From NCBI GenBank assembly GCA_963783305.1, contig CAWAMW010000016.1, positions 448,001-512,000 of the forward strand: DNA of 64,000 nucleotides. Reading direction: 5' to 3'. Under the pieces are notes generated by a model that saw only the letters and a program-made list of their open reading frames with translations, had not been told where the DNA came from and did not search any database. Positions 1 through 64,000 of this stretch are shown here, in pieces (within the stretch, counting starts at the first letter, position 1; each line of letters starts with the position of its first letter). Made by a program: the position numbers and the translations under genes. This stretch comes from an uncultured Gemmatimonadales bacterium (GTDB lineage: Bacteria; Gemmatimonadota; Gemmatimonadetes; Longimicrobiales; RSA9).

Positions 1-279
1 CCAGTGCTGCTCATGCGTCTCAAGGTCATGGACCTGCCGCAGGATGCCACGGACACCCAGCTCGCGCCCCTTTTCCGCAAGCTGCTGGAGCTGAACGCCA
101 GCGATCTGGTTCACGGCAGCTACGGGATCGAGGAGGGGGACGTTGCACTGAGCGATGCGCTGGAGCTCGAGACTCTCGATTTCCAGGAGCTTCGGGCATC
201 GTGGGAAAGCATCGTCTTCGCGGGTTCCAGCCATATGAAGGACCTGGTGGAGCTGGTTCCGGTCGCACACAAAGGCTGA
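1..279 (+). CDS. CesT/YbjN-like chaperone-fold protein (5' truncated by window edge)
   Basis: Open from the window start; LFRKLLELNASDLVHGSYGIE resembles YbjN/CesT-type proteins; ends 9 bp before pspA. Confidence 0.55.
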   Translation, partial: PVLLMRLKVMDLPQDATDTQLAPLFRKLLELNASDLVHGSYGIEEGDVALSDALELETLDFQELRASWESIVFAGSSHMKDLVELVPVAHKG

Positions 280-288
280 CGGGGTAAC

Positions 289-1056
289 ATGGGGATCTTT
301 CAGAAGCTGTCATTGTTGCTGCGTTCGAATATCAACGACGCCATCGCCCGCGCCGAGAACCCGGAGAAGGTTCTCAACCAGCTGATCACGGACATGCGTG
401 AGCAGCTCAGCAAAGCGAAGCAGGAGGTGGCCGTCGCGATTGCGGACGAGCAGAAGCTCCGCTCGCAGGTGGAGGAGGAGCTCCGTCAGTCGGGGGAGTG
501 GGAGAAGCGCGCGATGCTCGCGGTGAAGGAGGGCCGCGACGACCTGGCGAAGCAGGCGCTGGTGCGTCAGCAGGAGCACGGGGACCGGGCCAGGGTCCTC
601 GACGACACCTGGCGGAAGCAGTCGCAGGAGACGGAAAAGGTGAAGGCGAGCCTCCGCGAGCTGAACGACAAGATCGAGGAAGCCAAGCGGAAGAAGAACC
701 TGCTGGTCGCCAAGCAGAAGCGGGCGCAGGCGCAGCGGCGGATCCACGAGACCATGTCCGGGCTGTCCGACCGCTCCGCCTTCGAGGCGTTTGAGCGAGT
801 GGCCGACAAGATCGAGGACAGCGAGCGAAAGGCGCTGGCGTCGGCCGAGGTCACGGAGGCGCTCACGGGCGACACGCTGGAGACGCAGTTCAAGCAGCTG
901 GAGGGCGGCGGCGACGACGTGGATCGGCGGCTGGCCGCGCTCAAGAAGGAGATGGGGCTGCCCAGTGGCAACAGCACGCCAGCGCTCACCAGCGGTGCGG
1001 CCCGGGCCGACGAGGAAGACGGAGAGGTCCACGAAGCACAGATCGAGGAGGAATGA
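289..1056 (+). CDS. pspA: PspA/IM30 family protein
   Basis: MGIFQKLSLLLRSNIN...AENPEKVLNQLITDM N-terminus, long coiled coil, AFERVADKI motif. Confidence 0.93.
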   Translation: MGIFQKLSLLLRSNINDAIARAENPEKVLNQLITDMREQLSKAKQEVAVAIADEQKLRSQVEEELRQSGEWEKRAMLAVKEGRDDLAKQALVRQQEHGDRARVLDDTWRKQSQETEKVKASLRELNDKIEEAKRKKNLLVAKQKRAQAQRRIHETMSGLSDRSAFEAFERVADKIEDSERKALASAEVTEALTGDTLETQFKQLEGGGDDVDRRLAALKKEMGLPSGNSTPALTSGAARADEEDGEVHEAQIEEE

Positions 1057-1679
1057 ACGCCGCTCGCTCTCCTGAAGAGCTGGCGAACGTCGTCACCCAT
1101 GGAGTCGGTGCCGTCGCGAGCCTCCTGGCCGCGGCCGCTCTTGTCGTGTATGCCTCCCTCCATGGCGACGTCTGGGAGATCGTGGGCGTCTCGATCTTCG
1201 TCACGACCCTCGTGGCGCTCTATACCGCGTCCACGCTCTACCACGCAGCGCGGGCGCCGCGGCTTCGGGCCCGGCTCAAGGTCCTGGACCACGCGGCCAT
1301 CTATCTGCTCATCGCCGGCTCCTACACGCCCTTCCTGATCGGCGCGCTCCGGGGCGGCTGGGGCTGGAGCCTCATGGGCGTCATCTGGGGTCTGGCGGTG
1401 GCGGGGATCGGTCTCAAGCTGGTCTTCATCGGCCGCTTCAAGCTCCTCTCCACGCTCGTGTACGTGGGTATGGGCTGGCTGATCCTCGTGGCCATCGTGC
1501 CCATCACCCGCGCCCTGGAGCCGCTCACGCTCGCATGGCTCCTGGCCGGCGGAGTGGCATACACGGCCGGCACACCGTTCTATCACAACGAGCGGCTCCG
1601 CTTCTCGCACGCCGTGTGGCACCTGTTCGTGATCGCCGGCAGCGTCTGCCACGCCGTCGCCGTGGCGACCCTGATTTGA
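1053..1679 (+). CDS. Hemolysin III / PAQR family membrane protein
   Basis: EELANVVTH, STLYH, LDHAAIYLLIAGSYTP and HAVWHLFV motifs; about 7 TM segments; ATGA overlap with pspA. Confidence 0.92.
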   Translation: MNAARSPEELANVVTHGVGAVASLLAAAALVVYASLHGDVWEIVGVSIFVTTLVALYTASTLYHAARAPRLRARLKVLDHAAIYLLIAGSYTPFLIGALRGGWGWSLMGVIWGLAVAGIGLKLVFIGRFKLLSTLVYVGMGWLILVAIVPITRALEPLTLAWLLAGGVAYTAGTPFYHNERLRFSHAVWHLFVIAGSVCHAVAVATLI

Positions 1680-2845
1680 TGGCCGCGAACGCCGTGGACC
1701 GGAAGGGATTCGGAGCGGTGGCGAGCACGGTGTTCGTCCTCCTCCTCCTGCTGTTCATCTACAGCATCGCGGAGATCCTGCTCCTGCTGTTCATTGCCGT
1801 GCTCTTCTCGCTCTACCTGGGCGCGATCACGGATACGCTCCAGCGGCGGTTCGCCGTGCCGCGTCCGCTCGGGTTGCTCCTCGCCATACTCATCACGACC
1901 GCGGCCGTAGTGGGGATCGGCTACCTCATGGTGCCGCCGGTGACCGAGCAGACGTCGGAGCTGGTTACGCAGCTGCCCGACCAGCTCGAGCGCCTGGAAG
2001 ACGATCTCATCGACCTGGCGGAGGAGTCGCCGATGATGGCGAACTTCTTCGGTCAGATCGAGGAGGGGGAGAGCTACGTCGGGAACATTGCCGCCGAGGT
2101 CGGTGGCTATTTCCGCGGTGTGATCCCCTACATCTTCAGCGGGATGACGTTCTTCATCCACTTCGTTTCGGTGCTCGTCATGGGCATCTACATGACGCTG
2201 CGGCCGTCCATGTACCGGGAAGGCCTGATCGCGCTGGCGCCGCCCGTCCACCGGGAACTGGTGCGGGACATCCTCACGGACCTGGCCGTAACGCTGCGGG
2301 CGTGGATCGTCGGGCAGCTCCTGGCCATGTTCTCCCTCGGGGTGCTCACATGGGTGGGGCTCATCCTGCTCGGCGTGCCGTACGCCCTGGCATTCGGCGT
2401 CCTCACGGGGCTCGTCGCCATCGTGCCCTTCTTCGGTACGCTGGTCTCGACGCTTCTCCCGGCCATCTTCGTGCTCGGGCAGGGCTTCGCCGTAAAGGCG
2501 ATCCTGGTGGCGTTGCTGGGGGTGGTGGTGCACCTGGTGGAGGCGAACTTCATCGCCCCCATGATCATGGAGCGACAGGTCTCGCTCCCGCCGGTCCTGA
2601 CGCTCCTGAGCGTCCTCGTCATGGCCCACCTCATGGAGGTGATCGGGCTGCTCGTGGCGGTGCCGGTGCTCGCGTCGACGCTCGTGCTGGTCCGGCGGAT
2701 CTATATCCACCGGGTCCTGGAAGGGAAGGGGTTCCGGAAAGCGGTGCGCGATCAACCGATCGAGCTGCGGATCCCCGAGGATGCCCACGTCCTCATCCAC
2801 CCTTCCGCCCGCGACCGCAGCATCCCGTCCATGCTCGAGGGCTGA
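1679..2845 (+). CDS. AI-2E (PerM) family transporter
   Basis: Start moved to the ATG in the TGATG overlap; multi-TM; IVPFFG and EANFIAPMIM...LPP motifs. Confidence 0.88.
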   Translation: MAANAVDRKGFGAVASTVFVLLLLLFIYSIAEILLLLFIAVLFSLYLGAITDTLQRRFAVPRPLGLLLAILITTAAVVGIGYLMVPPVTEQTSELVTQLPDQLERLEDDLIDLAEESPMMANFFGQIEEGESYVGNIAAEVGGYFRGVIPYIFSGMTFFIHFVSVLVMGIYMTLRPSMYREGLIALAPPVHRELVRDILTDLAVTLRAWIVGQLLAMFSLGVLTWVGLILLGVPYALAFGVLTGLVAIVPFFGTLVSTLLPAIFVLGQGFAVKAILVALLGVVVHLVEANFIAPMIMERQVSLPPVLTLLSVLVMAHLMEVIGLLVAVPVLASTLVLVRRIYIHRVLEGKGFRKAVRDQPIELRIPEDAHVLIHPSARDRSIPSMLEG

Positions 2846-2854
2846 GCCGCCGCC

Positions 2855-4177
2855 CTACCGATACAGCAGGTAGGGCCGCCGGGCCGCTTCGAAGGCGCGG
2901 CTCTCTTCATTCCATCCTGCCGTCACCTCGGGGAGCTCCGCGCCGGCGATGATGCTCTGCCGGACACGATCGGTCCCCGCCAGCCGGTCGAAATGGGAGA
3001 CGTACCATTCCACGAGATCCGGGTGCGCCCGGTGGATCTCGATCAGCGCGGCGATGGCGGCGACCGTCGGGTCGTAGCGGTCCCGGTCCGTGGCGATGAA
3101 CCGGATCCCCGGCACCTCCATGCCGCCGAACTTGCGGTCCCCCGGCGACTCGGGGACGAAGGCCACCGGCTCGAATCGGACGCCCTCCAGCCCGGCCGCG
3201 TTCAGCCGCGCGGCCACGGCCGCCGCGTCCAGCCACGGTGCGCCGATCTGCTGGAACGCCCGGTCCGTGCCCCGACCGACGGACAGGTTGGTGCCCTCGA
3301 AGAGGCAGGTGCCGGGGTAATGAGTCGCGCTCTCCAGCGACGGCATGTTGGGCGATGGCGGCACCCACGGCAGCCCCGTCTCGTCGTACCACTCGGCGCG
3401 CTCCCATCCTTTTATGGCGGCCACGCGCAGATCCACGTCCACGCCAAAGTGGCCCACGAGCATCCGCGCCAACTCACCCGCGGTGAGCCCGTGCCGCATC
3501 GGCACAGGGTAGAGCCCCACGAACGTCGAATACTCGGGCTCGAGCGCGTTCCCCTGCACCAGCGCTCCGCTGAGAGGATTGGGACGGTCCAGCACGAGAA
3601 ATCGTACGCCCGCCTCTCCCGCCGCCTCCATCGCCAGCGCCATGGTCCAGACGTACGTGTAGTAGCGGGCGCCAATGTCCTGAATGTCGAAGGCCAGCAC
3701 GTCGATCCCGTCCAGCATCGCGGCCGTGGGTCTGCGGGTATCACCGTAGAGCGAATGGATGGGGAGCCCCGTCCGCGGGTCCACCTCGTCGCCCACCGTC
3801 TCCCCGGCATCGGCGCTCCCACGGATCCCGTGCTCCGGGCTGAACAGCGCCACGAGATCGAGCGCATCGCTGCCCGCGAGTCGATCGATGGTGCTCACGG
3901 TCGCGCCGTCTGACCACGACAATCCAGTATGGTTCGTGATCAGGCCCACCCGTCGCCCCCGCACCAGGTGCAGGCTGTCGCTCAACAGGACGTCGATGCC
4001 GAGGGTGACGGGAGCGTTCTCCCGCGGGGCCGGCGCTCCGCCCCCGGCGTTCACGGCCTCACCGGCGGCCTCCGCTTCGCCGGGGCCCTCCGCCCCCGAC
4101 CCGCTGGCGCAGCCGGACAGCGCGAGCGACAGCGGGATGAACGCCGCGGCCACCAGCGTTCCGGTGTTCCGGCCCAC
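2855..4177 (-). CDS. namZ: Exo-beta-N-acetylmuramidase NamZ (DUF1343), lipoprotein
   Basis: GLITNHTG, LFSPEHG, FDIQDIGARYYTY, DRPNP, PMRHGLT, PSPNMP; lipobox LSGC; start is uncertain (GTG 4177 or ATG 4231). Confidence 0.88.
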   Translation of the reverse strand: MGRNTGTLVAAAFIPLSLALSGCASGSGAEGPGEAEAAGEAVNAGGGAPAPRENAPVTLGIDVLLSDSLHLVRGRRVGLITNHTGLSWSDGATVSTIDRLAGSDALDLVALFSPEHGIRGSADAGETVGDEVDPRTGLPIHSLYGDTRRPTAAMLDGIDVLAFDIQDIGARYYTYVWTMALAMEAAGEAGVRFLVLDRPNPLSGALVQGNALEPEYSTFVGLYPVPMRHGLTAGELARMLVGHFGVDVDLRVAAIKGWERAEWYDETGLPWVPPSPNMPSLESATHYPGTCLFEGTNLSVGRGTDRAFQQIGAPWLDAAAVAARLNAAGLEGVRFEPVAFVPESPGDRKFGGMEVPGIRFIATDRDRYDPTVAAIAALIEIHRAHPDLVEWYVSHFDRLAGTDRVRQSIIAGAELPEVTAGWNEESRAFEAARRPYLLYR

Positions 4178-4241
4178 CGACCGGCGCCTCCGCTTCCGAT
4201 CGAACTCGCCGTTGGATAGTATAGGCTTCATGTCTCTTTCA

Positions 4242-7238
4242 ATGCGGTTTCCCGTGATTGTCATGGCCGTCGTCGCGGCCTCGTGTGTGGCGCCCCGGCC
4301 GCCAGCTCCGTCGGCGCCATCGAACACGGCGCCATCGAACACGGCGCCAACGGATACGGCGCCAGTCGCGGTGGTCGTCCCGGCCTCCGCCGCGGCGGAG
4401 GCCGTCCCCGTCGCTCGCGGGCTCCTCCCCATCGACCGTGAGGCACGGCGCTGGGTGGACTCGACCCTGGCGACCCTGGATACCCGTGAGCGTGCCGCCC
4501 AGCTGGTCATGCCCTGGATGTGGGGGCGGTACGTTCCCGAGGGCGACGAGGCCTGGGGGCGGCTCCGCTCCTGGGTCGAGGCCGGCGTGGGCGGGATCAT
4601 CACCTCCATCGGTCCTCCGCTGGCGCTCGCCGACAAGCTGAACCGGCTCCAGCGCATGGCCTCCGTGCCGCTCCTCTTCTCCGTGGACATGGAGCACGGG
4701 CCCGGCCAGCGGTTGTCGTCTGGCGTGCTCCTCCCCTACGGCCTCGATATGGGCAGCGGCACCGAGTTCCCTCCTGCCATGGCGTTCGGCGCCGCCGGCG
4801 AAACGGAGCTGGCGTACGAGCTCGGTCGCATTACCGCCGTGGAAGCCAGGGCCGTGGGCATCCACATGGATTTCGCACCCGTGGTCGATGTCAACAACAA
4901 CCCGGCCAACCCCATCATAAACGTACGGAGCTACGGGGGCGACCCGGATGCGGTGGCGCGCCTCGCGGTGGCACAGCTGAAGGGCCTTCAGGACCACGGC
5001 ATGCTCGCGACGGCCAAGCACTTCCCGGGGCACGGCGACGTCGAGTACGACACGCATCTCGTCCCGCTGATCCTCCGCATCAATGCCGCGCGCGCCGACA
5101 GTGTCGAGCTGGTGCCGTACCGCGCGGCCATCCGGGCGGGGGTCGCCGGCGTGATGAGCGCCCACATCGCCTTCCCGGCGCTCTCGGGCGACTCCATCCT
5201 CCCGGCCACGCTGTCGCCGCGCATGCTGGACTCGCTGCTGGTGCGGGAGCTCGGGTTCGACGGGCTCGTGGTCACCGACGCCCTCGACATGGGGGCCATC
5301 GTGCGCCGGTTCGGCGCTGGAGAATCCGCCGTTCTGGCGCTGGTCGCCGGGGCCGACATCCTCCTCCAGCCCGTGGACCCGATCGTAACGGTGGACGCCG
5401 TCGTAGCCGCGGTGCAGGAGGGCCGGATCACGCCGGCTCGCTTGGAGCGCTCGGTTCGAAAGGTCCTGGCGGCGAAGGCGCGGGTCGGGCTCCACCGGCG
5501 GCGGACGGTCGACCTCGACCGCATCGCACAGGTGGTCGGCGCGCCCGAGCACCGCGTCGTCGCCGCACGCGCCGCGGAGCGCTCCATCACGCTCGTCCGC
5601 GACCATGACGGGCTCGTGCCACTGAGCTCGCCGTGGGTGGCCCCGGTGCTGATGGTGAGCTACACCGACCACATGAGTCCCTTCGAGGGGCGGACCCTCG
5701 CCCGAGCCCTGAGGGCAGCGGGCGTGAGCGTCGACCACATGACCCTCGGTCCGGACCTACCGCACCGCAACCTCCTCGACTCGCTTGCCACCCGCGCCGA
5801 CCGCGCCGCCCTCGTCATTGTGGCGGCGAACGCCCGCGTCCGGGGCGACCGGTCCGCGGCCCTCGACTCGGTTTCGGCGGCGGCACTCCGCACGGTGATC
5901 GCGGCCCGCCCCACGATCGTCGTTTCCCTGGGCAGCCCCTACCTGCTGCAGGAGCTGCCGGAGGCAGGCACCTACCTGCTCGGCTGGGCTGCGGGCGATG
6001 TGAGTCAGACGGCCGTGGCCCGGGCGCTCCTTGGAGACGCTCCCATAACCGGGACCCTCCCCACCGCCATTCCGCCGTTCCACAGTCGCGGGGACGGAAT
6101 CCGCGTGGAGCCGTCCGGGCTCGATCCCGCCGCCCTCGATTCCATCGGTGCGGTCATCCGGGCGGCCATCGACTCGGGGGTAACGCCGGGCGCGGTCGTG
6201 GCCGTGGGACGATCGCGGGGGCCCGCGTGGGTGCGTGCGCTCGGTCGCACCGACTGGGCGCCGGGCGCTCCCGCGGTCACTGATTCCACGATCTACGACC
6301 TTGCCTCGCTCACGAAGGTGGTGGCGACCACCACCGCGGTCATGACGCTCGTGGATGAAGGTCGCATCGAGCTGGACGCCCCCCTCTCCCGCTATCTGCC
6401 GGAGTGGCCCATCGGCGGATGGCGCGACGAGGTCACCATCCGGCGGCTCCTCACGCACACCGCGGGACTGTCCGCTTTCGCACCCTTCTGGCACCCCGCC
6501 CAGGGCGCGCTACGCGGGCGCGACGCCATCCTGGCGGCCATCGTGGACCGGGAGCCGGATTCTACCCCCGGCTCCCGCTACGTGTACAGCGACCTCGGCG
6601 CCATCCTCCTCGGGGCTGCCGCCGAGGAGGTGGCGGGGGCGCCGCTGGACGCATACCTCCGCGCTGCGCTCTTCGACCGTCTGGGAATGGACGACACCGG
6701 CTTCAACCCCGCGGCGCCACTGGACCGTATCGCGCCTACGGAAGTGGATACGATCTTCCGGCACACCCATGTCCACGGCGTGGTCCACGATGAGAACGCC
6801 TTTGCCATGGGCGGTGTGGCCGGCCACGCCGGCCTCTTCTCCACCGCCCCGGACCTCGCCCGGTTCGCCCGGATGCTCCTCCGCGCCCATCGCAGTGGCG
6901 GGGACCCGGCGAAAGAGGCGGATGCCGCCGGCGTGGGAGCCGTGGTGTCCGCGGGGATCATCCGGGAGTTCACACGGCAGCAGCCGGGGTGGGACCGGGG
7001 GCTGGGATGGGATGTTCGTGCCGGCACGAGGATCGCAGAGTCGTTTTCGCCGGCCGCATTTGGCCACACCGGGTTCACCGGGACGAGTCTGTGGATCGAT
7101 CCCGGAAACGACCTGTACATCGTGCTGCTGACGAACCGGGTGAACCCCACCCGTGCCGGGAGCGGGATTGGCGCGTTGCGGGAGGCCGTGCACGAGCTCG
7201 CGGTGCGTGCAGCCGGGACGGGAGGGGGGGCGCGCTGA
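4242..7238 (+). CDS. nagZ: GH3 beta-N-acetylglucosaminidase fused to a beta-lactamase-fold serine hydrolase (AmiE-like), lipoprotein
   Basis: KHFPGHGDVEYDTH and VTDALDM GH3 motifs; C-terminal domain with SLTK (SxxK), YSD and GHTGFTG; lipobox AASC. Confidence 0.85.
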   Translation: MRFPVIVMAVVAASCVAPRPPAPSAPSNTAPSNTAPTDTAPVAVVVPASAAAEAVPVARGLLPIDREARRWVDSTLATLDTRERAAQLVMPWMWGRYVPEGDEAWGRLRSWVEAGVGGIITSIGPPLALADKLNRLQRMASVPLLFSVDMEHGPGQRLSSGVLLPYGLDMGSGTEFPPAMAFGAAGETELAYELGRITAVEARAVGIHMDFAPVVDVNNNPANPIINVRSYGGDPDAVARLAVAQLKGLQDHGMLATAKHFPGHGDVEYDTHLVPLILRINAARADSVELVPYRAAIRAGVAGVMSAHIAFPALSGDSILPATLSPRMLDSLLVRELGFDGLVVTDALDMGAIVRRFGAGESAVLALVAGADILLQPVDPIVTVDAVVAAVQEGRITPARLERSVRKVLAAKARVGLHRRRTVDLDRIAQVVGAPEHRVVAARAAERSITLVRDHDGLVPLSSPWVAPVLMVSYTDHMSPFEGRTLARALRAAGVSVDHMTLGPDLPHRNLLDSLATRADRAALVIVAANARVRGDRSAALDSVSAAALRTVIAARPTIVVSLGSPYLLQELPEAGTYLLGWAAGDVSQTAVARALLGDAPITGTLPTAIPPFHSRGDGIRVEPSGLDPAALDSIGAVIRAAIDSGVTPGAVVAVGRSRGPAWVRALGRTDWAPGAPAVTDSTIYDLASLTKVVATTTAVMTLVDEGRIELDAPLSRYLPEWPIGGWRDEVTIRRLLTHTAGLSAFAPFWHPAQGALRGRDAILAAIVDREPDSTPGSRYVYSDLGAILLGAAAEEVAGAPLDAYLRAALFDRLGMDDTGFNPAAPLDRIAPTEVDTIFRHTHVHGVVHDENAFAMGGVAGHAGLFSTAPDLARFARMLLRAHRSGGDPAKEADAAGVGAVVSAGIIREFTRQQPGWDRGLGWDVRAGTRIAESFSPAAFGHTGFTGTSLWIDPGNDLYIVLLTNRVNPTRAGSGIGALREAVHELAVRAAGTGGGAR
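4312..4364 (+). repeat. 15-bp in-frame tandem repeat (APSNT/APTDT) in the lipoprotein tether
   Basis: CGGCGCCATCGAACA-like unit, about 3.5 copies. Confidence 0.8.
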
Positions 7239-7293
7239 GGGAGCAGGCGCTGTACGTTGGCGCAGCAACGCATCGTCATACATGAGGAAGGGC

Positions 7294-9186
7294 ATGCAAC
7301 ACACCGAGCACGTCAATGTCGTCATTGCACGGGACCACGAGGAGATCGCGCGCCGCGTCGCGGACCGGATCGAGAACCTGATACGGGAACGGCAGGCCTC
7401 GGGGGAGACCGCGGTCCTCGGGCTTGCCACCGGCTCCACACCGATCGGCGTGTACAAGGAGCTCATCCGTCGTCATCGCAATGAAGGGCTCAGCTTCCGG
7501 AACGTGATCACGTTCAACCTGGACGAGTACTTCCCCATGAACCCGGGCAGCATCCACAGCTACCACCGGTTCATGCACGAGAACCTCTTCGACGCCATCG
7601 ACATCCCGGACGAGAACGTCCACATCCCGCGTGGGGACCTTCCGCGGCGGGACGTGGAGCGTCACGCGCAGGATTACGAGTCCGCGATTCGGGCCGTGAA
7701 CGGGATCGACCTGCAGCTCCTGGGCATCGGGAAGACGGGGCACGTGGGGTTCAACGAGCCGGGAAGCGGTCGCGAAAGCCGCACGCGCCTGATCCATCTG
7801 GATACGGTCACCCGGAAGGATGCCGCCGCGGACTTCTTCGGTGAGGAGAACGTGCCGAAAGAGGCCATCACCATGGGCGTGGCCACCATCATGGAGGCCC
7901 AGGAGGTGATCCTGATCGCCACGGGTGAGCACAAGGCGCCCATCGTGCGTCGGGCCGTGGAGGGCGAGATCTCACCGGACGTGGCCGCGACGTTCCTCCA
8001 GGAGCACCCGGATGCCACGTTCTTCATCGATCTGGCGGCGGCCGGCGCCCTCACGCGTATCGAGACGCCGTGGCTGGTCCGACCGGTGGAGTGGGACGAT
8101 GCGCTGGCGGAGCGAGCGGTCGTATGGCTGTCGAAGCAGAGGCAGACGGCCATCCTGCGGCTGAGCGAGGGCGATTATCGGGAGGCGCACCTCGCGTCAC
8201 TGCTGGCCCAGCACAACTCGGCCGACCTGCTGAACACCGCCGTTTTCTCCCGCATCGAGTCGAAGGTCCGGGACAACCCGCGCCTCCCGCTCAAGCAGAA
8301 CGTGATCGTCTTCAGCCCCCACCCGGATGACGACGTCATCTCCATGGGCGGCATGCTGCGGAAGCTGCGGGAGAACGACAACAACGTGGTCGTGGCGTAC
8401 ATGACATCGGGGAACATCGCGGTCTTCGACCACGAAGTCCGTCGCTATCTCGATTTCGTTCGGCGCTTCGAGGCGGAAGTGCGGATGCGGTCGGTGGGCG
8501 ACGGCGCCCCCGAGGAGAGCGCCCCGACACCGGGGCTGGCGGCGCTGGACGCGCTGATCACCCGGATCGACATGGCGCTCACACAGAAGGAGCCGGGCGA
8601 GATCGACATCCAGGAGGTCCAGGACATCAAGCGCCATATCCGCGAGACGGAAGCGATCGCGGGCGTCCAGTCGCTGGGCTACGACCGATCGGTGTGCCGT
8701 TTCCTCGACCTGCCCTTCTACCAGACGGGGACCGTCAAGAAGAACGAAGTGGGACCCGAGGACGTGCGGATCGTTCGCGAGCTGATGGCGGAGGTGGACC
8801 CGGACGTGATCTACGTCGCGGGCGACCTGAGCGACCCTCACGGGACTCACCGCCAGTGCAAGGAGGCCATCGACAGGGCGCTCAAGGAGTACCAGGGTGG
8901 GCGCCCCGAGGTCTGGCTCTACCGGGGTGCGTGGCAGGAGTGGGCCGTGCATGAGGCCGATGTCTTCGTCCCGCTCAGCCGCGAGGACCTGCGGCGGAAG
9001 ATCTTCGCCATCTTCAAGCACCAGTCGCAGAAGGACACCGCGCCCTTCCCGGGCGGGCACGACGATCGGGAGTTCTGGCAGCGCGTGGAGGACCGGAACC
9101 GGAGCACGGCCAACGAGCTGGACCGCCTGGGGCTCCCCGAGTTCCATGCCGCGGAAGCATTCGTGGTACGAAACGGGGAACGCTAG
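7294..9186 (+). CDS. nagB: Glucosamine-6-phosphate deaminase fused to a PIG-L deacetylase-like domain
   Basis: GLATGSTP, FNLDEY, LGIGKTGHVGFNEPGS; C-terminal PHPDDD and DPHGTH; RBS GAGGAAG before ATG 7294. Confidence 0.9.
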   Translation: MQHTEHVNVVIARDHEEIARRVADRIENLIRERQASGETAVLGLATGSTPIGVYKELIRRHRNEGLSFRNVITFNLDEYFPMNPGSIHSYHRFMHENLFDAIDIPDENVHIPRGDLPRRDVERHAQDYESAIRAVNGIDLQLLGIGKTGHVGFNEPGSGRESRTRLIHLDTVTRKDAAADFFGEENVPKEAITMGVATIMEAQEVILIATGEHKAPIVRRAVEGEISPDVAATFLQEHPDATFFIDLAAAGALTRIETPWLVRPVEWDDALAERAVVWLSKQRQTAILRLSEGDYREAHLASLLAQHNSADLLNTAVFSRIESKVRDNPRLPLKQNVIVFSPHPDDDVISMGGMLRKLRENDNNVVVAYMTSGNIAVFDHEVRRYLDFVRRFEAEVRMRSVGDGAPEESAPTPGLAALDALITRIDMALTQKEPGEIDIQEVQDIKRHIRETEAIAGVQSLGYDRSVCRFLDLPFYQTGTVKKNEVGPEDVRIVRELMAEVDPDVIYVAGDLSDPHGTHRQCKEAIDRALKEYQGGRPEVWLYRGAWQEWAVHEADVFVPLSREDLRRKIFAIFKHQSQKDTAPFPGGHDDREFWQRVEDRNRSTANELDRLGLPEFHAAEAFVVRNGER

Positions 9187-9204
9187 GCACCCGCTGCCGC
9201 GCCC

Positions 9205-10674
9205 ATGACCCTGACGCCCCTCGACATCGTCGTCCTGGTCGCCTACCTGGGCGGCGTGATCGGGCTGGGCACCTGGATGGGCCGGTCCCAGAACTCCGCC
9301 AGGGACTATTTCCTGGCGGGGCACGACGTGCCGTGGTGGGCGATCATGCTCTCGGTCGTGGCCACGGAGACGAGCGCCCTCACCTTCATCAGCATCCCGG
9401 CGACGGCCTATACGGCCGATTTCTGGATCCTCCAGCTTGCGGTCGGCTACCTCATCGGCCGCGTTGCCGTCGCCTACGTGCTGCTGCCCGGCTATTTCCG
9501 CGGCGAGCTGACCACGGCGTACGCCCTGCTCGAGGACCGCTTCGGGCTCCCGACCCGCCGCTTCGCGTCCTCCATCTTCATGGTCACGCGGGCGTTTGCC
9601 GACAGCGTCCGCATCTTCGCGGCGGCCATACCGCTCGCTCTCATCACCGGGTGGCCGTACTGGCAGGTGATCCTGCTCGTGGGCATGGCCACCCTGCTGT
9701 ACACGTGGTACGGCGGCCTCAAGGCGGTCGTCTGGGTGGACGTGGTGCAGATGGGACTCTACCTGGTCGGAGGTGTGGCCGCCCTCTGGGTCCTCACCGA
9801 CTCGGTGCCCGGCGGCTGGCCCGCGATCTCCAGCGCCGCAGCGGCGACCGATACGTTCCGGATCGTCCACCTGGAGGGCGGGGCGGCCCAGGCGACGTGG
9901 CTGGTGACCGGGCTCGTGGGCGGCGCGTTCCTCTCCATGGCGACTCACGGTGTGGACCACCTCGTGGTCCAGCGCCTGCTGGCGGCTCCGGGGCTACCGG
10001 ACGCCCGGAAGGCGGTGATCGGCAGCGGCGTGCTGGTCATCGCCCAGTTCGCGCTCTTCCTCCTGGTGGGAGCCGGGCTCAAGGTGTTCTATGCCGGCCG
10101 CGTATTCGAGACTCCGGACGAGGTTTTCCCGCTCTTCATCATCGAGGGTCTGCCCGCGGGACTGAGCGGCCTGATCGTGGCCGGCATCCTGGCCGCGGCC
10201 ATGTCCACGGTGTCCAGCTCCCTCAACTCCCTGGCGTCCGCCACCACGCACGACCTCTACGCCCCCACCTCCGGGCGCGCCGGGGACGACCGGCACCTCC
10301 TGGCCGTGGGGCGGCGCTTCACACTCCTCTGGGCCGCCATACTCATCGGCGGCGCCATCCTGTTCGAGCTGGCGCAGCAGGGCACGCCCATCGTCGTCAT
10401 CGCGCTCCAGATCGCTTCGTTCACCTTTGGTCCGCTCCTGGGAGGGTTCCTGCTCGGCACCCTTTTTCGCCGCCCCGACCAGACCGACGCCATGCTCGGG
10501 ATCGGGAGCGCTGTGGTGATCATGACCGTGCTCTGGGCGGCGCAGACATTCGGCGCGATCGACCGGCTGGTGGACACCCTGTGGTTCGCCCTCATAGGGT
10601 CCGCCATCACCGTGGCCATCGGCATGACGAGCGCGGCCGTTCGACGGAGAGGCTCGGCGCGGCCCGGGCCTTGA
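9205..10674 (+). CDS. Sodium:solute symporter (probably amino sugar/muropeptide-derived solute)
   Basis: DYFLAG, SVVATETSALTF, GGLKAVVWVD, AAAMST..SSLNS; about 13 TM segments. Confidence 0.9.
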   Translation: MTLTPLDIVVLVAYLGGVIGLGTWMGRSQNSARDYFLAGHDVPWWAIMLSVVATETSALTFISIPATAYTADFWILQLAVGYLIGRVAVAYVLLPGYFRGELTTAYALLEDRFGLPTRRFASSIFMVTRAFADSVRIFAAAIPLALITGWPYWQVILLVGMATLLYTWYGGLKAVVWVDVVQMGLYLVGGVAALWVLTDSVPGGWPAISSAAAATDTFRIVHLEGGAAQATWLVTGLVGGAFLSMATHGVDHLVVQRLLAAPGLPDARKAVIGSGVLVIAQFALFLLVGAGLKVFYAGRVFETPDEVFPLFIIEGLPAGLSGLIVAGILAAAMSTVSSSLNSLASATTHDLYAPTSGRAGDDRHLLAVGRRFTLLWAAILIGGAILFELAQQGTPIVVIALQIASFTFGPLLGGFLLGTLFRRPDQTDAMLGIGSAVVIMTVLWAAQTFGAIDRLVDTLWFALIGSAITVAIGMTSAAVRRRGSARPGP

Positions 10675-10768
10675 CCGACGTTTTCGCCCCGCTCAGCATG
10701 AGCGGCCGCGTCGTCGCCACGTTCGCCATCGGCCGTGCCGACCGGGTCGATCCCGTGCAGGCGGTGCG

Positions 10769-13384
10769 CTAGGGGTTCAGCCAGTAGTTGACCTTCAGGA
10801 CGAAGATGTTGTCCGGCTGGGTGTCCCAGAGTGCCCGCTGGTCGCGTCCGAAGTCGAAGCCCGTCTCGCCCTCGGTCCCCGCCAGGTAGTGCTGCCGCGC
10901 CTGCTGCCAGGCGAGGTAGAGCGTGCTCCCCTGACGCCATTCCCAGCGGAGTACGGCGTTGCCGCGCAGGCTCCGCAGGTTGAAGTCACGATCGGGGACG
11001 GGGGCCTCGTACGGCTCGAAGTCGAAGGTGGCGGGGCGGGTCAGGTAGCGTGCCCCGCCATAGTCGCCGCTGGACAGGAGCGGCTGGGCGTAGATCTCGA
11101 GGGAGAGCGTGGGGCTCATGGCCATGTTGAGCCGTGTCTCGAGACCGACCTCGGTGTAGTCGAGGGGTGCGAAGATGTATCGGGTTCCGAAGGTGGCCGC
11201 CGCGGCCGGATCCTGCACGCTCGCTACGTACTGGGCCTGCACGTGCTGCCGGTCCCAGCTCGGGCCCATACGCAGCTCCCAGCTGGAGGACGGGCGCCAG
11301 CGTGCGGTGAGGCTGGCCGACGTGCGCCAGGCGCCGAACTCGGTCCGTTCGCCCGAGAGCGTGCCCGCCGCCAGGAGCGGTTGTCGTCCGTCCGTGGAGA
11401 AGTGCAGCATGCCCGAGGTGGACGCGGGGCGGGTGGCCAGCGGGCCGCCACGGGTGAGCCGGTCGTCATTGGCGCGGAGCGAGTGGCTGACCTGCCCGTA
11501 CAGCACCCAGTAATCCAGCGTGCTGGCCGAACCCGTGGCGGTGAGCCAGTTGGCGATGAGCTGGTTCGAGTAGTTGCCTTCGACCCGCGCGGATCCCGCC
11601 AGGTTCCAGCTCCGGAGCACCCTGCCCGGTGCGTTCTCCTGGTACTCGATCTCGAGTTGCGCGTCCCGGCGGTCCGTGCGGTAGGCGAAGCCCAGGTCGT
11701 TCACCTCGAACCCCGGGGTGATCGTGCCGACGGTGAGGCCGCCGAGCCAGTGCTCCCCCGCCTGGCGCCGGAGCGACAGGTAGCCCGACCCCCCGGTGAG
11801 CGCCGTGGCGCCGGGGTCCAGCGTCAGGTGGTCGGCATCCGGCCGCTGGAAATAATGGTTCGACCGCGTCTGCGTCCGGAGGAGCGATTCGACACTCCCG
11901 GTGACGTGGCTGAGCGCCACCGCCCCACGGAGTAACCATTGACGTCGCGCCCACTCATGCCGGAAGTCCGCTGCCCCCGCGTACGCGGCGCTGTGGAGGG
12001 CGCCGTCCACCATGGCGTCGTCGGTGCTCCGGTGGACCGCCGTGATGATCCCGCCCATGGCGCTCCGACCCCGCCGGAGGTCGCGCCGCGCCCGGCCCAC
12101 GAAGTAGTTGCTGAGCGGCTCGGCGGTGGCGGTGGCGTCCTGCCCCCCGGCATCGATGTAGCGCGACGTCTCCTCTCCCGTAACCGCCTCCATCACGCCC
12201 AGCGACCAGCCGGACGCCGTGCGGCCCGACAGCTTCCCGGCCGCCAGGATGCGCGTGGCCGCGGGGACATCCGCCAGTGGGGTGCCCGGGTGCACCTGCG
12301 GCGCCCGACCGATCCGTCGCGTGTAGAAGAGCTGACCGCCGCCCCCCGTGTCCAGCTCGAAGATCTCGCTCCCCTCGATGAAGAAGGGCCGCTTTTCGTC
12401 GAAGCGCGTCTCGTACACGCCCAGGTTGATCACCGCCGGGTCCACCTCGACCTGCCCGAAGTCCGGGTTCACCGTGGCGTCCAGCGTGAGATCGGATGTG
12501 ACGCGGTACTTCAGGTCGAGACCGGCCGACAGCTCCTGCTCGCTGTCGGTACGGTACGGGTTCGGACCCGGGTCCACGTGCTCGGTCCGGCCCACCACGT
12601 ACGGGAGCAGCTCCAGGCGACGCCCGGGTCGCAGCCCCTCCAGCCCCGTCAGGTGGCCGTACCCCGGCACGCCGCCCTGCGCGCTCTTCGGGATGAACGT
12701 CGAGACGGAGTACTCATGGGACCGGCCGATCAGTCGCTCCAGCTGCAGCCCCCACGTCTGCTTACGCTCCGGGCTGAACCGGATCTGGCTGAACGGGATC
12801 CGGTACTCCGCCGTCCACCCCTCCGCATCGACCGTGGTCGCAACCTCCCAGACGGGGTCCCACGAGTTGTCGTCCGACTCGATGACCTTCACCTCGTCGC
12901 GCCGCACGCCCGCCGGGTTCACATCGAATCCGAACGCCGTCCGGTGATCGTGATAGCTGTCGAGCATGACCCCGAACCAGTCGCTGTCGCCCAGAGACAT
13001 GTCCCGTCGGCCCAGTCGCCCCGTCACCTCGCCCGTGTCCCAGAGCCGCGCCCCCACGTACAGCGCCTGGTCATCGTACAGGATCCGGACCTCCGTCCGC
13101 TGCGCGGAGGGGGCGCCCTCGTCCGGGTCGATCTGGGTGAAGCGGTCCACCACGGGCGCCGCCGCCCACGCGGCCTCGTCCAGACGCCCATCGATGTCAA
13201 GGTTCCCCGTGTACCGGACGGCGGTGGCTACGGGCCGTGCGTCGTGCTCCGCGCTCTCGGACGCGACCTGGGCGGTGAGGGGAGCACTGAGCGTCCCCAG
13301 GGCCAGGAGGACTCCGAGACCGACATGGGGATGGCTGCGGGGGGCAGGGCGGAACAGATGCTTCGGACGAACGCTGCTTCGCAT
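10769..13384 (-). CDS. DUF5916 outer-membrane protein with N-terminal CBM9-like domain
   Basis: IDGRLDEAAW, WTAEYRIPFSQIRF, NPDFGQVEVD, EKRPFFIEG; C-terminal KVNYWLNP; signal peptide. Confidence 0.82.
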   Translation of the reverse strand: MRSSVRPKHLFRPAPRSHPHVGLGVLLALGTLSAPLTAQVASESAEHDARPVATAVRYTGNLDIDGRLDEAAWAAAPVVDRFTQIDPDEGAPSAQRTEVRILYDDQALYVGARLWDTGEVTGRLGRRDMSLGDSDWFGVMLDSYHDHRTAFGFDVNPAGVRRDEVKVIESDDNSWDPVWEVATTVDAEGWTAEYRIPFSQIRFSPERKQTWGLQLERLIGRSHEYSVSTFIPKSAQGGVPGYGHLTGLEGLRPGRRLELLPYVVGRTEHVDPGPNPYRTDSEQELSAGLDLKYRVTSDLTLDATVNPDFGQVEVDPAVINLGVYETRFDEKRPFFIEGSEIFELDTGGGGQLFYTRRIGRAPQVHPGTPLADVPAATRILAAGKLSGRTASGWSLGVMEAVTGEETSRYIDAGGQDATATAEPLSNYFVGRARRDLRRGRSAMGGIITAVHRSTDDAMVDGALHSAAYAGAADFRHEWARRQWLLRGAVALSHVTGSVESLLRTQTRSNHYFQRPDADHLTLDPGATALTGGSGYLSLRRQAGEHWLGGLTVGTITPGFEVNDLGFAYRTDRRDAQLEIEYQENAPGRVLRSWNLAGSARVEGNYSNQLIANWLTATGSASTLDYWVLYGQVSHSLRANDDRLTRGGPLATRPASTSGMLHFSTDGRQPLLAAGTLSGERTEFGAWRTSASLTARWRPSSSWELRMGPSWDRQHVQAQYVASVQDPAAAATFGTRYIFAPLDYTEVGLETRLNMAMSPTLSLEIYAQPLLSSGDYGGARYLTRPATFDFEPYEAPVPDRDFNLRSLRGNAVLRWEWRQGSTLYLAWQQARQHYLAGTEGETGFDFGRDQRALWDTQPDNIFVLKVNYWLNP

Positions 13385-13569
13385 GGAGAACCGGTGATCG
13401 GGTGCGGGGCTGGCGGCGCTGCGACCGCTCTGAAGGCCGCCCGAATGTAGCCGGCGTGCCGGAGGTGGCCAAGCGACCCTGGCGGCGGGGAAGGGGGGGT
13501 GTAGCTTGGAAGGGAGCGGCCTCTCCGCCCGCTCACGTGCGAAAAGAGCCCGGTGACCGAGGAGGCGAG

Positions 13570-13800
13570 ATGGGAACGAAGAACCCCTGGAGCTGGGTGC
13601 CCGCTGGTGTTCTGGCGGCCCTCCTCCTGACGCTGGCCGTGGCCTGGTCTTTCCACGATCGGAGCGCCAGCGCCACGCAATGCGCGGTGCTGTACGCGGC
13701 CGCGGAGACCGCCGTGGACTCCGCCCTCGTGGACGCCGTCGTGATCCCTGGCGCCTGGAAGGGGCCCGGCCTGACCTGCGGCGAGCTGATGCGACGGTAG
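13570..13800 (+). CDS. Small membrane-anchored hypothetical protein with two Cys
   Basis: GGAGG RBS before ATG 13570; one TM helix; GC3-rich codons. Confidence 0.6.
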   Translation: MGTKNPWSWVPAGVLAALLLTLAVAWSFHDRSASATQCAVLYAAAETAVDSALVDAVVIPGAWKGPGLTCGELMRR

Positions 13801-13899
13801 CCGCGGAGCCGGCGTACGGTCCCTCCCCCTTTCCCGCGCCCGCTCGCGTGCCCATCATGCGGCCGACGATTCACCGCCGTACCCAGGAGCACGTCGTCC

Positions 13900-16038
13900 A
13901 TGATCCATGACGCCGCCGAGGGCGACCCGGCCGCCGCCGTTCCAGCAGCTCACTCCGGCGACGCGGGCGTTCAGCCGCCGCCGGAGCTCAACCCGCGCCG
14001 GGAGCCGGTCCTGGACTTCATCGAGAAACCCCTCGAGTCCATGACGGCCGGGGACTACGACGTCATCGGGTTCCTCTCCGGGCTGGAAGTGCACCAGCAG
14101 ATCGACACCGCCTCCAAGCTGTTCTGCCGCTGTCCGGCCGGCCGGACCGCCACGTCCGTGGACGCCCGGGCGCTGCGCCACATGCGCCCGACCCTGAGCG
14201 AGCTCGGCGAGTACGACCGTACGGCGCTCATGGAGTTCAAGACGCGCAAGGAGGTGGTGTACCTGCTCGACCGGAGCACCGTCTGCACGTACGAGCTCGA
14301 CGACACGCCCCCTTTCGAGATCGACCCATCCGCCGTGGCCATCGCGCTGGAACTCGCCGCCCTCTGCGACCTGAACCTCGTGGGCGAGCTCCACGTCATG
14401 CGGAAGCAGTACCTGGACGGCTCCATCCCCACCGGGTTCCAGCGTACGGCCATGGTGGGGCTGACGGGCGCGATCCCGTTGCGGGAGCCGGAGCTCGGTG
14501 TCCACCGCGAGCTCCGGATCCGGCAGCTGTCGCTGGAGGAGGACTCGTGCCGGGAGGTCTCCGACGTGGGCCACCGCATTACCTACCGCACCGACCGGCT
14601 CGGAATGCCCCTCACGGAGGTGGTCACCGAGCCGGACCTGCTCACACCGTGGGAGCTCGAGGCCGGCGGTCGATTGGTGGCCGAGCTGGCACGCGCCACG
14701 GGCAAGATCCGGCGCGGGCCCGGCGCCGCGCGGCAGGACGTGAACGTCTCCGTGGCCGGCGGCCGGCGCGTGGAGATCAAGGGCGTGCCCCGCCACCGCG
14801 GGCTCACGCTCCTGGTCCACACCGAAGCCTTCCGCCAGCTGGAGCTGCTGCGCATCCGCGCCGAGCTCGGGCATCGGGGCGTCCGCCACGACGCTCTGGC
14901 CGATCCCGCCGACGGTCTTCCGTGGGAAACCTCCGGCCTGGTGGTGGACGCCGGCTCCACGATTCGCGGCACGAGCTATCGGCCCATTCTGGATGCGCTG
15001 GCCCGCGACGAGACCGTGGTTGCGGTGCGGCTCCCGGGTTTCGCCGGCATGCTGGCCCACCGCACGCAGCCGGGCCTCACTTTCGCACACGAGCTGGCTG
15101 AGCGGGTGCGCGTCATCGCGTGCCCCGTCGTGCGGCCGTTCCTCACCCATTCCGATGAGAGCGACTCCCTCTCCGGCGCCGACTGGGGCGGCCTCCGCGC
15201 CGCGCTCGGTGCGAGCACCGATGACGCCATCGTCCTCGCCTGGGCGCCCCGACCGGACGCCGCCACCGCAGCGCGCGAGATCCTGATCCGCGCTCGGGAG
15301 GCGCTGGCCGGCGTCCCCGCGGAGACCCGGCAGGCATGGCCCGACGGCCGCACCGGATTCGAGCGCCTCCTGCCGGGGCCCGACCGCATGTACCCGGACA
15401 CCGACACGCCGCCGCAGCCCGTACCGGACGCGCTCGTGGCCGAGGTCCTCGCCGCCCTCCCCGAGCGGCCCTGGGACCGGGAGGAGCGCTACGGCACTCT
15501 CGGACTCGATCACGCCACCGCCCGCCACCTCGCCCGGTCGCCGTGGGCCGATCCCTTCGATGCCGTGGGACCTGCCGCCGGCGAGCCCGCCCGACGCCTC
15601 GCGCACGCGCTCTCCAAGCGCGCGCCGTATCACGCGCGCCGCCTCGGCGTGGTGCTGGACCGGGGACCGGACTCCCTCCACGTCCTCGGGCTCGGCGCCC
15701 CCCGGATCGCCCCGCTGGTGCGCGCCCTGGAGGCCGGGGAGATCCTGCCGGGCGCCCTCGAGCCCGCTCTGGACGACCTGGCCCTGCACCCCCGCCGGGG
15801 GACCGACAACGTGCTGGACGCCTACTGCACCCGGCCTGGAGACGACCGGCGCCTCGAGCAGCTGGCGGCCGCGGCAGCGGACGGAGCGGCCGCGATGACT
15901 GGCCGCTCCACCGAGGCGCGGCTGCGCTGGGCCATGGGCGAGGTGATGCGGAGTCTCTGGGGCCGCGTGGACGCCGCGCGGGCCCGGCAGCTTCTGGAAC
16001 GGGCGCTGGAGCAGCGCGAAACGGAGGTGCCCGCGTGA
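13900..16038 (+). CDS. gatE: Glu-tRNA(Gln) amidotransferase subunit E (archaeal type)
   Basis: GLEVHQQ..KLFCRCP, RPTLSELGEYDRTALME, MRKQYLDGSIPTGFQRT, LEEDSCR, DRLGMPLTEVVT, RQDVNVSVAGGRRVEIKGV, a central insertion domain and VPAETR...PGPDRMYPDTD; the SELGE segment and the insertion distinguish GatE from GatB. Confidence 0.9.
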   Translation: MIHDAAEGDPAAAVPAAHSGDAGVQPPPELNPRREPVLDFIEKPLESMTAGDYDVIGFLSGLEVHQQIDTASKLFCRCPAGRTATSVDARALRHMRPTLSELGEYDRTALMEFKTRKEVVYLLDRSTVCTYELDDTPPFEIDPSAVAIALELAALCDLNLVGELHVMRKQYLDGSIPTGFQRTAMVGLTGAIPLREPELGVHRELRIRQLSLEEDSCREVSDVGHRITYRTDRLGMPLTEVVTEPDLLTPWELEAGGRLVAELARATGKIRRGPGAARQDVNVSVAGGRRVEIKGVPRHRGLTLLVHTEAFRQLELLRIRAELGHRGVRHDALADPADGLPWETSGLVVDAGSTIRGTSYRPILDALARDETVVAVRLPGFAGMLAHRTQPGLTFAHELAERVRVIACPVVRPFLTHSDESDSLSGADWGGLRAALGASTDDAIVLAWAPRPDAATAAREILIRAREALAGVPAETRQAWPDGRTGFERLLPGPDRMYPDTDTPPQPVPDALVAEVLAALPERPWDREERYGTLGLDHATARHLARSPWADPFDAVGPAAGEPARRLAHALSKRAPYHARRLGVVLDRGPDSLHVLGLGAPRIAPLVRALEAGEILPGALEPALDDLALHPRRGTDNVLDAYCTRPGDDRRLEQLAAAAADGAAAMTGRSTEARLRWAMGEVMRSLWGRVDAARARQLLERALEQRETEVPA

Positions 16039-17432
16039 GTGCCCCGGCGAAGGAGTCGGATCGCGGCTATCGCGGGCCCGCGCTGGAAGTCATGCGGTCG
16101 CACGGCGTCGGAGTGTGGTGCGAGGTGCGGGCGGAGACCACGCGCGGCGCCTTCGAGGGACTCATCCTGCCCCGCTCGGAGACCAGTGACGAGCTCCACG
16201 TCGTCCTGAAGCTGGGCACCGGCTACAACATAGGGATCCGCTGCGACACCATCACCGGTTTGGAGAAGATCGGCTATCGGGAGGGGCACTACGGCATCCC
16301 CGAGAAGGCTTTCCCGACGAATCCCGGCTATCCGAACGTCAAGCTCCTCGGTACAGGCGGCACCATCGCCTCCCGGCTGGATTACCGCACCGGAGCGGTG
16401 ATCCCGGCGTTCAGCCCGGGCGAGCTCTACGGCTCCGTGCCCGAGCTCGCCGACCTGTGCAACCTGGAGACGGAGAAGGTGTTCGGCGTCTTCAGCGAGA
16501 ACATGGGCCCCGAGCAGTACCTGGTCCTCGCCGAGAAGGTGGGGGAGGCCATCCGGGAAGGATACGATGGGATCGTGATCGGCCACGGCACGGACACCAT
16601 GCACCACACCGCCGCCGCCCTCAGCTTCATGGTGCAGCGGCCGCCGGTACCGGTGGTCCTGGTGGGGAGCCAGCGCTCCTCGGATCGGCCGTCCTCCGAT
16701 GCCGCCCGCAACCTCATCGCCGCCACCCGCGCCGCCGGCCACGGCACCATCGCCGAGGTCATGGTCTGCATGTTCGGCCCCACGTCCGACCTCTACAACC
16801 TCCTCCATCGCGGCACCCGCGTCCGGAAGATGCACAGCTCCGTGCGCAGCACCTTCCGCACCCTCGGGGACATCCCGCTCGCGCGCGTGCACGAGGGGGA
16901 GGTCGTGCCGATCAAAGACGACTGGCGACCCCGACGCGACGACCGCAATGTCGAGATCCACGCCGTCTTCGATCCCCGGGTCACCCTCGCCTACTACTAC
17001 CCGGGGATGCAGCCCGACGTCATCGACTCGCTCGTCGATGCAGGCTATCACGGCATCGTCATTGCCGGCACCGGCCTCGGTCACGTGAACCGCGCCATCT
17101 ATCCCGCACTCGAGCGCGCCCGCGACGCCGGCGTGCAGGTGTACATGACGCTCCAGACGCTCTGGGGCTTCGTCCAGATGCACGTCTACGAGACCGGCCG
17201 CGAGATCCTCGAGCTCGGTGTCGTCCCCCTCGCCAATATGCTCCCCGAGGTCGCCTACATAAAGCTCGGGTGGGCGCTCGGCATGCACCCGAACGACCCC
17301 GTGGCCGCCCGCTCCCTGATGACCACCCCCATCGCCGGCGAGATCACCGAGCGCGAGCCCCACGACGGCTACCTCGTTCTGCAGGGCGGCGTCCCCGAGG
17401 TGGAGGAATTCCTCAAGAAGGTGTGGCGGTAA
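16035..17432 (+). CDS. gatD: Glu-tRNA(Gln) amidotransferase subunit D (asparaginase-like glutaminase)
   Basis: GTGA overlap with gatE; GatD-specific N-domain GLILPRSE..LKLGTGYNIGI; TGGTIASRLDYRTGAV, HGTDT, GSQRSSDRPSSD, RKMHS. Confidence 0.92.
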   Translation: MSAPAKESDRGYRGPALEVMRSHGVGVWCEVRAETTRGAFEGLILPRSETSDELHVVLKLGTGYNIGIRCDTITGLEKIGYREGHYGIPEKAFPTNPGYPNVKLLGTGGTIASRLDYRTGAVIPAFSPGELYGSVPELADLCNLETEKVFGVFSENMGPEQYLVLAEKVGEAIREGYDGIVIGHGTDTMHHTAAALSFMVQRPPVPVVLVGSQRSSDRPSSDAARNLIAATRAAGHGTIAEVMVCMFGPTSDLYNLLHRGTRVRKMHSSVRSTFRTLGDIPLARVHEGEVVPIKDDWRPRRDDRNVEIHAVFDPRVTLAYYYPGMQPDVIDSLVDAGYHGIVIAGTGLGHVNRAIYPALERARDAGVQVYMTLQTLWGFVQMHVYETGREILELGVVPLANMLPEVAYIKLGWALGMHPNDPVAARSLMTTPIAGEITEREPHDGYLVLQGGVPEVEEFLKKVWR

Positions 17433-17501
17433 GCGGGAGCGAGGCGACGTCAAAAAACTCCGATCATCCGGGTCGGTAGCCCTCGAGACGAACAGCAGGA
17501 T

Positions 17502-17598
17502 CGAAGGAACGAAGAAACGAAGGAACGAAGAAACGAAGACAGCGAAAAAGGCTGGGCTGATCCGGCGACGTTGGGACTCCGGGAACTTCGTTCCTTTG
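17502..17598. repeat. 8-bp tandem repeat CGAAG(G/A)AA x5 plus an inverted copy
   Basis: Units at 17502-17541; near-perfect reverse complement CTTCGTTCCTTTG at 17586-17598. Confidence 0.8.
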
Positions 17599-17770
17599 CC
17601 TCTGGAAATCCGGCTGTTGATTGCCGGCGATCGCGCCGGGGTCCCTCATCGGCGACGCACTCCGCCACGAGCTGCTCGATGGTGGCGCAGTCGGTCTGTA
17701 CGGTGCCGCAGGCGGACTGGTACATCCACTCGGTGTCGCGAGGGGGACGAGGGGTCGACCGTCCCCTTCC

Positions 17771-17799
17771 TTGACACCGCCCCTCCCGGCCGGGACTTT
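17771..17799 (+). promoter_or_regulatory. Putative sigma70 promoter of tyrS
   Basis: TTGACA (17771-17776), 17 bp, GACTTT (17794-17799). Confidence 0.5.
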
Positions 17800-17862
17800 G
17801 CGGCGTCACGCGTACCGACAGCCAGAGCGATCCGGGCCCCGGCCCACACCCGAAGGATGATT

Positions 17863-19107
17863 GTGGCGAAGTTCCCTCCCGTACACGAGCAGATGGATGC
17901 GATCCGGCACGGCGCGCTGGAGATCGTGCCGGAGGACGAGCTGGTCCGGAAGCTGGAGCGAAGTCGGGATACCGGGACCCCGCTCGTCGTGAAGCAGGGC
18001 TTCGACCCGACGCGGCCGGACCTGCACATCGGACACGCCGTGAGCATCCGAAAGCTGCGGACCTTCCAGGAGCTGGGCCACAGCGTCGTCTTCGTGGTGG
18101 GGGACTATACCGCCCGCGTCGGCGACCCCAGCGGCCGGAGCGAGACGCGTCCGGCGCTGTCGCCGGAGGAGATCGAGGCCAACGCCCGTACCTACGCCAC
18201 ACAGGTCGGGAGCATCCTGGATGTGGACCGGGTCCGGGTCGAGTTCAACTCGAAGTGGCTGGCGCCGCTCAACCTGGCCGATATCCTGGAGCTGACCGGC
18301 TCCTACACCGTCGCCCGGATGCTCGAGCGCGACGATTTCGAGAAGCGCTACGGCGGAGGGCAGCCGATCTCCATCATGGAGTTCATGTACCCCCTCATGC
18401 AGGCCTACGACTCCGTGGCCCTCGGCGCCGACGTGGAGCTGGGCGGGAGCGACCAGAAGTTCAACCTGCTCATCGCCCGCACCATTCAGGAGCGCTACAG
18501 GCAGGAGCCGCAGGTGTGCCTGATCATGCCGCTGCTGCGGGGCACCGACGGCGAGCAGAAGATGTCGAAGTCCTACGACAACTACATCGGCCTCGCCGAG
18601 CCCCCCGAGGAGATCTACGGGAAGACCATGTCCATCCCCGACGACCTGCTGGAGGAGTGGTACACGCTGGCCAGCGGCCTCGAGGCCGATGCGTTGCAAG
18701 AGGCGCTCGCGAGCGCCGGGCCCGACCCGTACGAAGCGAAGCGGCGGCTGGCCGGACTGGTCACGCGGACCTATCACGGCGCCGAAGGCGAGGCGGCGGG
18801 CCGCGAGCACTTCGACACCGTGTTCCGTAAGAAGGAGGAGCCGGAGGAGGTGCCCGAGGTGGCCGTTCGGCTCGATCACCCCGACGTCCGCTACGAGGAC
18901 GGCACGGTGTGGGTCGCGGGCCTCCTCGTGGTCGCGGGGCTCGCCGCGTCGAAGAGCGAGGCGATTCGCCTGATCGAGCAGGGCGCCATCGCCGTCGACG
19001 GTGAGATCATCCACGACAGGAGCGCCACCACCCGCGCCGCCACAGATCTCCGGCCGGTGCTCCGTCGCGGGAAGAGGCGCTTCGCCCGGATACGGTTCGT
19101 CGCGTGA
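17863..19107 (+). CDS. tyrS: Tyrosine--tRNA ligase
   Basis: GFDPTRPDLHIGH, YPLMQAYDS, GGSDQKFN, KMSKS and a C-terminal S4 domain; start GTG 17863 or ATG 17857. Confidence 0.96.
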   Translation: MAKFPPVHEQMDAIRHGALEIVPEDELVRKLERSRDTGTPLVVKQGFDPTRPDLHIGHAVSIRKLRTFQELGHSVVFVVGDYTARVGDPSGRSETRPALSPEEIEANARTYATQVGSILDVDRVRVEFNSKWLAPLNLADILELTGSYTVARMLERDDFEKRYGGGQPISIMEFMYPLMQAYDSVALGADVELGGSDQKFNLLIARTIQERYRQEPQVCLIMPLLRGTDGEQKMSKSYDNYIGLAEPPEEIYGKTMSIPDDLLEEWYTLASGLEADALQEALASAGPDPYEAKRRLAGLVTRTYHGAEGEAAGREHFDTVFRKKEEPEEVPEVAVRLDHPDVRYEDGTVWVAGLLVVAGLAASKSEAIRLIEQGAIAVDGEIIHDRSATTRAATDLRPVLRRGKRRFARIRFVA

Positions 19108-19140
19108 TTTGCCCCCGAACCGAGGGGGCCTTATCTTCTC

Positions 19141-19176
19141 TTGACACGGTCGTGACGGACCGTTAACCAATAAGAT
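19141..19176 (+). promoter_or_regulatory. Putative susC promoter with an overlapping inverted repeat
   Basis: TTGACA at 19141; ACGGTC-N6-GACCGT at 19146-19163; TAAGAT at 19171 (non-canonical spacing). Confidence 0.4.
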
Positions 19177-19448
19177 GTTCCTGCAAACATACTCCGCCCC
19201 CGCAGTACGGAGTGGTTGATCGTATAGAGGAACCGTCCGCCCGAGCGCGGACACACAACTCTTTTTCGGCGAGCACTATCAAGCCCGTTCGCTACAGAAA
19301 GCCACATAAAAATCTATCTGCCATTGATGGGATTCTCCCAGTTCCGGGGCCAACGCCCTGGTGTATTCGCGCACTCCTGCGCGAAATTTCCAACCCTGCC
19401 AAGGAGGAAACAGATGTCAACGTCCATTCTTCACCTACGGGGGGGCGC

Positions 19449-22400
19449 ATGAACACTCCTCGTAAGGCGAACTATTGGCTGGGCGCACTGGTCGCGCTGA
19501 TGGTCGGCGCCGCGCCCGTCATGGCGCAGCAGACCGGTTCCGTCGCCGGCCTCGTGCGCTCTGAGACCGGGGAGCCGATCCCCGGTGCCCAGGTCAGCAT
19601 CGTGGGTACGAACCTCGGTACACTGACCCAGGAAAACGGCCGTTACCTCATCCGCCAGGTCCCCGAGGGGGATTACCAGGTGCGGGTCGAGCTCATCGGC
19701 TTCGGCACCGCCACGCGCCCCATCGCGGTGCTGGCGGGCCAGACGATCACGGCCAACGTCACACTGAACTCGGAGGCCATCGCCCTCGAGGAGATCGTGG
19801 TGACGGGCGTTTCGGGCCCGACCGCGAAGATGAACCTCCCCATCGAGGTCTCCGTCGTGGACTCGGCCTCGCTGTCGGTGACGTCCTCTTCGGCGGGCGG
19901 CATGCTGGCCGGTAAGGTGGCCGGCGCGCGCGTGCTGGGGAACACGGGTCTGCCGGGGAGCGCGCCGTCGATCATGCTGCGTGGTCCCACGAGCATCAAC
20001 GGCAACGGCCGGGGCCAGGAGCCGCTGTTCATCGTGGACGGCGTGATCCTGGGCTCGAGCCTCGCGGACATCAACTCCGAGGACATCGAGAGCATCGAGG
20101 TCGTGAAGGGCGCCGCCGCGGCGTCTCTGTACGGCTCCCGTGCCGCCAACGGCGTGGTCCAGATCCGCACGAAGCGGGGTCGGGGCATCGCCGAGGGCGC
20201 TCCGCGCTACACGTTCCGTACCGAGTACGGCATGAACAGCCTGGAGAAGGAGATCGATCTCGCGAACAACCACCTGTTCTCGATGACAGCCGATCAGAGC
20301 GCGTTCTCCAACTCGACGGAGGCGGGCTGCGAGTCGTTCAACTACCTGAACACCGAGTGCGCGCTCGAGGCGCCGAGCAACCTTTCCCGGGCCTACCAGA
20401 TCAACCCGTGGCCGGGGACGCACTACAACAACATGGATCGTTTCTTCGATCCGGGGAGCCTGTGGCAGAGCTACCTGTCGGCCGCCGGCCGGTCGGGCAA
20501 CACGAACTATCACATCTCCTTCACGAACAACCAGCAGGAAGGCGTCCTGTACAATCAGGACGGCTACAAGCGCAACGCCTTCCGGATGAACCTGGACCAG
20601 GGCTTCGACACGCCGCTGCAGCTGTCGGCGAACGTGTACTACTCCCGGTCCGAGCAGGACGACGTGTCCGAGGGCTCCGGGTCGGTGCTGTACAACCTGA
20701 TGCTCGCCGTTCCGATCGTGGACCTGGCGCGCATGAATGACGAGACGGGGCAGGTCGCGCATAAGCTCGAGCCCCGCTCGAACGAGGACAACCCGATCTA
20801 CGAGCTGACCTACCGCGACCAGATGAACGAGCGGCAGCGGTTCGTGGGTGGCGGTAACCTCCGGTGGGAGGCGGCCGACTGGATGGACTTCGAGGCCAAC
20901 CTGAGCTTCGATCGGCTCGACTACCACCGCAACAACTTCTATCCGAACCCGTACTACACCAACCAGGCGAGCAGCTTGAACCAGGGCTTCCTGGGCAAGC
21001 GGAACGACGTAACGGAGGCCTGGAACGCCAGCGCCACCGCGACGTTCAACAAGAGCTTCGGCGCGCTCGCCAACCGCACGCAGTTCCGGTACCTCATGGA
21101 GGACCAGGACTACAACCGGTTCGATGCGGAGGGCCGTCAGTTCGTCGTCAAGAACACGCCCAACCTGAACGTGGTCACGGCCGGTACGGAGGGCGTGAGC
21201 TCCCTCCACGAGACGATTCGGTCGGAGGGCTACTTCGCCATCACCAACTTCAACTACGATGGCCGCTACATCATCGACGCCCTGATCCGCCGCGACGGCA
21301 GCTCGCTGTTCGGCCCGGAGGAGCGGTGGCAGACGTATTACCGCGGCGCCCTGGCCTGGCGCGTGTCGAACGAGCCGTTCTTCAACGTGCCGGCGATCGA
21401 TCAGCTCAAGCTGCGCTACTCCTACGGCACGGCCGGCGGTCGGCCGCGCTTCGACGCGCAGTACGAGACGTACAGCGTGACGGGCGGTCAGATCCGCGGC
21501 GTGACGCTGGGTAACGAGAACCTGGCGCCCGAGCTGGCCAAGGAGCACGAGGCCGGTGTGGACATGCAGTTCCTCGATCGCTTCGACGCGAGCGTCACGT
21601 ACGCCAAGTCGAACGTCGAGGACCAGATCCTGCCGGTGCCGCTGCCGGCGCCGTCGGGCTTCCAGGCGCAGTGGCGGAACGCGGGTACGCTGGAGAGCAC
21701 CACGTGGGAGGCCTCGCTGGGCGCGCAGCTCATGCAGAAGGCCGACCTGAACTGGAGCGCTCGGGTACTGTTCGACCGGACGCGCCAGGAGATCACCGAG
21801 CTGTCCGTGCCGGCGTATCGGTACGGCGTGAACCAGCAGGGGATCGACAACGTGTTCTACGCCCGTCAGGGTGAGTCGGTGGGTACGTTCTACGGGACGG
21901 CCTTCGCTCACAGCTGCTCGGACCTGAACATCGACCAGGCCACGTGTACTGCCGAGTTCAAGACGAACGACGAGGGCTACCTCGTGTGGGTGGGCGCCGG
22001 CAACTCTGCCACGAGCGGTCCCGGGGCCGACAACCAGGTGGCGACGGACGACGATCTGTGGCTCACAAGCACGACGATCGGCGAACGCAGCTTCAACTGG
22101 GGGATCCCGGTGAAGGTGCTGAACGAGGATGGCATCGACTTCAGCAAGCTTGGCAGCACGGTGCCGGACTTCAACGTCAGCCTGTCCAGCAACCTCGACT
22201 GGCGTGGATTCTCGTTCTACGGCCTGCTCGACAGCTCCATGGGCTTCGACGTCTACAACCTGACGCGCCAGTGGGCGTACCGTGATTTCCGCGCCAAGGT
22301 GCAGGACCAGACGGGTCTCGCGGCGGGCGACATGAAGCCGGCCACGTATCACCAGACGCTCTACAACGTTGCGTCGGTGAGCGAGGAGTTCGTGGAGGAC

Positions 22401-22664
22401 GGCAGCTTCGTCAAGCTGCGTGAGCTCTCCGCCCGCTACACGATCGGTCAGGATGGCCTCTTCGGCTTCCAGATCCCGGGCGCCAACCGCGTCACTCTCG
22501 GCCTGGTCGGCCGCAACCTGGTGACCTGGACGGACTACAGTGGCTTCGATCCGGAAACGGGCTTCAGCGGCGGTGAGAGCGGCTCGGCCGTGATCAACCG
22601 CTTCGACGCGTACCGGTACCCGAACTTCCGTACCGTGACCGCCATGATCGAGCTCGGCTTCTAA
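19449..22664 (+). CDS. susC: SusC/RagA family TonB-dependent outer-membrane transporter
   Basis: Signal peptide; CarboxypepD-reg-like N-domain; PLFIVDG and DIESIEVVKGAAAASLYGSRAANGVVQI; terminal Phe. Confidence 0.95.
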   Translation: MNTPRKANYWLGALVALMVGAAPVMAQQTGSVAGLVRSETGEPIPGAQVSIVGTNLGTLTQENGRYLIRQVPEGDYQVRVELIGFGTATRPIAVLAGQTITANVTLNSEAIALEEIVVTGVSGPTAKMNLPIEVSVVDSASLSVTSSSAGGMLAGKVAGARVLGNTGLPGSAPSIMLRGPTSINGNGRGQEPLFIVDGVILGSSLADINSEDIESIEVVKGAAAASLYGSRAANGVVQIRTKRGRGIAEGAPRYTFRTEYGMNSLEKEIDLANNHLFSMTADQSAFSNSTEAGCESFNYLNTECALEAPSNLSRAYQINPWPGTHYNNMDRFFDPGSLWQSYLSAAGRSGNTNYHISFTNNQQEGVLYNQDGYKRNAFRMNLDQGFDTPLQLSANVYYSRSEQDDVSEGSGSVLYNLMLAVPIVDLARMNDETGQVAHKLEPRSNEDNPIYELTYRDQMNERQRFVGGGNLRWEAADWMDFEANLSFDRLDYHRNNFYPNPYYTNQASSLNQGFLGKRNDVTEAWNASATATFNKSFGALANRTQFRYLMEDQDYNRFDAEGRQFVVKNTPNLNVVTAGTEGVSSLHETIRSEGYFAITNFNYDGRYIIDALIRRDGSSLFGPEERWQTYYRGALAWRVSNEPFFNVPAIDQLKLRYSYGTAGGRPRFDAQYETYSVTGGQIRGVTLGNENLAPELAKEHEAGVDMQFLDRFDASVTYAKSNVEDQILPVPLPAPSGFQAQWRNAGTLESTTWEASLGAQLMQKADLNWSARVLFDRTRQEITELSVPAYRYGVNQQGIDNVFYARQGESVGTFYGTAFAHSCSDLNIDQATCTAEFKTNDEGYLVWVGAGNSATSGPGADNQVATDDDLWLTSTTIGERSFNWGIPVKVLNEDGIDFSKLGSTVPDFNVSLSSNLDWRGFSFYGLLDSSMGFDVYNLTRQWAYRDFRAKVQDQTGLAAGDMKPATYHQTLYNVASVSEEFVEDGSFVKLRELSARYTIGQDGLFGFQIPGANRVTLGLVGRNLVTWTDYSGFDPETGFSGGESGSAVINRFDAYRYPNFRTVTAMIELGF

Positions 22665-22684
22665 CTCCAATAATGAGGGACCAT

Positions 22685-24268
22685 ATGAGAACATTCTTCA
22701 AGACACTGCCGGTCGCCGGCCTGCTGCTTCTCGCAGCAGGCTGCGCCGACCTGGTGGTGCCGAACGAGAACGACCCGGACCGCGTGCGCGCCATCGCCAC
22801 GGCGACCGACGTGCAGTCGCTGGTCTCGACGTCGTTCGTACCCACGTGGAACGCGCAGCAGTGGTACGACGGGCTGGCCATGCCGCTCAGCACCATGGCG
22901 TGGGAGCACGCCGCTTCCTGGGGGAACGCCGGGATGTGGCAGATGTCGTGGTACCCGCGCGAGGCCTGGCCGAACAACCAGGGCTGGTCGTACTACGCCT
23001 GGATCGAGTACGGCTGGTCTCAGCCGTATCAGTCCGCCGCTCCGGCGGCCGAGGCGCTCCGCGCCATCGACGGTGGCCTCAAGATCGAGCTGGACGAGGA
23101 GGGTGACCAGACAGCGCGCGCGCAGGCGTTCGCCCACTTCATCCTGGGCTATTCGCTGGGCACCATCGCGCTGACCTACGATCGCGGCTTCGTGGTGGAC
23201 GAGAACGCGGATCTGGAGAACCTCCAGCTGCAGCCGTACGACGAGGTGATGGACGCGGCGCTGGATCATTTCCAGACGTCGATCGACATCTCGAACGCGA
23301 ACGACTTCCAGCTGCCGGACGGCTGGATCCGGGGCAACCCCATGACCAGCGACGAGTTCGCGCAGCTGGCGCACTCGTACATGGCGCGGTACATGACGAA
23401 GGTCGCCCGGTACCCGGCTGACCGGGCTGCCGTGGACTGGAACGCGGTGATTCAGCACGTGGACGCGGGCATCACCGAGGACTTCATGATCGACCACGAG
23501 GCCGACGTCTGGTGGGACGACGTGAAGATCTACGCGGACATCTTCCCGTCGTGGTCGCGTGCGCCCTACATGTGGTGGGGTCAGGCGGATACCTCCGGTG
23601 GGTACGAGGCGTGGATGGCCAAGGCGCCCGCGGACCGTACGGAGTTCCTGATCATGACGCCCGACCAGCGGTACCCGCAGGGGAGCACCATCGAGGAGCA
23701 GCGGGCGAACCCGGGGATGTACCTGGTCAACATCGACCCGCGGCCCTTCAATGCGGCCCGCGGCAGCTGGTACTTCTCGTACTACAGGAACGCGCGGTAC
23801 GATTACTACGGCGATGCTTCCTACGTGGCGGCGACCCCTGCCTTCAACACCGAAGAGCTGGACCTGATCAAGGCCGAGGGCCTGATCCGGATGGGCGGGG
23901 CAAGCAACCTCGAGGCGGCGGCGACCCTCATCAACAAGACGCGTGTGGCGAACGGTGGTCTGCCGCCGGTGACGGCCGCGGGCGTGCCGGATGGGCCGGC
24001 CACGTGCGTCCCGCAGATGCCCGATGGCAGCTGCGGTGACCTGATGGCGGCGATGAAGTACGAGAAGCGTGTGGAGAACGTGCACACGCAGCTCGGCACG
24101 TGGTTCTTCGACCACCGTGGCTGGGGCGACCTCGAAGAGGGCACCCCGGTTCACGCGCCGATCCCGGCGGGCGAGCTCCAGGTGCTGCAGCTCCCGATCT
24201 ACACCTTCGGTGGCGTGGGCGGGAACTGCGCGGCCGGCTCGAGCTGTACGCCCGAAGGCGGCAGCTGA
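22685..24268 (+). CDS. susD: SusD/RagB family lipoprotein
   Basis: Lipobox AAGC; directly after susC; LIKAEGL..., INKTR and YEKRVE motifs. Confidence 0.88.
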   Translation: MRTFFKTLPVAGLLLLAAGCADLVVPNENDPDRVRAIATATDVQSLVSTSFVPTWNAQQWYDGLAMPLSTMAWEHAASWGNAGMWQMSWYPREAWPNNQGWSYYAWIEYGWSQPYQSAAPAAEALRAIDGGLKIELDEEGDQTARAQAFAHFILGYSLGTIALTYDRGFVVDENADLENLQLQPYDEVMDAALDHFQTSIDISNANDFQLPDGWIRGNPMTSDEFAQLAHSYMARYMTKVARYPADRAAVDWNAVIQHVDAGITEDFMIDHEADVWWDDVKIYADIFPSWSRAPYMWWGQADTSGGYEAWMAKAPADRTEFLIMTPDQRYPQGSTIEEQRANPGMYLVNIDPRPFNAARGSWYFSYYRNARYDYYGDASYVAATPAFNTEELDLIKAEGLIRMGGASNLEAAATLINKTRVANGGLPPVTAAGVPDGPATCVPQMPDGSCGDLMAAMKYEKRVENVHTQLGTWFFDHRGWGDLEEGTPVHAPIPAGELQVLQLPIYTFGGVGGNCAAGSSCTPEGGS

Positions 24269-24340
24269 AGCAGGATGGTGAGTCCGCCGCCCGGCTCCTG
24301 GTCGGGTCCGGCGGTCTCGCGTAGCACAGGAGGATGATGT

Positions 24341-24383
24341 GAAAGGCCGCCCGGGTCAGTAGGTTGACCCGGGCGGTCTTTTC
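24341..24383 (+). terminator. Intrinsic terminator after susD
   Basis: GAAAGGCCGCCCGGGTCA-GTAGGT-TGACCCGGGCGGTCTTTTC. Confidence 0.85.
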
Positions 24384-24442
24384 ATTCGAGGAAATCGGCG
24401 AGGCGGGGGCATGGTGGGAGGAATCGCGCGGGATCGGCCGCG

Positions 24443-24985
24443 GTGAGTACGCAGGTATATCTGGGCCTCGGCTCCAACGTGGGCGACCGGGAGTCGCACC
24501 TTCGCCACGCGCTCCGGCGCCTGGCCGAGGAGGCGGAGCTCACGGGCACCTCCTCCGTGTACGAGACCGACCCGGTGGGGTATGCCGATCAGCGGGCCTT
24601 CCTGAACATGGTGGCACGCATCACGACGGACCTGCCGCCCGAGTCCATTCTGGGCCTGGCGCGCCGGATCGAAACGGAGCGGCAGCGCCTGCGTCCTTTT
24701 CGTGGGGCTCCGCGCACGCTGGACGTGGACGTGCTGCTGTACGGAGACCTCTGTCTCGACGAGCCCGGGCTGACGATCCCGCACCCGCGGATGAAGGAGC
24801 GGGCGTTCGTGCTGGTGCCGCTGCTGGAGGTGGCTCCGGCGGCGGTAGATCCGGAGACGGGCCGGCCGCTGCGCGAGTACCTGGAACTCGCCACTACGGC
24901 GGAAAATCGGGGGCGGGAGGAGCCGGCCGCCGGCCTGCCGGGTATCAACCGGATCGGATCGGGGGAGAAGCTGCGGAATGGGTAG
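24443..24985 (+). CDS. folK: 2-amino-4-hydroxy-6-hydroxymethyldihydropteridine diphosphokinase
   Basis: YLGLGSNVGDR, SSVYET, FLN, PRTLDVDVL, PHPRMKERAFVLVPL. Confidence 0.95.
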   Translation: MSTQVYLGLGSNVGDRESHLRHALRRLAEEAELTGTSSVYETDPVGYADQRAFLNMVARITTDLPPESILGLARRIETERQRLRPFRGAPRTLDVDVLLYGDLCLDEPGLTIPHPRMKERAFVLVPLLEVAPAAVDPETGRPLREYLELATTAENRGREEPAAGLPGINRIGSGEKLRNG

Positions 24986-26252
24986 AGGGGGCTGGCTGGC
25001 TGGAGGCATGCTGGCGCTGGTGGTGGCACTGACGCCGGCGTGCGACGCGCAGGATCGCACGGCCCTGGACGGCCGCACGCTGGAAACGCTCATCGACTCG
25101 CTGCTGCCCCAGATCGCGGAGGCCAGCGGGCTCGCAGTGCGGCGGCCGGTCGCGTATACGCTTCAGCCGCGATCCAAGGCGAGGGCCTTCCTGGTGGCGC
25201 AGCTGGACGAGGAGCGGGCGGAGCTCGAGGGAATGGAGCGCGCGTACAAGGCCCTGGGGCTGCTGCCGGACACTCTGCGGCTCCGGCCGCTCATGCTGGA
25301 TCTGCTTACGGAGCAGGTGGTGGGCTACTACGATCCCCGGACGGACCGCCTCTACGTGGTGGAGGGAGTGCCGCTCGCCACCGCGGGGCCGGTGGTGGCG
25401 CACGAGCTCGTACATGCGCTCCAGGACCAGCACACGAACCTCGACTCCCTGGTCCTGCCGGAGCGAGGCAACGATCGGCGTCTGGCCGCGCAGTCCGCGG
25501 CCGAGGGTCAGGCGATGTTCGTCATGCTGGCGCTGCAGGCCGCCGAGACGAGCGGGCGGCCCATTGATCCCGGCGCCCTGCCGGACCTGGGGCCCATGCT
25601 GCGGCCCGCGCTGGAAGCCCAGAACGAGCAGTACCCGGTCTTCCAGCGCGCGCCCCGGCTCGTGAGAGAGACACTGATCTTCCCCTACATCGGCGGCGCC
25701 GGCTTCGTCCAGGCGCTCCATCGCGCCCGTGAAGGAGGCCAGCCGCCGGTGCCGTTCGGTGATCTCCTTCCCCAGTCCACGGAGCAGGTCCTCGATCCGG
25801 AGGGGGCGTTCCTTGGATCACGGGATCATCCCACGGAGCTGACGCTCGGGCCGGCCTCGAACGGCTGGTCGGTGGCGTACCAGAACACGCTCGGTCAGCT
25901 GGAAGCGCGGATCCTCATGACCGAGCGCGCGGGGCAGAGCGCGGCAGATGCGGTCGCCGGTTGGGACGGGGACCGGTACACCGTGCTCGACGGACCGGCC
26001 GGTGCGGTGGCACTGGTCTGGTACAGCGTCTGGGACGACCCGGCCGCCGCCGACCGATTCGTCCGTGGCTACCGCCGCTGGGCCACGTCGGCCGCGGGGG
26101 GCCGCGCCCAGGGGCTGGGCCCCGGCACGGCCGAGCGGCTTCAGGTCGACGGACGGTCGGTGGTCCGGGTGGTGGAAACGAGCCGGGGGACCCGTCCTTC
26201 CGCCGTGGGGCTGCCGCCGCTCGTCAGCCTCACCGAGTCCGCCCCCGAGTAG
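24978..26252 (+). CDS. Putative zincin-like metallopeptidase lipoprotein
   Basis: Lipobox TPAC; GYYDP, HELVHALQDQH (HExxH), EGQA, FPYIGG, STEQVL, GWDGD. Confidence 0.7.
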   Translation: MGRGGWLAGGMLALVVALTPACDAQDRTALDGRTLETLIDSLLPQIAEASGLAVRRPVAYTLQPRSKARAFLVAQLDEERAELEGMERAYKALGLLPDTLRLRPLMLDLLTEQVVGYYDPRTDRLYVVEGVPLATAGPVVAHELVHALQDQHTNLDSLVLPERGNDRRLAAQSAAEGQAMFVMLALQAAETSGRPIDPGALPDLGPMLRPALEAQNEQYPVFQRAPRLVRETLIFPYIGGAGFVQALHRAREGGQPPVPFGDLLPQSTEQVLDPEGAFLGSRDHPTELTLGPASNGWSVAYQNTLGQLEARILMTERAGQSAADAVAGWDGDRYTVLDGPAGAVALVWYSVWDDPAAADRFVRGYRRWATSAAGGRAQGLGPGTAERLQVDGRSVVRVVETSRGTRPSAVGLPPLVSLTESAPE

Positions 26253-27593
26253 TCAGAGGTCCATGGTCACCAGGCCGGTGAAGCCCGGCAGCGGCGTGAT
26301 CTCCACGTCCGCAGCGCTCTTCTCGCGGCTCCGCCTGGTCTTGCCGTTCCCGTTCGCCTGACCGTTGCTCGACGCGTGACCGTTTGTGGCCGCGTGACCG
26401 TTGCTCCCGCCATTGGAACGGACCGACGACCTCGCGCCGTTCTTCCCGTTCTTCCCGTTCTTCCCGTTCACGCCTCGCCCGTTCTCCAGCCCGGTCACCC
26501 GGTTGGTACCGGCGGCGCACCCGCTGCCCGCGACCGCCACCTCCTGACGGGGAAGGGGATAGCGGAACTCCTCGCCGGCGTAGTTTCGGAGCACGACCTC
26601 GTTGTCGGTTACGGCCTGGACGTACTCGGGAAGGATGGGGATCTTGCCGCCGCCGCCGGGGGCGTCGATGACGTAGTGGGGCACGCCGAGCCCGGAGGTC
26701 CAGCCGCGGAGCGCCTGGATGATCTCAATGCCCTTCTGGACGGAAGTGCGGAAGTGCTCTCCACCGGCGACCACGTCGGCCTGGTAGATGTAGTACGGCT
26801 TCACGCGATTTCGCAGCAGCTTCTGCATCAGCCGCTTCATGGTGTCCGGGTCGTCGTTGACGCCCTTCAGGAGCACCGTCTGCGAGCCCAGCGGAGCGCC
26901 GCAGTCGGCGAGGCGCGCGAGCGCCTGCTCCGCGGCGGGCGTGAGCTCGTCGGGGTGGTTGAAGTGGACGTTGACGTATACCGGATGGTGGCGACGGATG
27001 ATGTCGCAGAGCTCCGGTGTGATCCTCTCCGGAAGGTGGCTGGGCACCCGGGTGTGGATGCGGATGATCTCGATGTGCGGGATGGCCCGCAGCGTGGAGA
27101 GGAAGTACTCGACCCTGCGATCGCTCAGGAGCAGTGGATCGCCGCCCGAAAGGACGACGTCGCGGACTTCCGGGTGCGCGCGGAGGTAATCGAAGGCCGC
27201 GTCGAACTGGTTGAGCGGGATCTTCTCCGGATCGCCCACCTTCCGTCGCCGGGTGCAGAACCGGCAGTACGTGGAGCAGACGGGGCTCACCAGGAAGAGC
27301 ACGCGGTCGGGATAGCGGTGCGTGATATTGGGGACGGGGGAGTCCGCATCCTCGTCGAGGGAGTCGACGATCCCGTCGACGATCTCGTTCTCGGCCGCCG
27401 TGGGCACGTACTGGTTCCACGCCCAGTCGCCCGGGCGCTTGATCTGCGACATGGCGGCCGGCGTGATGCGGAGGTTGAACTTGTCGATGGCTCGCTCGAC
27501 GGCCTCGCGGTCCACGTTCTCGGCGCCGAACCGCTCGACGAGCTCGTCGACGGTTGTGAGGCTGCTCTTCAGTGTATCCTGCCAGTTGGACAT
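26253..27593 (-). CDS. kamA: KamA-family radical SAM/PLP enzyme, probably lysine 2,3-aminomutase
   Basis: HRYPDRVL, CSTYCRFC, SGGDPL, HFNHP, QTVLLKGVND, YYIYQAD, YVIDAPGGGGKIP. Confidence 0.92.
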   Translation of the reverse strand: MSNWQDTLKSSLTTVDELVERFGAENVDREAVERAIDKFNLRITPAAMSQIKRPGDWAWNQYVPTAAENEIVDGIVDSLDEDADSPVPNITHRYPDRVLFLVSPVCSTYCRFCTRRRKVGDPEKIPLNQFDAAFDYLRAHPEVRDVVLSGGDPLLLSDRRVEYFLSTLRAIPHIEIIRIHTRVPSHLPERITPELCDIIRRHHPVYVNVHFNHPDELTPAAEQALARLADCGAPLGSQTVLLKGVNDDPDTMKRLMQKLLRNRVKPYYIYQADVVAGGEHFRTSVQKGIEIIQALRGWTSGLGVPHYVIDAPGGGGKIPILPEYVQAVTDNEVVLRNYAGEEFRYPLPRQEVAVAGSGCAAGTNRVTGLENGRGVNGKNGKNGKNGARSSVRSNGGSNGHAATNGHASSNGQANGNGKTRRSREKSAADVEITPLPGFTGLVTMDL

Positions 27594-27609
27594 GGGTGAT
27601 CTCTTGGAG

Positions 27610-28167
27610 TCAGGCGTGGTCGAAGCTTCGGACGAAGATCACGCGATCATCGCCCGGGGCGTAGAAGTCCGGCACACGAGCCGCGACGGTATAGCCGCGC
27701 CGCTCGTAGAACGCCCGTGTGGGCGTGTAGTCGTCCCGTGACGATGTCTCGATCACCACGAGCCGGGCCTGGTTCTCGACGAGCCTTCGCTCCACCTCCT
27801 CCATCAGCAGGGTCCCGACGCCCTGGCCCTGTGTCTCGCCGGCGACGGCGATCCAGTACAGGTCCCAGGTGCCGCTCGTGCACGGCGTAGGGCCGTAGCA
27901 CGCGTAGCCCAGGAGGTCACCGCGCGGGGTGAAGGCGCCCAGCGCATGGTAGTCTCTCCCGGGATGGGTCAGGTACTCGTCCAGCACTTCCATCGCCACG
28001 TCCTCCTCGTCGGCGCTGAACAGCGGCTCCGACCGGACCAGCGTTTCCAGCGAGGGCCGATCCCCCGGCTCCAGGTCCCGAAGGCGGGCCGACGTGGGGA
28101 GCAGCGTTCCGCGCTCGATCTCGATGTCGATGTCGAACGGCGGGACCGCGATGTGACGGTGCGTCAT
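27610..28167 (-). CDS. GNAT N-acetyltransferase
   Basis: WDLYWIAV, QGQGVG acetyl-CoA loop, VIETSS, FYERRGY. Confidence 0.9.
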   Translation of the reverse strand: MTHRHIAVPPFDIDIEIERGTLLPTSARLRDLEPGDRPSLETLVRSEPLFSADEEDVAMEVLDEYLTHPGRDYHALGAFTPRGDLLGYACYGPTPCTSGTWDLYWIAVAGETQGQGVGTLLMEEVERRLVENQARLVVIETSSRDDYTPTRAFYERRGYTVAARVPDFYAPGDDRVIFVRSFDHA

Positions 28168-29090
28168 CGTGCCTCCTCGAGGATTCGAGCGATGAGCCCG
28201 TCATAGCCCCAGCCGGCGGCGTTGGCCATGCGGGCCAGGCCGGCGGAAGGGGCGAGGTCGGGATTGGGGTTCACCTCCAGGATCCAGGGCTGGCCGGCGT
28301 CATCGGTCCGCAGGTCCACCCGGCCGTAGCCGGTCCCTCCCACGGCGTCCCACGCCCGCAGTGCGAGATCCACCACCCGGTCTTGCAGGGTGGCGCTGAT
28401 ACGCGCCGGGCAGACGGGAAGGGTGTCGCGATCGGCGCTGGAGCCGGGAGCCCACTTGGCGGCGTAGGTCACCACCCGCTGTGTCCCTGCGAAGACGATC
28501 TCCGACACGGGCAGGACGGACTCGCCCACGATCCCGACGTTCAGCTCCCGCCCGCCCACGAACGACTGCACCAGTGCGGGAGTGGGGAAGCGGGAAATCG
28601 CCGCGCTGAGCTCCCACGGATCGTCGACGATCGAGCCATCGTGGATGCCCACGGAGCCGTCCTCGCCCAGCGGCTTCACGATGGCCGGGAACGCGCTCCA
28701 CCGGCTCGCGGTCTCCGGCCTCGCCACCATCCAGGGCGGGACCGGGAGGCCGGCGGTCTGCAGCAGGGCGTTCACCCGGTCCTTCCGTCGCGCCAGCGCG
28801 AGACAGTCGGAGCGCGCGCCGGTCATGGAGCGTCCCGCCAGCTCCTGGAGCGCGGCCACACGGGGCTCATCCTCCGCGCGTCCTTCGAGCCCCTCCACCA
28901 GATTGAACAGCAGGTCCACGGCCGTGAGGCGCGGCAGGAGCCGTTCGAGCGGGCGGCCCACGGGAATGGGGAAGGCTGCGTGGCCCATGCGCCCGAGCGC
29001 GGCGAGCACCGCATCCACAGACTCCAGCACGCCAGCGGTGTCCGGGTTTCCACCCCGCGCCCCGGCATCGTGTGTGACGGCAATTCTCAT
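28164..29090 (-). CDS. D-Ala-D-Ala-ligase-like ATP-grasp protein (2)
   Basis: FNLVEG, VKPLGEDGSVGI, GRELNV, YAAKW, RVDLR, EVNPNPD; ATGA overlaps at both ends. Confidence 0.85.
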   Translation of the reverse strand: MRIAVTHDAGARGGNPDTAGVLESVDAVLAALGRMGHAAFPIPVGRPLERLLPRLTAVDLLFNLVEGLEGRAEDEPRVAALQELAGRSMTGARSDCLALARRKDRVNALLQTAGLPVPPWMVARPETASRWSAFPAIVKPLGEDGSVGIHDGSIVDDPWELSAAISRFPTPALVQSFVGGRELNVGIVGESVLPVSEIVFAGTQRVVTYAAKWAPGSSADRDTLPVCPARISATLQDRVVDLALRAWDAVGGTGYGRVDLRTDDAGQPWILEVNPNPDLAPSAGLARMANAAGWGYDGLIARILEEAR

Positions 29091-30121
29091 CGCAGTCCGT
29101 ACCTCTCCAGACCCGACTCCAGAACGGCAACGATCATCGCCGGGTACTCGATCCCCGCGGCCCGAGCCGCCTTGGGGAAACACGAGTTCTGCTCGGGGTC
29201 CGGGAGCACCCCCGGCAGCGGGTTCAGCTCGATGACCCGGGGAACGCCCAGTTCGTCGAGGCGAAGGTCGACGCGCGACCAGTCACGACAGCCGAGGGCC
29301 CGGTGCGCCGCCAGGGCCGTGTCCGACACGGAGCGCTCCAGCGCCGGCTCGAGCTCCGCGGGGCACTGGAAGATGTGGAGCGGCTTCTCCGGTCGGTCCC
29401 AGATCCACTTGGCCTCGTAGCCGTAGATGGGCCGGGCCCCGGCGGGGAGCGCGTCGAAGCGGATCTCCACCAGGGGGAGCGCACGAGCGCGGTCGCCGGT
29501 GCCCAGGATGGCGCAGGTGAACTCGCGTCCCGGGAGGAACGCCTCGACCAGAGCCGGCTGCGCATACTCGTCCAGGACCTGGTCCACGCGGGCCAGGATC
29601 GCGTCTGGGCTCTCGCACAGCGCTGACTCGGGGATCCCCTTGCTCGAGCCCTCGAGCAGCGGCTTGACGATGGCGGGGACGGGAATGTGCAGGGCGAGCT
29701 GCCGGTCCTCCGCCCGCGCCACCACGACGCCCGCCGGGACCGGCACGCCGGCCGCGCGCAGGACTTCCTTGGTCCGGCGCTTGTCGAGGGCCAGCCCGAG
29801 GGTGAGCGGATCACTGCCGGTGTACGGGATTCCGAAGAATTCGCAGATCGCCGGGACGTGGGCTTCCCGGTTCGGGCCGTGCAGGCCCTCCGCGATGTTG
29901 AAGACAATGTCCGGACGGGCGGCCCGAAGGCGCTCGGGGAACGTCTCATCGGCCTCGAGCCGGATCACCTCCCCGGCACGGGCAAGCGCGGCTTCGACCG
30001 CCGCTATGGTAGAAGGATCGTCCCACTCGGCGAACTGGTCGTCGAGCGGACGCGGGGTACCGGGAGGCTCATCCTCAGCGTCCGGCTTCTCGTTGTAGGC
30101 GAACCCAATGCGCAGCGGCAT
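29087..30121 (-). CDS. D-Ala-D-Ala-ligase-like ATP-grasp protein (1)
   Basis: FNIAEG, PYTGSD, LDK, VKPLLEGSSKGI, GREFT, YEAKW, RVDLR, ELNPLPG. Confidence 0.88.
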   Translation of the reverse strand: MPLRIGFAYNEKPDAEDEPPGTPRPLDDQFAEWDDPSTIAAVEAALARAGEVIRLEADETFPERLRAARPDIVFNIAEGLHGPNREAHVPAICEFFGIPYTGSDPLTLGLALDKRRTKEVLRAAGVPVPAGVVVARAEDRQLALHIPVPAIVKPLLEGSSKGIPESALCESPDAILARVDQVLDEYAQPALVEAFLPGREFTCAILGTGDRARALPLVEIRFDALPAGARPIYGYEAKWIWDRPEKPLHIFQCPAELEPALERSVSDTALAAHRALGCRDWSRVDLRLDELGVPRVIELNPLPGVLPDPEQNSCFPKAARAAGIEYPAMIVAVLESGLERYGLR

Positions 30122-30141
30122 CTTCTGATCCGAACCCCATG

Positions 30142-30212
30142 AAAAAAGCGCCCCTCGCAAGGGACGCGGTCGTTAGCCGATCCTTCCTATGGCCGGGGCG
30201 TTGGCCCCGTTG
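30142..30212 (-). promoter_or_regulatory. Structured 5' leader with intrinsic terminator (candidate attenuator/riboswitch)
   Basis: Minus strand: CGGGGC-CAAC-GCCCCG; GCC-ATAGGAAGGATC-GGC; TAACGACC; GCGTCCCT-TGCG-AGGGGCGC-TTTTTT ending about 20 nt before the start codon. Confidence 0.65.
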
Positions 30213-30360
30213 AGTTGAATGATAATGCGGCGACGGAAAAAAGAAAGACCTTTGCGCCCGCCGCGCCGCTCGGACCGTCTGACGGTCCGGCATTTGCCAT
30301 GGTATGGGAGCACGGGTAGCTTCGAACTTTTACAGTCCAGGGGAGCCGTAGACCGCCGTC

Positions 30361-31512
30361 ATGCGCGACGAGTATACCATCGGCGTCGAGGAGGAGTACC
30401 AGCTCATTGACGCCGACACGGCGGCGCTACGCAGCCGCGCCAGCGATGTGCTCGCTACCGACTGGAGTGATGAGATCCGGGCCGAGCTGCACGAGAACAC
30501 CGTGGAGATCGGGACGCCGGTCTGCCGGGGCTGGTCCGAAGTGCGTGACCAGCTGGGGCGGCAGCGATTTCAGACCGCTACGGCGGCAGCGGCCGAGGGT
30601 CTGGAGATCGCCGCGGCGGGGCTCCACCCGTTCAGTCGGTGGGAAGGCCACGCGATCCACGCGAAAGAGCGGTACGCGGCCATCGCCGAGCGCCACGACC
30701 GGATCGCCCGGCAGGTCCAGATTTTCGGTATGCACATCCACGTGGGGATCCCGGCGCGTGTAGACCGGCTGTCGCTCATGGGCGTCGTGAAGGCGTTCTG
30801 CCCCCACCTGCTGGCGCTGTCGGCCAGCTCGCCGTTCCTGGAGGGCGAGGATACCGGCTTTGCGTCCTACCGCTCCGTGCTCTGGCGTCAGTTCCCCTTC
30901 ATGGGCGTCCCACCGCACTTCGAGGATGAGGCCGAGTACGAGCGCTACCTCGAGCTGCTCCTCGAGAGCGGGGCGCTGGCCGACCGCGGGAGCCTGTACT
31001 GGAGCATCCGGCCGCACGCCACGTATCCCACGATCGAGTTCCGGTCGCCCGACGTGTGCCCCGCGGCGGATGACGCCGCTACGCTCGCGGAGCTGGTCCG
31101 GATGGTGGTGGTGGGCGTGGCGGAGTTCGGCCTGACGATCCCGGGCGGGGAGCGAGGCGGGCTGTCGCACGAGACCTGGAACGAGGTGCTGCGGGAGAAC
31201 GAATGGCTGGCGGGGCGGTACGGGCTGGACGCCAAGCTCGTCGCGCCGGTGGAGCAGGGACACAAGCTCGGTGTGCGAACGGCGATACGTTCGCTCCTGG
31301 ACCGGCTTTCTCCGGTCGCCGAGGCCCTGGATGTGGTGGACACCCTGGGTCGTGTGGAGGAGCTGTTGGAGCGCGGGAACGGCGCGGACCGGATGCGCCG
31401 GGTCTACGGTGAGCACGAGTCCTACCAGGCGGTCGTGGAGTGGTTGGTGCGTGAGACGCGGCTGGGCACGGGAACGGACCGGCGTCGGAAGCAGCGGGCC
31501 AACGGCGGGTGA
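30361..31512 (+). CDS. ybdK: YbdK-family carboxylate-amine ligase (GCS2)
   Basis: TIGVEEEYQL, VEIGTPVC, GMHIHVG, LALSASSPF, SYR, YWSIRP, TIEFRSPD. Confidence 0.9.
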   Translation: MRDEYTIGVEEEYQLIDADTAALRSRASDVLATDWSDEIRAELHENTVEIGTPVCRGWSEVRDQLGRQRFQTATAAAAEGLEIAAAGLHPFSRWEGHAIHAKERYAAIAERHDRIARQVQIFGMHIHVGIPARVDRLSLMGVVKAFCPHLLALSASSPFLEGEDTGFASYRSVLWRQFPFMGVPPHFEDEAEYERYLELLLESGALADRGSLYWSIRPHATYPTIEFRSPDVCPAADDAATLAELVRMVVVGVAEFGLTIPGGERGGLSHETWNEVLRENEWLAGRYGLDAKLVAPVEQGHKLGVRTAIRSLLDRLSPVAEALDVVDTLGRVEELLERGNGADRMRRVYGEHESYQAVVEWLVRETRLGTGTDRRRKQRANGG

Positions 31513-31567
31513 AGGACATCACCGTGGGCGAGGAGGGGCGGATCAGGCTGTCCCCCCTGTCCGGGGG

Positions 31568-32665
31568 GTGACGACCGAGATCAGGCTGGGCCGCGGACTC
31601 TTCGAGCGCCTGCCTGCGCTGTTGGCGGAGCACGCGCCGGCGTCCGCGTTCGCGGTTGTATCCGACGCGAACGTGGCGGCGCTCTACGGTGGTCGGCTGC
31701 GCGACGCCCTTAGGACCTCGGGCGCCGCGGCGGAGCTCTACACGTTCCCGGCCGGCGAGACGAGCAAGTCGCCGGAGCGGTGGGCGGAGCTGGTGGAGGC
31801 ACTGGCCGCGGCGGGGTTCGGTCGCGACGGCTGCGTCGTGGCGCTGGGCGGCGGGGTGACCGGGGACCTGGCCGGCTTCGTCGCCGCCACGTACGCACGG
31901 GGCGTCGCGCTGGTGCAGGTCCCTACCTCGCTGCTGGCGATGATCGACGCCTCCATCGGCGGGAAGACGGGGCTCGACCTTCGCGCCGGGAAGAACCTGG
32001 CGGGCGCGTTCCACGACCCGGCGCTGGTGGTGGTGGACCCGGAGCTGCTCGGCACGCTGCCGCTGCACGAGCTGCGGGCGGGGATGGCGGAGGCGGTGAA
32101 GCACGGTGCCATCGCCGACGCCGGGTACCTCGAGACCCTGGCCGCGAGCGCCCCGGGGATCCTGGACCGCGATCCGGACGCGCTGGGTCGGGTCGTGAGC
32201 GGGTCGATCCGTATCAAGGTGGGGGTGGTGGAGCGGGACGCACGGGAATCGGGCGAGCGGGCGATCCTGAATTTCGGTCATACGATCGCCCACGGGATCG
32301 AGCGCGCGTCGGGGTACGCGGTGAGGCATGGGGACGCCGTCGCCATGGGGATGGTGGCGGAGTGCAGGGTGGGCGATCGGCTCGGCGTGACCCGTCCGGG
32401 GACCGAAGCGGCATTACGCGCGGTCCTCGAGGCGTTCGGTCTCCCGGTCTCGCTGCCGCCCCGGCTCGACCCCGCGGCCGTGCTGGAGGGCGCCCGCTCC
32501 GACAAGAAGGCGCGGGACGGCCGCGTGCGGTACGCGCTGATCGAGGCGGTAGGGCACCCGGCCCGCGCCGACGACGGCAGCTGGACCCGAGCGGTCCCCA
32601 ACGCGGTCGCCGAGGCCGCGCTCCACGACATGGAACGGGACACCGGAGGCCGGAGCGAGGTTTGA
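31568..32665 (+). CDS. aroB: 3-dehydroquinate synthase
   Basis: GETSKS, ALGGGVTGDLAGF, PTSLLAMIDASIGGKTG, LNFGHTIAHGIE, HGDAV; the true start may be GTG 31509 across a frameshift. Confidence 0.93.
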   Translation: MTTEIRLGRGLFERLPALLAEHAPASAFAVVSDANVAALYGGRLRDALRTSGAAAELYTFPAGETSKSPERWAELVEALAAAGFGRDGCVVALGGGVTGDLAGFVAATYARGVALVQVPTSLLAMIDASIGGKTGLDLRAGKNLAGAFHDPALVVVDPELLGTLPLHELRAGMAEAVKHGAIADAGYLETLAASAPGILDRDPDALGRVVSGSIRIKVGVVERDARESGERAILNFGHTIAHGIERASGYAVRHGDAVAMGMVAECRVGDRLGVTRPGTEAALRAVLEAFGLPVSLPPRLDPAAVLEGARSDKKARDGRVRYALIEAVGHPARADDGSWTRAVPNAVAEAALHDMERDTGGRSEV

Positions 32666-32759
32666 CGGTCCTCCGCGCCGCCCGTATCTTTTCGTCGGTT
32701 TTTGCTGGGAGAGCCCGTTCCCAGGGGAACGGGTTTGGCTTACCCCGGACGGAGGCGTG

Positions 32760-34358
32760 ATGGCGCTCGCCGAGCGCGTTAGAGGGAAAACGGTTGCCCA
32801 GGCACTGGATGCGCGGGTGGCGGAGGATGCGGACCGCCTCTTCCTCATCTCGGGAGATCAGCGCCTGACGTACGGTCAGGTCAATCATCGTGCGACCGCT
32901 CTCGCGGCCTCTCTGCGGGAGCTGGGGATCGAAGCGGGAGATCGGATCGCCCTCGACCTCCCGAACTGGCCGGAGTTCGTCATCTCGCTGTTCGCCGCGG
33001 CCCGCCTGGGCGCGGTCATTGTTCCGCTCAATCCGCGCTACACGGTGCCGGAGCTCCAGTACATGCTCCGCCACAGCGAGGCGGCGGCGGTGGTCTCCGC
33101 CGAGGAGTTCGGCGGCGTGGACTATCTGGAGCTGTTCGAGACGTTTCTTACGTCTCTACCGGAGCTCCAGTACCTGCTGACGGTGGGGGAGGCGGATCTC
33201 TGGTACGACGATCGGATCTACCAGTTCGAGGACCTGGTCTCCAGCGGCGAGAGCCGCACGCTGGAGCCGGCGGAAGTGGCGCCGGACGATACGTTCGCCA
33301 TTCTCTACACGTCCGGGACCACGGGGAAGCCGAAGGGCGTGGCGCTCACCCACGCCAGCATGCTGGAGACCGCCGCGGCCACGGTGGACGCGGTGGGGTT
33401 GAGCCGGGATGACGTGGTGTTCGGCGTGACCACCGTCTTCCACGTGTTCGGCCTCGGCCCCGGAATCCTGGGAACGCTCGTGGCCGGTGCCACGCTGGTG
33501 CTACAGGAGCAGTTCGAGCCGGCCTCCGCACTGTCGCTCATCCAGGAGCATCGGGCGACCGTCCATTACGGGGTCCCGACGGTCTTCATCACGGAGCTCC
33601 GGGAGCTCGAGGAGCAGGACTACGACCTGTCGTCGCTGCGCGCCGGAATCGTGGCGGGGGCACCCGTGGGCGATGACCTGGTCCGGAGGATCCGGAGCGA
33701 GCTGTGCCCGAACCTCTGCGTGGCGTATTCGCTGACGGAAACGGCGTCCGCGGTGGCGATCACCCGCCCCGATGACCCGGAAGAGAAGCAGGTCTTCACG
33801 GTGGGTCGGCCGCTGGCCGGGACGGATTTGAGGATCGTGGATTTCGACGGCAGCATCCTGCCGGAGGAAAGTCTGGGGGAGATCGGGGTACGAGGACCCG
33901 GTGTGATGAAAGGCTACTATCGGCAGCCTGGGGAGACGTCCCACGCATTCGACGAGGACGACTATTTCCAGACCGGCGATCTGGGCATGCTTGACGAGGA
34001 GGGCTACCTTCACATCGTCGGTCGGCGCAAGGAGCTGATCATCCGCGGGGGCTTCAACGTCTATCCCCGTGAAGTGGAGGACCGACTGCACGCTCACCCG
34101 GCCGTGATGGACGTGGCCGTGGTGGGGCTGCCGCACGAGGTCCTCGGAGAAGTGGCATGCGCGTGCATCGTGCCTGTCGAAGGCGCGATCATCACCGGTG
34201 AAGAAATCAAGGAATGGTGCCGGGGCGCGCTGGCGGACTTCAAGGTCCCTGACCTGGTCCGCTTCTTCGATACGTTCCCGATGACGGGGAGCGGGAAGGT
34301 GCGGCGGGTGGAGCTGGCGAGGATGTTGAGCGCCGAGGAATCCAGCCGCAGGCCGTAG
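32760..34358 (+). CDS. Class I adenylate-forming enzyme (acyl-CoA synthetase)
   Basis: YTSGTTGKPKG, YSLTET, TGDLG, GRRKELIIRGG, SGKVRR. Confidence 0.92.
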   Translation: MALAERVRGKTVAQALDARVAEDADRLFLISGDQRLTYGQVNHRATALAASLRELGIEAGDRIALDLPNWPEFVISLFAAARLGAVIVPLNPRYTVPELQYMLRHSEAAAVVSAEEFGGVDYLELFETFLTSLPELQYLLTVGEADLWYDDRIYQFEDLVSSGESRTLEPAEVAPDDTFAILYTSGTTGKPKGVALTHASMLETAAATVDAVGLSRDDVVFGVTTVFHVFGLGPGILGTLVAGATLVLQEQFEPASALSLIQEHRATVHYGVPTVFITELRELEEQDYDLSSLRAGIVAGAPVGDDLVRRIRSELCPNLCVAYSLTETASAVAITRPDDPEEKQVFTVGRPLAGTDLRIVDFDGSILPEESLGEIGVRGPGVMKGYYRQPGETSHAFDEDDYFQTGDLGMLDEEGYLHIVGRRKELIIRGGFNVYPREVEDRLHAHPAVMDVAVVGLPHEVLGEVACACIVPVEGAIITGEEIKEWCRGALADFKVPDLVRFFDTFPMTGSGKVRRVELARMLSAEESSRRP

Positions 34359-34637
34359 TCGGAATCGGTACCCCGGAGCGAGTCGCGGACGCCGCGTCTC
34401 ACCCGGACCCGATGTGGCTACGGAGCAGCAGCAGGGCCGGACGGGAGGAACCCGCCGGACGACACAGTGAAGCGCGGCAGAGCGCCGCGCGGGTCCCGAG
34501 ACTCCTCGTGGGCCGGTACGCAGGAGACGCAGGTCGGCTTTCGCGCGACATCCGCCCGAAACCCGAGCCCGGAACCTGTTCCCCGGTAGCGAGAGGCCTC
34601 GCGACATTACAGCAAACAGAAGGACAACGCGAGGAAC

Positions 34638-36854
34638 ATGCAGAACTTTGTTAATGCTCCGCACCGGGGCGAAACTCGAGGCGCTGCTACAGGCGCGCCC
34701 AATGCAGCACTGCTCATCGATTTCGATAACGTGACGATGGGTATCCGCAGTGATCTCACCCGCCAGATGAAGGACCTCCTCTCCAGCGACATCATCCGCG
34801 GCAAGGTGGCCGTTCAGCGGGCGTACGCCGACTGGCGGCGCTATGCGCAGTACATCGTCCCGCTCAGCGAAGCGTCCGTCGATCTGATCTTCGCCCCTGC
34901 TTATGGCAGCTCGAAGAAGAACGCGACGGACATCCGGCTGGCGATCGACGCGCTGGAGCTGGTTTTCACCCGGCCCGAGATCGGGACGTTCATCCTGCTC
35001 TCCGGCGACTCCGACTTCAGCAGCCTGGTCCTGAAGCTGAAGGAGTACGGGAAGTACGTGATCGGCGTGGGCCTTCGGGAGTCCGCTTCGGACCTGCTGG
35101 TGCAGAACTGCGACGAGTACTTCAGCTATTCGTCGCTGACGGGTCTGACGAAGGCGGGCGAGGAGGAGACCGTCGGCGCCATGGACCCGTGGGAGCTGGT
35201 GGAGCGTTCGGTGAACCAGATGGCCGACGACAATGACGTAATGCGGTCGGACCGGCTGAAGCAGGTGATGCTGGACCTGGACCCGAACTTCGACGAGGCC
35301 GAGATCGGCTACAGCAAGTTCAACAAGTTCCTGACGGAGGCCGCGTCGCGGAACCGGCTGGCGTTGCGCAAGCTCGGCAATGGTCAGTACGAGGTGCAGC
35401 CGTTGACGGAGGGCGGGGCAGCGGCCCGGGAGGAGCCGAAGAGCCGCGGCCGGCGCGAGGAAGCGCGAGGCCGGGGCCGGAAGCGACCGGAGCCGCCGAA
35501 GGAAATGGCGGCCGAGTCGCCGCGGGAGCAGGTCCGGGAGCAGACCCGTGAGCGGGCCCGCGCGGCGGAGAAGCCGAAGCCGGAGCCGAAGACGCGGGAG
35601 CGCCGAGCCGAGGACGTGGAGCACGGCTACGACCTGCTCAAGCAGGCGATCCGCGACCTGATCGAAGAATCGGGCGGTGCGGCGCGCGACTCGGACATCA
35701 AGCGGAAGATGCTGGAGCTCGAGACGGGCTGGGACGAGTCGGAGCTGGGCTTCACGAAGTTCAGCCGCTTCCTCCGCCAGGCGCATGACGCGGAGGTCAT
35801 CGACCTCCAGCGCACGAGCGAAGGATACTACGAGGCGCGTCTGCCCTCAGGCGCGGGCGGCTCGGTTTCCAAGCGTGAGTCGGGTGGCCGTGGCCGCGGC
35901 GAGCGGGGCCGAAGCGAGACGCGTCCGTCCGCCCAGCCGCGCACGGACGAGGCTACCGCGCGGAGGCCGGAGCGTCGGGAGGAGGAGCCGAAGGCCGAGG
36001 TCAAGCGGGAGGAGCCGAAGCCGGAGCCGCGACGGGAGCAGGCAAAGGCCGAGACCCGGCCGGAGTCGAAGCCGGAGCCCGAGCCGGAGTCGCGGTCGGA
36101 GCAGCCGAAGTCTGAGTCGAAGCCGGAGTCGCGGCCGGAGCAGCCGAAGTCGGAATCGCGGCCGGAGTCACGGCCGGAGCAGCCTAAGTCCGAGGCGAAG
36201 CCGGAGCAGCCGAAGGCGGAGCAGCCCAAGGCAGCGCCGAAGGCGGAGGCGACGCCGCGCTATGGCCGTCGCGACCGCCGAGGCAAGGTGAGCGATGGTC
36301 CGCCGCCGCTGCTTCCGGGTCAGGCGGTGGGCGGGACGACGGGTGGCGGGAACGCGGAGGCCTCCGCGGCGGAGACGACGCGGGTAGAGCCGTCGAAGCC
36401 GATGGAGAAGCCGGCGCAGAAGGAGAAGCCGGCGCAGGAGACCGCGGCGAAGGAGACCGCGGCAATGGGGGATGCGGAGCCGGCGGTGAGCGGTCCCGGG
36501 GCGCGCGTCGAGACGGCGCCCGCAGCGGGCGGCCCGGCGGAAGCCGAGAAGGCGCCGCGTGAGGCGCCCGGCGCGCCAGCGTTCGATCCGGAGGAGATCG
36601 GGCTGCCGACGGAGGCGGGCGCCGTGATCCGGTACCTGTCGAACAGCTACCAGGGGGTGGGCCAGAAGACGGCGGAGGCGCTGATCGAGGCCTTCGGCGC
36701 GGATCGTGTATTCAACGGTCTGAACAGCCAGCCGGAGACGGTGCGTGAAGTGCTGGGCAGTGGCAGGCGGACCGATATCCTGCTCGAGGCGTGGGAGCGG
36801 GATCACCGCCGTCGCACCACGGCCGGAGCGGCGGACAAGCAGCCCGCCAGCTGA
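34638..36854 (+). CDS. NYN (LabA/DUF88) domain protein with two LOTUS/OST-HTH domains, a low-complexity linker and a C-terminal HhH-like domain
   Basis: LLIDFDN, KNATDIRLAID, LSGDSDF; FDEAEIGYSKFNKFL and WDESELGFTKFSRFL; YQGVGQKTAEALIEAFG. Confidence 0.85.
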   Translation: MQNFVNAPHRGETRGAATGAPNAALLIDFDNVTMGIRSDLTRQMKDLLSSDIIRGKVAVQRAYADWRRYAQYIVPLSEASVDLIFAPAYGSSKKNATDIRLAIDALELVFTRPEIGTFILLSGDSDFSSLVLKLKEYGKYVIGVGLRESASDLLVQNCDEYFSYSSLTGLTKAGEEETVGAMDPWELVERSVNQMADDNDVMRSDRLKQVMLDLDPNFDEAEIGYSKFNKFLTEAASRNRLALRKLGNGQYEVQPLTEGGAAAREEPKSRGRREEARGRGRKRPEPPKEMAAESPREQVREQTRERARAAEKPKPEPKTRERRAEDVEHGYDLLKQAIRDLIEESGGAARDSDIKRKMLELETGWDESELGFTKFSRFLRQAHDAEVIDLQRTSEGYYEARLPSGAGGSVSKRESGGRGRGERGRSETRPSAQPRTDEATARRPERREEEPKAEVKREEPKPEPRREQAKAETRPESKPEPEPESRSEQPKSESKPESRPEQPKSESRPESRPEQPKSEAKPEQPKAEQPKAAPKAEATPRYGRRDRRGKVSDGPPPLLPGQAVGGTTGGGNAEASAAETTRVEPSKPMEKPAQKEKPAQETAAKETAAMGDAEPAVSGPGARVETAPAAGGPAEAEKAPREAPGAPAFDPEEIGLPTEAGAVIRYLSNSYQGVGQKTAEALIEAFGADRVFNGLNSQPETVREVLGSGRRTDILLEAWERDHRRRTTAGAADKQPAS
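36050..36235 (+). repeat. Degenerate in-frame repeats (PESRPEQPKSE-like) in the NYN protein linker
   Basis: Recurrent GCCGGAGTCG and GGAGCAGCCGAAG units. Confidence 0.75.
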
Positions 36855-36893
36855 AGGATGGCGGTGCCGGCGGATGCCGGCGGGGCAGAACAC

Positions 36894-36931
36894 GCGCCGG
36901 GGCGCTCCGAGAGGGGCGCCCCGGCGTCTTC
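36894..36931 (+). terminator. GC-rich hairpin after the NYN gene
   Basis: GCCGGGGCGCTCC-GAGA-GGGGCGCCCCGGC followed by GTCTT (weak U tract). Confidence 0.55.
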
Positions 36932-36951
36932 ATGCGGTGGAGGGAGATGGA

Positions 36952-37578
36952 ATGGAGCAGAGCCCGGAGGACGGGACGGAGGGGCTGGACGCGTTGAACG
37001 GAGAGCCGCTGGCGCGCACGTTCTACGCTCGGCCCGCACGGGAGGTCGCCGAGTCGCTCATCGGTAAGGTCGTGCTCACCACAACGGGCGACGGTCCCAC
37101 GGCCGGCCGGATCGTGGAAACGGAGGCGTACACGGGACCCGAGGACCCCGCCTCGCATGCCGCCGAGCGCACCGGCCGAACGCAGCGGAACAGCGCGATG
37201 TTCGGCCCGCCCGGCACGGCGTACATCTACCTTTCGTATGGCATCCACTGGTGCCTGAACGCGGTGACGGACCGAGAGGACCATCCGGGTGCGGTGCTGA
37301 TTCGCGCGCTGGAGCCCGTGGAGGGCTTGCCCACCATGCGACTCCGGCGCGGGATGCCGGATCGAGATCTGGCCCGCGGCCCCGGCCGTCTCTGTCAGGC
37401 GCTGGCGATCACCGGAGCGCTGAACGGCCACGCCCTGGATCGGCCTCCACTCCTTTTCCAGAGTGCCCCCGCCGTGCCTCCCGAAGCGATTGGAAGAGGG
37501 CCCAGGATCGGAATCAACAAGGCCGCCGACTGGCCGCTCCGGTTCACTCTTCGCGGGAGCCGCTACCTCTCTCGTTGA
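36952..37578 (+). CDS. mpg: DNA-3-methyladenine glycosylase (MPG/AAG family)
   Basis: GRIVETEAY, DPASH, YIYLSYGIHWCLN, AVLIRALEP, GPGRL, GPRIGI. Confidence 0.93.
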   Translation: MEQSPEDGTEGLDALNGEPLARTFYARPAREVAESLIGKVVLTTTGDGPTAGRIVETEAYTGPEDPASHAAERTGRTQRNSAMFGPPGTAYIYLSYGIHWCLNAVTDREDHPGAVLIRALEPVEGLPTMRLRRGMPDRDLARGPGRLCQALAITGALNGHALDRPPLLFQSAPAVPPEAIGRGPRIGINKAADWPLRFTLRGSRYLSR

Positions 37579-37682
37579 CCGGCCATGTCACTGCATCCGG
37601 TACGAGCCCGCGACGTGGCACGGGGCCTGCTCCCATAGCGGTGTGATCAATCTGATTTCCCAGTATAACCGAGGAGGCTTAC

Positions 37683-37877
37683 ATGGCGACGGTCCCAGGA
37701 CCCGATCCGGACAAGCCCACGCCCATGCCAGGAGCGCCGGCCAAGGAACCGCCGCGGGAGGAGCCGGAGCGGTATGAGCCGGCGCCGCGTCGATCCGATG
37801 ACCCGGAGTTCGATCGGCCGGAGAAGTGGACGCCGGAGAAGGAAGAAGAGGATGTAGGGGCCCCGACCCCGATCTGA
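37683..37877 (+). CDS. Small Pro/Glu-rich disordered protein (64 aa)
   Basis: Strong GGAGG RBS; upstream TATAAC -10-like hexamer; GC3-biased codons. Confidence 0.6.
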   Translation: MATVPGPDPDKPTPMPGAPAKEPPREEPERYEPAPRRSDDPEFDRPEKWTPEKEEEDVGAPTPI

Positions 37878-37969
37878 CGATCGGTTCGGTGGAGCTACAG
37901 AGGTGCGGGCGCGCCGGGAGCAGCTCTCCTGAACCGGGTGCGCGGGCATCGGATCTCCGACCCCTGTTG

Positions 37970-37997
37970 GAAAAGGCGGCGCTCGCGCCGCCTTTTC
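37970..37997. terminator. Symmetric intrinsic terminator hairpin
   Basis: GAAAAGGCGGCG-CTCG-CGCCGCCTTTTC. Confidence 0.75.
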
Positions 37998-38057
37998 TCT
38001 TGTCTGGCCACGGCCTACATTCCGGGCGAACGAGTACCCTGGACCAAGGAGTGAGCT

Positions 38058-38801
38058 GTGAGAACAGCAGTGTGCATAAAGCGGGTGCCGGACACGGAGG
38101 CGCGCGTGAAGGCGGCGGGCGACTCGGTGGACACGAGCGGAGCCAAGTTCATTGTGAGCCCGTATGACGAGTTTGCCATGGAGGCGGCGCTTCGGCTGAA
38201 GGAGGCCGTGGGCGAGGGAGAGACGGTGGCGATCTCGCTGGGCGGGAGCGAGGTGGGCGAGCAGCTTCGGAGCGCGCTGGCCATGGGCGCCGATCGCGCG
38301 ATCCGTCTGGATGGGCAGGGCGGCGTGGACGGCCTGGAAGTCGCGCGGGCGCTGGCGGCGGAGCTGGAGGGAGGGGAGTTCGATCTGATCCTGTTCGGCT
38401 CGAAGGCGGCGGACGACGACCAGCAGCAGGTGGGTCCGATGACGGCCGAGCTGCTGGGTCTGCCGTGCGTGACGGTAGTGGCGGAGGTCGCGGTGGAGGA
38501 AGGAAAGGTCGTCTGCCACCGTGAGGTGGAGGGTGGCACGGAGATCGTCGAGATAGAGATGCCGGCCGTGGTGACCATCACGAAGGGTCCGCACGAGCCG
38601 CGCTACCCGTCGCTGAAGGGGATCATGGCGGCGAAGAAGAAGCCGCTGGAGGAGAAGCCGGCGGAGGTCCGGGACGCGCGCATCAAGGTACGTGGGTATC
38701 GGGACCCCGAGGAGCGGCCGGCGGGGAAGATCGTGGGCGAAGGTCCGGACGCGGTTCCGGAGCTGGTTCGCCTGCTTCGTGACGAAGCCAAAGTCCTGTA
38801 G
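38058..38801 (+). CDS. etfB: Electron transfer flavoprotein beta subunit
   Basis: VCIKRVPD, PYDEFAMEAALRLKE, ALAMGAD, EPRYPSLKGIMAAKKKP. Confidence 0.95.
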   Translation: MRTAVCIKRVPDTEARVKAAGDSVDTSGAKFIVSPYDEFAMEAALRLKEAVGEGETVAISLGGSEVGEQLRSALAMGADRAIRLDGQGGVDGLEVARALAAELEGGEFDLILFGSKAADDDQQQVGPMTAELLGLPCVTVVAEVAVEEGKVVCHREVEGGTEIVEIEMPAVVTITKGPHEPRYPSLKGIMAAKKKPLEEKPAEVRDARIKVRGYRDPEERPAGKIVGEGPDAVPELVRLLRDEAKVL

Positions 38802-38810
38802 GAGGCGAAC

Positions 38811-39797
38811 ATGGCGAATGTACTGGCAGTAGCGGAGACGCGGGATGGCGATCTGAAGCCGGTGTCACGGGAGGTGGTCACCGCGGCGCGCAAGGTCGCC
38901 GACGGGATCGGTGGCAACGTGGAGGTGCTGGTGGTGGGCGGGAGCGGCACGGCCGAGGCGGCCCGGTCGTTGAGCCGCTACGGCGCGGACCGCATCCTCA
39001 CGGTCGAGCACGACGACCTGGCGACGTATCAGCCGGAGGGGTACACCACCGTCATCGCCGAGCAGGCGAAGGCGGGCGATTACTACGCCGTGCTGTTCCC
39101 GGCCACGGCGGCGGGGCGTGACGTGGCGCCCCGGGTGGCGGCGCGGCTGGATGTCCCGCTGGCCACGGAGATCACCGGGCTCGAGATGGATGGCGACGAG
39201 ATGGTGGTGACTCGGCCGCTGTACGGCGGGAAGGTCTTCGCTGAGCTGACGCTGGACGCCACGCCCCGGATCGCCAGCCTGAGGGGCAACGTATTCCGGC
39301 CGGAAGAGAACCCGAGGGAAGCCACGGTCGAGTCAGTGGACGCCTCCGTGGACGCGGGCGCCTGGAAGGTGAAGGTGCGGGAGTTGAAGGAGTCCGCCGG
39401 TGACCGGCCGGACGTGGCCGAGGCTTCGACCGTGGTCAGCGGAGGCCGCGGTCTGAAGGAGGCGGAGAACTGGACGCTGATCGAGGAGCTGGCCGACGCC
39501 CTGGGCGATGGCGTGGGCCTCGGCGCGTCCCGCGCCGTGGTGGACGCCGGCTGGCGACCCCACTCCGAGCAGGTGGGCCAGACGGGCAAGATCGTGGCTC
39601 CACAGCTCTACTTCGCCATCGGGATCAGCGGCGCGATCCAGCACCTGGCGGGAATGCGTACCGCGGGAACGATCGTGGCCATCAACAAGGACCCGGACGC
39701 GCCCATCTTCAAGGTGGCCGACTACGGCATCGTGGGGGACGCGTTCGAGGTGGTGCCGAAGCTGACCGAGGAGATCCGGAGCAGGAGGCAGGAGTAG
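38811..39797 (+). CDS. etfA: Electron transfer flavoprotein alpha subunit
   Basis: VVSGGRG, GASRAVVDAGW, QVGQTGK, GISGAIQHLAG, AINKDPDAPIF. Confidence 0.96.
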   Translation: MANVLAVAETRDGDLKPVSREVVTAARKVADGIGGNVEVLVVGGSGTAEAARSLSRYGADRILTVEHDDLATYQPEGYTTVIAEQAKAGDYYAVLFPATAAGRDVAPRVAARLDVPLATEITGLEMDGDEMVVTRPLYGGKVFAELTLDATPRIASLRGNVFRPEENPREATVESVDASVDAGAWKVKVRELKESAGDRPDVAEASTVVSGGRGLKEAENWTLIEELADALGDGVGLGASRAVVDAGWRPHSEQVGQTGKIVAPQLYFAIGISGAIQHLAGMRTAGTIVAINKDPDAPIFKVADYGIVGDAFEVVPKLTEEIRSRRQE

Positions 39798-39893
39798 GAG
39801 GCAGGAGTAGGAGGCAGGAGTAGGAGGCAGGAGTAGGAGGCAGGAGTAGGAGGCAGGAGGCATCTTACTCTTGCCTCCTACTCCTGCCTCCTA
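39783..39893. repeat. 13-bp tandem repeat AGGAGGCAGGAGT (about 6 copies) plus two inverted copies
   Basis: Direct units 39783-39859; inverted TACTCTTGCCTCCTACTCCTGCCTCCTA at 39866-39893. Confidence 0.95.
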
Positions 39894-39896
39894 ATC

Positions 39897-41567
39897 TTAC
39901 ATCTCCCGGTACTTCGGCCCGCTCCCGCCCTCCCGCGGCGTCCAGCGGGGCCCCAGCACGTCAGTGGCCTTGCAGTCGATGCAGTTGGGGGCGTTGATCA
40001 CGAGGTTGCCATCCTCGTCCTGCTCGTATACGCCGGCGGGGCAGAGGTGGACGTACAGCTCCGCCACCTCTGGCGGGACATCCTCCGCCGCGATCAGGTG
40101 GGGCGGAATGTCGTCGCGGGTCTGGTTGCCGGACTTGAACACCGCGTCCACCTTGCTGAAGGTCAGCGCTCCGTCCGGGGCGAACCCCGCGCCCCCCGGT
40201 CCACCAGGCGCGGCGCCGTCGGCCTTCTTGGGAGCGGCCGCGTCGGCTTCCATGTCGATGGTTCCCCCGGGGAACCGGCCGCCCGTCACCGTCATGAGCG
40301 CCGCCTTCACGCCACCCGTGTAGAACCCGTCCTTGAAGGCCGGCCGCATGTTCCGCGTCTTCCGCAGGTCGCTCAGGATGAACGATTCGTTCACGAGCGT
40401 GTCGTAGCGGGCGAGGGTGGCGGCGGACGTGTCATCCGCCCTGAGGGCCTCGTGGATCGCCCGGGCGGCGAAGATCCCCGACTGGACAGCGTAGTGGATC
40501 CCCTTCAGGGAGGGCACGTCCACGAACCCGGCGGCGTCCCCCAGGATCACGACGCCGTTCCCGCTCCGGCGGCCGGGAAGCGCGTGGAAGCCGCCCTCGG
40601 GGATGGTCTTGGCGCCCCACTCCAGCATCTCGCCGCCCTCGAGGTACTCGCGGAAGAGCGGGTGGGTCTTCATGCGCTGGAAGAGGACGTGCGGATCGAG
40701 GGTGGTGTCGTGATAATCGAGACCGACGACCAGCCCGATGGCCACGCGGTTCTCCGCGAGTGGGTACATGAAGCTGCCACCGAAAGCGTCGTTCGGGAGC
40801 GGCCAGCCCATGGTGTGGATGACGGCATCGAGCGGCTTCTTCGTCTCCCATACCTCCTTGACGCCGAGCGCGAAGATCTGGGGGTTCTCGGAGCCTACGC
40901 CCTGCCAGTCGAGGTACGCCTGGCTGAGCGGCCCGCGCGTGCCCTCGGCCAGCGCCGTGACCCGGGCGAGCACGTCTGTCGGGGGCATGTGCCCGGCGCC
41001 GGCGTTGCCCTCGCGGTCCAGTCCGGTGGCGACGGTGCGGACGCCGGCGATGCGGTCGTCATCGACGAGCATGGACTGGACGGCGAAGCCGGTGAAAATG
41101 TTGACGCCCGCGGCCTCCGCCTTCTCGCCCATCCAGCGAACCACCTCGGAGATGGAGGCGATGTGGTTGCCGTGGTTCCGCATGGGCGGCGGAGTGGGAA
41201 TCCGGGTGGAGCCGCCCTCGCGCAGGACGTAGACGCGCTCGTTGTCCACCCGTCCCCGGAATGGAAAGTCGTCCTCCGACAGGTCGGGGAAGAGCTCCCG
41301 GAAGGGGCCCGGTTTGATGACGGCTCCGGAGAGGTTGTGCTCGCCGAGCGACTCGGCCTTCTCGAGGACCGCGATCTCGAGGTCGTCCATGTCGTCATCG
41401 GCGGCCACGAGCCTGGCCAGCTCGATGGCGCACGCCAGCCCTGCGGGGCCCCCGCCGACGATGGCGACGTCCATGGGCACCGCCTCGTCGTCCGGCGCCT
41501 CCCGGAGGAGGAGCTGGTCCTTGGGCAGCGGCGGCTGGTACTTCAGCGGGACGATCTCGTGCGACAT
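39897..41567 (-). CDS. ETF-quinone oxidoreductase (FixC-like FAD domain plus Fe-S C-terminus)
   Basis: IVGGGPAG, LSGAV, AEGTRG, GVKEVW, IPEGG, GDAAG..KGIH, CPAGVY, NCIDCKATD, PREGGSGP. Confidence 0.92.
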   Translation of the reverse strand: MSHEIVPLKYQPPLPKDQLLLREAPDDEAVPMDVAIVGGGPAGLACAIELARLVAADDDMDDLEIAVLEKAESLGEHNLSGAVIKPGPFRELFPDLSEDDFPFRGRVDNERVYVLREGGSTRIPTPPPMRNHGNHIASISEVVRWMGEKAEAAGVNIFTGFAVQSMLVDDDRIAGVRTVATGLDREGNAGAGHMPPTDVLARVTALAEGTRGPLSQAYLDWQGVGSENPQIFALGVKEVWETKKPLDAVIHTMGWPLPNDAFGGSFMYPLAENRVAIGLVVGLDYHDTTLDPHVLFQRMKTHPLFREYLEGGEMLEWGAKTIPEGGFHALPGRRSGNGVVILGDAAGFVDVPSLKGIHYAVQSGIFAARAIHEALRADDTSAATLARYDTLVNESFILSDLRKTRNMRPAFKDGFYTGGVKAALMTVTGGRFPGGTIDMEADAAAPKKADGAAPGGPGGAGFAPDGALTFSKVDAVFKSGNQTRDDIPPHLIAAEDVPPEVAELYVHLCPAGVYEQDEDGNLVINAPNCIDCKATDVLGPRWTPREGGSGPKYREM

Positions 41568-41679
41568 GGTCGGTCGGGATTCGGGAATCGGAGTCGGAAC
41601 TCGGTGTCGACGCCGGCATCGGCGTCCCGCGTATCTTCGGGCGCCGACGTGCGAGAATCAAGTGGACGCGCGGAGCCCG

Positions 41680-42981
41680 CTATCCGGGTAGTGCGTACTC
41701 GCCGACCGCGCGGTCGGGCGGGCCGAGGGCCATGGCGACGCCGCGCTCGCCCGGTTCCACGCCACGGCGACCCTCGGGCACGACGAAGAGCGCATCCGCC
41801 TTCGTCATGGAGGTCAGGATCCCGGAGCCCTGGGGGCCGGCTGGGCGCGCGCGGGGGAGCGGGTCGCCGGGCTCGAGGATCACGCGCTGGAAGTGGGTCT
41901 TGTCGGGCTTGGACGGGATCCGCTCCAGCGCCTCCACGGGGAAGACGGCGTTGTGGACCGCGATCCGGCCCAGCATGCGCCTGAGCGGCGGCCGCACCAG
42001 CACCATGAACGTGGCCAGGGCGGAGACGGGGTTGCCCGGGAGCCCCCAGACGGGAAGCGGACGCCGGCCGGGGCGGGGCAGAGAGCCCAGCGAGGCCGGG
42101 CTGCCCGGTCGCATGCGGATGCGCCAGAAGTCGGGGACAAAGCCCAGCGCTTCCAGCACGTCCTTCACGCGATCGTGCTCCCCCACGGAGGCGCCCGCGG
42201 AGGTGATCAGCATGTCCGCATCCAGTCCTGCCTCGACCCTTGCGCGGATGTCGGCGGGGTCGTCGCGCGCGATCCCGAGGAGCCTCGGAACGCACCCCAT
42301 GGCGGCCACGGCCCCCAGGAGCGAATAGCTGTTCGAGTTCACGATCTTCCGACCCGCTCGCACCTGCTCATACTCGTCGAGACCCGCCAGCTCGTCACCA
42401 TTGCTCAGGATGGCGACGACGGGGCGCCGGACCACGCGGGGGTGTCCCACCCCCACCGTCGCCAGCACTCCCATGGCCGCAGGGCCGATGGCGAGGCCCG
42501 CACCCAGGGCGCGCTCGCCCGCGCGGAGGTCCTCGCCGCGGCGGCGGATGTTCGATCCGGCGTCCCGGTCGCGGCGCACCGCCACCACCTCGGTTCCCGC
42601 GTCGGTGTGCTCCACCCGCACAACGGAGTCGGCCCCCTCCGGTGTAGGCGCGCCGGTCATGATGCGGGCCGCTTCGCCCGGGCCCAGGGCGCGGGAGGGG
42701 AAGCCGCCGGCGGGGATGTCATCGACGACGGTGAGCCGAACCGGCGCGTCGTCGCTCGCGCCGCGGATGTCCTCTGCCCGCGCCGCGTAGCCGTCCATGG
42801 CGCTGTTGTCCCACGGCGGCTGGTGGATGGGCGAGGCGACATGCTCGGCGAGAACCCGGCCGAGCGCCTCCTCCAGCGGCACCGACTCGGACTCGAGGGG
42901 CTCCACGGCCGCGAGACCTCGCTCCACCGCCTCACGGACGGAGAGCCAGTCGGGGGTGCGGTGGGACCAGTCGATCGTCAA
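41680..42981 (-). CDS. moeA: Molybdopterin molybdotransferase
   Basis: SAMDGYA, IMTGA, SNGDEL, NSNS, GLPGNPVS, QGSG; TTG start overlapping the mobA stop. Confidence 0.94.
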   Translation of the reverse strand: MTIDWSHRTPDWLSVREAVERGLAAVEPLESESVPLEEALGRVLAEHVASPIHQPPWDNSAMDGYAARAEDIRGASDDAPVRLTVVDDIPAGGFPSRALGPGEAARIMTGAPTPEGADSVVRVEHTDAGTEVVAVRRDRDAGSNIRRRGEDLRAGERALGAGLAIGPAAMGVLATVGVGHPRVVRRPVVAILSNGDELAGLDEYEQVRAGRKIVNSNSYSLLGAVAAMGCVPRLLGIARDDPADIRARVEAGLDADMLITSAGASVGEHDRVKDVLEALGFVPDFWRIRMRPGSPASLGSLPRPGRRPLPVWGLPGNPVSALATFMVLVRPPLRRMLGRIAVHNAVFPVEALERIPSKPDKTHFQRVILEPGDPLPRARPAGPQGSGILTSMTKADALFVVPEGRRGVEPGERGVAMALGPPDRAVGEYALPG

Positions 42982-43631
42982 TTCGCCCCTCCCTCCGGCC
43001 GCACCAGCCTCTCGGCCCGATCCCGCTCCTCCGGCGTGTTCACGTTCATGAAGGCGCGCTCGGGATCGCAGATCGACTCCACAGCCTCGAGCGGCACCCG
43101 TCGCACGACCACGTGGTCATGGAATCCGATCATCCGGCGGTCGCCTTCTTCGAGGGCCAATTCGATGGCGGGCAGGCACCCGACGCCGTACGCCGCGAAC
43201 AGCGGCTCGATTCCCCGGCGGCCGCCGCTCTCCGGAACCACCACGTCAGGACGCGGCTCGCCGGAGGCGAAGGCCTCGTCCGCCAGCCGTCGCAGAAGAG
43301 GCACGCACGGGAAGGGCATGTCACAGGCCACCGCCAGGATCCCCGGACGCCCCTCATCGCGGGCGCGTGTGAGCGCCGTGTGGAGACCGCCGAGGGCGCC
43401 GAGTCCAGGACGCACGTCCGGGTACGCCGGCAGCGCCAGATCTCCGAAAAGCTCCGGCTCGTTGGCGGACAGGATCACATCGCTCACGACCTCCCGCAGC
43501 GCGCTCACCACCCGGTCGATGATTCGGGCCCCGCCCACTTCGGCCAGCGCCTTGGGCGACCCGTAGCGCCGGCTCTCGCCGCCCGCCAGCACCACACCGA
43601 GCGGTGTGGCCGCGGATTCAGACCCCGGCAT
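42978..43631 (-). CDS. mobA: Molybdenum cofactor guanylyltransferase
   Basis: LAGGESRRYGSPKA, GALGGL, ACDMPF, EPL, NVNTPEE. Confidence 0.92.
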   Translation of the reverse strand: MPGSESAATPLGVVLAGGESRRYGSPKALAEVGGARIIDRVVSALREVVSDVILSANEPELFGDLALPAYPDVRPGLGALGGLHTALTRARDEGRPGILAVACDMPFPCVPLLRRLADEAFASGEPRPDVVVPESGGRRGIEPLFAAYGVGCLPAIELALEEGDRRMIGFHDHVVVRRVPLEAVESICDPERAFMNVNTPEERDRAERLVRPEGGAN

Positions 43632-44364
43632 CGAATACCCTCGCCTCCCTGCCCGCCGCGCGCGCCACCACCACCAGTCCTGCCGCTCGTGCGATCTCGA
43701 GGGCCATGGTGGTCGGCACGGACCGGCTCGCGATCCAGGCCAGGCGCGAGCGGGCCGCTTTCTCCGCAATCTCGGCGCTGATCCTCGCGGTGGTCACGAG
43801 TCCCAGCTCGGTCAGGTCGTCGCCCGCCAGGAGGGCGCCGCCAATGGCCTTGTCGACGGCGTTGTGCCGGCCGACCTCCTCGTGATCGTGGAGCAGCCGA
43901 GCCCCGTCACAGAGCGCGGCGGTGTGATGTCCACCCGTGGTCCGCCGCGATGGGGATCTTTCGAACAGCTCCCGGAACAGGTCGGGGAACGCCTCGATCG
44001 ACGGCGGCGCCCCCATCTCTACGGCGTCGCCGCTGGCGTGCGCGATGAGGTCGGGGCGGCAGTCCAGGACGAACCGAATGCCGCAGCCGTGCTCCCGCCT
44101 GTGCTCCCATTCACTGCGGCCCGCGGAAACGCCCGCCGCGGTGACGCGGGCGCGGATGCCGTGTATGCCGTCGGTCACGGGGATCTCGGTCACCTCCTCC
44201 AGGTCCTCGGGCGCGCGGAGGTACCCCATGGCGGCGAGCCTGCCGGCGCCCAGCGGCTCGAGGGCGGCGGGCGAGCAGGTCCAGGTAGCCACGGGCTCAT
44301 CATTCACCCAGAGGCGCACCGGCACCTCGGGCACGGCTTCGGTCGAGCGTTCGGTTCGGTCCAT
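43618..44364 (-). CDS. fdhD: Formate dehydrogenase accessory sulfurtransferase
   Basis: EVPVRLWVN, TGGHHTAAL, GRHNAVDKAIG, RISAEIAEKA, SVPTTMA. Confidence 0.88.
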   Translation of the reverse strand: MDRTERSTEAVPEVPVRLWVNDEPVATWTCSPAALEPLGAGRLAAMGYLRAPEDLEEVTEIPVTDGIHGIRARVTAAGVSAGRSEWEHRREHGCGIRFVLDCRPDLIAHASGDAVEMGAPPSIEAFPDLFRELFERSPSRRTTGGHHTAALCDGARLLHDHEEVGRHNAVDKAIGGALLAGDDLTELGLVTTARISAEIAEKAARSRLAWIASRSVPTTMALEIARAAGLVVVARAAGREARVFDAGV

Positions 44365-44394
44365 GGGCGAGAATACGGCGATGTCGCGGTCGCC

Positions 44395-45528
44395 TCAAGC
44401 CGGGCGGTCCGGGCGCCCGCCGGCCATGGCGTCGGACGGGTACACGCTGAGCGCGGCGGTCTTGAGCAGTGCGGTGATCGTGGCGCCCGGCCGGAGCTCG
44501 AGGCGCTCGGCGCTGCTGCGCGTGAGGAGCGCGGCGAGGGTGACGGGCCCGGTGAGTCGCACACGGATGAGACCTCCCACCGGCTTCACCGCGACCACCG
44601 TCAGCCGAAGGCGATTGCGGGCGCTCACATCGGAAGCGTCGCCCGGCGCCAGCATGACATCCTCCGGGCGGTAGCGTACGTGGACGCGACTGCCAGGGAC
44701 GGGCCCGCCACCGGTCGATCGAGCCACGAGCATGCACTCGCCGGTCCGCACGTCCAGCGTCCCGTCCCCGACCCGCTCCACCACGCCGTCCAGAAGCAGC
44801 TCCGCACCCGTGAACGCGGCAACGAAGGGAGTGGCCGGATCGGTCGTCAGCTCCTCGGGCGTGCCGACCTGAACGATCCGCCCGCTCTCCATCACGGCGA
44901 CCCGGTCCGCCAGGTCGAAGGCGTCGCCGGGGTCGTGGGTGATGAGGACCACGCTGCCTGCCCGCTCCCGCATGACCTGCCCGAGCTCCTCGCGGAACCG
45001 GCGGCGGATCGTGACGTCGAGGTTGGCCGTGGGCTCGTCCAGCATGAGCACCGCGGGCTCCAGGACCAGGGCGCGGGCCAGCGCCACCCGCTGCGCTTCG
45101 CCGCCCGACAGACGACCCACGTCCGCGTGCTGCAGCGCCTCCAGACCCAGACCGGCCACGGTCCCGCCGATCCTCGCCGCCCATTCGGTCCGCGGTACGC
45201 CCGAGGCCCTCAGCCCGAACTGGAGGTTGTCCATTACGGTGCCCTGGAACAGGTAGGGGTTCTGAAACACGCCCACGAGACGACGACGCGCCCGCTCGTC
45301 TCCCGGCGAGAACGGCGCGCCGTTCAGCCGCAGCTCGCCGGCGTCCGGCCGCTCGAGGCCCAGGAGGATGCGGAACAGCGTCGACTTCCCCGCGCCGTTC
45401 GGCCCCAGCACCGCCACCACCTCACCGCGGCGGATCTGGAGATAGTCCACCGACACGACCTCACGGCCACCATACCGACGCGTCAGTCCCCGCGCCTCCA
45501 GCAGCATAGCCGACGCCCCCGGCGTCAC
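44395..45528 (-). CDS. tupC: Tungstate/molybdate ABC transporter ATPase with TOBE domains
   Basis: GPNGAGKST, LSGGEAQR, LDEPT, ITHD; C-terminal SARN...K TOBE motif; GTGA overlap with tupB. Confidence 0.85.
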   Translation of the reverse strand: MTPGASAMLLEARGLTRRYGGREVVSVDYLQIRRGEVVAVLGPNGAGKSTLFRILLGLERPDAGELRLNGAPFSPGDERARRRLVGVFQNPYLFQGTVMDNLQFGLRASGVPRTEWAARIGGTVAGLGLEALQHADVGRLSGGEAQRVALARALVLEPAVLMLDEPTANLDVTIRRRFREELGQVMRERAGSVVLITHDPGDAFDLADRVAVMESGRIVQVGTPEELTTDPATPFVAAFTGAELLLDGVVERVGDGTLDVRTGECMLVARSTGGGPVPGSRVHVRYRPEDVMLAPGDASDVSARNRLRLTVVAVKPVGGLIRVRLTGPVTLAALLTRSSAERLELRPGATITALLKTAALSVYPSDAMAGGRPDRPA

Positions 45529-46250
45529 GCCCACGGGCGCTCCATGGAGCTTCGTCTCCACGCCGGCCCCTGCTGGACCCGCGTCAGAAGCAGGTTCACC
45601 AGCAGGACGATGGCGAGCAGGATGAACCCCAGGGCCATGGCGGTCTCGAAGTTCCCGCGCCGGGTCTCCAGCACGATGGCGGTGGTCAGGACCCGGGTCT
45701 CCCCCGCGATGTTGCCGCCGACCATCATGGCGGCACCCACTTCGGAGATGACGGCGCCGAACCCGGCGATCAGTGCCGCCAGTATGCCCAGGCGCGCTTC
45801 ACGGACCTGCATCCAGAGGGCGCGAGTGCGCCCGGCGCCCAGGGCCCGCGCCTGGAGGCGAACGTCCTGGGGTACCGCCTGGACCGCGGCGAGGCTTACC
45901 CCCGCCACGTACGGCGAGGCGAGGAGCGCCTGGGCAACGACCATGGCGGTGGAGCTGAACAGCAGCTCCAGGCCGCCGACAGGGCCCTGTCGCGAGAGGA
46001 ACAGGTACACGAACAGTCCCACCACCACGGGCGGAAGCGCGAACCCGGTGTAGACCAGCGCCACCAGGAAACGGCGGCCGGGGAACCGGGAAACGCCCAG
46101 GAAAATGCCCACCGGGAGTCCCAGCGCGATGGCGAGCACCATGGCGCCGCCCGACACCTGTACGCTTCGACCCAGGATCTGGAAGACATAGCCGTCCAGG
46201 GCGACGATCATCCGCAGGGCATCGATCAGCGCATCCAGGATGAGGTCCAT
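45525..46250 (-). CDS. tupB: Tungstate ABC transporter permease
   Basis: LPPVVVGL, LSRQGP, ISEVGAAMMVGGNIAGETRVLTTAI. Confidence 0.9.
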   Translation of the reverse strand: MDLILDALIDALRMIVALDGYVFQILGRSVQVSGGAMVLAIALGLPVGIFLGVSRFPGRRFLVALVYTGFALPPVVVGLFVYLFLSRQGPVGGLELLFSSTAMVVAQALLASPYVAGVSLAAVQAVPQDVRLQARALGAGRTRALWMQVREARLGILAALIAGFGAVISEVGAAMMVGGNIAGETRVLTTAIVLETRRGNFETAMALGFILLAIVLLVNLLLTRVQQGPAWRRSSMERPWA

Positions 46251-47078
46251 TTACTCTGTCCCGCCGCTCGCGCCCGGCAGGAACAGCGGAGCGCCGAAGC
46301 GGTCCGCTCCGTACTGCGAGATCACCTCCTGCCCCGGGCCCGTAAGCCAATCCACGAAATCGCGAGCTCCTTCTCCGGGTGGTCCGGCCGGAAGCGTGTA
46401 CTGGTACGCGTTCACCTCCGGCGGCTCCCCGCGCGCCAGCGGTTCGAGATCCAGCCCTTCCGAGAGATGGAGGAGTGTGCCGCTGTCCGTGAGGACGTAC
46501 GCGCCTCTCTGGTCGGCCATGCGGAGCGCTTCCGCCATGCCCAGCCCCGCTTCCACATACCACCGTGCCCGCCGCAGGGAGTCGACCACGCCCGCCCGGC
46601 GCCAGAGCTCCAGCTCCCTGCGATGCGTGCCCGAGTCGTCACCGCGGGAGACGAAAAGGGCGCCCGCGGCGGCGATCCGCTCCAGCGCCTGCGCCTCATC
46701 CGTCGAGCCGGCGATCCCGGCCGGATCGCCCGGAGGACCGGCGATCACGAACTCGTTGTGCATCACCGGCCCCTGCTCGGCACCATGCCCGGCGGCCATG
46801 AAGGCCGCTTCGCCCGTCGGATCGTGCGTGAGCAGGACGTCGGCGTCCCCGCGTCGCCCTGTCTCCAGCGCGGCGCCGGACCCCACGGCCGTCGTCACGA
46901 GCCGAAACCGGTCCTGTGAAGCGTGGTAGGCGCGCGTGAGCACGTCCAGGAGCCCCGAGTCCTCCACGGTGGTGGTGGTGACCAGCAGGACGCGCTCGGT
47001 GTCGTTTGCCGCGCGCGCACAGCCGAAGAGGACCAGGGTGGCGAGGGCCAGGAGAAGGGCCAGTGGGTGTCGGAGCAT
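46251..47078 (-). CDS. tupA: Tungstate ABC transporter substrate-binding lipoprotein
   Basis: TTTTVEDSGLL, AVGSGAAL, DADVLLTH, SRGDDSGTH, GMAEAL; lipobox LFGC. Confidence 0.9.
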   Translation of the reverse strand: MLRHPLALLLALATLVLFGCARAANDTERVLLVTTTTVEDSGLLDVLTRAYHASQDRFRLVTTAVGSGAALETGRRGDADVLLTHDPTGEAAFMAAGHGAEQGPVMHNEFVIAGPPGDPAGIAGSTDEAQALERIAAAGALFVSRGDDSGTHRRELELWRRAGVVDSLRRARWYVEAGLGMAEALRMADQRGAYVLTDSGTLLHLSEGLDLEPLARGEPPEVNAYQYTLPAGPPGEGARDFVDWLTGPGQEVISQYGADRFGAPLFLPGASGGTE

Positions 47079-47186
47079 GCAGGGATGTTGTCCCGGGGGC
47101 GGGGCACGGGCAAGGGATGGCCTCTGGGGCGCCAGCCGTTCCATGGAGGTTCGCGCTCCGGGCGGTCGGGGCGGTCTCGGGCGGTC

Positions 47187-47221
47187 CGAGCGCCGGGGCG
47201 GTGTTCCCGCTCCGGCGCTCG
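47187..47221. other. 15-bp-stem hairpin upstream of tupA
   Basis: CGAGCGCCGGGGCGG-TGTTC-CCGCTCCGGCGCTCG. Confidence 0.75.
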
Positions 47222-47412
47222 ATCCTCACGGGTAGGCGTCGCAGGGTACGCGGAGGGGCCAGTGGGAATCGTTGCTTCTGGTAGTTCGAGTGGCCGGGGG
47301 GGTTCGGGGAGGTCGCGCCTCCGGGGAACACCGCGCCTCCCTGACGCTATCGGAATGCATGGGGAGGGGGACCGGCGGTCCCCATACCGTCCCACGACGC
47401 GCCATCCGACGA

Positions 47413-47492
47413 CGCACGAGCGCCCGGCAGGCGCCGGACTCGCACGAGCTTCCTGCAGGCGCCGGACTCGCACGAGCTTCCGGCAGGCGCCG
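47413..47492. repeat. 28-bp tandem repeat x3
   Basis: CGCACGAGCTTCC(T/G)GCAGGCGCCGGACT-like units at 47413, 47441 and 47469. Confidence 0.9.
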
Positions 47493-47502
47493 CGGAGTGG
47501 GG

Positions 47503-47988
47503 TCAGTGTCGCTCGCCGCCCTCGATGCCCGTCTGCGTGGGACCCTCGGGCGGCGTGTAGGTCTTGCCTTCCTGGATCGCCGTCTGCGGATCGCGGGTGC
47601 CGTACATCTCGCCCGCGTCGTCGGGCTGGAGGTGCTCGGCGGTGTCAGTCGTGGTCTTGCCGCTCTCACCCAGCGCGGCGTTCGCGGCGACATCCTCGGC
47701 CCGGGCGTCGTCGGCGGCGTCCGCGCGCTGCGCACGGGCATTCGGGTCCACCACGACGTTGTTGTCGAAATCGGTGGCGCCTAGGAAGCTCAGGACCTGG
47801 TCGACGTGCTGTCGCTCGCCATCGGTCCCGACGCGACCTTCCACCGTGACGTGACCGTCCCGGACCTCCACGTCCACCGTATCCACGTTGAAGTCCGCGT
47901 CCTCGTCCAGCCGTTCGCGGATGAGCTCCTCGATGTCGCCGTCATCCAGCTGATCGAGGTTGATCGCGTTCTCGAAATCCCTGGCCAT
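47503..47988 (-). CDS. BON domain protein with acidic tail
   Basis: DGDIEELIRERL...VDVEVRDGHVTVEGRV...DNNVVV; GGAGG RBS. Confidence 0.8.
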   Translation of the reverse strand: MARDFENAINLDQLDDGDIEELIRERLDEDADFNVDTVDVEVRDGHVTVEGRVGTDGERQHVDQVLSFLGATDFDNNVVVDPNARAQRADAADDARAEDVAANAALGESGKTTTDTAEHLQPDDAGEMYGTRDPQTAIQEGKTYTPPEGPTQTGIEGGERH

Positions 47989-48062
47989 GTGCTTCCTCCG
48001 TGATGTGGATCCCGGAGTGCATATGATGCAACGGCGGTGCCGCGCAGGGCGCGGCGGAAGGC

Positions 48063-48779
48063 TCAGAAGCGGAAGGCGAGCCCCAGGCTCACGTGTCCCG
48101 TCTGCACCCACTGATCGGCGTCGACGATCCGGGTGTCAGTGAAGAACCCGTCGGGGACGTGGATCTTCCACAGGATGTCGCGGGCATCGAGGCGCACGGA
48201 GAAGCGGTCGGAGGCGTACCACTCCACGCCCGCCCCCACGTGGCCGGTGAACCCGTTCTTGAACTCGACCGCGAGGTCCGAATCCTCCGGCAGCTCAGCG
48301 TCGAGGGCGTCGTCGGAGCTGACCTGGAGGACAGCCCCGGCCCCAATGAGGGCGTACGGCTGGAGCTTGTGCCAGGTCCGCGGGCCGGTGATGTCGAACC
48401 GGAGTGACGCATCCACCAGAAGCAGTGAGAGATCGGCCGTGCCGATCTGGTTCAGACCCACCATGGGGTCCTCGCGGACGGCCGCCGTGTCGGCGGTGGG
48501 GACCACTTCGAACACCTGACGGCTCGTGGGCATGAAGGCGGCGCGCGCGTCGAAGTTGAACGGGCCGCTCACCCGTACGCTGTAGCCGATGCCGGTGGCG
48601 TACCCCGATCCGGGCCCGATCTCGAGCGGTCCGCGGTCAGTGAAAACCGCCGAGCCGAACGCCCAGAGCGACATGGAAGGGTCCACGAAGTCATAGGGGG
48701 ACTGAATCGTCTGGGCGGCGGCCGGGGTGGCACCCAGTACCATGGCCGCCAGTAGGGCGAATGCGCTGCGCTTGATCAC
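48063..48779 (-). CDS. Outer-membrane beta-barrel protein
   Basis: Signal peptide AAAQ; LQPYALIGAG and GHVGAGVEWY; terminal GLAFRF. Confidence 0.75.
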   Translation of the reverse strand: MIKRSAFALLAAMVLGATPAAAQTIQSPYDFVDPSMSLWAFGSAVFTDRGPLEIGPGSGYATGIGYSVRVSGPFNFDARAAFMPTSRQVFEVVPTADTAAVREDPMVGLNQIGTADLSLLLVDASLRFDITGPRTWHKLQPYALIGAGAVLQVSSDDALDAELPEDSDLAVEFKNGFTGHVGAGVEWYASDRFSVRLDARDILWKIHVPDGFFTDTRIVDADQWVQTGHVSLGLAFRF

Positions 48780-48946
48780 GTGTCTCGTAGGTCTCCTGCC
48801 CGCGTCGGGACGCTCGTATGTGCGTGGCGGGAAGCTAGAGGCGGGGCCGTTGCCGCGCAACCGAGTACGTGCCCGCGTTGACGGCGCCATCAGGGGCCCC
48901 TTAGCTTGCGGCGATATTCAGTCCTAAGTCGCACGTCGACACAGAG

Positions 48947-50002
48947 TTGGGAGATGGCTTGAAGCGCTTCGGACGCGTTCACCTGGGGGCCTGGGCACTG
49001 CTCACCCTGCTGCCCCCCGCCGGCTCCCTGGCCGCGCAGACGGCTGTGGTGGCCGTGGACGAGGAAAACTTCCGCGCGGCTCCATCGGGCGACGTTCTCG
49101 CGACGCTGCTGCGGGGCACCTCGCTGGCCATCGGTGAGGCCCGGGGTCCGTGGCGCGAGGCGACCGTGGAAGGGTGGATCTGGGGCCGCTCCGTCCGTGA
49201 GCAGCAGCGCGAGGAGCTGAACCTGCTGGTGAACGCCAGCGGCGAGAATCTTCGGGCGAGCCCGAACGGTGAGCGGATCGGCAGAGCGGCGGGAGGCATG
49301 CTACTGCAGCGGCTGGAGACCCGGGGCAACTGGCTCCGCGTCCGGCGGACTGGCTGGATCTGGTCCGAGTCCATCACACTGGTCGACGACTCCGCCTCCG
49401 CCGCACGCCGGCCGGCCGGGGAGCCGCCCGCCGGGGAGCCGGCCCCCACGGCGTCGCCCGCCCCTCCGCCGTCCACCACCCGCACGAGCAGGCATTTCGA
49501 GGCGGTCAGGGAGGACGCGGTCCTGCTGGACAACGCGGCCGGCGATACCGTTGCGCGTCTCTGGCCGGAGACGACGGTGGAGGTGCTAGCCCAAGAGGGG
49601 GAGTGGACGCGTGTGCGGCTCGAGGGCTGGGTTCTCAGCGGCGCGTTCGTGGCGGGTGACGGCGGCTCGACCGCAGTGCTCCGCCAGATCTCGCGCGACT
49701 CTCTCCAGGCACACCCGAACCTCTACCGCGGTCGGCTCCTGGAATGGACCCTCCAGTTCATCGCGCTCCAGGAGGCGGAGCGATTCCGTACCGACTTCAT
49801 TCCGGGTGAGCCGTTCATGCTGACGCGGGGCCCCGGTGACGACTCCGGCTTCGTCTACGTCGCAGTGGGGGGAGAGCTCCTGGAACGCGTCCGGTCCCTC
49901 TCCCCGCTGCAGCAGGTGCGGGTACTGGCGCGGGTCCGAAGCGTCCGATCGTCTCTGACCGGAGCCCCCGTCCTGGACCTGCTCGAGATCACGGGTCGCT
50001 GA
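48947..50002 (+). CDS. Secreted protein with three SH3b-like repeats
   Basis: Repeated ENFR/ENLR..P.G...W..V..(E/T)GW(I/V) units; signal peptide. Confidence 0.7.
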   Translation: MGDGLKRFGRVHLGAWALLTLLPPAGSLAAQTAVVAVDEENFRAAPSGDVLATLLRGTSLAIGEARGPWREATVEGWIWGRSVREQQREELNLLVNASGENLRASPNGERIGRAAGGMLLQRLETRGNWLRVRRTGWIWSESITLVDDSASAARRPAGEPPAGEPAPTASPAPPPSTTRTSRHFEAVREDAVLLDNAAGDTVARLWPETTVEVLAQEGEWTRVRLEGWVLSGAFVAGDGGSTAVLRQISRDSLQAHPNLYRGRLLEWTLQFIALQEAERFRTDFIPGEPFMLTRGPGDDSGFVYVAVGGELLERVRSLSPLQQVRVLARVRSVRSSLTGAPVLDLLEITGR

Positions 50003-50924
50003 CGACGGCCGCGCTGTCGGCAGTGGCGGTAAAGGCCGCGAGAACCGGCGCACCTTCGAACTCAGCGGGCACGGGCACCCCGAGCAGCCACAGCGCCGTG
50101 GCCGCTGTATCCATGGTCCGCACTCCCTCGGGTCGACCCTCCGTTGCGACCCCCTGCCCGTACACGATCCAGGGGATGGTCGTGTCCTCGAGAGCGTCGG
50201 TGCCGTGGTTGCGGCCGTGCCCGCCGTGGTCTGCGGTGACGATCAGCGTATACTTGCCCGATCCGTACGTCTCGTCCGCCGCTTCGATGATGCTGGCCAC
50301 TCCCGCGTCGGCGCGGCGCGCGGCCAGGCCATAGAAGAACCCCATCCAGCCCGCGCCGTGACCGGCGTAATCCGTTTCCCCGATATGGACGAAGAGCAGG
50401 TTCGGCCGCCGGTGCCTGAGGTACTGGATGGCTGCGGGGACGGTCCGGGTCGCCATCCAGTTGTCGGAATTGAACGCCGGCGCCTGCCGGTAGTCGTAGG
50501 AGCCGGGGCGGTCCAGGTGCCGGAACTTGGCTTTGCTGTAGAATGCGGCGGTCGTGAGTCCGGCGTCGTGCGCGAGCTCGAACATCGTGGGCACGTGCAC
50601 GACGTCTTCCTCCGCGAGAGCGCGGTTGAACGTGATCCCGTGGACGTCCGGGGTTCTGCCCGTGATCATGGAGGTGTGCGACGGCAGCGTCTTGCTGGGC
50701 AGGATCGTCTGCGCGTTCAGTGTATAGCTTCCGGTTTCGAGCAGGCGCTGGAGAGTCGCCAGATCGAATGTCGCGATTGCGTCCGGCCGCAGCCCGTCGA
50801 TCGAGATCACGATCACATGACTCGTACGGGCGGTGTCGGTCGAAACCGGCGTCGCGGCCGCGGCCGGAACCGTCGCCATGAGCAGCCCCAGCGCCAGCAG
50901 CATTACCGCAAGCAATCGTTCCAT
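49989..50924 (-). CDS. Alkaline phosphatase superfamily / nucleotide pyrophosphatase-phosphodiesterase
   Basis: VISIDGLRPD, SKTLPSHTSMITG (Thr nucleophile), DYAGH, TADHGG; signal peptide. Confidence 0.88.
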   Translation of the reverse strand: MERLLAVMLLALGLLMATVPAAAATPVSTDTARTSHVIVISIDGLRPDAIATFDLATLQRLLETGSYTLNAQTILPSKTLPSHTSMITGRTPDVHGITFNRALAEEDVVHVPTMFELAHDAGLTTAAFYSKAKFRHLDRPGSYDYRQAPAFNSDNWMATRTVPAAIQYLRHRRPNLLFVHIGETDYAGHGAGWMGFFYGLAARRADAGVASIIEAADETYGSGKYTLIVTADHGGHGRNHGTDALEDTTIPWIVYGQGVATEGRPEGVRTMDTAATALWLLGVPVPAEFEGAPVLAAFTATADSAAVVSDP

Positions 50925-50946
50925 CCGTCGTCATCCCCCCTGTCGG

Positions 50947-52064
50947 TCAGCGGACCGGTTCCAGTCGCCGATTCGGGCGGAAGCGCCGGCCCGTCTTCGC
51001 CATGGGCTCGCCCTCGAGCCGCACCACGTCGGCGGTGAAATCGTATCGGTCCCGGACCAGGGATGATCCGACTCCATAGGAATCGACGGGGACCCGGCGG
51101 TCCTCGAACTGCCGGATCTTGGCCACCGTAAATCCGCCTGAGGCAACAATCTGCACATTATTGAACCCCTCACGATCGAGGGCGTTCCTCACGTTGTGAA
51201 CGAGCTGGGGGTTCACACCCCGGGGATCGAAGTCACCCATCTGCGACCGGACCGATTCGTCCACGAGGGTCTCGGAGGTGTCCAGGCGCACGCCGTACAG
51301 GCGGTCGCCGAGGACCCGGGCCAGTTCGAGGGCTGTGCGGACGGAGTCGTTCTCGAAGTCCACCAGCGCGATCACCCGGACATCCTCCGGCATGTGGCGC
51401 GCGAATGCAGTCGTGGTGCGAACCGTGTCGCCTCCATAGGCGGCGATCAGGGCGTGCGGCACCGTACCGAGTCCCTCCGACCCCCACCAGGACGCCTGCG
51501 CGTCGGTGGACACGCCGATGGCTCCGGCGATGTGGGCGGCGTATCCATCGCCGGTCTGGACCAGCCAGTGGTCGTGCCGGGCGGGGAAGAACAACACCGA
51601 TTTCGGCCAGGCCGCTTCCACCACCTTCCGTGTATTGGTGGCGATGGAGGTGCGGCGCGAGAGCACGCCGACGTAAAGCGTCTCCAGGTGCGCGAACGCG
51701 CTGTACGGCCCCTGGATCTGGAGGACGGGCTCCCACGGCTCGACGGGGTCACCGTCGTGGAGCGCCAGGACTTCGAGGTCCTCCCACGCGTAGCCTTCGG
51801 TCAGGCACTGCTTCAGAATGGCGATCGCCTCATCCATCCCGCCGAGCCACGCCCGCTTCTTCTGGAAGACCTGCATGGTCACGACCGGATCGTGCCCATC
51901 GGCCTGGAGCACGTCACGGGCACGGACGAAGTACTTGTCGGAGTAGTAGCCGCTCCGCATCCGCTCGACCGGGAGATGGAAGATGGACGGGTCGAGGCGC
52001 TCCGTGACCCGGAGCGCGGCGGCGGCGGCGCGGCGCCGGTGTGGTCGGCGGGTTGCTGGCTCAC
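50947..52064 (-). CDS. pncB: Nicotinate phosphoribosyltransferase-like protein (apparent 1-bp frameshift near 52003)
   Basis: YYSDKYF, GTVPHALI, LVDFEND, GVRLDTS, ASGGF, YGVGS; the RBS-preceded GTG at 52064 is out of frame with the main ORF. Confidence 0.8.
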
Positions 52065-52119
52065 GATCGCTCCTGTGGGCGGTGCTGGGGGAAGCCGCGT
52101 CGTGCCGGTTGGGACGGAG

Positions 52120-52428
52120 GGCCCAACGAGCGTAGCGAACGAGGCGCCGGATCGCCAGGCCGGTCCCGGCGCCGCAGGGGAGCGGCGGAGCGAACGGTCG
52201 CTGCGCTCCATCTTTCCCCAGCCCAGCCGCCGTAGCTGGAAGCCCAGGCGCGTGCCCCGTCCCGTCGACGCCGCGCGCAGCGCGGTCGCCTCGCGCAAAG
52301 CGCGGGCGATCGACCCCCCGCGCCAGCGGGGTCCTCGGGAAGCGAAGCGCCCCACGAGAATCGACCCCCGCGCCAGCGGGTCCCGCAGGGAGCGGAGCGA
52401 CCGCAGGGATCGACCCTCGACCCGCGCC
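52120..52428. repeat. REP-like palindromic repeat cluster
   Basis: About 50-bp units ATCGACCCCC(C)GCGCCAGCGGG(G)TCC at 52309 and 52360, a partial copy at 52409, and four (A/G)GCG(A/G/T)AGCG motifs. Confidence 0.7.
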
Positions 52429-52448
52429 TCCGACCTCTTCAGCCCCTG

Positions 52449-53402
52449 CTAGGGCGCCGCCTCGGGTGCGGAGGCCGGATCGGTCTCGACCCCCGCGGCC
52501 CGGCGAACCAGCGAGATCCCGCCGATGACGACGACCGCCCCCGTCACCTGCCACACATTGGGCACCTCCCCGAGCATCGGCCACGCGATGAAGATGGTGA
52601 GGATCGGCACGAGGTTCCCGATCGCGGCCGTCCTGGTGTTGCCGATGGTCTGCACGCCCCGGTACCACAGGAGGTAGGAGACGCCGAGACCCAGGAGCCC
52701 GGCATACGCCACGCTCGCCCAGGCCACGGGCGGGACCCCCGAATGGAGCCCGGCCACGTCCGGGATCCCCGCGAGGAGGAGGAGCACAGCCCCGGCCCAC
52801 AGGGTCCAACTCGTGACGAACACCGAGCCGTATTTCATGATCAGGTCCCGTACGCCCACTGTGTAGGTCGCCCAGACCATGGATGCCGCGATCATCAGCA
52901 GGTCGCCGGTCAGCGTGTCCGTACCGAACGCGAGCCCCGATCCGCCGCTCGCCACGACCATCGTGACCCCCGCCACCGCGATGGCGATTCCCACCCAGGC
53001 CAGCGGGCGGATCCGTTCATGGCCGAGCCAGGCCGTGCCGGCCGCAATAAAGACAGGCGACAGGTTCAGGAGCACGCTCGCGTTGCCCGCCCGGGAGCGC
53101 GCGAGTCCCGAAATGAAGAGGAGCTGGTAGAGGAAGTTGCCGACGACGCCCAGGATGAGGATCCGGGCCCGGTCGCCGGGGTCCGGCAGGCGGAGGCGGC
53201 CGCTCCGGAACAGGACGACCGCCAGGAAGACGGCCGCGAGAGGAAAGCGCAGGGCGTTGAACCCGTAGGGCGGAATCGACGCCAGACCGATCTTGATGAT
53301 CGAGAAGTTCAAGGCCCACAGCAGGACCAGGAGGAGCAGGCCGGCTTCGGCCTGCCGCGTTCCGGTGTGGGCCGGGTCGTGGGTGTGCGCGCCAGGGCTC
53401 AT
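52449..53402 (-). CDS. DMT/EamA family transporter
   Basis: LWALNFSIIK, LRF, HER, GDLL, WYRGV, LGE; two EamA repeats. Confidence 0.9.
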   Translation of the reverse strand: MSPGAHTHDPAHTGTRQAEAGLLLLVLLWALNFSIIKIGLASIPPYGFNALRFPLAAVFLAVVLFRSGRLRLPDPGDRARILILGVVGNFLYQLLFISGLARSRAGNASVLLNLSPVFIAAGTAWLGHERIRPLAWVGIAIAVAGVTMVVASGGSGLAFGTDTLTGDLLMIAASMVWATYTVGVRDLIMKYGSVFVTSWTLWAGAVLLLLAGIPDVAGLHSGVPPVAWASVAYAGLLGLGVSYLLWYRGVQTIGNTRTAAIGNLVPILTIFIAWPMLGEVPNVWQVTGAVVVIGGISLVRRAAGVETDPASAPEAAP

Positions 53403-53575
53403 GAGGGCCGGAAGATCCCGACCGGTTCGCTCGATCGCAAGGCCGGGCTCCACTTCGCCGCCTCTGCGCCGGACGACACGGAGCCGCGGGCCGGCAAGGG
53501 TGGACTTCGGCTTGCGGCCCCCGGGAACCGCGGGCTAACTTCGCGCGGGAAAGAGGCAGACCGATGGAGGGTGCG

Positions 53576-53851
53576 ATGGTAGCCGCAGTGGTGCTGATCC
53601 GCGCCGAGCGGGATGCGATCCCGACGGCGGCCCGGCAGGTGGCGGGAATCGAGGGCGTGGCCGAGGTCTACTCCGTTTCGGGGGAGTGGGACCTGATCGC
53701 AATCGTGCGAGTCCCCGAGTGGGAGCAGATCGCCGAAGTGGTAACGGAGCGAGTGGCGCGGGTCGAGGGGCTGGAGCGGACGGAGACGCTCGTCGCCTTC
53801 CGGGTGTATTCCAATCGGGACCTGGATGCCGCATACGAGATGTTCGACTGA
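53576..53851 (+). CDS. Stand-alone Lrp/AsnC ligand-binding domain protein
   Basis: EVYSVSGEWDLIAIV, GLERTETLVAF; no HTH. Confidence 0.85.
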   Translation: MVAAVVLIRAERDAIPTAARQVAGIEGVAEVYSVSGEWDLIAIVRVPEWEQIAEVVTERVARVEGLERTETLVAFRVYSNRDLDAAYEMFD

Positions 53852-53860
53852 GGAGAGCCG

Positions 53861-54631
53861 ATGGCGGGTATGATGGAGGGGAAGCGGGTCATGGTGTTCG
53901 GTGTGGCCAACGAGCGTAGCATCGCGTGGGGCATCGCTCAGGCCATGCACGCGCAGGGCGCTCGCCTGGGATTCAACTACCTCGGCGACGCGCTCGAGCG
54001 GCGGGTCCGGCCCCTGGCCGAGACCGTCGACGCTGACCTCGTGCTGCCCTGCGATGTCTCCGACGCCGCACAGGTTTCCGAAACCTTCCAGGCAATCAAC
54101 GAGAAGTGGGGCGGGCTCGATGTCCTGGTCCATTCCGTGGCCTGGGCGAACAAGGATGACCTGAACGGCCGCTTCAGCGACACCGACCGGGACGGGTTCC
54201 TCCGGGCGCTGGAGATCAGCGCCTACTCGCTCGTCCACCTGGCCCGGGAAGCCCGGCCGCTCATGGCTGAGGGCGGCAGCGTCATCACGATGACGTATTA
54301 CGGCGCGGAGAAGGTAGTGAAGAACTACAACGTGATGGGCGTCGCCAAGGCCACGCTCGAGGCGTCCGTGCGGTACCTGGCCGCCGACCTCGGCCCCGAA
54401 GGGATCCGGGTCAACGCCGTCAGCGCCGGTCCCATCAAGACACTGGCGGCGTCCGGCGTGCGCGATTTCAGAAAGCTCATGAGCATGGCCGAAGAGCGGT
54501 CGCCGCTCCGCCGGAACGTGACCCAGGACGAGGTGGGGAACGCGGCCGTGTTCCTGTGCTCCGACATGGGCGGTGGCATCACCGGCGAGGTCCTGCACGT
54601 GGACGCCGGCTACAACATCCTCGGGCATTGA
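53861..54631 (+). CDS. fabI: Enoyl-ACP reductase
   Basis: GVANERSIAWGIA, ISAYS, YNVMGVAK, SAGPIKTLA, GEVLHVDAG. Confidence 0.96.
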   Translation: MAGMMEGKRVMVFGVANERSIAWGIAQAMHAQGARLGFNYLGDALERRVRPLAETVDADLVLPCDVSDAAQVSETFQAINEKWGGLDVLVHSVAWANKDDLNGRFSDTDRDGFLRALEISAYSLVHLAREARPLMAEGGSVITMTYYGAEKVVKNYNVMGVAKATLEASVRYLAADLGPEGIRVNAVSAGPIKTLAASGVRDFRKLMSMAEERSPLRRNVTQDEVGNAAVFLCSDMGGGITGEVLHVDAGYNILGH

Positions 54632-54645
54632 TCAGGGAGAGACTG

Positions 54646-54876
54646 GTGCGTCGCTATACGGACCCCCGGGGTCGGACCTGGGACGTGGTGGTTGGCCGGG
54701 AGTCGTTCGGAGCGCTCTACGCGCTCTTCGTCCCGGCCGCCGAGACCCGCGCCGAGACCCGGCAGACGCTCCTCCAGTCGGACTCGCAGACGGCGGCGCG
54801 CGAATCCCTCGGCGCCATGTCCGATGACGAGCTGAACGAGCTTTTCGACCGATCGGAACCGAAGAGACTGCAATGA
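54646..54876 (+). CDS. Small hypothetical protein
   Basis: GTG after AGGGAG; RRYTDPRGRTWDV; ATGA overlap with the next gene. Confidence 0.65.
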   Translation: MRRYTDPRGRTWDVVVGRESFGALYALFVPAAETRAETRQTLLQSDSQTAARESLGAMSDDELNELFDRSEPKRLQ

Positions 54877-55190
54877 AGACGTTCATGGGCGAGGACGGCC
54901 GGGCGTGGACCGCCACGGCCCTGGAGGAGGATACCCCGCGCCACCACGGACGGTGGTATCTGGCGCTCCACCCAGAGGACTCCCCGGAGCGGCCGCTCGC
55001 TGTGCCCGAGATCCGCTGGAAGACGAGGGCCACGGCGAAGCGAACTCTCCACTCAATGTCGGACTTCGAGCTCCGGCGCCGGCTGCGCATCGCCGCCCGC
55101 CGACACCAGACGCCCGGCCTGGAGCGCGACGCGTTCGGGGACTGGAAGGACGCCGCACCCGGGGCCAGGGGCGGGACGGCGGCGGGCTGA
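54873..55190 (+). CDS. Small hypothetical protein
   Basis: KTFMGEDGRAWTA...MSDFEL; coupled to both neighbours. Confidence 0.65.
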   Translation: MKTFMGEDGRAWTATALEEDTPRHHGRWYLALHPEDSPERPLAVPEIRWKTRATAKRTLHSMSDFELRRRLRIAARRHQTPGLERDAFGDWKDAAPGARGGTAAG

Positions 55191-55198
55191 GCACGCGC

Positions 55199-56245
55199 GT
55201 GGACGCCAGTACGGACGCCATCGCGGCGGCCGCCCGAGAGGTTCGATCCGAGTTCGCGCCCGACGCACGCGTCGAGATCTTCACCAGCCACACCAGCAGC
55301 GACGCAGGCGCGCCGAGAGTGACCGTCGAGACCACACTCCCCAGCGCGGCGCTGGCCTTCGCTCGCCGCCTGAAGGATGTGGGGGTGGAGGCCGACCTCC
55401 ACGTCTCGATCCTGCCCGATCCCATGCTCCAGCCCCGCAGTGAGGCACTGGTGCGCTCGTCGGTGGCGCCGGTGTACCGCCGCGCCACCATGAACTCCAC
55501 CCTCCTTACCCAATACCCGCTGGGCGCGCGCGTCACGCTCCTCAACCGCCACCGCCAGTTCTGGCGGGTGCGCGGCGAGGACGGCCACCTGGGCTGGATT
55601 CACCGGGGATACCTGCAGAGAGGGGAGCCGGAGTGGGCGCTTGCGTGGGAGCGGTCGGAGGGGGGAGAGCCGGCCGTATCGCTGGGAGCGCACCTCGAGG
55701 ACGAGGCGGGCCCATTCGCCCGCCTCCCCTGGGGCGCCCGCGTGATCCAGCAGTCGGCGGGCAGGATCCTCCTGCCGGACGGACGGACCGGCAAGCTCGG
55801 GAGCGGCGAGCTGGTCCCCACGGATCGGCTCCGGGACCACTTTCCCCCGCGAGGCAGGAGCGTGACACGGTCGGCTCGCCGGTGGCTGGGCGTCCACTAC
55901 CTGTGGGGCGGCGTTACCCCGTGCGGCGTGGACTGCTCGGGCCTGGTGCAGTCGGTATACTGGATGCACGGGGTGGCGCTGCCGCGCGACTCCGACATGC
56001 AGCGGAAGATCGGCGAGGAGGTGGACGCGGGACCCGACTGGGACGGCCTCCGTGCGGGTGACCTGGTCTTCTTTGCCGAGCAGGGGCGGGTCAACCACGT
56101 GGCGCTGTCGCTCGGTGGAAGTCACATCATCCACGCGTCCGCCAGCAACGGAGGGGTCGAGGTCAACGACCTCGTGGGGGAGCGAGACCTCGAGCAACGA
56201 CTCCGCTCCGTCTACGTGGGCGCCCGCCGGCTCCTGCCCGACTGA
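55199..56245 (+). CDS. NlpC/P60 (C40) peptidase with SH3 domain
   Basis: YLWGG, DCSGLV, LPRDS, GDLVFF, HVAL, IIHAS; start uncertain (55187-55199). Confidence 0.88.
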   Translation: MDASTDAIAAAAREVRSEFAPDARVEIFTSHTSSDAGAPRVTVETTLPSAALAFARRLKDVGVEADLHVSILPDPMLQPRSEALVRSSVAPVYRRATMNSTLLTQYPLGARVTLLNRHRQFWRVRGEDGHLGWIHRGYLQRGEPEWALAWERSEGGEPAVSLGAHLEDEAGPFARLPWGARVIQQSAGRILLPDGRTGKLGSGELVPTDRLRDHFPPRGRSVTRSARRWLGVHYLWGGVTPCGVDCSGLVQSVYWMHGVALPRDSDMQRKIGEEVDAGPDWDGLRAGDLVFFAEQGRVNHVALSLGGSHIIHASASNGGVEVNDLVGERDLEQRLRSVYVGARRLLPD

Positions 56246-56284
56246 AGACCTCCGAGACCGAGCCGGGAGTCTTTCGGTCGCCCT

Positions 56285-58102
56285 TCAGCCGGACCCGGGA
56301 ATCGTCAGCGACTGGCCGGGCATGAGCCTGCGGTCGTTCACCCCGGGGTTCGCCTCCCGGATCGCTCCCACCGTCGTGTCCTTGCGTCTGGCGATCCCTT
56401 CCAGCGTGTCGCCCCGCTTGATCACGTACTTCGTGGTGGCGGACGGCGAGGTCTCCTCTGCCGCGTCCGCGGCATCGGATTGCGCTGTGCCTCCCGCAGA
56501 GGCCACAGGCCTCTCTGCCGGCGCCGAGGCCCCAACGGTGTCCGTCCGCAGGTTCCGGCCGCCCCTCGCGAGGCGTGCGGACGCCGGGCGATCGAAAGAC
56601 GCGAGGCGGGCACCGATACGGTCTTCGACGCGTTTGGCCGTCCACGTGGACGGGATGTCGTTCGACACGATCGAGAAGGCCAGCCGTTCACCGTTGCTCG
56701 CGTCTACGTATCCCGACAGCGCCGAAACGCGATCGATGGTCCCGGTCTTCGCGCGCAGGTTCCCCGCGGCGGGAGTGCTCTGCATGCGGCGGAGCCCCCG
56801 GGACGTGGCCGCTTCCGGTAGAGAGGCCATGTACGCTTCGCTGTACGGTGAATCCGCCATGAACGCGAGCAGCTCCACGATCGCGCGGGCGCTCGTACGA
56901 TCCAGCAGCGAGAGGCCGGAGCCGTCATCCATGGCCAATACCGCCCCCGTCGCCGGTCCCGCCTTCTCCAGGAACGCCAGCACCGCGGCTTCACCGCCCT
57001 TCACCGAGCCATGGCCGGTCGCGACCCGGCCCACGGTCCGAAGGACCGCGTCGGCATACTGGTTGTGGCTCCGCTGGTTGATGACGTTCAGGATCTCCTG
57101 GAGCGGGGGCGACCGGTGGACCGCCAGCACCTGGATAACCCCGTCCTCGTCCGTCGCCGGGGCGAAGACCTGCTGGTCGGTGATGGGCGACGATTCGGCA
57201 GGGTCGAGTGCCCGGAACTCGCCCCCCAGGGTGATCCCACGCTCCCGCAGGATCTCCGCCAGCACCGACACGGCGAAGCGCGCCGGATCCACCACGGGGA
57301 CCGCTCGCCACTCCGCGGCCGCACCCTGCCTCACGTTGCCCGTCAGTACCGTGGGAGCCCCGTAGTCCTCCCGTTCGACCCGCACGTGCGAGCGCCCAGA
57401 CGTGGTCGTGGACGCCTCATTCACGATAGGGATCTCGCCCCCCGGTATGAACTGCACGTTCGGCGCGGTGCCCGCCTCATCGGCGGCCGTCACACGCATG
57501 GTCACCACGTTCTCGTTGTACGAGAGGGCGCTCGCCGGCGCGGCGTAGGTATGCGTCACGTACGTCTGCTCCCACCCCTCGCCCACACCGGAACCCTCGA
57601 AGTACGACGCGTCCCCCACGAGGTCCCCGGTGATCTCCCGGACGCCCACGGCGGCAAGCGAGTCCGCCAACGCCTCCCATACCGCCGTCTTGCTCTCGAA
57701 GAAGCGGTCCGACAGCGTTGGATCGCCCGTGCCGTACACGTAGAGGTCGCCCTCGACAACGCCGTTGCGGACGGGCCCCGTGGCCGTCAGGAACGTGGAG
57801 TACCGGTAGTCCGCCCCGAGGTAATGCAGCGCGGCGGCCGTGGTGAACAGCTTCAGGTTGGAAGCGGGGAGTACCGGCGCTTCTGGCCGGTGTGAGAACA
57901 GCGTGTCACCGGCATCGAGCGAAACCACGAGGACGCTCCAGCGGTCCGGGTCCCAGCCCGGGGCTGCGATGGCCTTGTTCAGTTCGGAGACGAGGTCCTG
58001 ATTGGGCGGCGCGGCCGCATCCGAGTATCCCGGGCGCGGGTTGGCCACGCCCAGGGCGTGGACCAGGAGGACCGCGGCGGCGGCGGGTACAATCGCTTTC
58101 AT
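56285..58102 (-). CDS. dacB: D-Ala-D-Ala carboxypeptidase/endopeptidase (PBP4, S13) with C-terminal LysM
   Basis: PASNLK (SxxK), GDPTL, SHN, DGSGLS, AKTGT; YVIKRGDTL..IA...N LysM. Confidence 0.92.
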   Translation of the reverse strand: MKAIVPAAAAVLLVHALGVANPRPGYSDAAAPPNQDLVSELNKAIAAPGWDPDRWSVLVVSLDAGDTLFSHRPEAPVLPASNLKLFTTAAALHYLGADYRYSTFLTATGPVRNGVVEGDLYVYGTGDPTLSDRFFESKTAVWEALADSLAAVGVREITGDLVGDASYFEGSGVGEGWEQTYVTHTYAAPASALSYNENVVTMRVTAADEAGTAPNVQFIPGGEIPIVNEASTTTSGRSHVRVEREDYGAPTVLTGNVRQGAAAEWRAVPVVDPARFAVSVLAEILRERGITLGGEFRALDPAESSPITDQQVFAPATDEDGVIQVLAVHRSPPLQEILNVINQRSHNQYADAVLRTVGRVATGHGSVKGGEAAVLAFLEKAGPATGAVLAMDDGSGLSLLDRTSARAIVELLAFMADSPYSEAYMASLPEAATSRGLRRMQSTPAAGNLRAKTGTIDRVSALSGYVDASNGERLAFSIVSNDIPSTWTAKRVEDRIGARLASFDRPASARLARGGRNLRTDTVGASAPAERPVASAGGTAQSDAADAAEETSPSATTKYVIKRGDTLEGIARRKDTTVGAIREANPGVNDRRLMPGQSLTIPGSG

Positions 58103-58272
58103 GCAGCTCCGAAGTGAGCGATTCGCGGGTGTTTTCCTGTCCGATGGATTTGCAAGGTTGAGACCACGCCGGATAATGGCGGGACGAGCGCGGCCGCCGG
58201 GCCTCCCCCGGCGGCGGGGCTGCCGTTCCCCATTGCATCGCGGCGCTGGAGGACGTGGAATATATTGCCGTG

Positions 58273-58650
58273 ATGATCGTCGGACTCGGAATGGATCTGG
58301 TGGAGATCGCGCGACTGCGATCGTTTTACGACCGGTGGGGGGACGCCGGCCTGCGGCGGCTCTTCACCCCGGACGAGATCGGATACTGTCTCGCACAGGC
58401 CGACCCGGCTCCGTCGCTGTCCGCTCGGTTCGCCGCCAAGGAGGCGTTCTTCAAGGCGGTGGGGCAGGGGTGGGGGCGGGGCGGCGACTGGGGCGATGTG
58501 GAGGTGCACCGGGGTCCCCTCGGCGCACCCGAGCTGCGCTTGCGCGGTCGGGCGGCACGCGCCATGGATGCCCTTGGCGGCCGCCGGAGCCACCTCACGC
58601 TCAGCCACTCCCGCTCGACGGCGGGCGCAGTGCTGATCCTGGAGGCCTGA
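58273..58650 (+). CDS. acpS: Holo-ACP synthase
   Basis: GLGMDLVEI, FTPDEI, ARFAAKEAFFKA, LTLSH. Confidence 0.93.
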   Translation: MIVGLGMDLVEIARLRSFYDRWGDAGLRRLFTPDEIGYCLAQADPAPSLSARFAAKEAFFKAVGQGWGRGGDWGDVEVHRGPLGAPELRLRGRAARAMDALGGRRSHLTLSHSRSTAGAVLILEA

Positions 58651-58735
58651 TCGAGTTCCGGGGGGTTGCGCGGAGCCCCGTACCTGTGACAGGTTCGTGG
58701 TCGAAGGAAAGGAAGTCGCTCGAATCGGGTCACGC

Positions 58736-58771
58736 GCGCCCCTCGGAACCAACCGGGGTGGCGCTTTTTTT
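58736..58771 (+). terminator. Intrinsic terminator between acpS and the ANTAR regulator
   Basis: GCGCCCCTCGG-AACCAA-CCGGGGTGGCGC-TTTTTTT. Confidence 0.8.
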
Positions 58772-58822
58772 GTCGGAGCCACCTTCCTCCTGACCTGGTC
58801 CACTTTCACGGAGCAACAGCGG

Positions 58823-59413
58823 ATGGCCGACTCACTACGTTTCCTGATCGCCGATGACGAGGCGCTGCACAACCTGGCGTTGACGAGTCAGCTCGAAGCG
58901 CTGGGGCACGAGGTCGTCGCCACGGCGTCCAATGGACGGGAGGCGGTGGAGCTGGCGCGGGAGAAGAAGCCCGATATCGCGATCCTGGACATCCGGATGC
59001 CCGTCATGACCGGCCCTGAGGCGGCGCACGAGATCCATCGCAATCGGCCGATCCCGATCCTGATCCTGTCGGCCTACAGCGACCGCCGGACCGTAGATGA
59101 GGCCACGCGATCCCCGGTCTTCCACTACCTGGTCAAGCCCGTCGACCCCGACGATCTCGCCCCCGCCATCGCCGTGGCCCGCGCCCGCTTCGGCGAGTGG
59201 ACCGACGCCCGCCACGAGCGCGATGTCCTCGAGAACAAGCTCGAGGAGCGAAAGATCCTCGATCGGGCCAAGGGCATCCTCATGGAGAGTCGGAACCTCT
59301 CGGAGCGCGAGGCCTATCGGTTCCTGCAGAAATCGAGTCAGGACCGCAATACGCCGATGATCGATCTCGCTCGCAAGATCCTCCTCGCCGCGCCATTGCT
59401 CCAGAAGGATTGA
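58823..59413 (+). CDS. REC-ANTAR response regulator (PdtaR/EutV/NasT-like)
   Basis: IADDE, ILDIRMP, LSAY, YLVKP; ERKILDRAKGILM...EAYRFLQKSS. Confidence 0.93.
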   Translation: MADSLRFLIADDEALHNLALTSQLEALGHEVVATASNGREAVELAREKKPDIAILDIRMPVMTGPEAAHEIHRNRPIPILILSAYSDRRTVDEATRSPVFHYLVKPVDPDDLAPAIAVARARFGEWTDARHERDVLENKLEERKILDRAKGILMESRNLSEREAYRFLQKSSQDRNTPMIDLARKILLAAPLLQKD

Positions 59414-59453
59414 CCCACTCGAGGTGCATGTGCCGGCTACGCGCGCACGGAAA

Positions 59454-60563
59454 ATGAACGATCCCGAAGGGCAGGTGGCGGGTCAGCCCGCTGTACGCCC
59501 CGCCACCATCCTCGTCGTGGACGATGAGCCCATGGCTCGGGAGACTCTGACGGACCTGTTGGAGGCCCACGGCTACAATGTTCTCAGCGCGGGCGATGCC
59601 GAGGAGGCGTTCGATCGTCTCCACCAGGCCGACCTCATCCTCCTCGATGCCATGCTCCCGGGGACGGATGGCTGGACCATCTGCCGCGAGATCAAGGAGA
59701 GGATCGATCCCCTCCTTCCCATCATCATGGTCACCGCTCGTACCGCTCCCGAAGACGTCGTCCGAACCTTCGATGCGGGCGCGGACGACTACATCCCGAA
59801 GCCGTTCCAGGTCGCCGAGCTCCGCGCGCGCATCGACTCGCGGCTACGGGCCCACCGGGCGGAACTGGCGCTCCAGGAGGCCAACGAGCAGGCGTCCCGG
59901 CTGGCGGAGCAGAACTACCGTCTGTACGAGCAGGCCCGCAGCGACGCCGAGGATCGCGCCAACCTGCTCCGGGAGCTCGATCACCGGGTCCGGAACAACC
60001 TCTCCGTCATCATGGGGCTCGTCACCCTCGAGCGGACGCGGACCAGCACCCGTCCCGCAGACGAGGCCCTCCTCAGTCTGGAAAACCGCCTCCGGGCCTT
60101 CCTCATGGCGTACGAGGCGTTCCGCCGCTCGAGCTATCGCGGCGTACCCATGAAGGAGATCGCCGACCGGGTGGTGCAGCGGCTCAAGAACACGCTCTGC
60201 CCCGAATCGCCCATCACCCTCTCCACCTCGGGAGATGACGACCTCGTCCCGGAGCGCTACGGCTTCGCCCTCGCCCTCGCCGTCAACGAGATCGCGTCCA
60301 GCGCCCTCCGAAACGGATTCCCGGACGGCCGCGGCGGCCAGCTGGCCCTGAGCGTGGTCGTGGAGTCCGACCGAATCGAGCTGGTCATGGCCGATGACGG
60401 GCTCGCGGGCGAGGAGCGCGGGGAGAACGGAGCCGAGGAGACAACGGGCGAGCGGTCGGTGTTGCGAGCGTTGGTGGAGACAGAACTGGGTGGCCGGATC
60501 AGCTTCGATCCGACCACCCAGGGTACCCGCGTCCGCATCAGCTGTCCTACCGTCAGCGTCTAA
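59454..60563 (+). CDS. Hybrid REC plus HisKA_2-type histidine kinase with degenerate ATPase boxes
   Basis: VVDDE, LLDAMLP, YIPKPF; ELDHRVRNNL H-box; NEIASSALR and DDGLAG. Confidence 0.82.
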   Translation: MNDPEGQVAGQPAVRPATILVVDDEPMARETLTDLLEAHGYNVLSAGDAEEAFDRLHQADLILLDAMLPGTDGWTICREIKERIDPLLPIIMVTARTAPEDVVRTFDAGADDYIPKPFQVAELRARIDSRLRAHRAELALQEANEQASRLAEQNYRLYEQARSDAEDRANLLRELDHRVRNNLSVIMGLVTLERTRTSTRPADEALLSLENRLRAFLMAYEAFRRSSYRGVPMKEIADRVVQRLKNTLCPESPITLSTSGDDDLVPERYGFALALAVNEIASSALRNGFPDGRGGQLALSVVVESDRIELVMADDGLAGEERGENGAEETTGERSVLRALVETELGGRISFDPTTQGTRVRISCPTVSV

Positions 60564-60574
60564 CCCGCCGCAGG

Positions 60575-60612
60575 TGGGTGGGGGCGCCCCGGATTCCTCC
60601 GGGCGACCACCG
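60575..60612. terminator. Hairpin between the convergent kinase gene and glnA
   Basis: GGTGG..CGCCCCGGA-TTCC-TCCGGGCG.CCACC; no U tract. Confidence 0.45.
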
Positions 60613-60614
60613 GC

Positions 60615-62018
60615 CTAGTAGGTAGCCAGGTAGCGATCGATCTCCCACTCGTGGACCTGGGCGATGTAGTCCGCCCACTCCTGCTCCTTCGCGGCCACGA
60701 AGTGCTCGAACACGTGCTTGCCGAGCGTGTTCTTCATCAGCTCGCTCTTCTGAAAGACCTGAATCGCCTCCCCGAGGTCCTTCGGCAGCTCCTGGATCTT
60801 GTAGCGCCGCCGCTCCCGGACCGTCAGCTCGAAAATGTTCTTGTCCACCGGGTCCGGCGGATCGATCTCGTTCCGGATCCCGTCGAGGCCGGCCGCGAGC
60901 TGCACCGCCAGCGCCAGGTACGGGTTGGCGGCAGGGTCCGGGATCCGGAGCTCGATCCGTGTGCCGTTTCCACGACGCGCGGGGATCCGGACCATCGGGG
61001 ACCGGTTGTGATGCGACCACGCCACGTTCGTCGGCGCCTCGTACCCCGGCACCAGCCGCTTGAAGCTGTTGACCAGCGGGTTCGTCACCACGCAGAACGA
61101 CCGAGCGTGCTTCAGCAGCCCGCCCACGTAGTGCCGCATCACCTGCGACAGCCCATCCGCGTCGCTCTCGTCGTAAAACGCGGCTTTCCCGTCCTTGAAC
61201 AGCGACTGGTGCGTGTGCATCCCGGACCCGTTCTGGCCGAAAATGGGCTTCGGCATGAACGTGGCATGCAGGCCGTGCCGGACCGCCATGTTCTTGACCA
61301 CGAACTTGAACGTCGACAGATGGTCCGCCGTGGTCAGCGCGTCCTCGTACTTGAAGTCGATCTCGTGCTGACCCTGCGCCACCTCGTGGTGCGCCGCCTC
61401 CACCTCGAAGCCCATGGCGCTCAGCATGTTCACGATATCACGCCGCGCCACCTCCCCGAGGTCCACCGGGCCCAGGTCGAAGTAACCGCCCGCGTCATGT
61501 GTGAGGCGCGTCGGCGCCCCCTCCTCCGTCCGATGGAAGAGGAAGAACTCGGCCTCCACTCCCGCCATCATCTCGTACCCCATCTCCGCGGCGTCCGCGA
61601 TCACTCGCTTCAGCACGTTCCGCGGATCGCCGAGAAACGGCTTCTCGTCGGCCGTGAACACATCGCAGATCAGACGGCCCACGCGGTTGTCCTCGTCCCC
61701 CCACGGGTACACCGCGAACGTGTCGAAGTCCGGCCTCAGGATCATGTCCGATTCTTCGATCCGCACGAACCCCTCGATCGACGATCCATCGAACATGATG
61801 TCCCCGTCCAGCGCCTTCACGAACTGGCTCTCCGGCAGCTCCACATTCTTGATCTGCCCCGTGATGTCCGTAAACTGAAGACGCAGGAACCGCACGTTCG
61901 ACCGCTCCAGCATTCCCAGCACGTCCTTCTTCGACGCTCCCCGCGTACGGCGCGTCTCCGCGTCCGGCATGGGACGCACCTTGTGATCGGGGACCAGGTC
62001 CTTCTTGACTCGGTTCAT
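60615..62018 (-). CDS. glnA: Type I glutamine synthetase
   Basis: FDGSSIEGF, EAEFF, HHEVA.GQHEI, ATFMPKP, NGSGMH, RLVPGYEAP, RIELR; GGAG RBS before ATG 62018. Confidence 0.97.
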   Translation of the reverse strand: MNRVKKDLVPDHKVRPMPDAETRRTRGASKKDVLGMLERSNVRFLRLQFTDITGQIKNVELPESQFVKALDGDIMFDGSSIEGFVRIEESDMILRPDFDTFAVYPWGDEDNRVGRLICDVFTADEKPFLGDPRNVLKRVIADAAEMGYEMMAGVEAEFFLFHRTEEGAPTRLTHDAGGYFDLGPVDLGEVARRDIVNMLSAMGFEVEAAHHEVAQGQHEIDFKYEDALTTADHLSTFKFVVKNMAVRHGLHATFMPKPIFGQNGSGMHTHQSLFKDGKAAFYDESDADGLSQVMRHYVGGLLKHARSFCVVTNPLVNSFKRLVPGYEAPTNVAWSHHNRSPMVRIPARRGNGTRIELRIPDPAANPYLALAVQLAAGLDGIRNEIDPPDPVDKNIFELTVRERRRYKIQELPKDLGEAIQVFQKSELMKNTLGKHVFEHFVAAKEQEWADYIAQVHEWEIDRYLATY

Positions 62019-62102
62019 CGGCTCCATTGTTGGCTAAGGTGTGGCCTGCGTTCCCCACTCCAGGAGTGCGTCGGCGTTCGACCGGGTGCGCGCGGACGAA
62101 CC

Positions 62103-62145
62103 TAGATACCACGCCACCCGCACCCTGTCAATGCCAACGTGCATT
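62103..62145 (-). promoter_or_regulatory. sigma70 promoter of glnA with an adjacent palindrome
   Basis: TTGACA (62131-62126), 17 bp, TATCTA (62108-62103) with extended TG; AATGC-N6-GCATT at 62130-62145. Confidence 0.7.
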
Positions 62146-62452
62146 CTGTACATAAAAACGGCGACACAGCGCAGGATGTTGGGTTGTTTGGCAATCGAAA
62201 ACATGAATAACCCGCGTCGTGTAAGACCTGACGCTCACACATCGTCCTCCTGACGACGGCAGGGCCACCTACTTCGAATGCACCCCGCCACCATTTCCGC
62301 CCTCGCCGTGTACGACGGAAAGAATCGAGCCATCCTGCCGCAGGGGTGCGCGGGTTCAGGGCCCGAACGCGAGCCGCATGTGGACGTCCGGCGGGGATTG
62401 CGGCTGGGAGAATCTGGCGGGAACGGCGGAAGGGGGTGTGGAAAGCGGGACG

Positions 62453-62896
62453 TCAGGTCTGGCAGCTTTCACACACGCCCACGAGCTCCACGCGCATTCC
62501 CTCCACGGTGAAGCCAGGGATCTGCCCGAGTTGGGCGAGGGAAACAGGATCGATCTCCCCCGGCGTGTCCCGCACCTCGCCGCAAGAGAGGCAGCGTGCG
62601 TGCGGGTGCGGGTCGGTCCGTCCGTCATAGCGTGCAGAACCGTCGCCATAGGTGAGCTTCGAGGCGAGGCCACAGCTGACCAGGGTCTCGAGCGACTTGT
62701 AGACGGTGGCGAGAGAGATGTCGGGGATCACGGCGCGCACCGACGTGAAGACGTCGTCAGCGGATGGGTGCTCCTCCGTCTGGCGCAGGAACCGATACAC
62801 CGCCGCTCGCTGGTCGGTGAACCGCTGCCCGCTGGCCTCGAGCGCCGAGCGGAGCAGGGCATCCGAATCGTGGGTGTGCTGTGGCATTGATTCCAT
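62453..62896 (-). CDS. Fur-family transcriptional regulator (PerR-like)
   Basis: TDQR, HPSAD, ISLATVYKSL, RYD, HPHARCLSCG, GVCESC. Confidence 0.92.
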   Translation of the reverse strand: MESMPQHTHDSDALLRSALEASGQRFTDQRAAVYRFLRQTEEHPSADDVFTSVRAVIPDISLATVYKSLETLVSCGLASKLTYGDGSARYDGRTDPHPHARCLSCGEVRDTPGEIDPVSLAQLGQIPGFTVEGMRVELVGVCESCQT

Positions 62897-62932
62897 GACT
62901 TCACCGGGTCGTGCGAAGGGCGGTCCAAGGCT

Positions 62933-62976
62933 AAGCTAATGGCGGTCGAGAAATATTGTCAATAGTGATTCTCACT
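62933..62976 (-). promoter_or_regulatory. Promoter and Fur/Per-box-like site of the fur-family gene
   Basis: TTGACA (62962-62957), 18 bp, TAGCTT; overlapping TGAGAAT-C-ACTATTG in an AT-rich patch. Confidence 0.55.
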
Positions 62977-62998
62977 ACGAGATAGGGGTAAAAGCTTG

Positions 62999-63352
62999 AT
63001 GGCCAACGAGATAGAAGGCGGCGCACACATCGCTGCACTGGTTCGGGATCTCATGTTCGCGGCGCGGGTGCGAGGAGTCGCCCCCGCGGCGGCAGTGACG
63101 CAGAGGGCGGAGGATCTGCCCGGACTGGTCGGGCCCGACACGCGGCTGGTCATCGTGGAGCTGGAGGCGGCGGGAGCGTTCGAGCAGCTTCCAGGGGTGA
63201 AGGAGCGGGCGCCCGGAGCCCGGCTCGTGGCGTTCGGGCCTCATGTGCAGGAAGAGAAGCTGGAGGCGGCCCGGGGTGCGGGGGCGGAGGTGATGCCGCG
63301 GGGCCAGTTCGTGAAGCGGCTGCCTGAGCTGGTGGCGATGGCCGGCGGCTGA
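62999..63352 (+). CDS. Small receiver-like (pseudo-receiver) protein
   Basis: DLMFAARV, LVIVEL (Glu at the phospho-Asp position), AFGPHV, AARGAGA. Confidence 0.6.
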   Translation: MANEIEGGAHIAALVRDLMFAARVRGVAPAAAVTQRAEDLPGLVGPDTRLVIVELEAAGAFEQLPGVKERAPGARLVAFGPHVQEEKLEAARGAGAEVMPRGQFVKRLPELVAMAGG

Positions 63353-63400
63353 GAGATCCCGGGACGGCCGGTCCGTGGGCGTCGCAGCCCGAACGGAAAC

Positions 63401-63440
63401 GAAACGGGGCGGCCCACGGGAAGTGGGGCCGCCCCTTTTC
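63401..63440. terminator. Bidirectional terminator
   Basis: GAAACGGGGCGGCCCAC-GGGAA-GTGGGGCCGCCCCTTTTC between convergent genes. Confidence 0.8.
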
Positions 63441-63463
63441 GAGCGCCAGCGGGGATCGGAGCG

Positions 63464-63859
63464 TCAGGCCGCGTCCGCCTCCTCTTCCTTCCGCTTGCAC
63501 TCGATGCAGTAGTGCGCGTGCGGGAGGGCATCGAGTCGCTCGAACTCGATGAGGTTGTCGCAGGTCTGGCAGAACCCGAAGGTCTCCGGCTCCCTGTAGA
63601 GACGGCGTAGCGCTTCCTCGATGCGATAGAGGTAGCGGCCCTCCTTGCTGGCGAACAGGAGCATCTTCTCCCGCTCCATGGCGTCCGTACCGAGATCCGC
63701 CATGTGATCCGAATACGAGTACAGGTCCGAATCGCCCTGTTCGGCGGAGAGCTTCGAGAGCTCGTCATAGCGGCCGAGGGAGCGAAGGGCCCTCTCGCGC
63801 TCTCGGAGGAGTCGCTTCTGTAGTTGCTCCAACTGCTTCTTCGTCAGCTTCTTGGCCAT
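63464..63859 (-). CDS. DksA/TraR C4 zinc-finger protein
   Basis: Coiled coil with HMADLGTD tip; ALRRL...FGFCQTC...IEFERLDALP...CIEC. Confidence 0.9.
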   Translation of the reverse strand: MAKKLTKKQLEQLQKRLLRERERALRSLGRYDELSKLSAEQGDSDLYSYSDHMADLGTDAMEREKMLLFASKEGRYLYRIEEALRRLYREPETFGFCQTCDNLIEFERLDALPHAHYCIECKRKEEEADAA

Positions 63860-64000
63860 GATGCCCCGATTCGTCTGTCCGGCTGAGAGCGGAGACACCC
63901 AAGGGGAGCGGTCTCCTCCGTCGGGTGATGCCCGACCCAAACAACGAAATTTAGCGGTGGTGGCCGGATTATTCAACTCGCGGTACCGTCCTCGGGACCT

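Follow-up and report, generated by a model that had tools for sequence, protein, structure and literature searches.

Bacterial gatDE genes of probable archaeal origin accompany glutaminyl-tRNA synthetase

Archaea make Gln-tRNA(Gln) solely by the GatDE route. They have no GlnRS, and their tRNA(Gln) carries an A1-U72 pair. Gln240 of archaeal GatE presumably has a role in reading this first base pair. The reference enzymes are those of M. thermautotrophicus (2D6F, with tRNA(Gln)) and Pyrococcus abyssi (1ZQ1); in the former, His15, Glu157 and Glu184 of GatE are Mg ligands (PMC2330236). The partner of GatDE is an archaeal-type non-discriminating GluRS (ND-GluRS). The GatE-specific insertion domain is its proposed pocket in archaea and keeps ND-AspRS from binding (PMC2943598). 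Bacterial GatCAB uses the same chemistry. Its GatB subunit is a paralogue of GatE and reads U1-A72 by a 3-10 turn, and the role of the GatE/GatB acceptor-stem loop has been described (PMC2811023). Passages in papers of 2008, 2009, 2010 and 2022 describe GatDE as confined to archaea, and one LUCA argument rests, in the passage concerned, on this restriction (PMC9499178). A 2014 survey knew of no bacterium with both routes to Gln-tRNA(Gln) and recorded GlnRS in about 46% of 547 genera (PMC4206432, Table 2). In the literature searched, we found no characterisation of bacterial GatDE.

The window analysed here, a 64,000-nucleotide stretch from an uncultured Gemmatimonadales bacterium, carries gatE (13900..16038, + strand; 712 aa, ATG start) and gatD (16035..17432, + strand; 465 aa, GTG start), with no internal stop in either. 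GatE consists of a cradle (kinase/amidotransferase), an AspRS-like insertion, a helical domain and a probable YqeY-like tail. GatD joins a GatD_N domain, detected by Pfam, to an asparaginase-type amidohydrolase. From the sequence, a Shine-Dalgarno-like GGAGGT and a GTGA stop/start overlap (16023..16038, + strand) couple the genes: the overlap occupies 16035-16038, and GGAGGT lies 6 nt upstream of the gatD GTG. On TIGR00134, GatE reaches 382 bits (cut-off 319.55); on NF003107 it reaches 439.5, slightly below the cut-off of 456, while the best GatB model gives only 116 (cut-off 338). GatD passes TIGR02153 with 494 (cut-off 324) and NF003217 with 481 (cut-off 310). The GatE metal-ligand residues His65 (14092), Glu213 (14536) and Glu240 (14617), spanning 14092..14619 on the + strand, align with the three M. 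thermautotrophicus ligands in 2D6F and are invariant across 148 rows. GatD retains Thr110, Thr186, Asp187 and Lys265, its catalytic residues. The AlphaFold model of GatE (pLDDT 96) has 1ZQ1 (E 1e-45) and 2D6F (E 1e-42) as top fold matches, with GatB at 8e-23 at most and a weak AspRS match consistent with the insertion domain. These two structures are also the closest to GatE in sequence.

Both genes are intact and native, with host-like codons, and evolve under purifying selection. GC3 is 0.91 for each, against 0.87-0.94 in nine host genes. Compared with three relatives, dN/dS is 0.13-0.15 for gatD, 0.11-0.15 for the GatE cradle and 0.35-0.51 for the helical domain and tail. The preliminary description had read the locus as full-length, GTGA-coupled, host-like in codons and retained under selection, all of which these results bear out; every GatE and GatD motif it named is present. 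For its YqeY-like tail the signs are mixed: GatE models align through the region and AlphaFold is confident there, Pfam GatB_Yqey was not detected, and conservation is lower than in archaea. The tyrS gene it placed downstream (17857..19107, + strand; TIGR00234) does follow gatD after 424 bp. That adjacency is not conserved, recurring in just 1 of 80 other loci (the best 80 of at least 596 matches), and tyrS is a neighbour outside the GatDE system. A search for a sigma-70-like promoter at the locus found none, and none of the public runs listed holds RNA data carrying it.

Several features set this GatE apart from archaeal sequences. The motif MRKQYLDGSIPTGFQRT (14398..14448, + strand) has Tyr and Ile-Pro where archaea have Val and Asn-Thr; Tyr171 is found in 96% of the 28 bacterial-clade rows, in all 10 Asgard-like rows and in none of the 50 other archaeal rows. 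The acceptor-stem loop (residues 268-280) is short, of GatE length and without the GatB 3-10 turn, and Pro297 replaces a Gln invariant in archaea (14701..14790, + strand, for both). Within the insertion domain (14932..15309, + strand), which gives the AspRS fold match, archaeal-conserved residues are swapped for another set that is conserved in bacteria. The YqeY-like tail (15820..16017, + strand) is fast-evolving, with a mean pairwise identity of 0.19 among bacterial sequences and 0.31 among archaeal ones. The helical domain shows the same trend (0.21 against 0.26), and the cradle is more conserved in bacteria (0.60 against 0.52). The tRNA(Gln) of carriers begins with U1-A72 in all cases, 3/3 in the host and 40/40 from 21 other carrier genomes. 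With all 43 alike and archaeal-conserved acceptor-side residues changed, the altered tRNA recognition proposed earlier is likely. Host tRNA(Asn) also has U1-A72.

The clade's motifs match at least 596 stretches in a species-level genome collection; almost all of the best 80 are bacterial, and they span at least 11 phyla. The studied locus is unremarkable within the clade, which has hundreds of bacterial copies. In the GatE tree, from which proteins shorter than 560-570 aa and five that looked frameshifted were left out, bacterial and Asgard-like rows separate from other archaea (SH-aLRT 99). A place for the bacterial clade inside Asgard, next to a Heimdall-cluster sequence (SH-aLRT 94), is unproven (AU p = 0.21). 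One row, L051, was left out of the GatD alignment. Bacterial GatE is probably, judging from this phylogeny, a distinct clade of archaeal, Asgard-related origin, in keeping with the old inter-domain transfer first suggested. The motif once taken as unusual does mark a distinct clade, but it is normal for all of that clade and partly shared with Asgard. GatE was not found in a phage collection, and a plasmid collection gave a single match, on an archaeal megaplasmid; thus no mobile carrier was found.

A genome inventory found GlnRS, GatCAB, AsnRS and two GluRSs in the host, with gatA and gatB on the same contig as gatDE, 210 kb distant. The class Ic genes found are GlnRS and the two bacterial-type GluRSs; an archaeal-type ND-GluRS was not among them. 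GatE presence depends statistically on GlnRS. In an Ignavibacteria-level sample, GlnRS occurs in 31/32 GatE-positive against 46/119 GatE-negative genomes, and in Gemmatimonadota in 16/19 against 138/282; the genomes in these counts are related and hence not independent, so Fisher p values overstate the link. Across phyla, 47/50 carriers have GlnRS and 46/50 have AsnRS. Two of the three GlnRS misses among Gemmatimonadota carriers are glnS genes cut at contig ends. GatDE as the sole Gln-tRNA route in G173 and G266 was ruled out by glnS pieces at contig ends; G240 (95% complete) is GatE-positive, with GlnRS not found. Likewise, GlnRS was not found in G103 (a single chromosome) or G073, both of which carry GatE as well as GatB. 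GatB is depleted beside GatE, at 7/19 GatE-positive against 214/282 GatE-negative Gemmatimonadota and, within one family (f4), 2/12 against 108/113. The preliminary description had also thought the locus exceptional and a possible third Gln-tRNA route. That it is exceptional, or fills a gap in the host, finds no support: hundreds of bacterial genomes carry such genes, GlnRS and GatCAB are both already encoded in the host, and GatE of this clade is seen almost exclusively in genomes with GlnRS.

Among the best 80 of at least 596 loci, gatE adjoins gatD in 66 and the recurring neighbours are Glu/Gln genes, with glnS nearby in seven and a glutamine-synthetase-family gene in four; aspS is a neighbour in one. 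In L041, L042, L044 and L045, which are close relatives, glnS and the gatD stop share four bases and gltX is divergent. A glutamine-synthetase-family gene lies immediately 3' of gatD in 6/8 further Gemmatimonadota regions.

With roughly even confidence, we read the system as a Glu-tRNA(Gln) amidotransferase retuned to work alongside GlnRS. The enzyme would be active, of GatD2E2 type, and part of an ancient bacterial clade akin to Asgard GatE. GatE would use ATP to phosphorylate the gamma-carboxyl of Glu on tRNA(Gln), and GatD would free ammonia from Gln or Asn to amidate the activated Glu. Reading of the first base pair could have been retuned or dropped, allowing U1-A72 tRNA to be accepted. 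A non-discriminating GluRS would still make Glu-tRNA(Gln), and its conversion by GatDE would remove a risk of mistranslation. Asn as donor could open a route to Gln-tRNA(Gln) independent of free Gln. GatDE would act beside GlnRS rather than in its place. A source of Glu-tRNA(Gln) in the host is plausible because the main GluRS of five relatives without GlnRS shares an Arg with host GluRS1 at the Thermus-358 position; that enzyme must be non-discriminating there, since GlnRS is absent. Host GluRS2 has His at this position. Arg358 as a discriminating marker was discarded as non-diagnostic within this phylum. The host probably retains GatCAB to make Asn on tRNA, because neither AsnA nor AsnB was found in the host. 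The invariant catalytic residues, the low dN/dS of gatD and the cradle, the Glu/Gln neighbours, the GatB depletion and the retained insertion domain that bars ND-AspRS in archaea all support a retuned Glu-tRNA(Gln) enzyme. Against it, the tail that would read the D-loop is less conserved than in archaea, and the host has two glutamine synthetase genes. The function is dispensable, because 64/282 GatE-negative Gemmatimonadota have GlnRS and no amidotransferase found. Redundancy leaves the near-absence of GatE from GlnRS-less genomes unexplained.

The near-obligate co-occurrence in two separate groups, and across phyla relative to the survey frequency, would be accounted for if GlnRS were itself the partner of GatDE. 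GlnRS, within this reading the sole bacterial protein of archaeal-GluRS type, would dock, like archaeal ND-GluRS, in the insertion pocket of GatE, supplying lost tRNA(Gln) specificity or passing on mischarged Glu. The glnS and anticodon-domain models match archaeal GluRS in controls, the insertion surface is remodelled yet conserved while the tail is relaxed, and gatD overlaps glnS at four loci. Those four are closely related, however, G103 and G073 run counter to a strict dependence, and a shared lifestyle could underlie the association, AsnRS being almost as frequent. GatE-positive and GatE-negative genomes intermix in the GlnRS tree, and the canonical Cys and Tyr-Asp positions are intact in all 66 GlnRS; by both measures, no special GatDE-linked GlnRS subtype was seen. 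Co-folding GatE (residues 51-505) with the host GlnRS core gave a score of 0.00 and a mark of 0.32, evidence neither way. We consider this partnership unlikely. The corresponding picture, an Asgard-derived GatDE rewired into a GlnRS-GatDE complex resembling the archaeal ND-GluRS:GatDE transamidosome, with GlnRS giving tRNA(Gln) specificity and GatDE correcting or completing Glu-tRNA(Gln), has an outside chance; if true, the direct and indirect glutamine routes would be linked in a way not described before, across hundreds of bacterial species.

GatDE could instead act away from tRNA in nitrogen metabolism and amidate some other glutamyl or carboxyl group, for instance together with a divergent glutamine-synthetase-family enzyme. 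The gene for one, about 28% identical to GlnA and under its cut-off, directly follows gatD in seven loci, and the conserved cradle beside less conserved helical and tail regions would fit. That gene is restricted to a certain lineage and missing from the studied locus, however; the complete tRNA-binding architecture is retained and confidently modelled, the tail remains under purifying selection, and the glnS and gltX links favour tRNA(Gln). Such repurposing is rather improbable. Amidation of Asp-tRNA(Asn), taking over the tRNA-dependent asparagine supply of GatCAB, would explain the GatE/GatB anti-correlation, the U1-A72 pair of tRNA(Asn), and G085, G091, G093 and G101, in which GatE is present and GatB, AsnB and AsnA were not found. 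We nevertheless consider it rather improbable. All 12 GatE-positive, GatB-less Gemmatimonadota have an AsnB-family gene (a family not all of whose members are asparagine synthetases), the carriers without AsnB (G000 and G006) both retain GatCAB, and 4/20 control genomes lack GatE, GatB and AsnB, so genomes can do without all three. Gln genes are the neighbours, with aspS so rare, the archaeal insertion domain blocks ND-AspRS, and an AspRS anticodon-domain signature failed to separate genome groups. That the locus is a relic in decay, or a chimera assembled with archaeal DNA, is largely refuted and very improbable. The genes occur patchily (12/61 relatives), with frame breaks in a few (G014, G164, G319), but dN/dS is far under 1 and codons are host-like. 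All six genus-mates carry gatDE, the locus sits mid-contig in an 803-kb bacterial contig, and the nearest homologues are bacterial (62-85% identity). A public contig, possibly from the source sample, joins the upstream gene to gatE. Public contigs of one run (X1) fall short of the full stretch, with thin coverage over 14604-16004, a gap that proves nothing; the small share of a second run (X2) gave short-piece matches only.

A conserved bacterial clade contradicts the archaea-only statement and allows the survey claim about the two Gln-tRNA(Gln) routes to be tested directly. It further serves as a natural experiment on the way an amidotransferase shifts first-base-pair specificity. NCBI and JGI database names already call such bacterial proteins GatE; what is new is the controlled GatE/GlnRS count, and the value lies in the clade and its GlnRS link, above the single locus.

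Set against archaeal GatDE, the bacterial system has the same two subunits, the same domain order including the insertion domain, the same metal ligands and Thr/Thr-Asp-Lys residues, and the same short acceptor loop without a 3-10 turn. It differs in its bacterial host, which has U1-A72 tRNA(Gln), GlnRS and GatCAB, and two bacterial-type GluRSs in place of the archaeal-type partner. The gene order here is gatE then gatD, overlapping. Unlike GatCAB, it pairs an asparaginase-type GatD, rather than the amidase-type GatA, with a subunit that has the insertion domain GatB lacks and is without the turn by which GatB reads U1-A72. GatD reaches 368 on TIGR00519, above the cut-off for type I L-asparaginase, but the GatD models score higher, and its GatD_N domain and usual place beside gatE set it apart. 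In the bacterial clade, the archaeal Gln240 has become Pro, Ser or Asp, Thr-Ile in the loop has given way to small residues, the insertion motif is replaced and the tail is relaxed. GatE of Asgard archaea (listed in databases as Heimdallarchaeota, Lokiarchaeum ossiferum, Thor-, Odin- and Hodarchaeales) has Tyr131, Tyr171, Leu172 and Asp500 in common with the bacterial clade but, unlike it, retains Gln240 and the archaeal insertion motif.

The locus contains two uninterrupted reading frames on the forward strand, gatE (13900–16038, 712 residues) and gatD (16035–17432, 465 residues). The end of gatE overlaps the start of gatD in the sequence GTGA, and the intact gene pair of the preliminary description is borne out. 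The GatE protein scores 382 bits on TIGR00134 (cut-off 319.55), narrowly misses NF003107 (439.5 against 456) and falls far below the cut-offs of the GatB models. The GatD protein exceeds the cut-off on both GatD models and contains the GatD_N domain. The top solved relatives, by sequence as well as predicted fold, are GatDE of Pyrococcus abyssi (1ZQ1) and of Methanothermobacter thermautotrophicus with tRNA(Gln) (2D6F). By alignment, His65, Glu213 and Glu240 of the host GatE are counterparts of the three Mg ligands named in PMC2330236. Thr110, Thr186, Asp187 and Lys265 are all retained in GatD. GC3 and codon usage of both genes agree with nine host genes. Against three relatives, dN/dS is 0.13–0.15 for gatD and 0.23–0.29 for gatE, with 0.11–0.15 in the gatE cradle and 0.35–0.51 in its helical plus tail part. 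A chimeric assembly is a very unlikely source of the locus: the window sits within a contig of 803 kb, the genome is 96% complete, and gatE is present in all six genus-mates searched. Named relatives of the locus are Gemmatimonadota. Immediately 5' of gatE is a 76-residue ORF (13570–13800, forward strand) with a hydrophobic N-terminal stretch and no match in Pfam or NCBIfam. The gatD–tyrS interval holds a purine-rich 8/16-bp tandem repeat (17497–17538; 5.2 copies of 8 bp).

Two clade motifs were scanned over the species-level genome collection, giving at least 599 stretches, at least 596 of them confirmed. The best 80 of these matches form our detailed sample, which is biased towards the query because only the best matches make it up. 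Seventy-eight of the 80 loci are labelled Bacteria and two have no label; 11 phyla are named. gatD adjoins gatE in 66; an insert lies between them in 6, and in 8, mostly at contig ends, gatD is outside the locus. GatE occurs in 19/301 Gemmatimonadota genomes and in 32/151 genomes from the class of an Ignavibacteriales genome, and many clade proteins already bear this name at NCBI and JGI. The host locus is an ordinary member of a large, database-annotated clade. This clade is apparently uncharacterised; our literature search, with most subscription journals outside its reach, found no paper on bacterial GatDE. One homologue, P0160 (943 residues), has a GatE N-terminal part and a C-terminus resembling the GatD end, possibly a fusion or a frameshift artefact.

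Trees were built with FastTree (188 rows) and IQ-TREE (48 rows), with one GatB or other archaea as the root and with uneven sequence composition. Bacterial GatE is a single branch in both (support 1.0 and 100, respectively), with a taxon name for 1 of 10 of its deep rows. It joins sequences from clusters named Heimdall-, Loki-, Thor-, Odin- and Hodarchaeales, an Asgard-type assignment for which names were present in 5 of 10 sequences looked up. The split of these rows and the bacterial clade from other archaea has an SH-aLRT of 99, and a Heimdall-cluster sequence is sister to the bacterial clade (support 94). The simplest reading of these sequences, not a proven one, would be an ancient transfer whose donor was related to Asgard. 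Of the inter-domain transfer proposed earlier, the junction with Asgard-like GatE holds, whereas nesting within Asgard is unproven, since a tree uniting all Asgard-like rows is not rejected (AU p 0.21).

The host genome encodes GlnRS, gatA, gatB, AsnRS, AspRS, two full-length bacterial GluRSs and two glutamine synthetases. No AsnA was found there, and AsnB gave a weak match over 74 positions of its domain. GatCAB has the profile of tRNA-dependent Asn synthesis described in PMC4206432. Because GlnRS covers Gln-tRNA, GatDE is not the sole route; nor, with GatCAB also present, is it a needed third one. The GlnRS (L001, contig C2, 560917–563349) combines a Gly-rich linker of considerable length with a YqeY tail like that of Deinococcus; this tail is missing from the operon-coupled GlnRSs of loci L041, L044 and L045. 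The second GluRS (L003, contig C7, 563097–564539) shares 40% identity with the first; its Thermus-358 position is His, RGSGH stands in place of RGDDH, and it may be specific to tRNA(Gln) or repurposed. A glutamine synthetase gene lies 43 kb from gatD (window 60630–61631, reverse strand). Contig C2 packs 19 tRNA genes into 2.5 kb (112817–115285), one of them a tRNA(Gln)CUG that is the same as the copy following gltX on C7; C7 also carries a tRNA(Sec) gene (484252–484349). PMC9976931 gives G73 among the Gln identity elements of bacteria; A73 replaces it in 3/3 host tRNA(Gln) and 6/40 elsewhere.

All three host tRNA(Gln) genes have U1-A72. So do 40/40 tRNA(Gln) from 21 other carrier genomes, picked as tRNA-like among 150 listed of 204 pattern matches (50 genomes). 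Bacterial GatB reads this pair through a 3-10 turn, according to PMC2811023. At that site the bacterial-clade GatE loop retains the GatE length, and its Ile, conserved in 92% of 50 archaeal rows, is replaced by a small residue. The counterpart of 2D6F Gln240 is Gln in 98–100% of archaeal rows, Asgard included, and Pro, Ser or Asp in 28 bacterial rows. We take Gln240 to contact the tRNA's first base pair. Positions lost from the insertion domain relative to archaea are His, Glu, Tyr and Gly; conserved there in the bacterial clade are Arg402, Cys408, Pro413, Trp448, Asp453 and Glu460. Conservation is lower in bacteria than in archaea for the tail and higher for the catalytic cradle. Judged from these alignments, bacterial GatE appears to have kept its chemistry and changed its tRNA- and partner-facing surfaces.

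Among 50 carrier genomes from the best-80 set, glnS was found in 47, asnS over cut-off in 46 and gatB in 27. With p values overstated because related genomes are not independent, gene absence in assembled genomes uncertain, and four unpublished-flagged, GatE-negative genomes (G038, G162, G248, G270) in the background, glnS occurs in 16/19 Gemmatimonadota carriers versus 138/282 others, in 9/12 versus 16/113 in family f4 and in 31/32 versus 46/119 in an Ignavibacteria-level sample. In two of the three glnS-less Gemmatimonadota carriers, glnS pieces sit at contig ends. gatB runs opposite to glnS in this phylum (7/19 versus 214/282). Seven of the best 80 loci have glnS within 8 kb of gatDE; four of these, related loci from Gemmatimonadota, show a four-base overlap between glnS and the gatD stop together with a divergent gltX, and the remaining three are arranged otherwise. 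Glutamine-synthetase-family genes lie beside gatDE in 4 of the best 80. A divergent gene of this family follows gatD in 6/8 further regions chosen from phylum carriers. Its protein (loci L046, L263, L265, L266, L267, L269 and L270) has about 466 residues, matches GlnA at about 28% and is under every NCBIfam cut-off; the gene is absent from the host genome.

The most likely function, to which we give about an even chance, is that GatDE still amidates Glu-tRNA(Gln), in parallel with GlnRS. A non-discriminating GluRS would supply the substrate. Arg at the Thermus-358 position of the first host GluRS is no sign of discrimination because the GluRSs of five relatives without GlnRS share it. A GatDE complex partnered with GlnRS is rather doubtful: two genomes (G103 and G073) have GatE and GatB with no GlnRS found, and carrier GlnRS forms no distinct subtype among 66 rows.

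Amidation of Asp-tRNA(Asn) is improbable, but would suit four carriers outside Gemmatimonadota that lack GatB, AsnB and AsnA. An AsnB-family gene is present in 12/12 Gemmatimonadota carriers without GatB, and both carriers in that phylum without AsnB retain GatCAB. It is unlikely that GatDE acts on a non-tRNA acceptor, and the genes are hardly to be thought a relic or artefact. The controlled GlnRS association and the altered recognition surfaces open the way to a precise experiment.

GatDE is termed archaeal-only or archaeal-specific in PMC2330236, PMC2811023, PMC2943598 and PMC9499178. Judged by sequence and fold, the host locus is a genuine and complete GatDE, but its setting differs from the archaeal one in all three features compared, namely an A1-U72 tRNA, a missing GlnRS and an archaeal GluRS.
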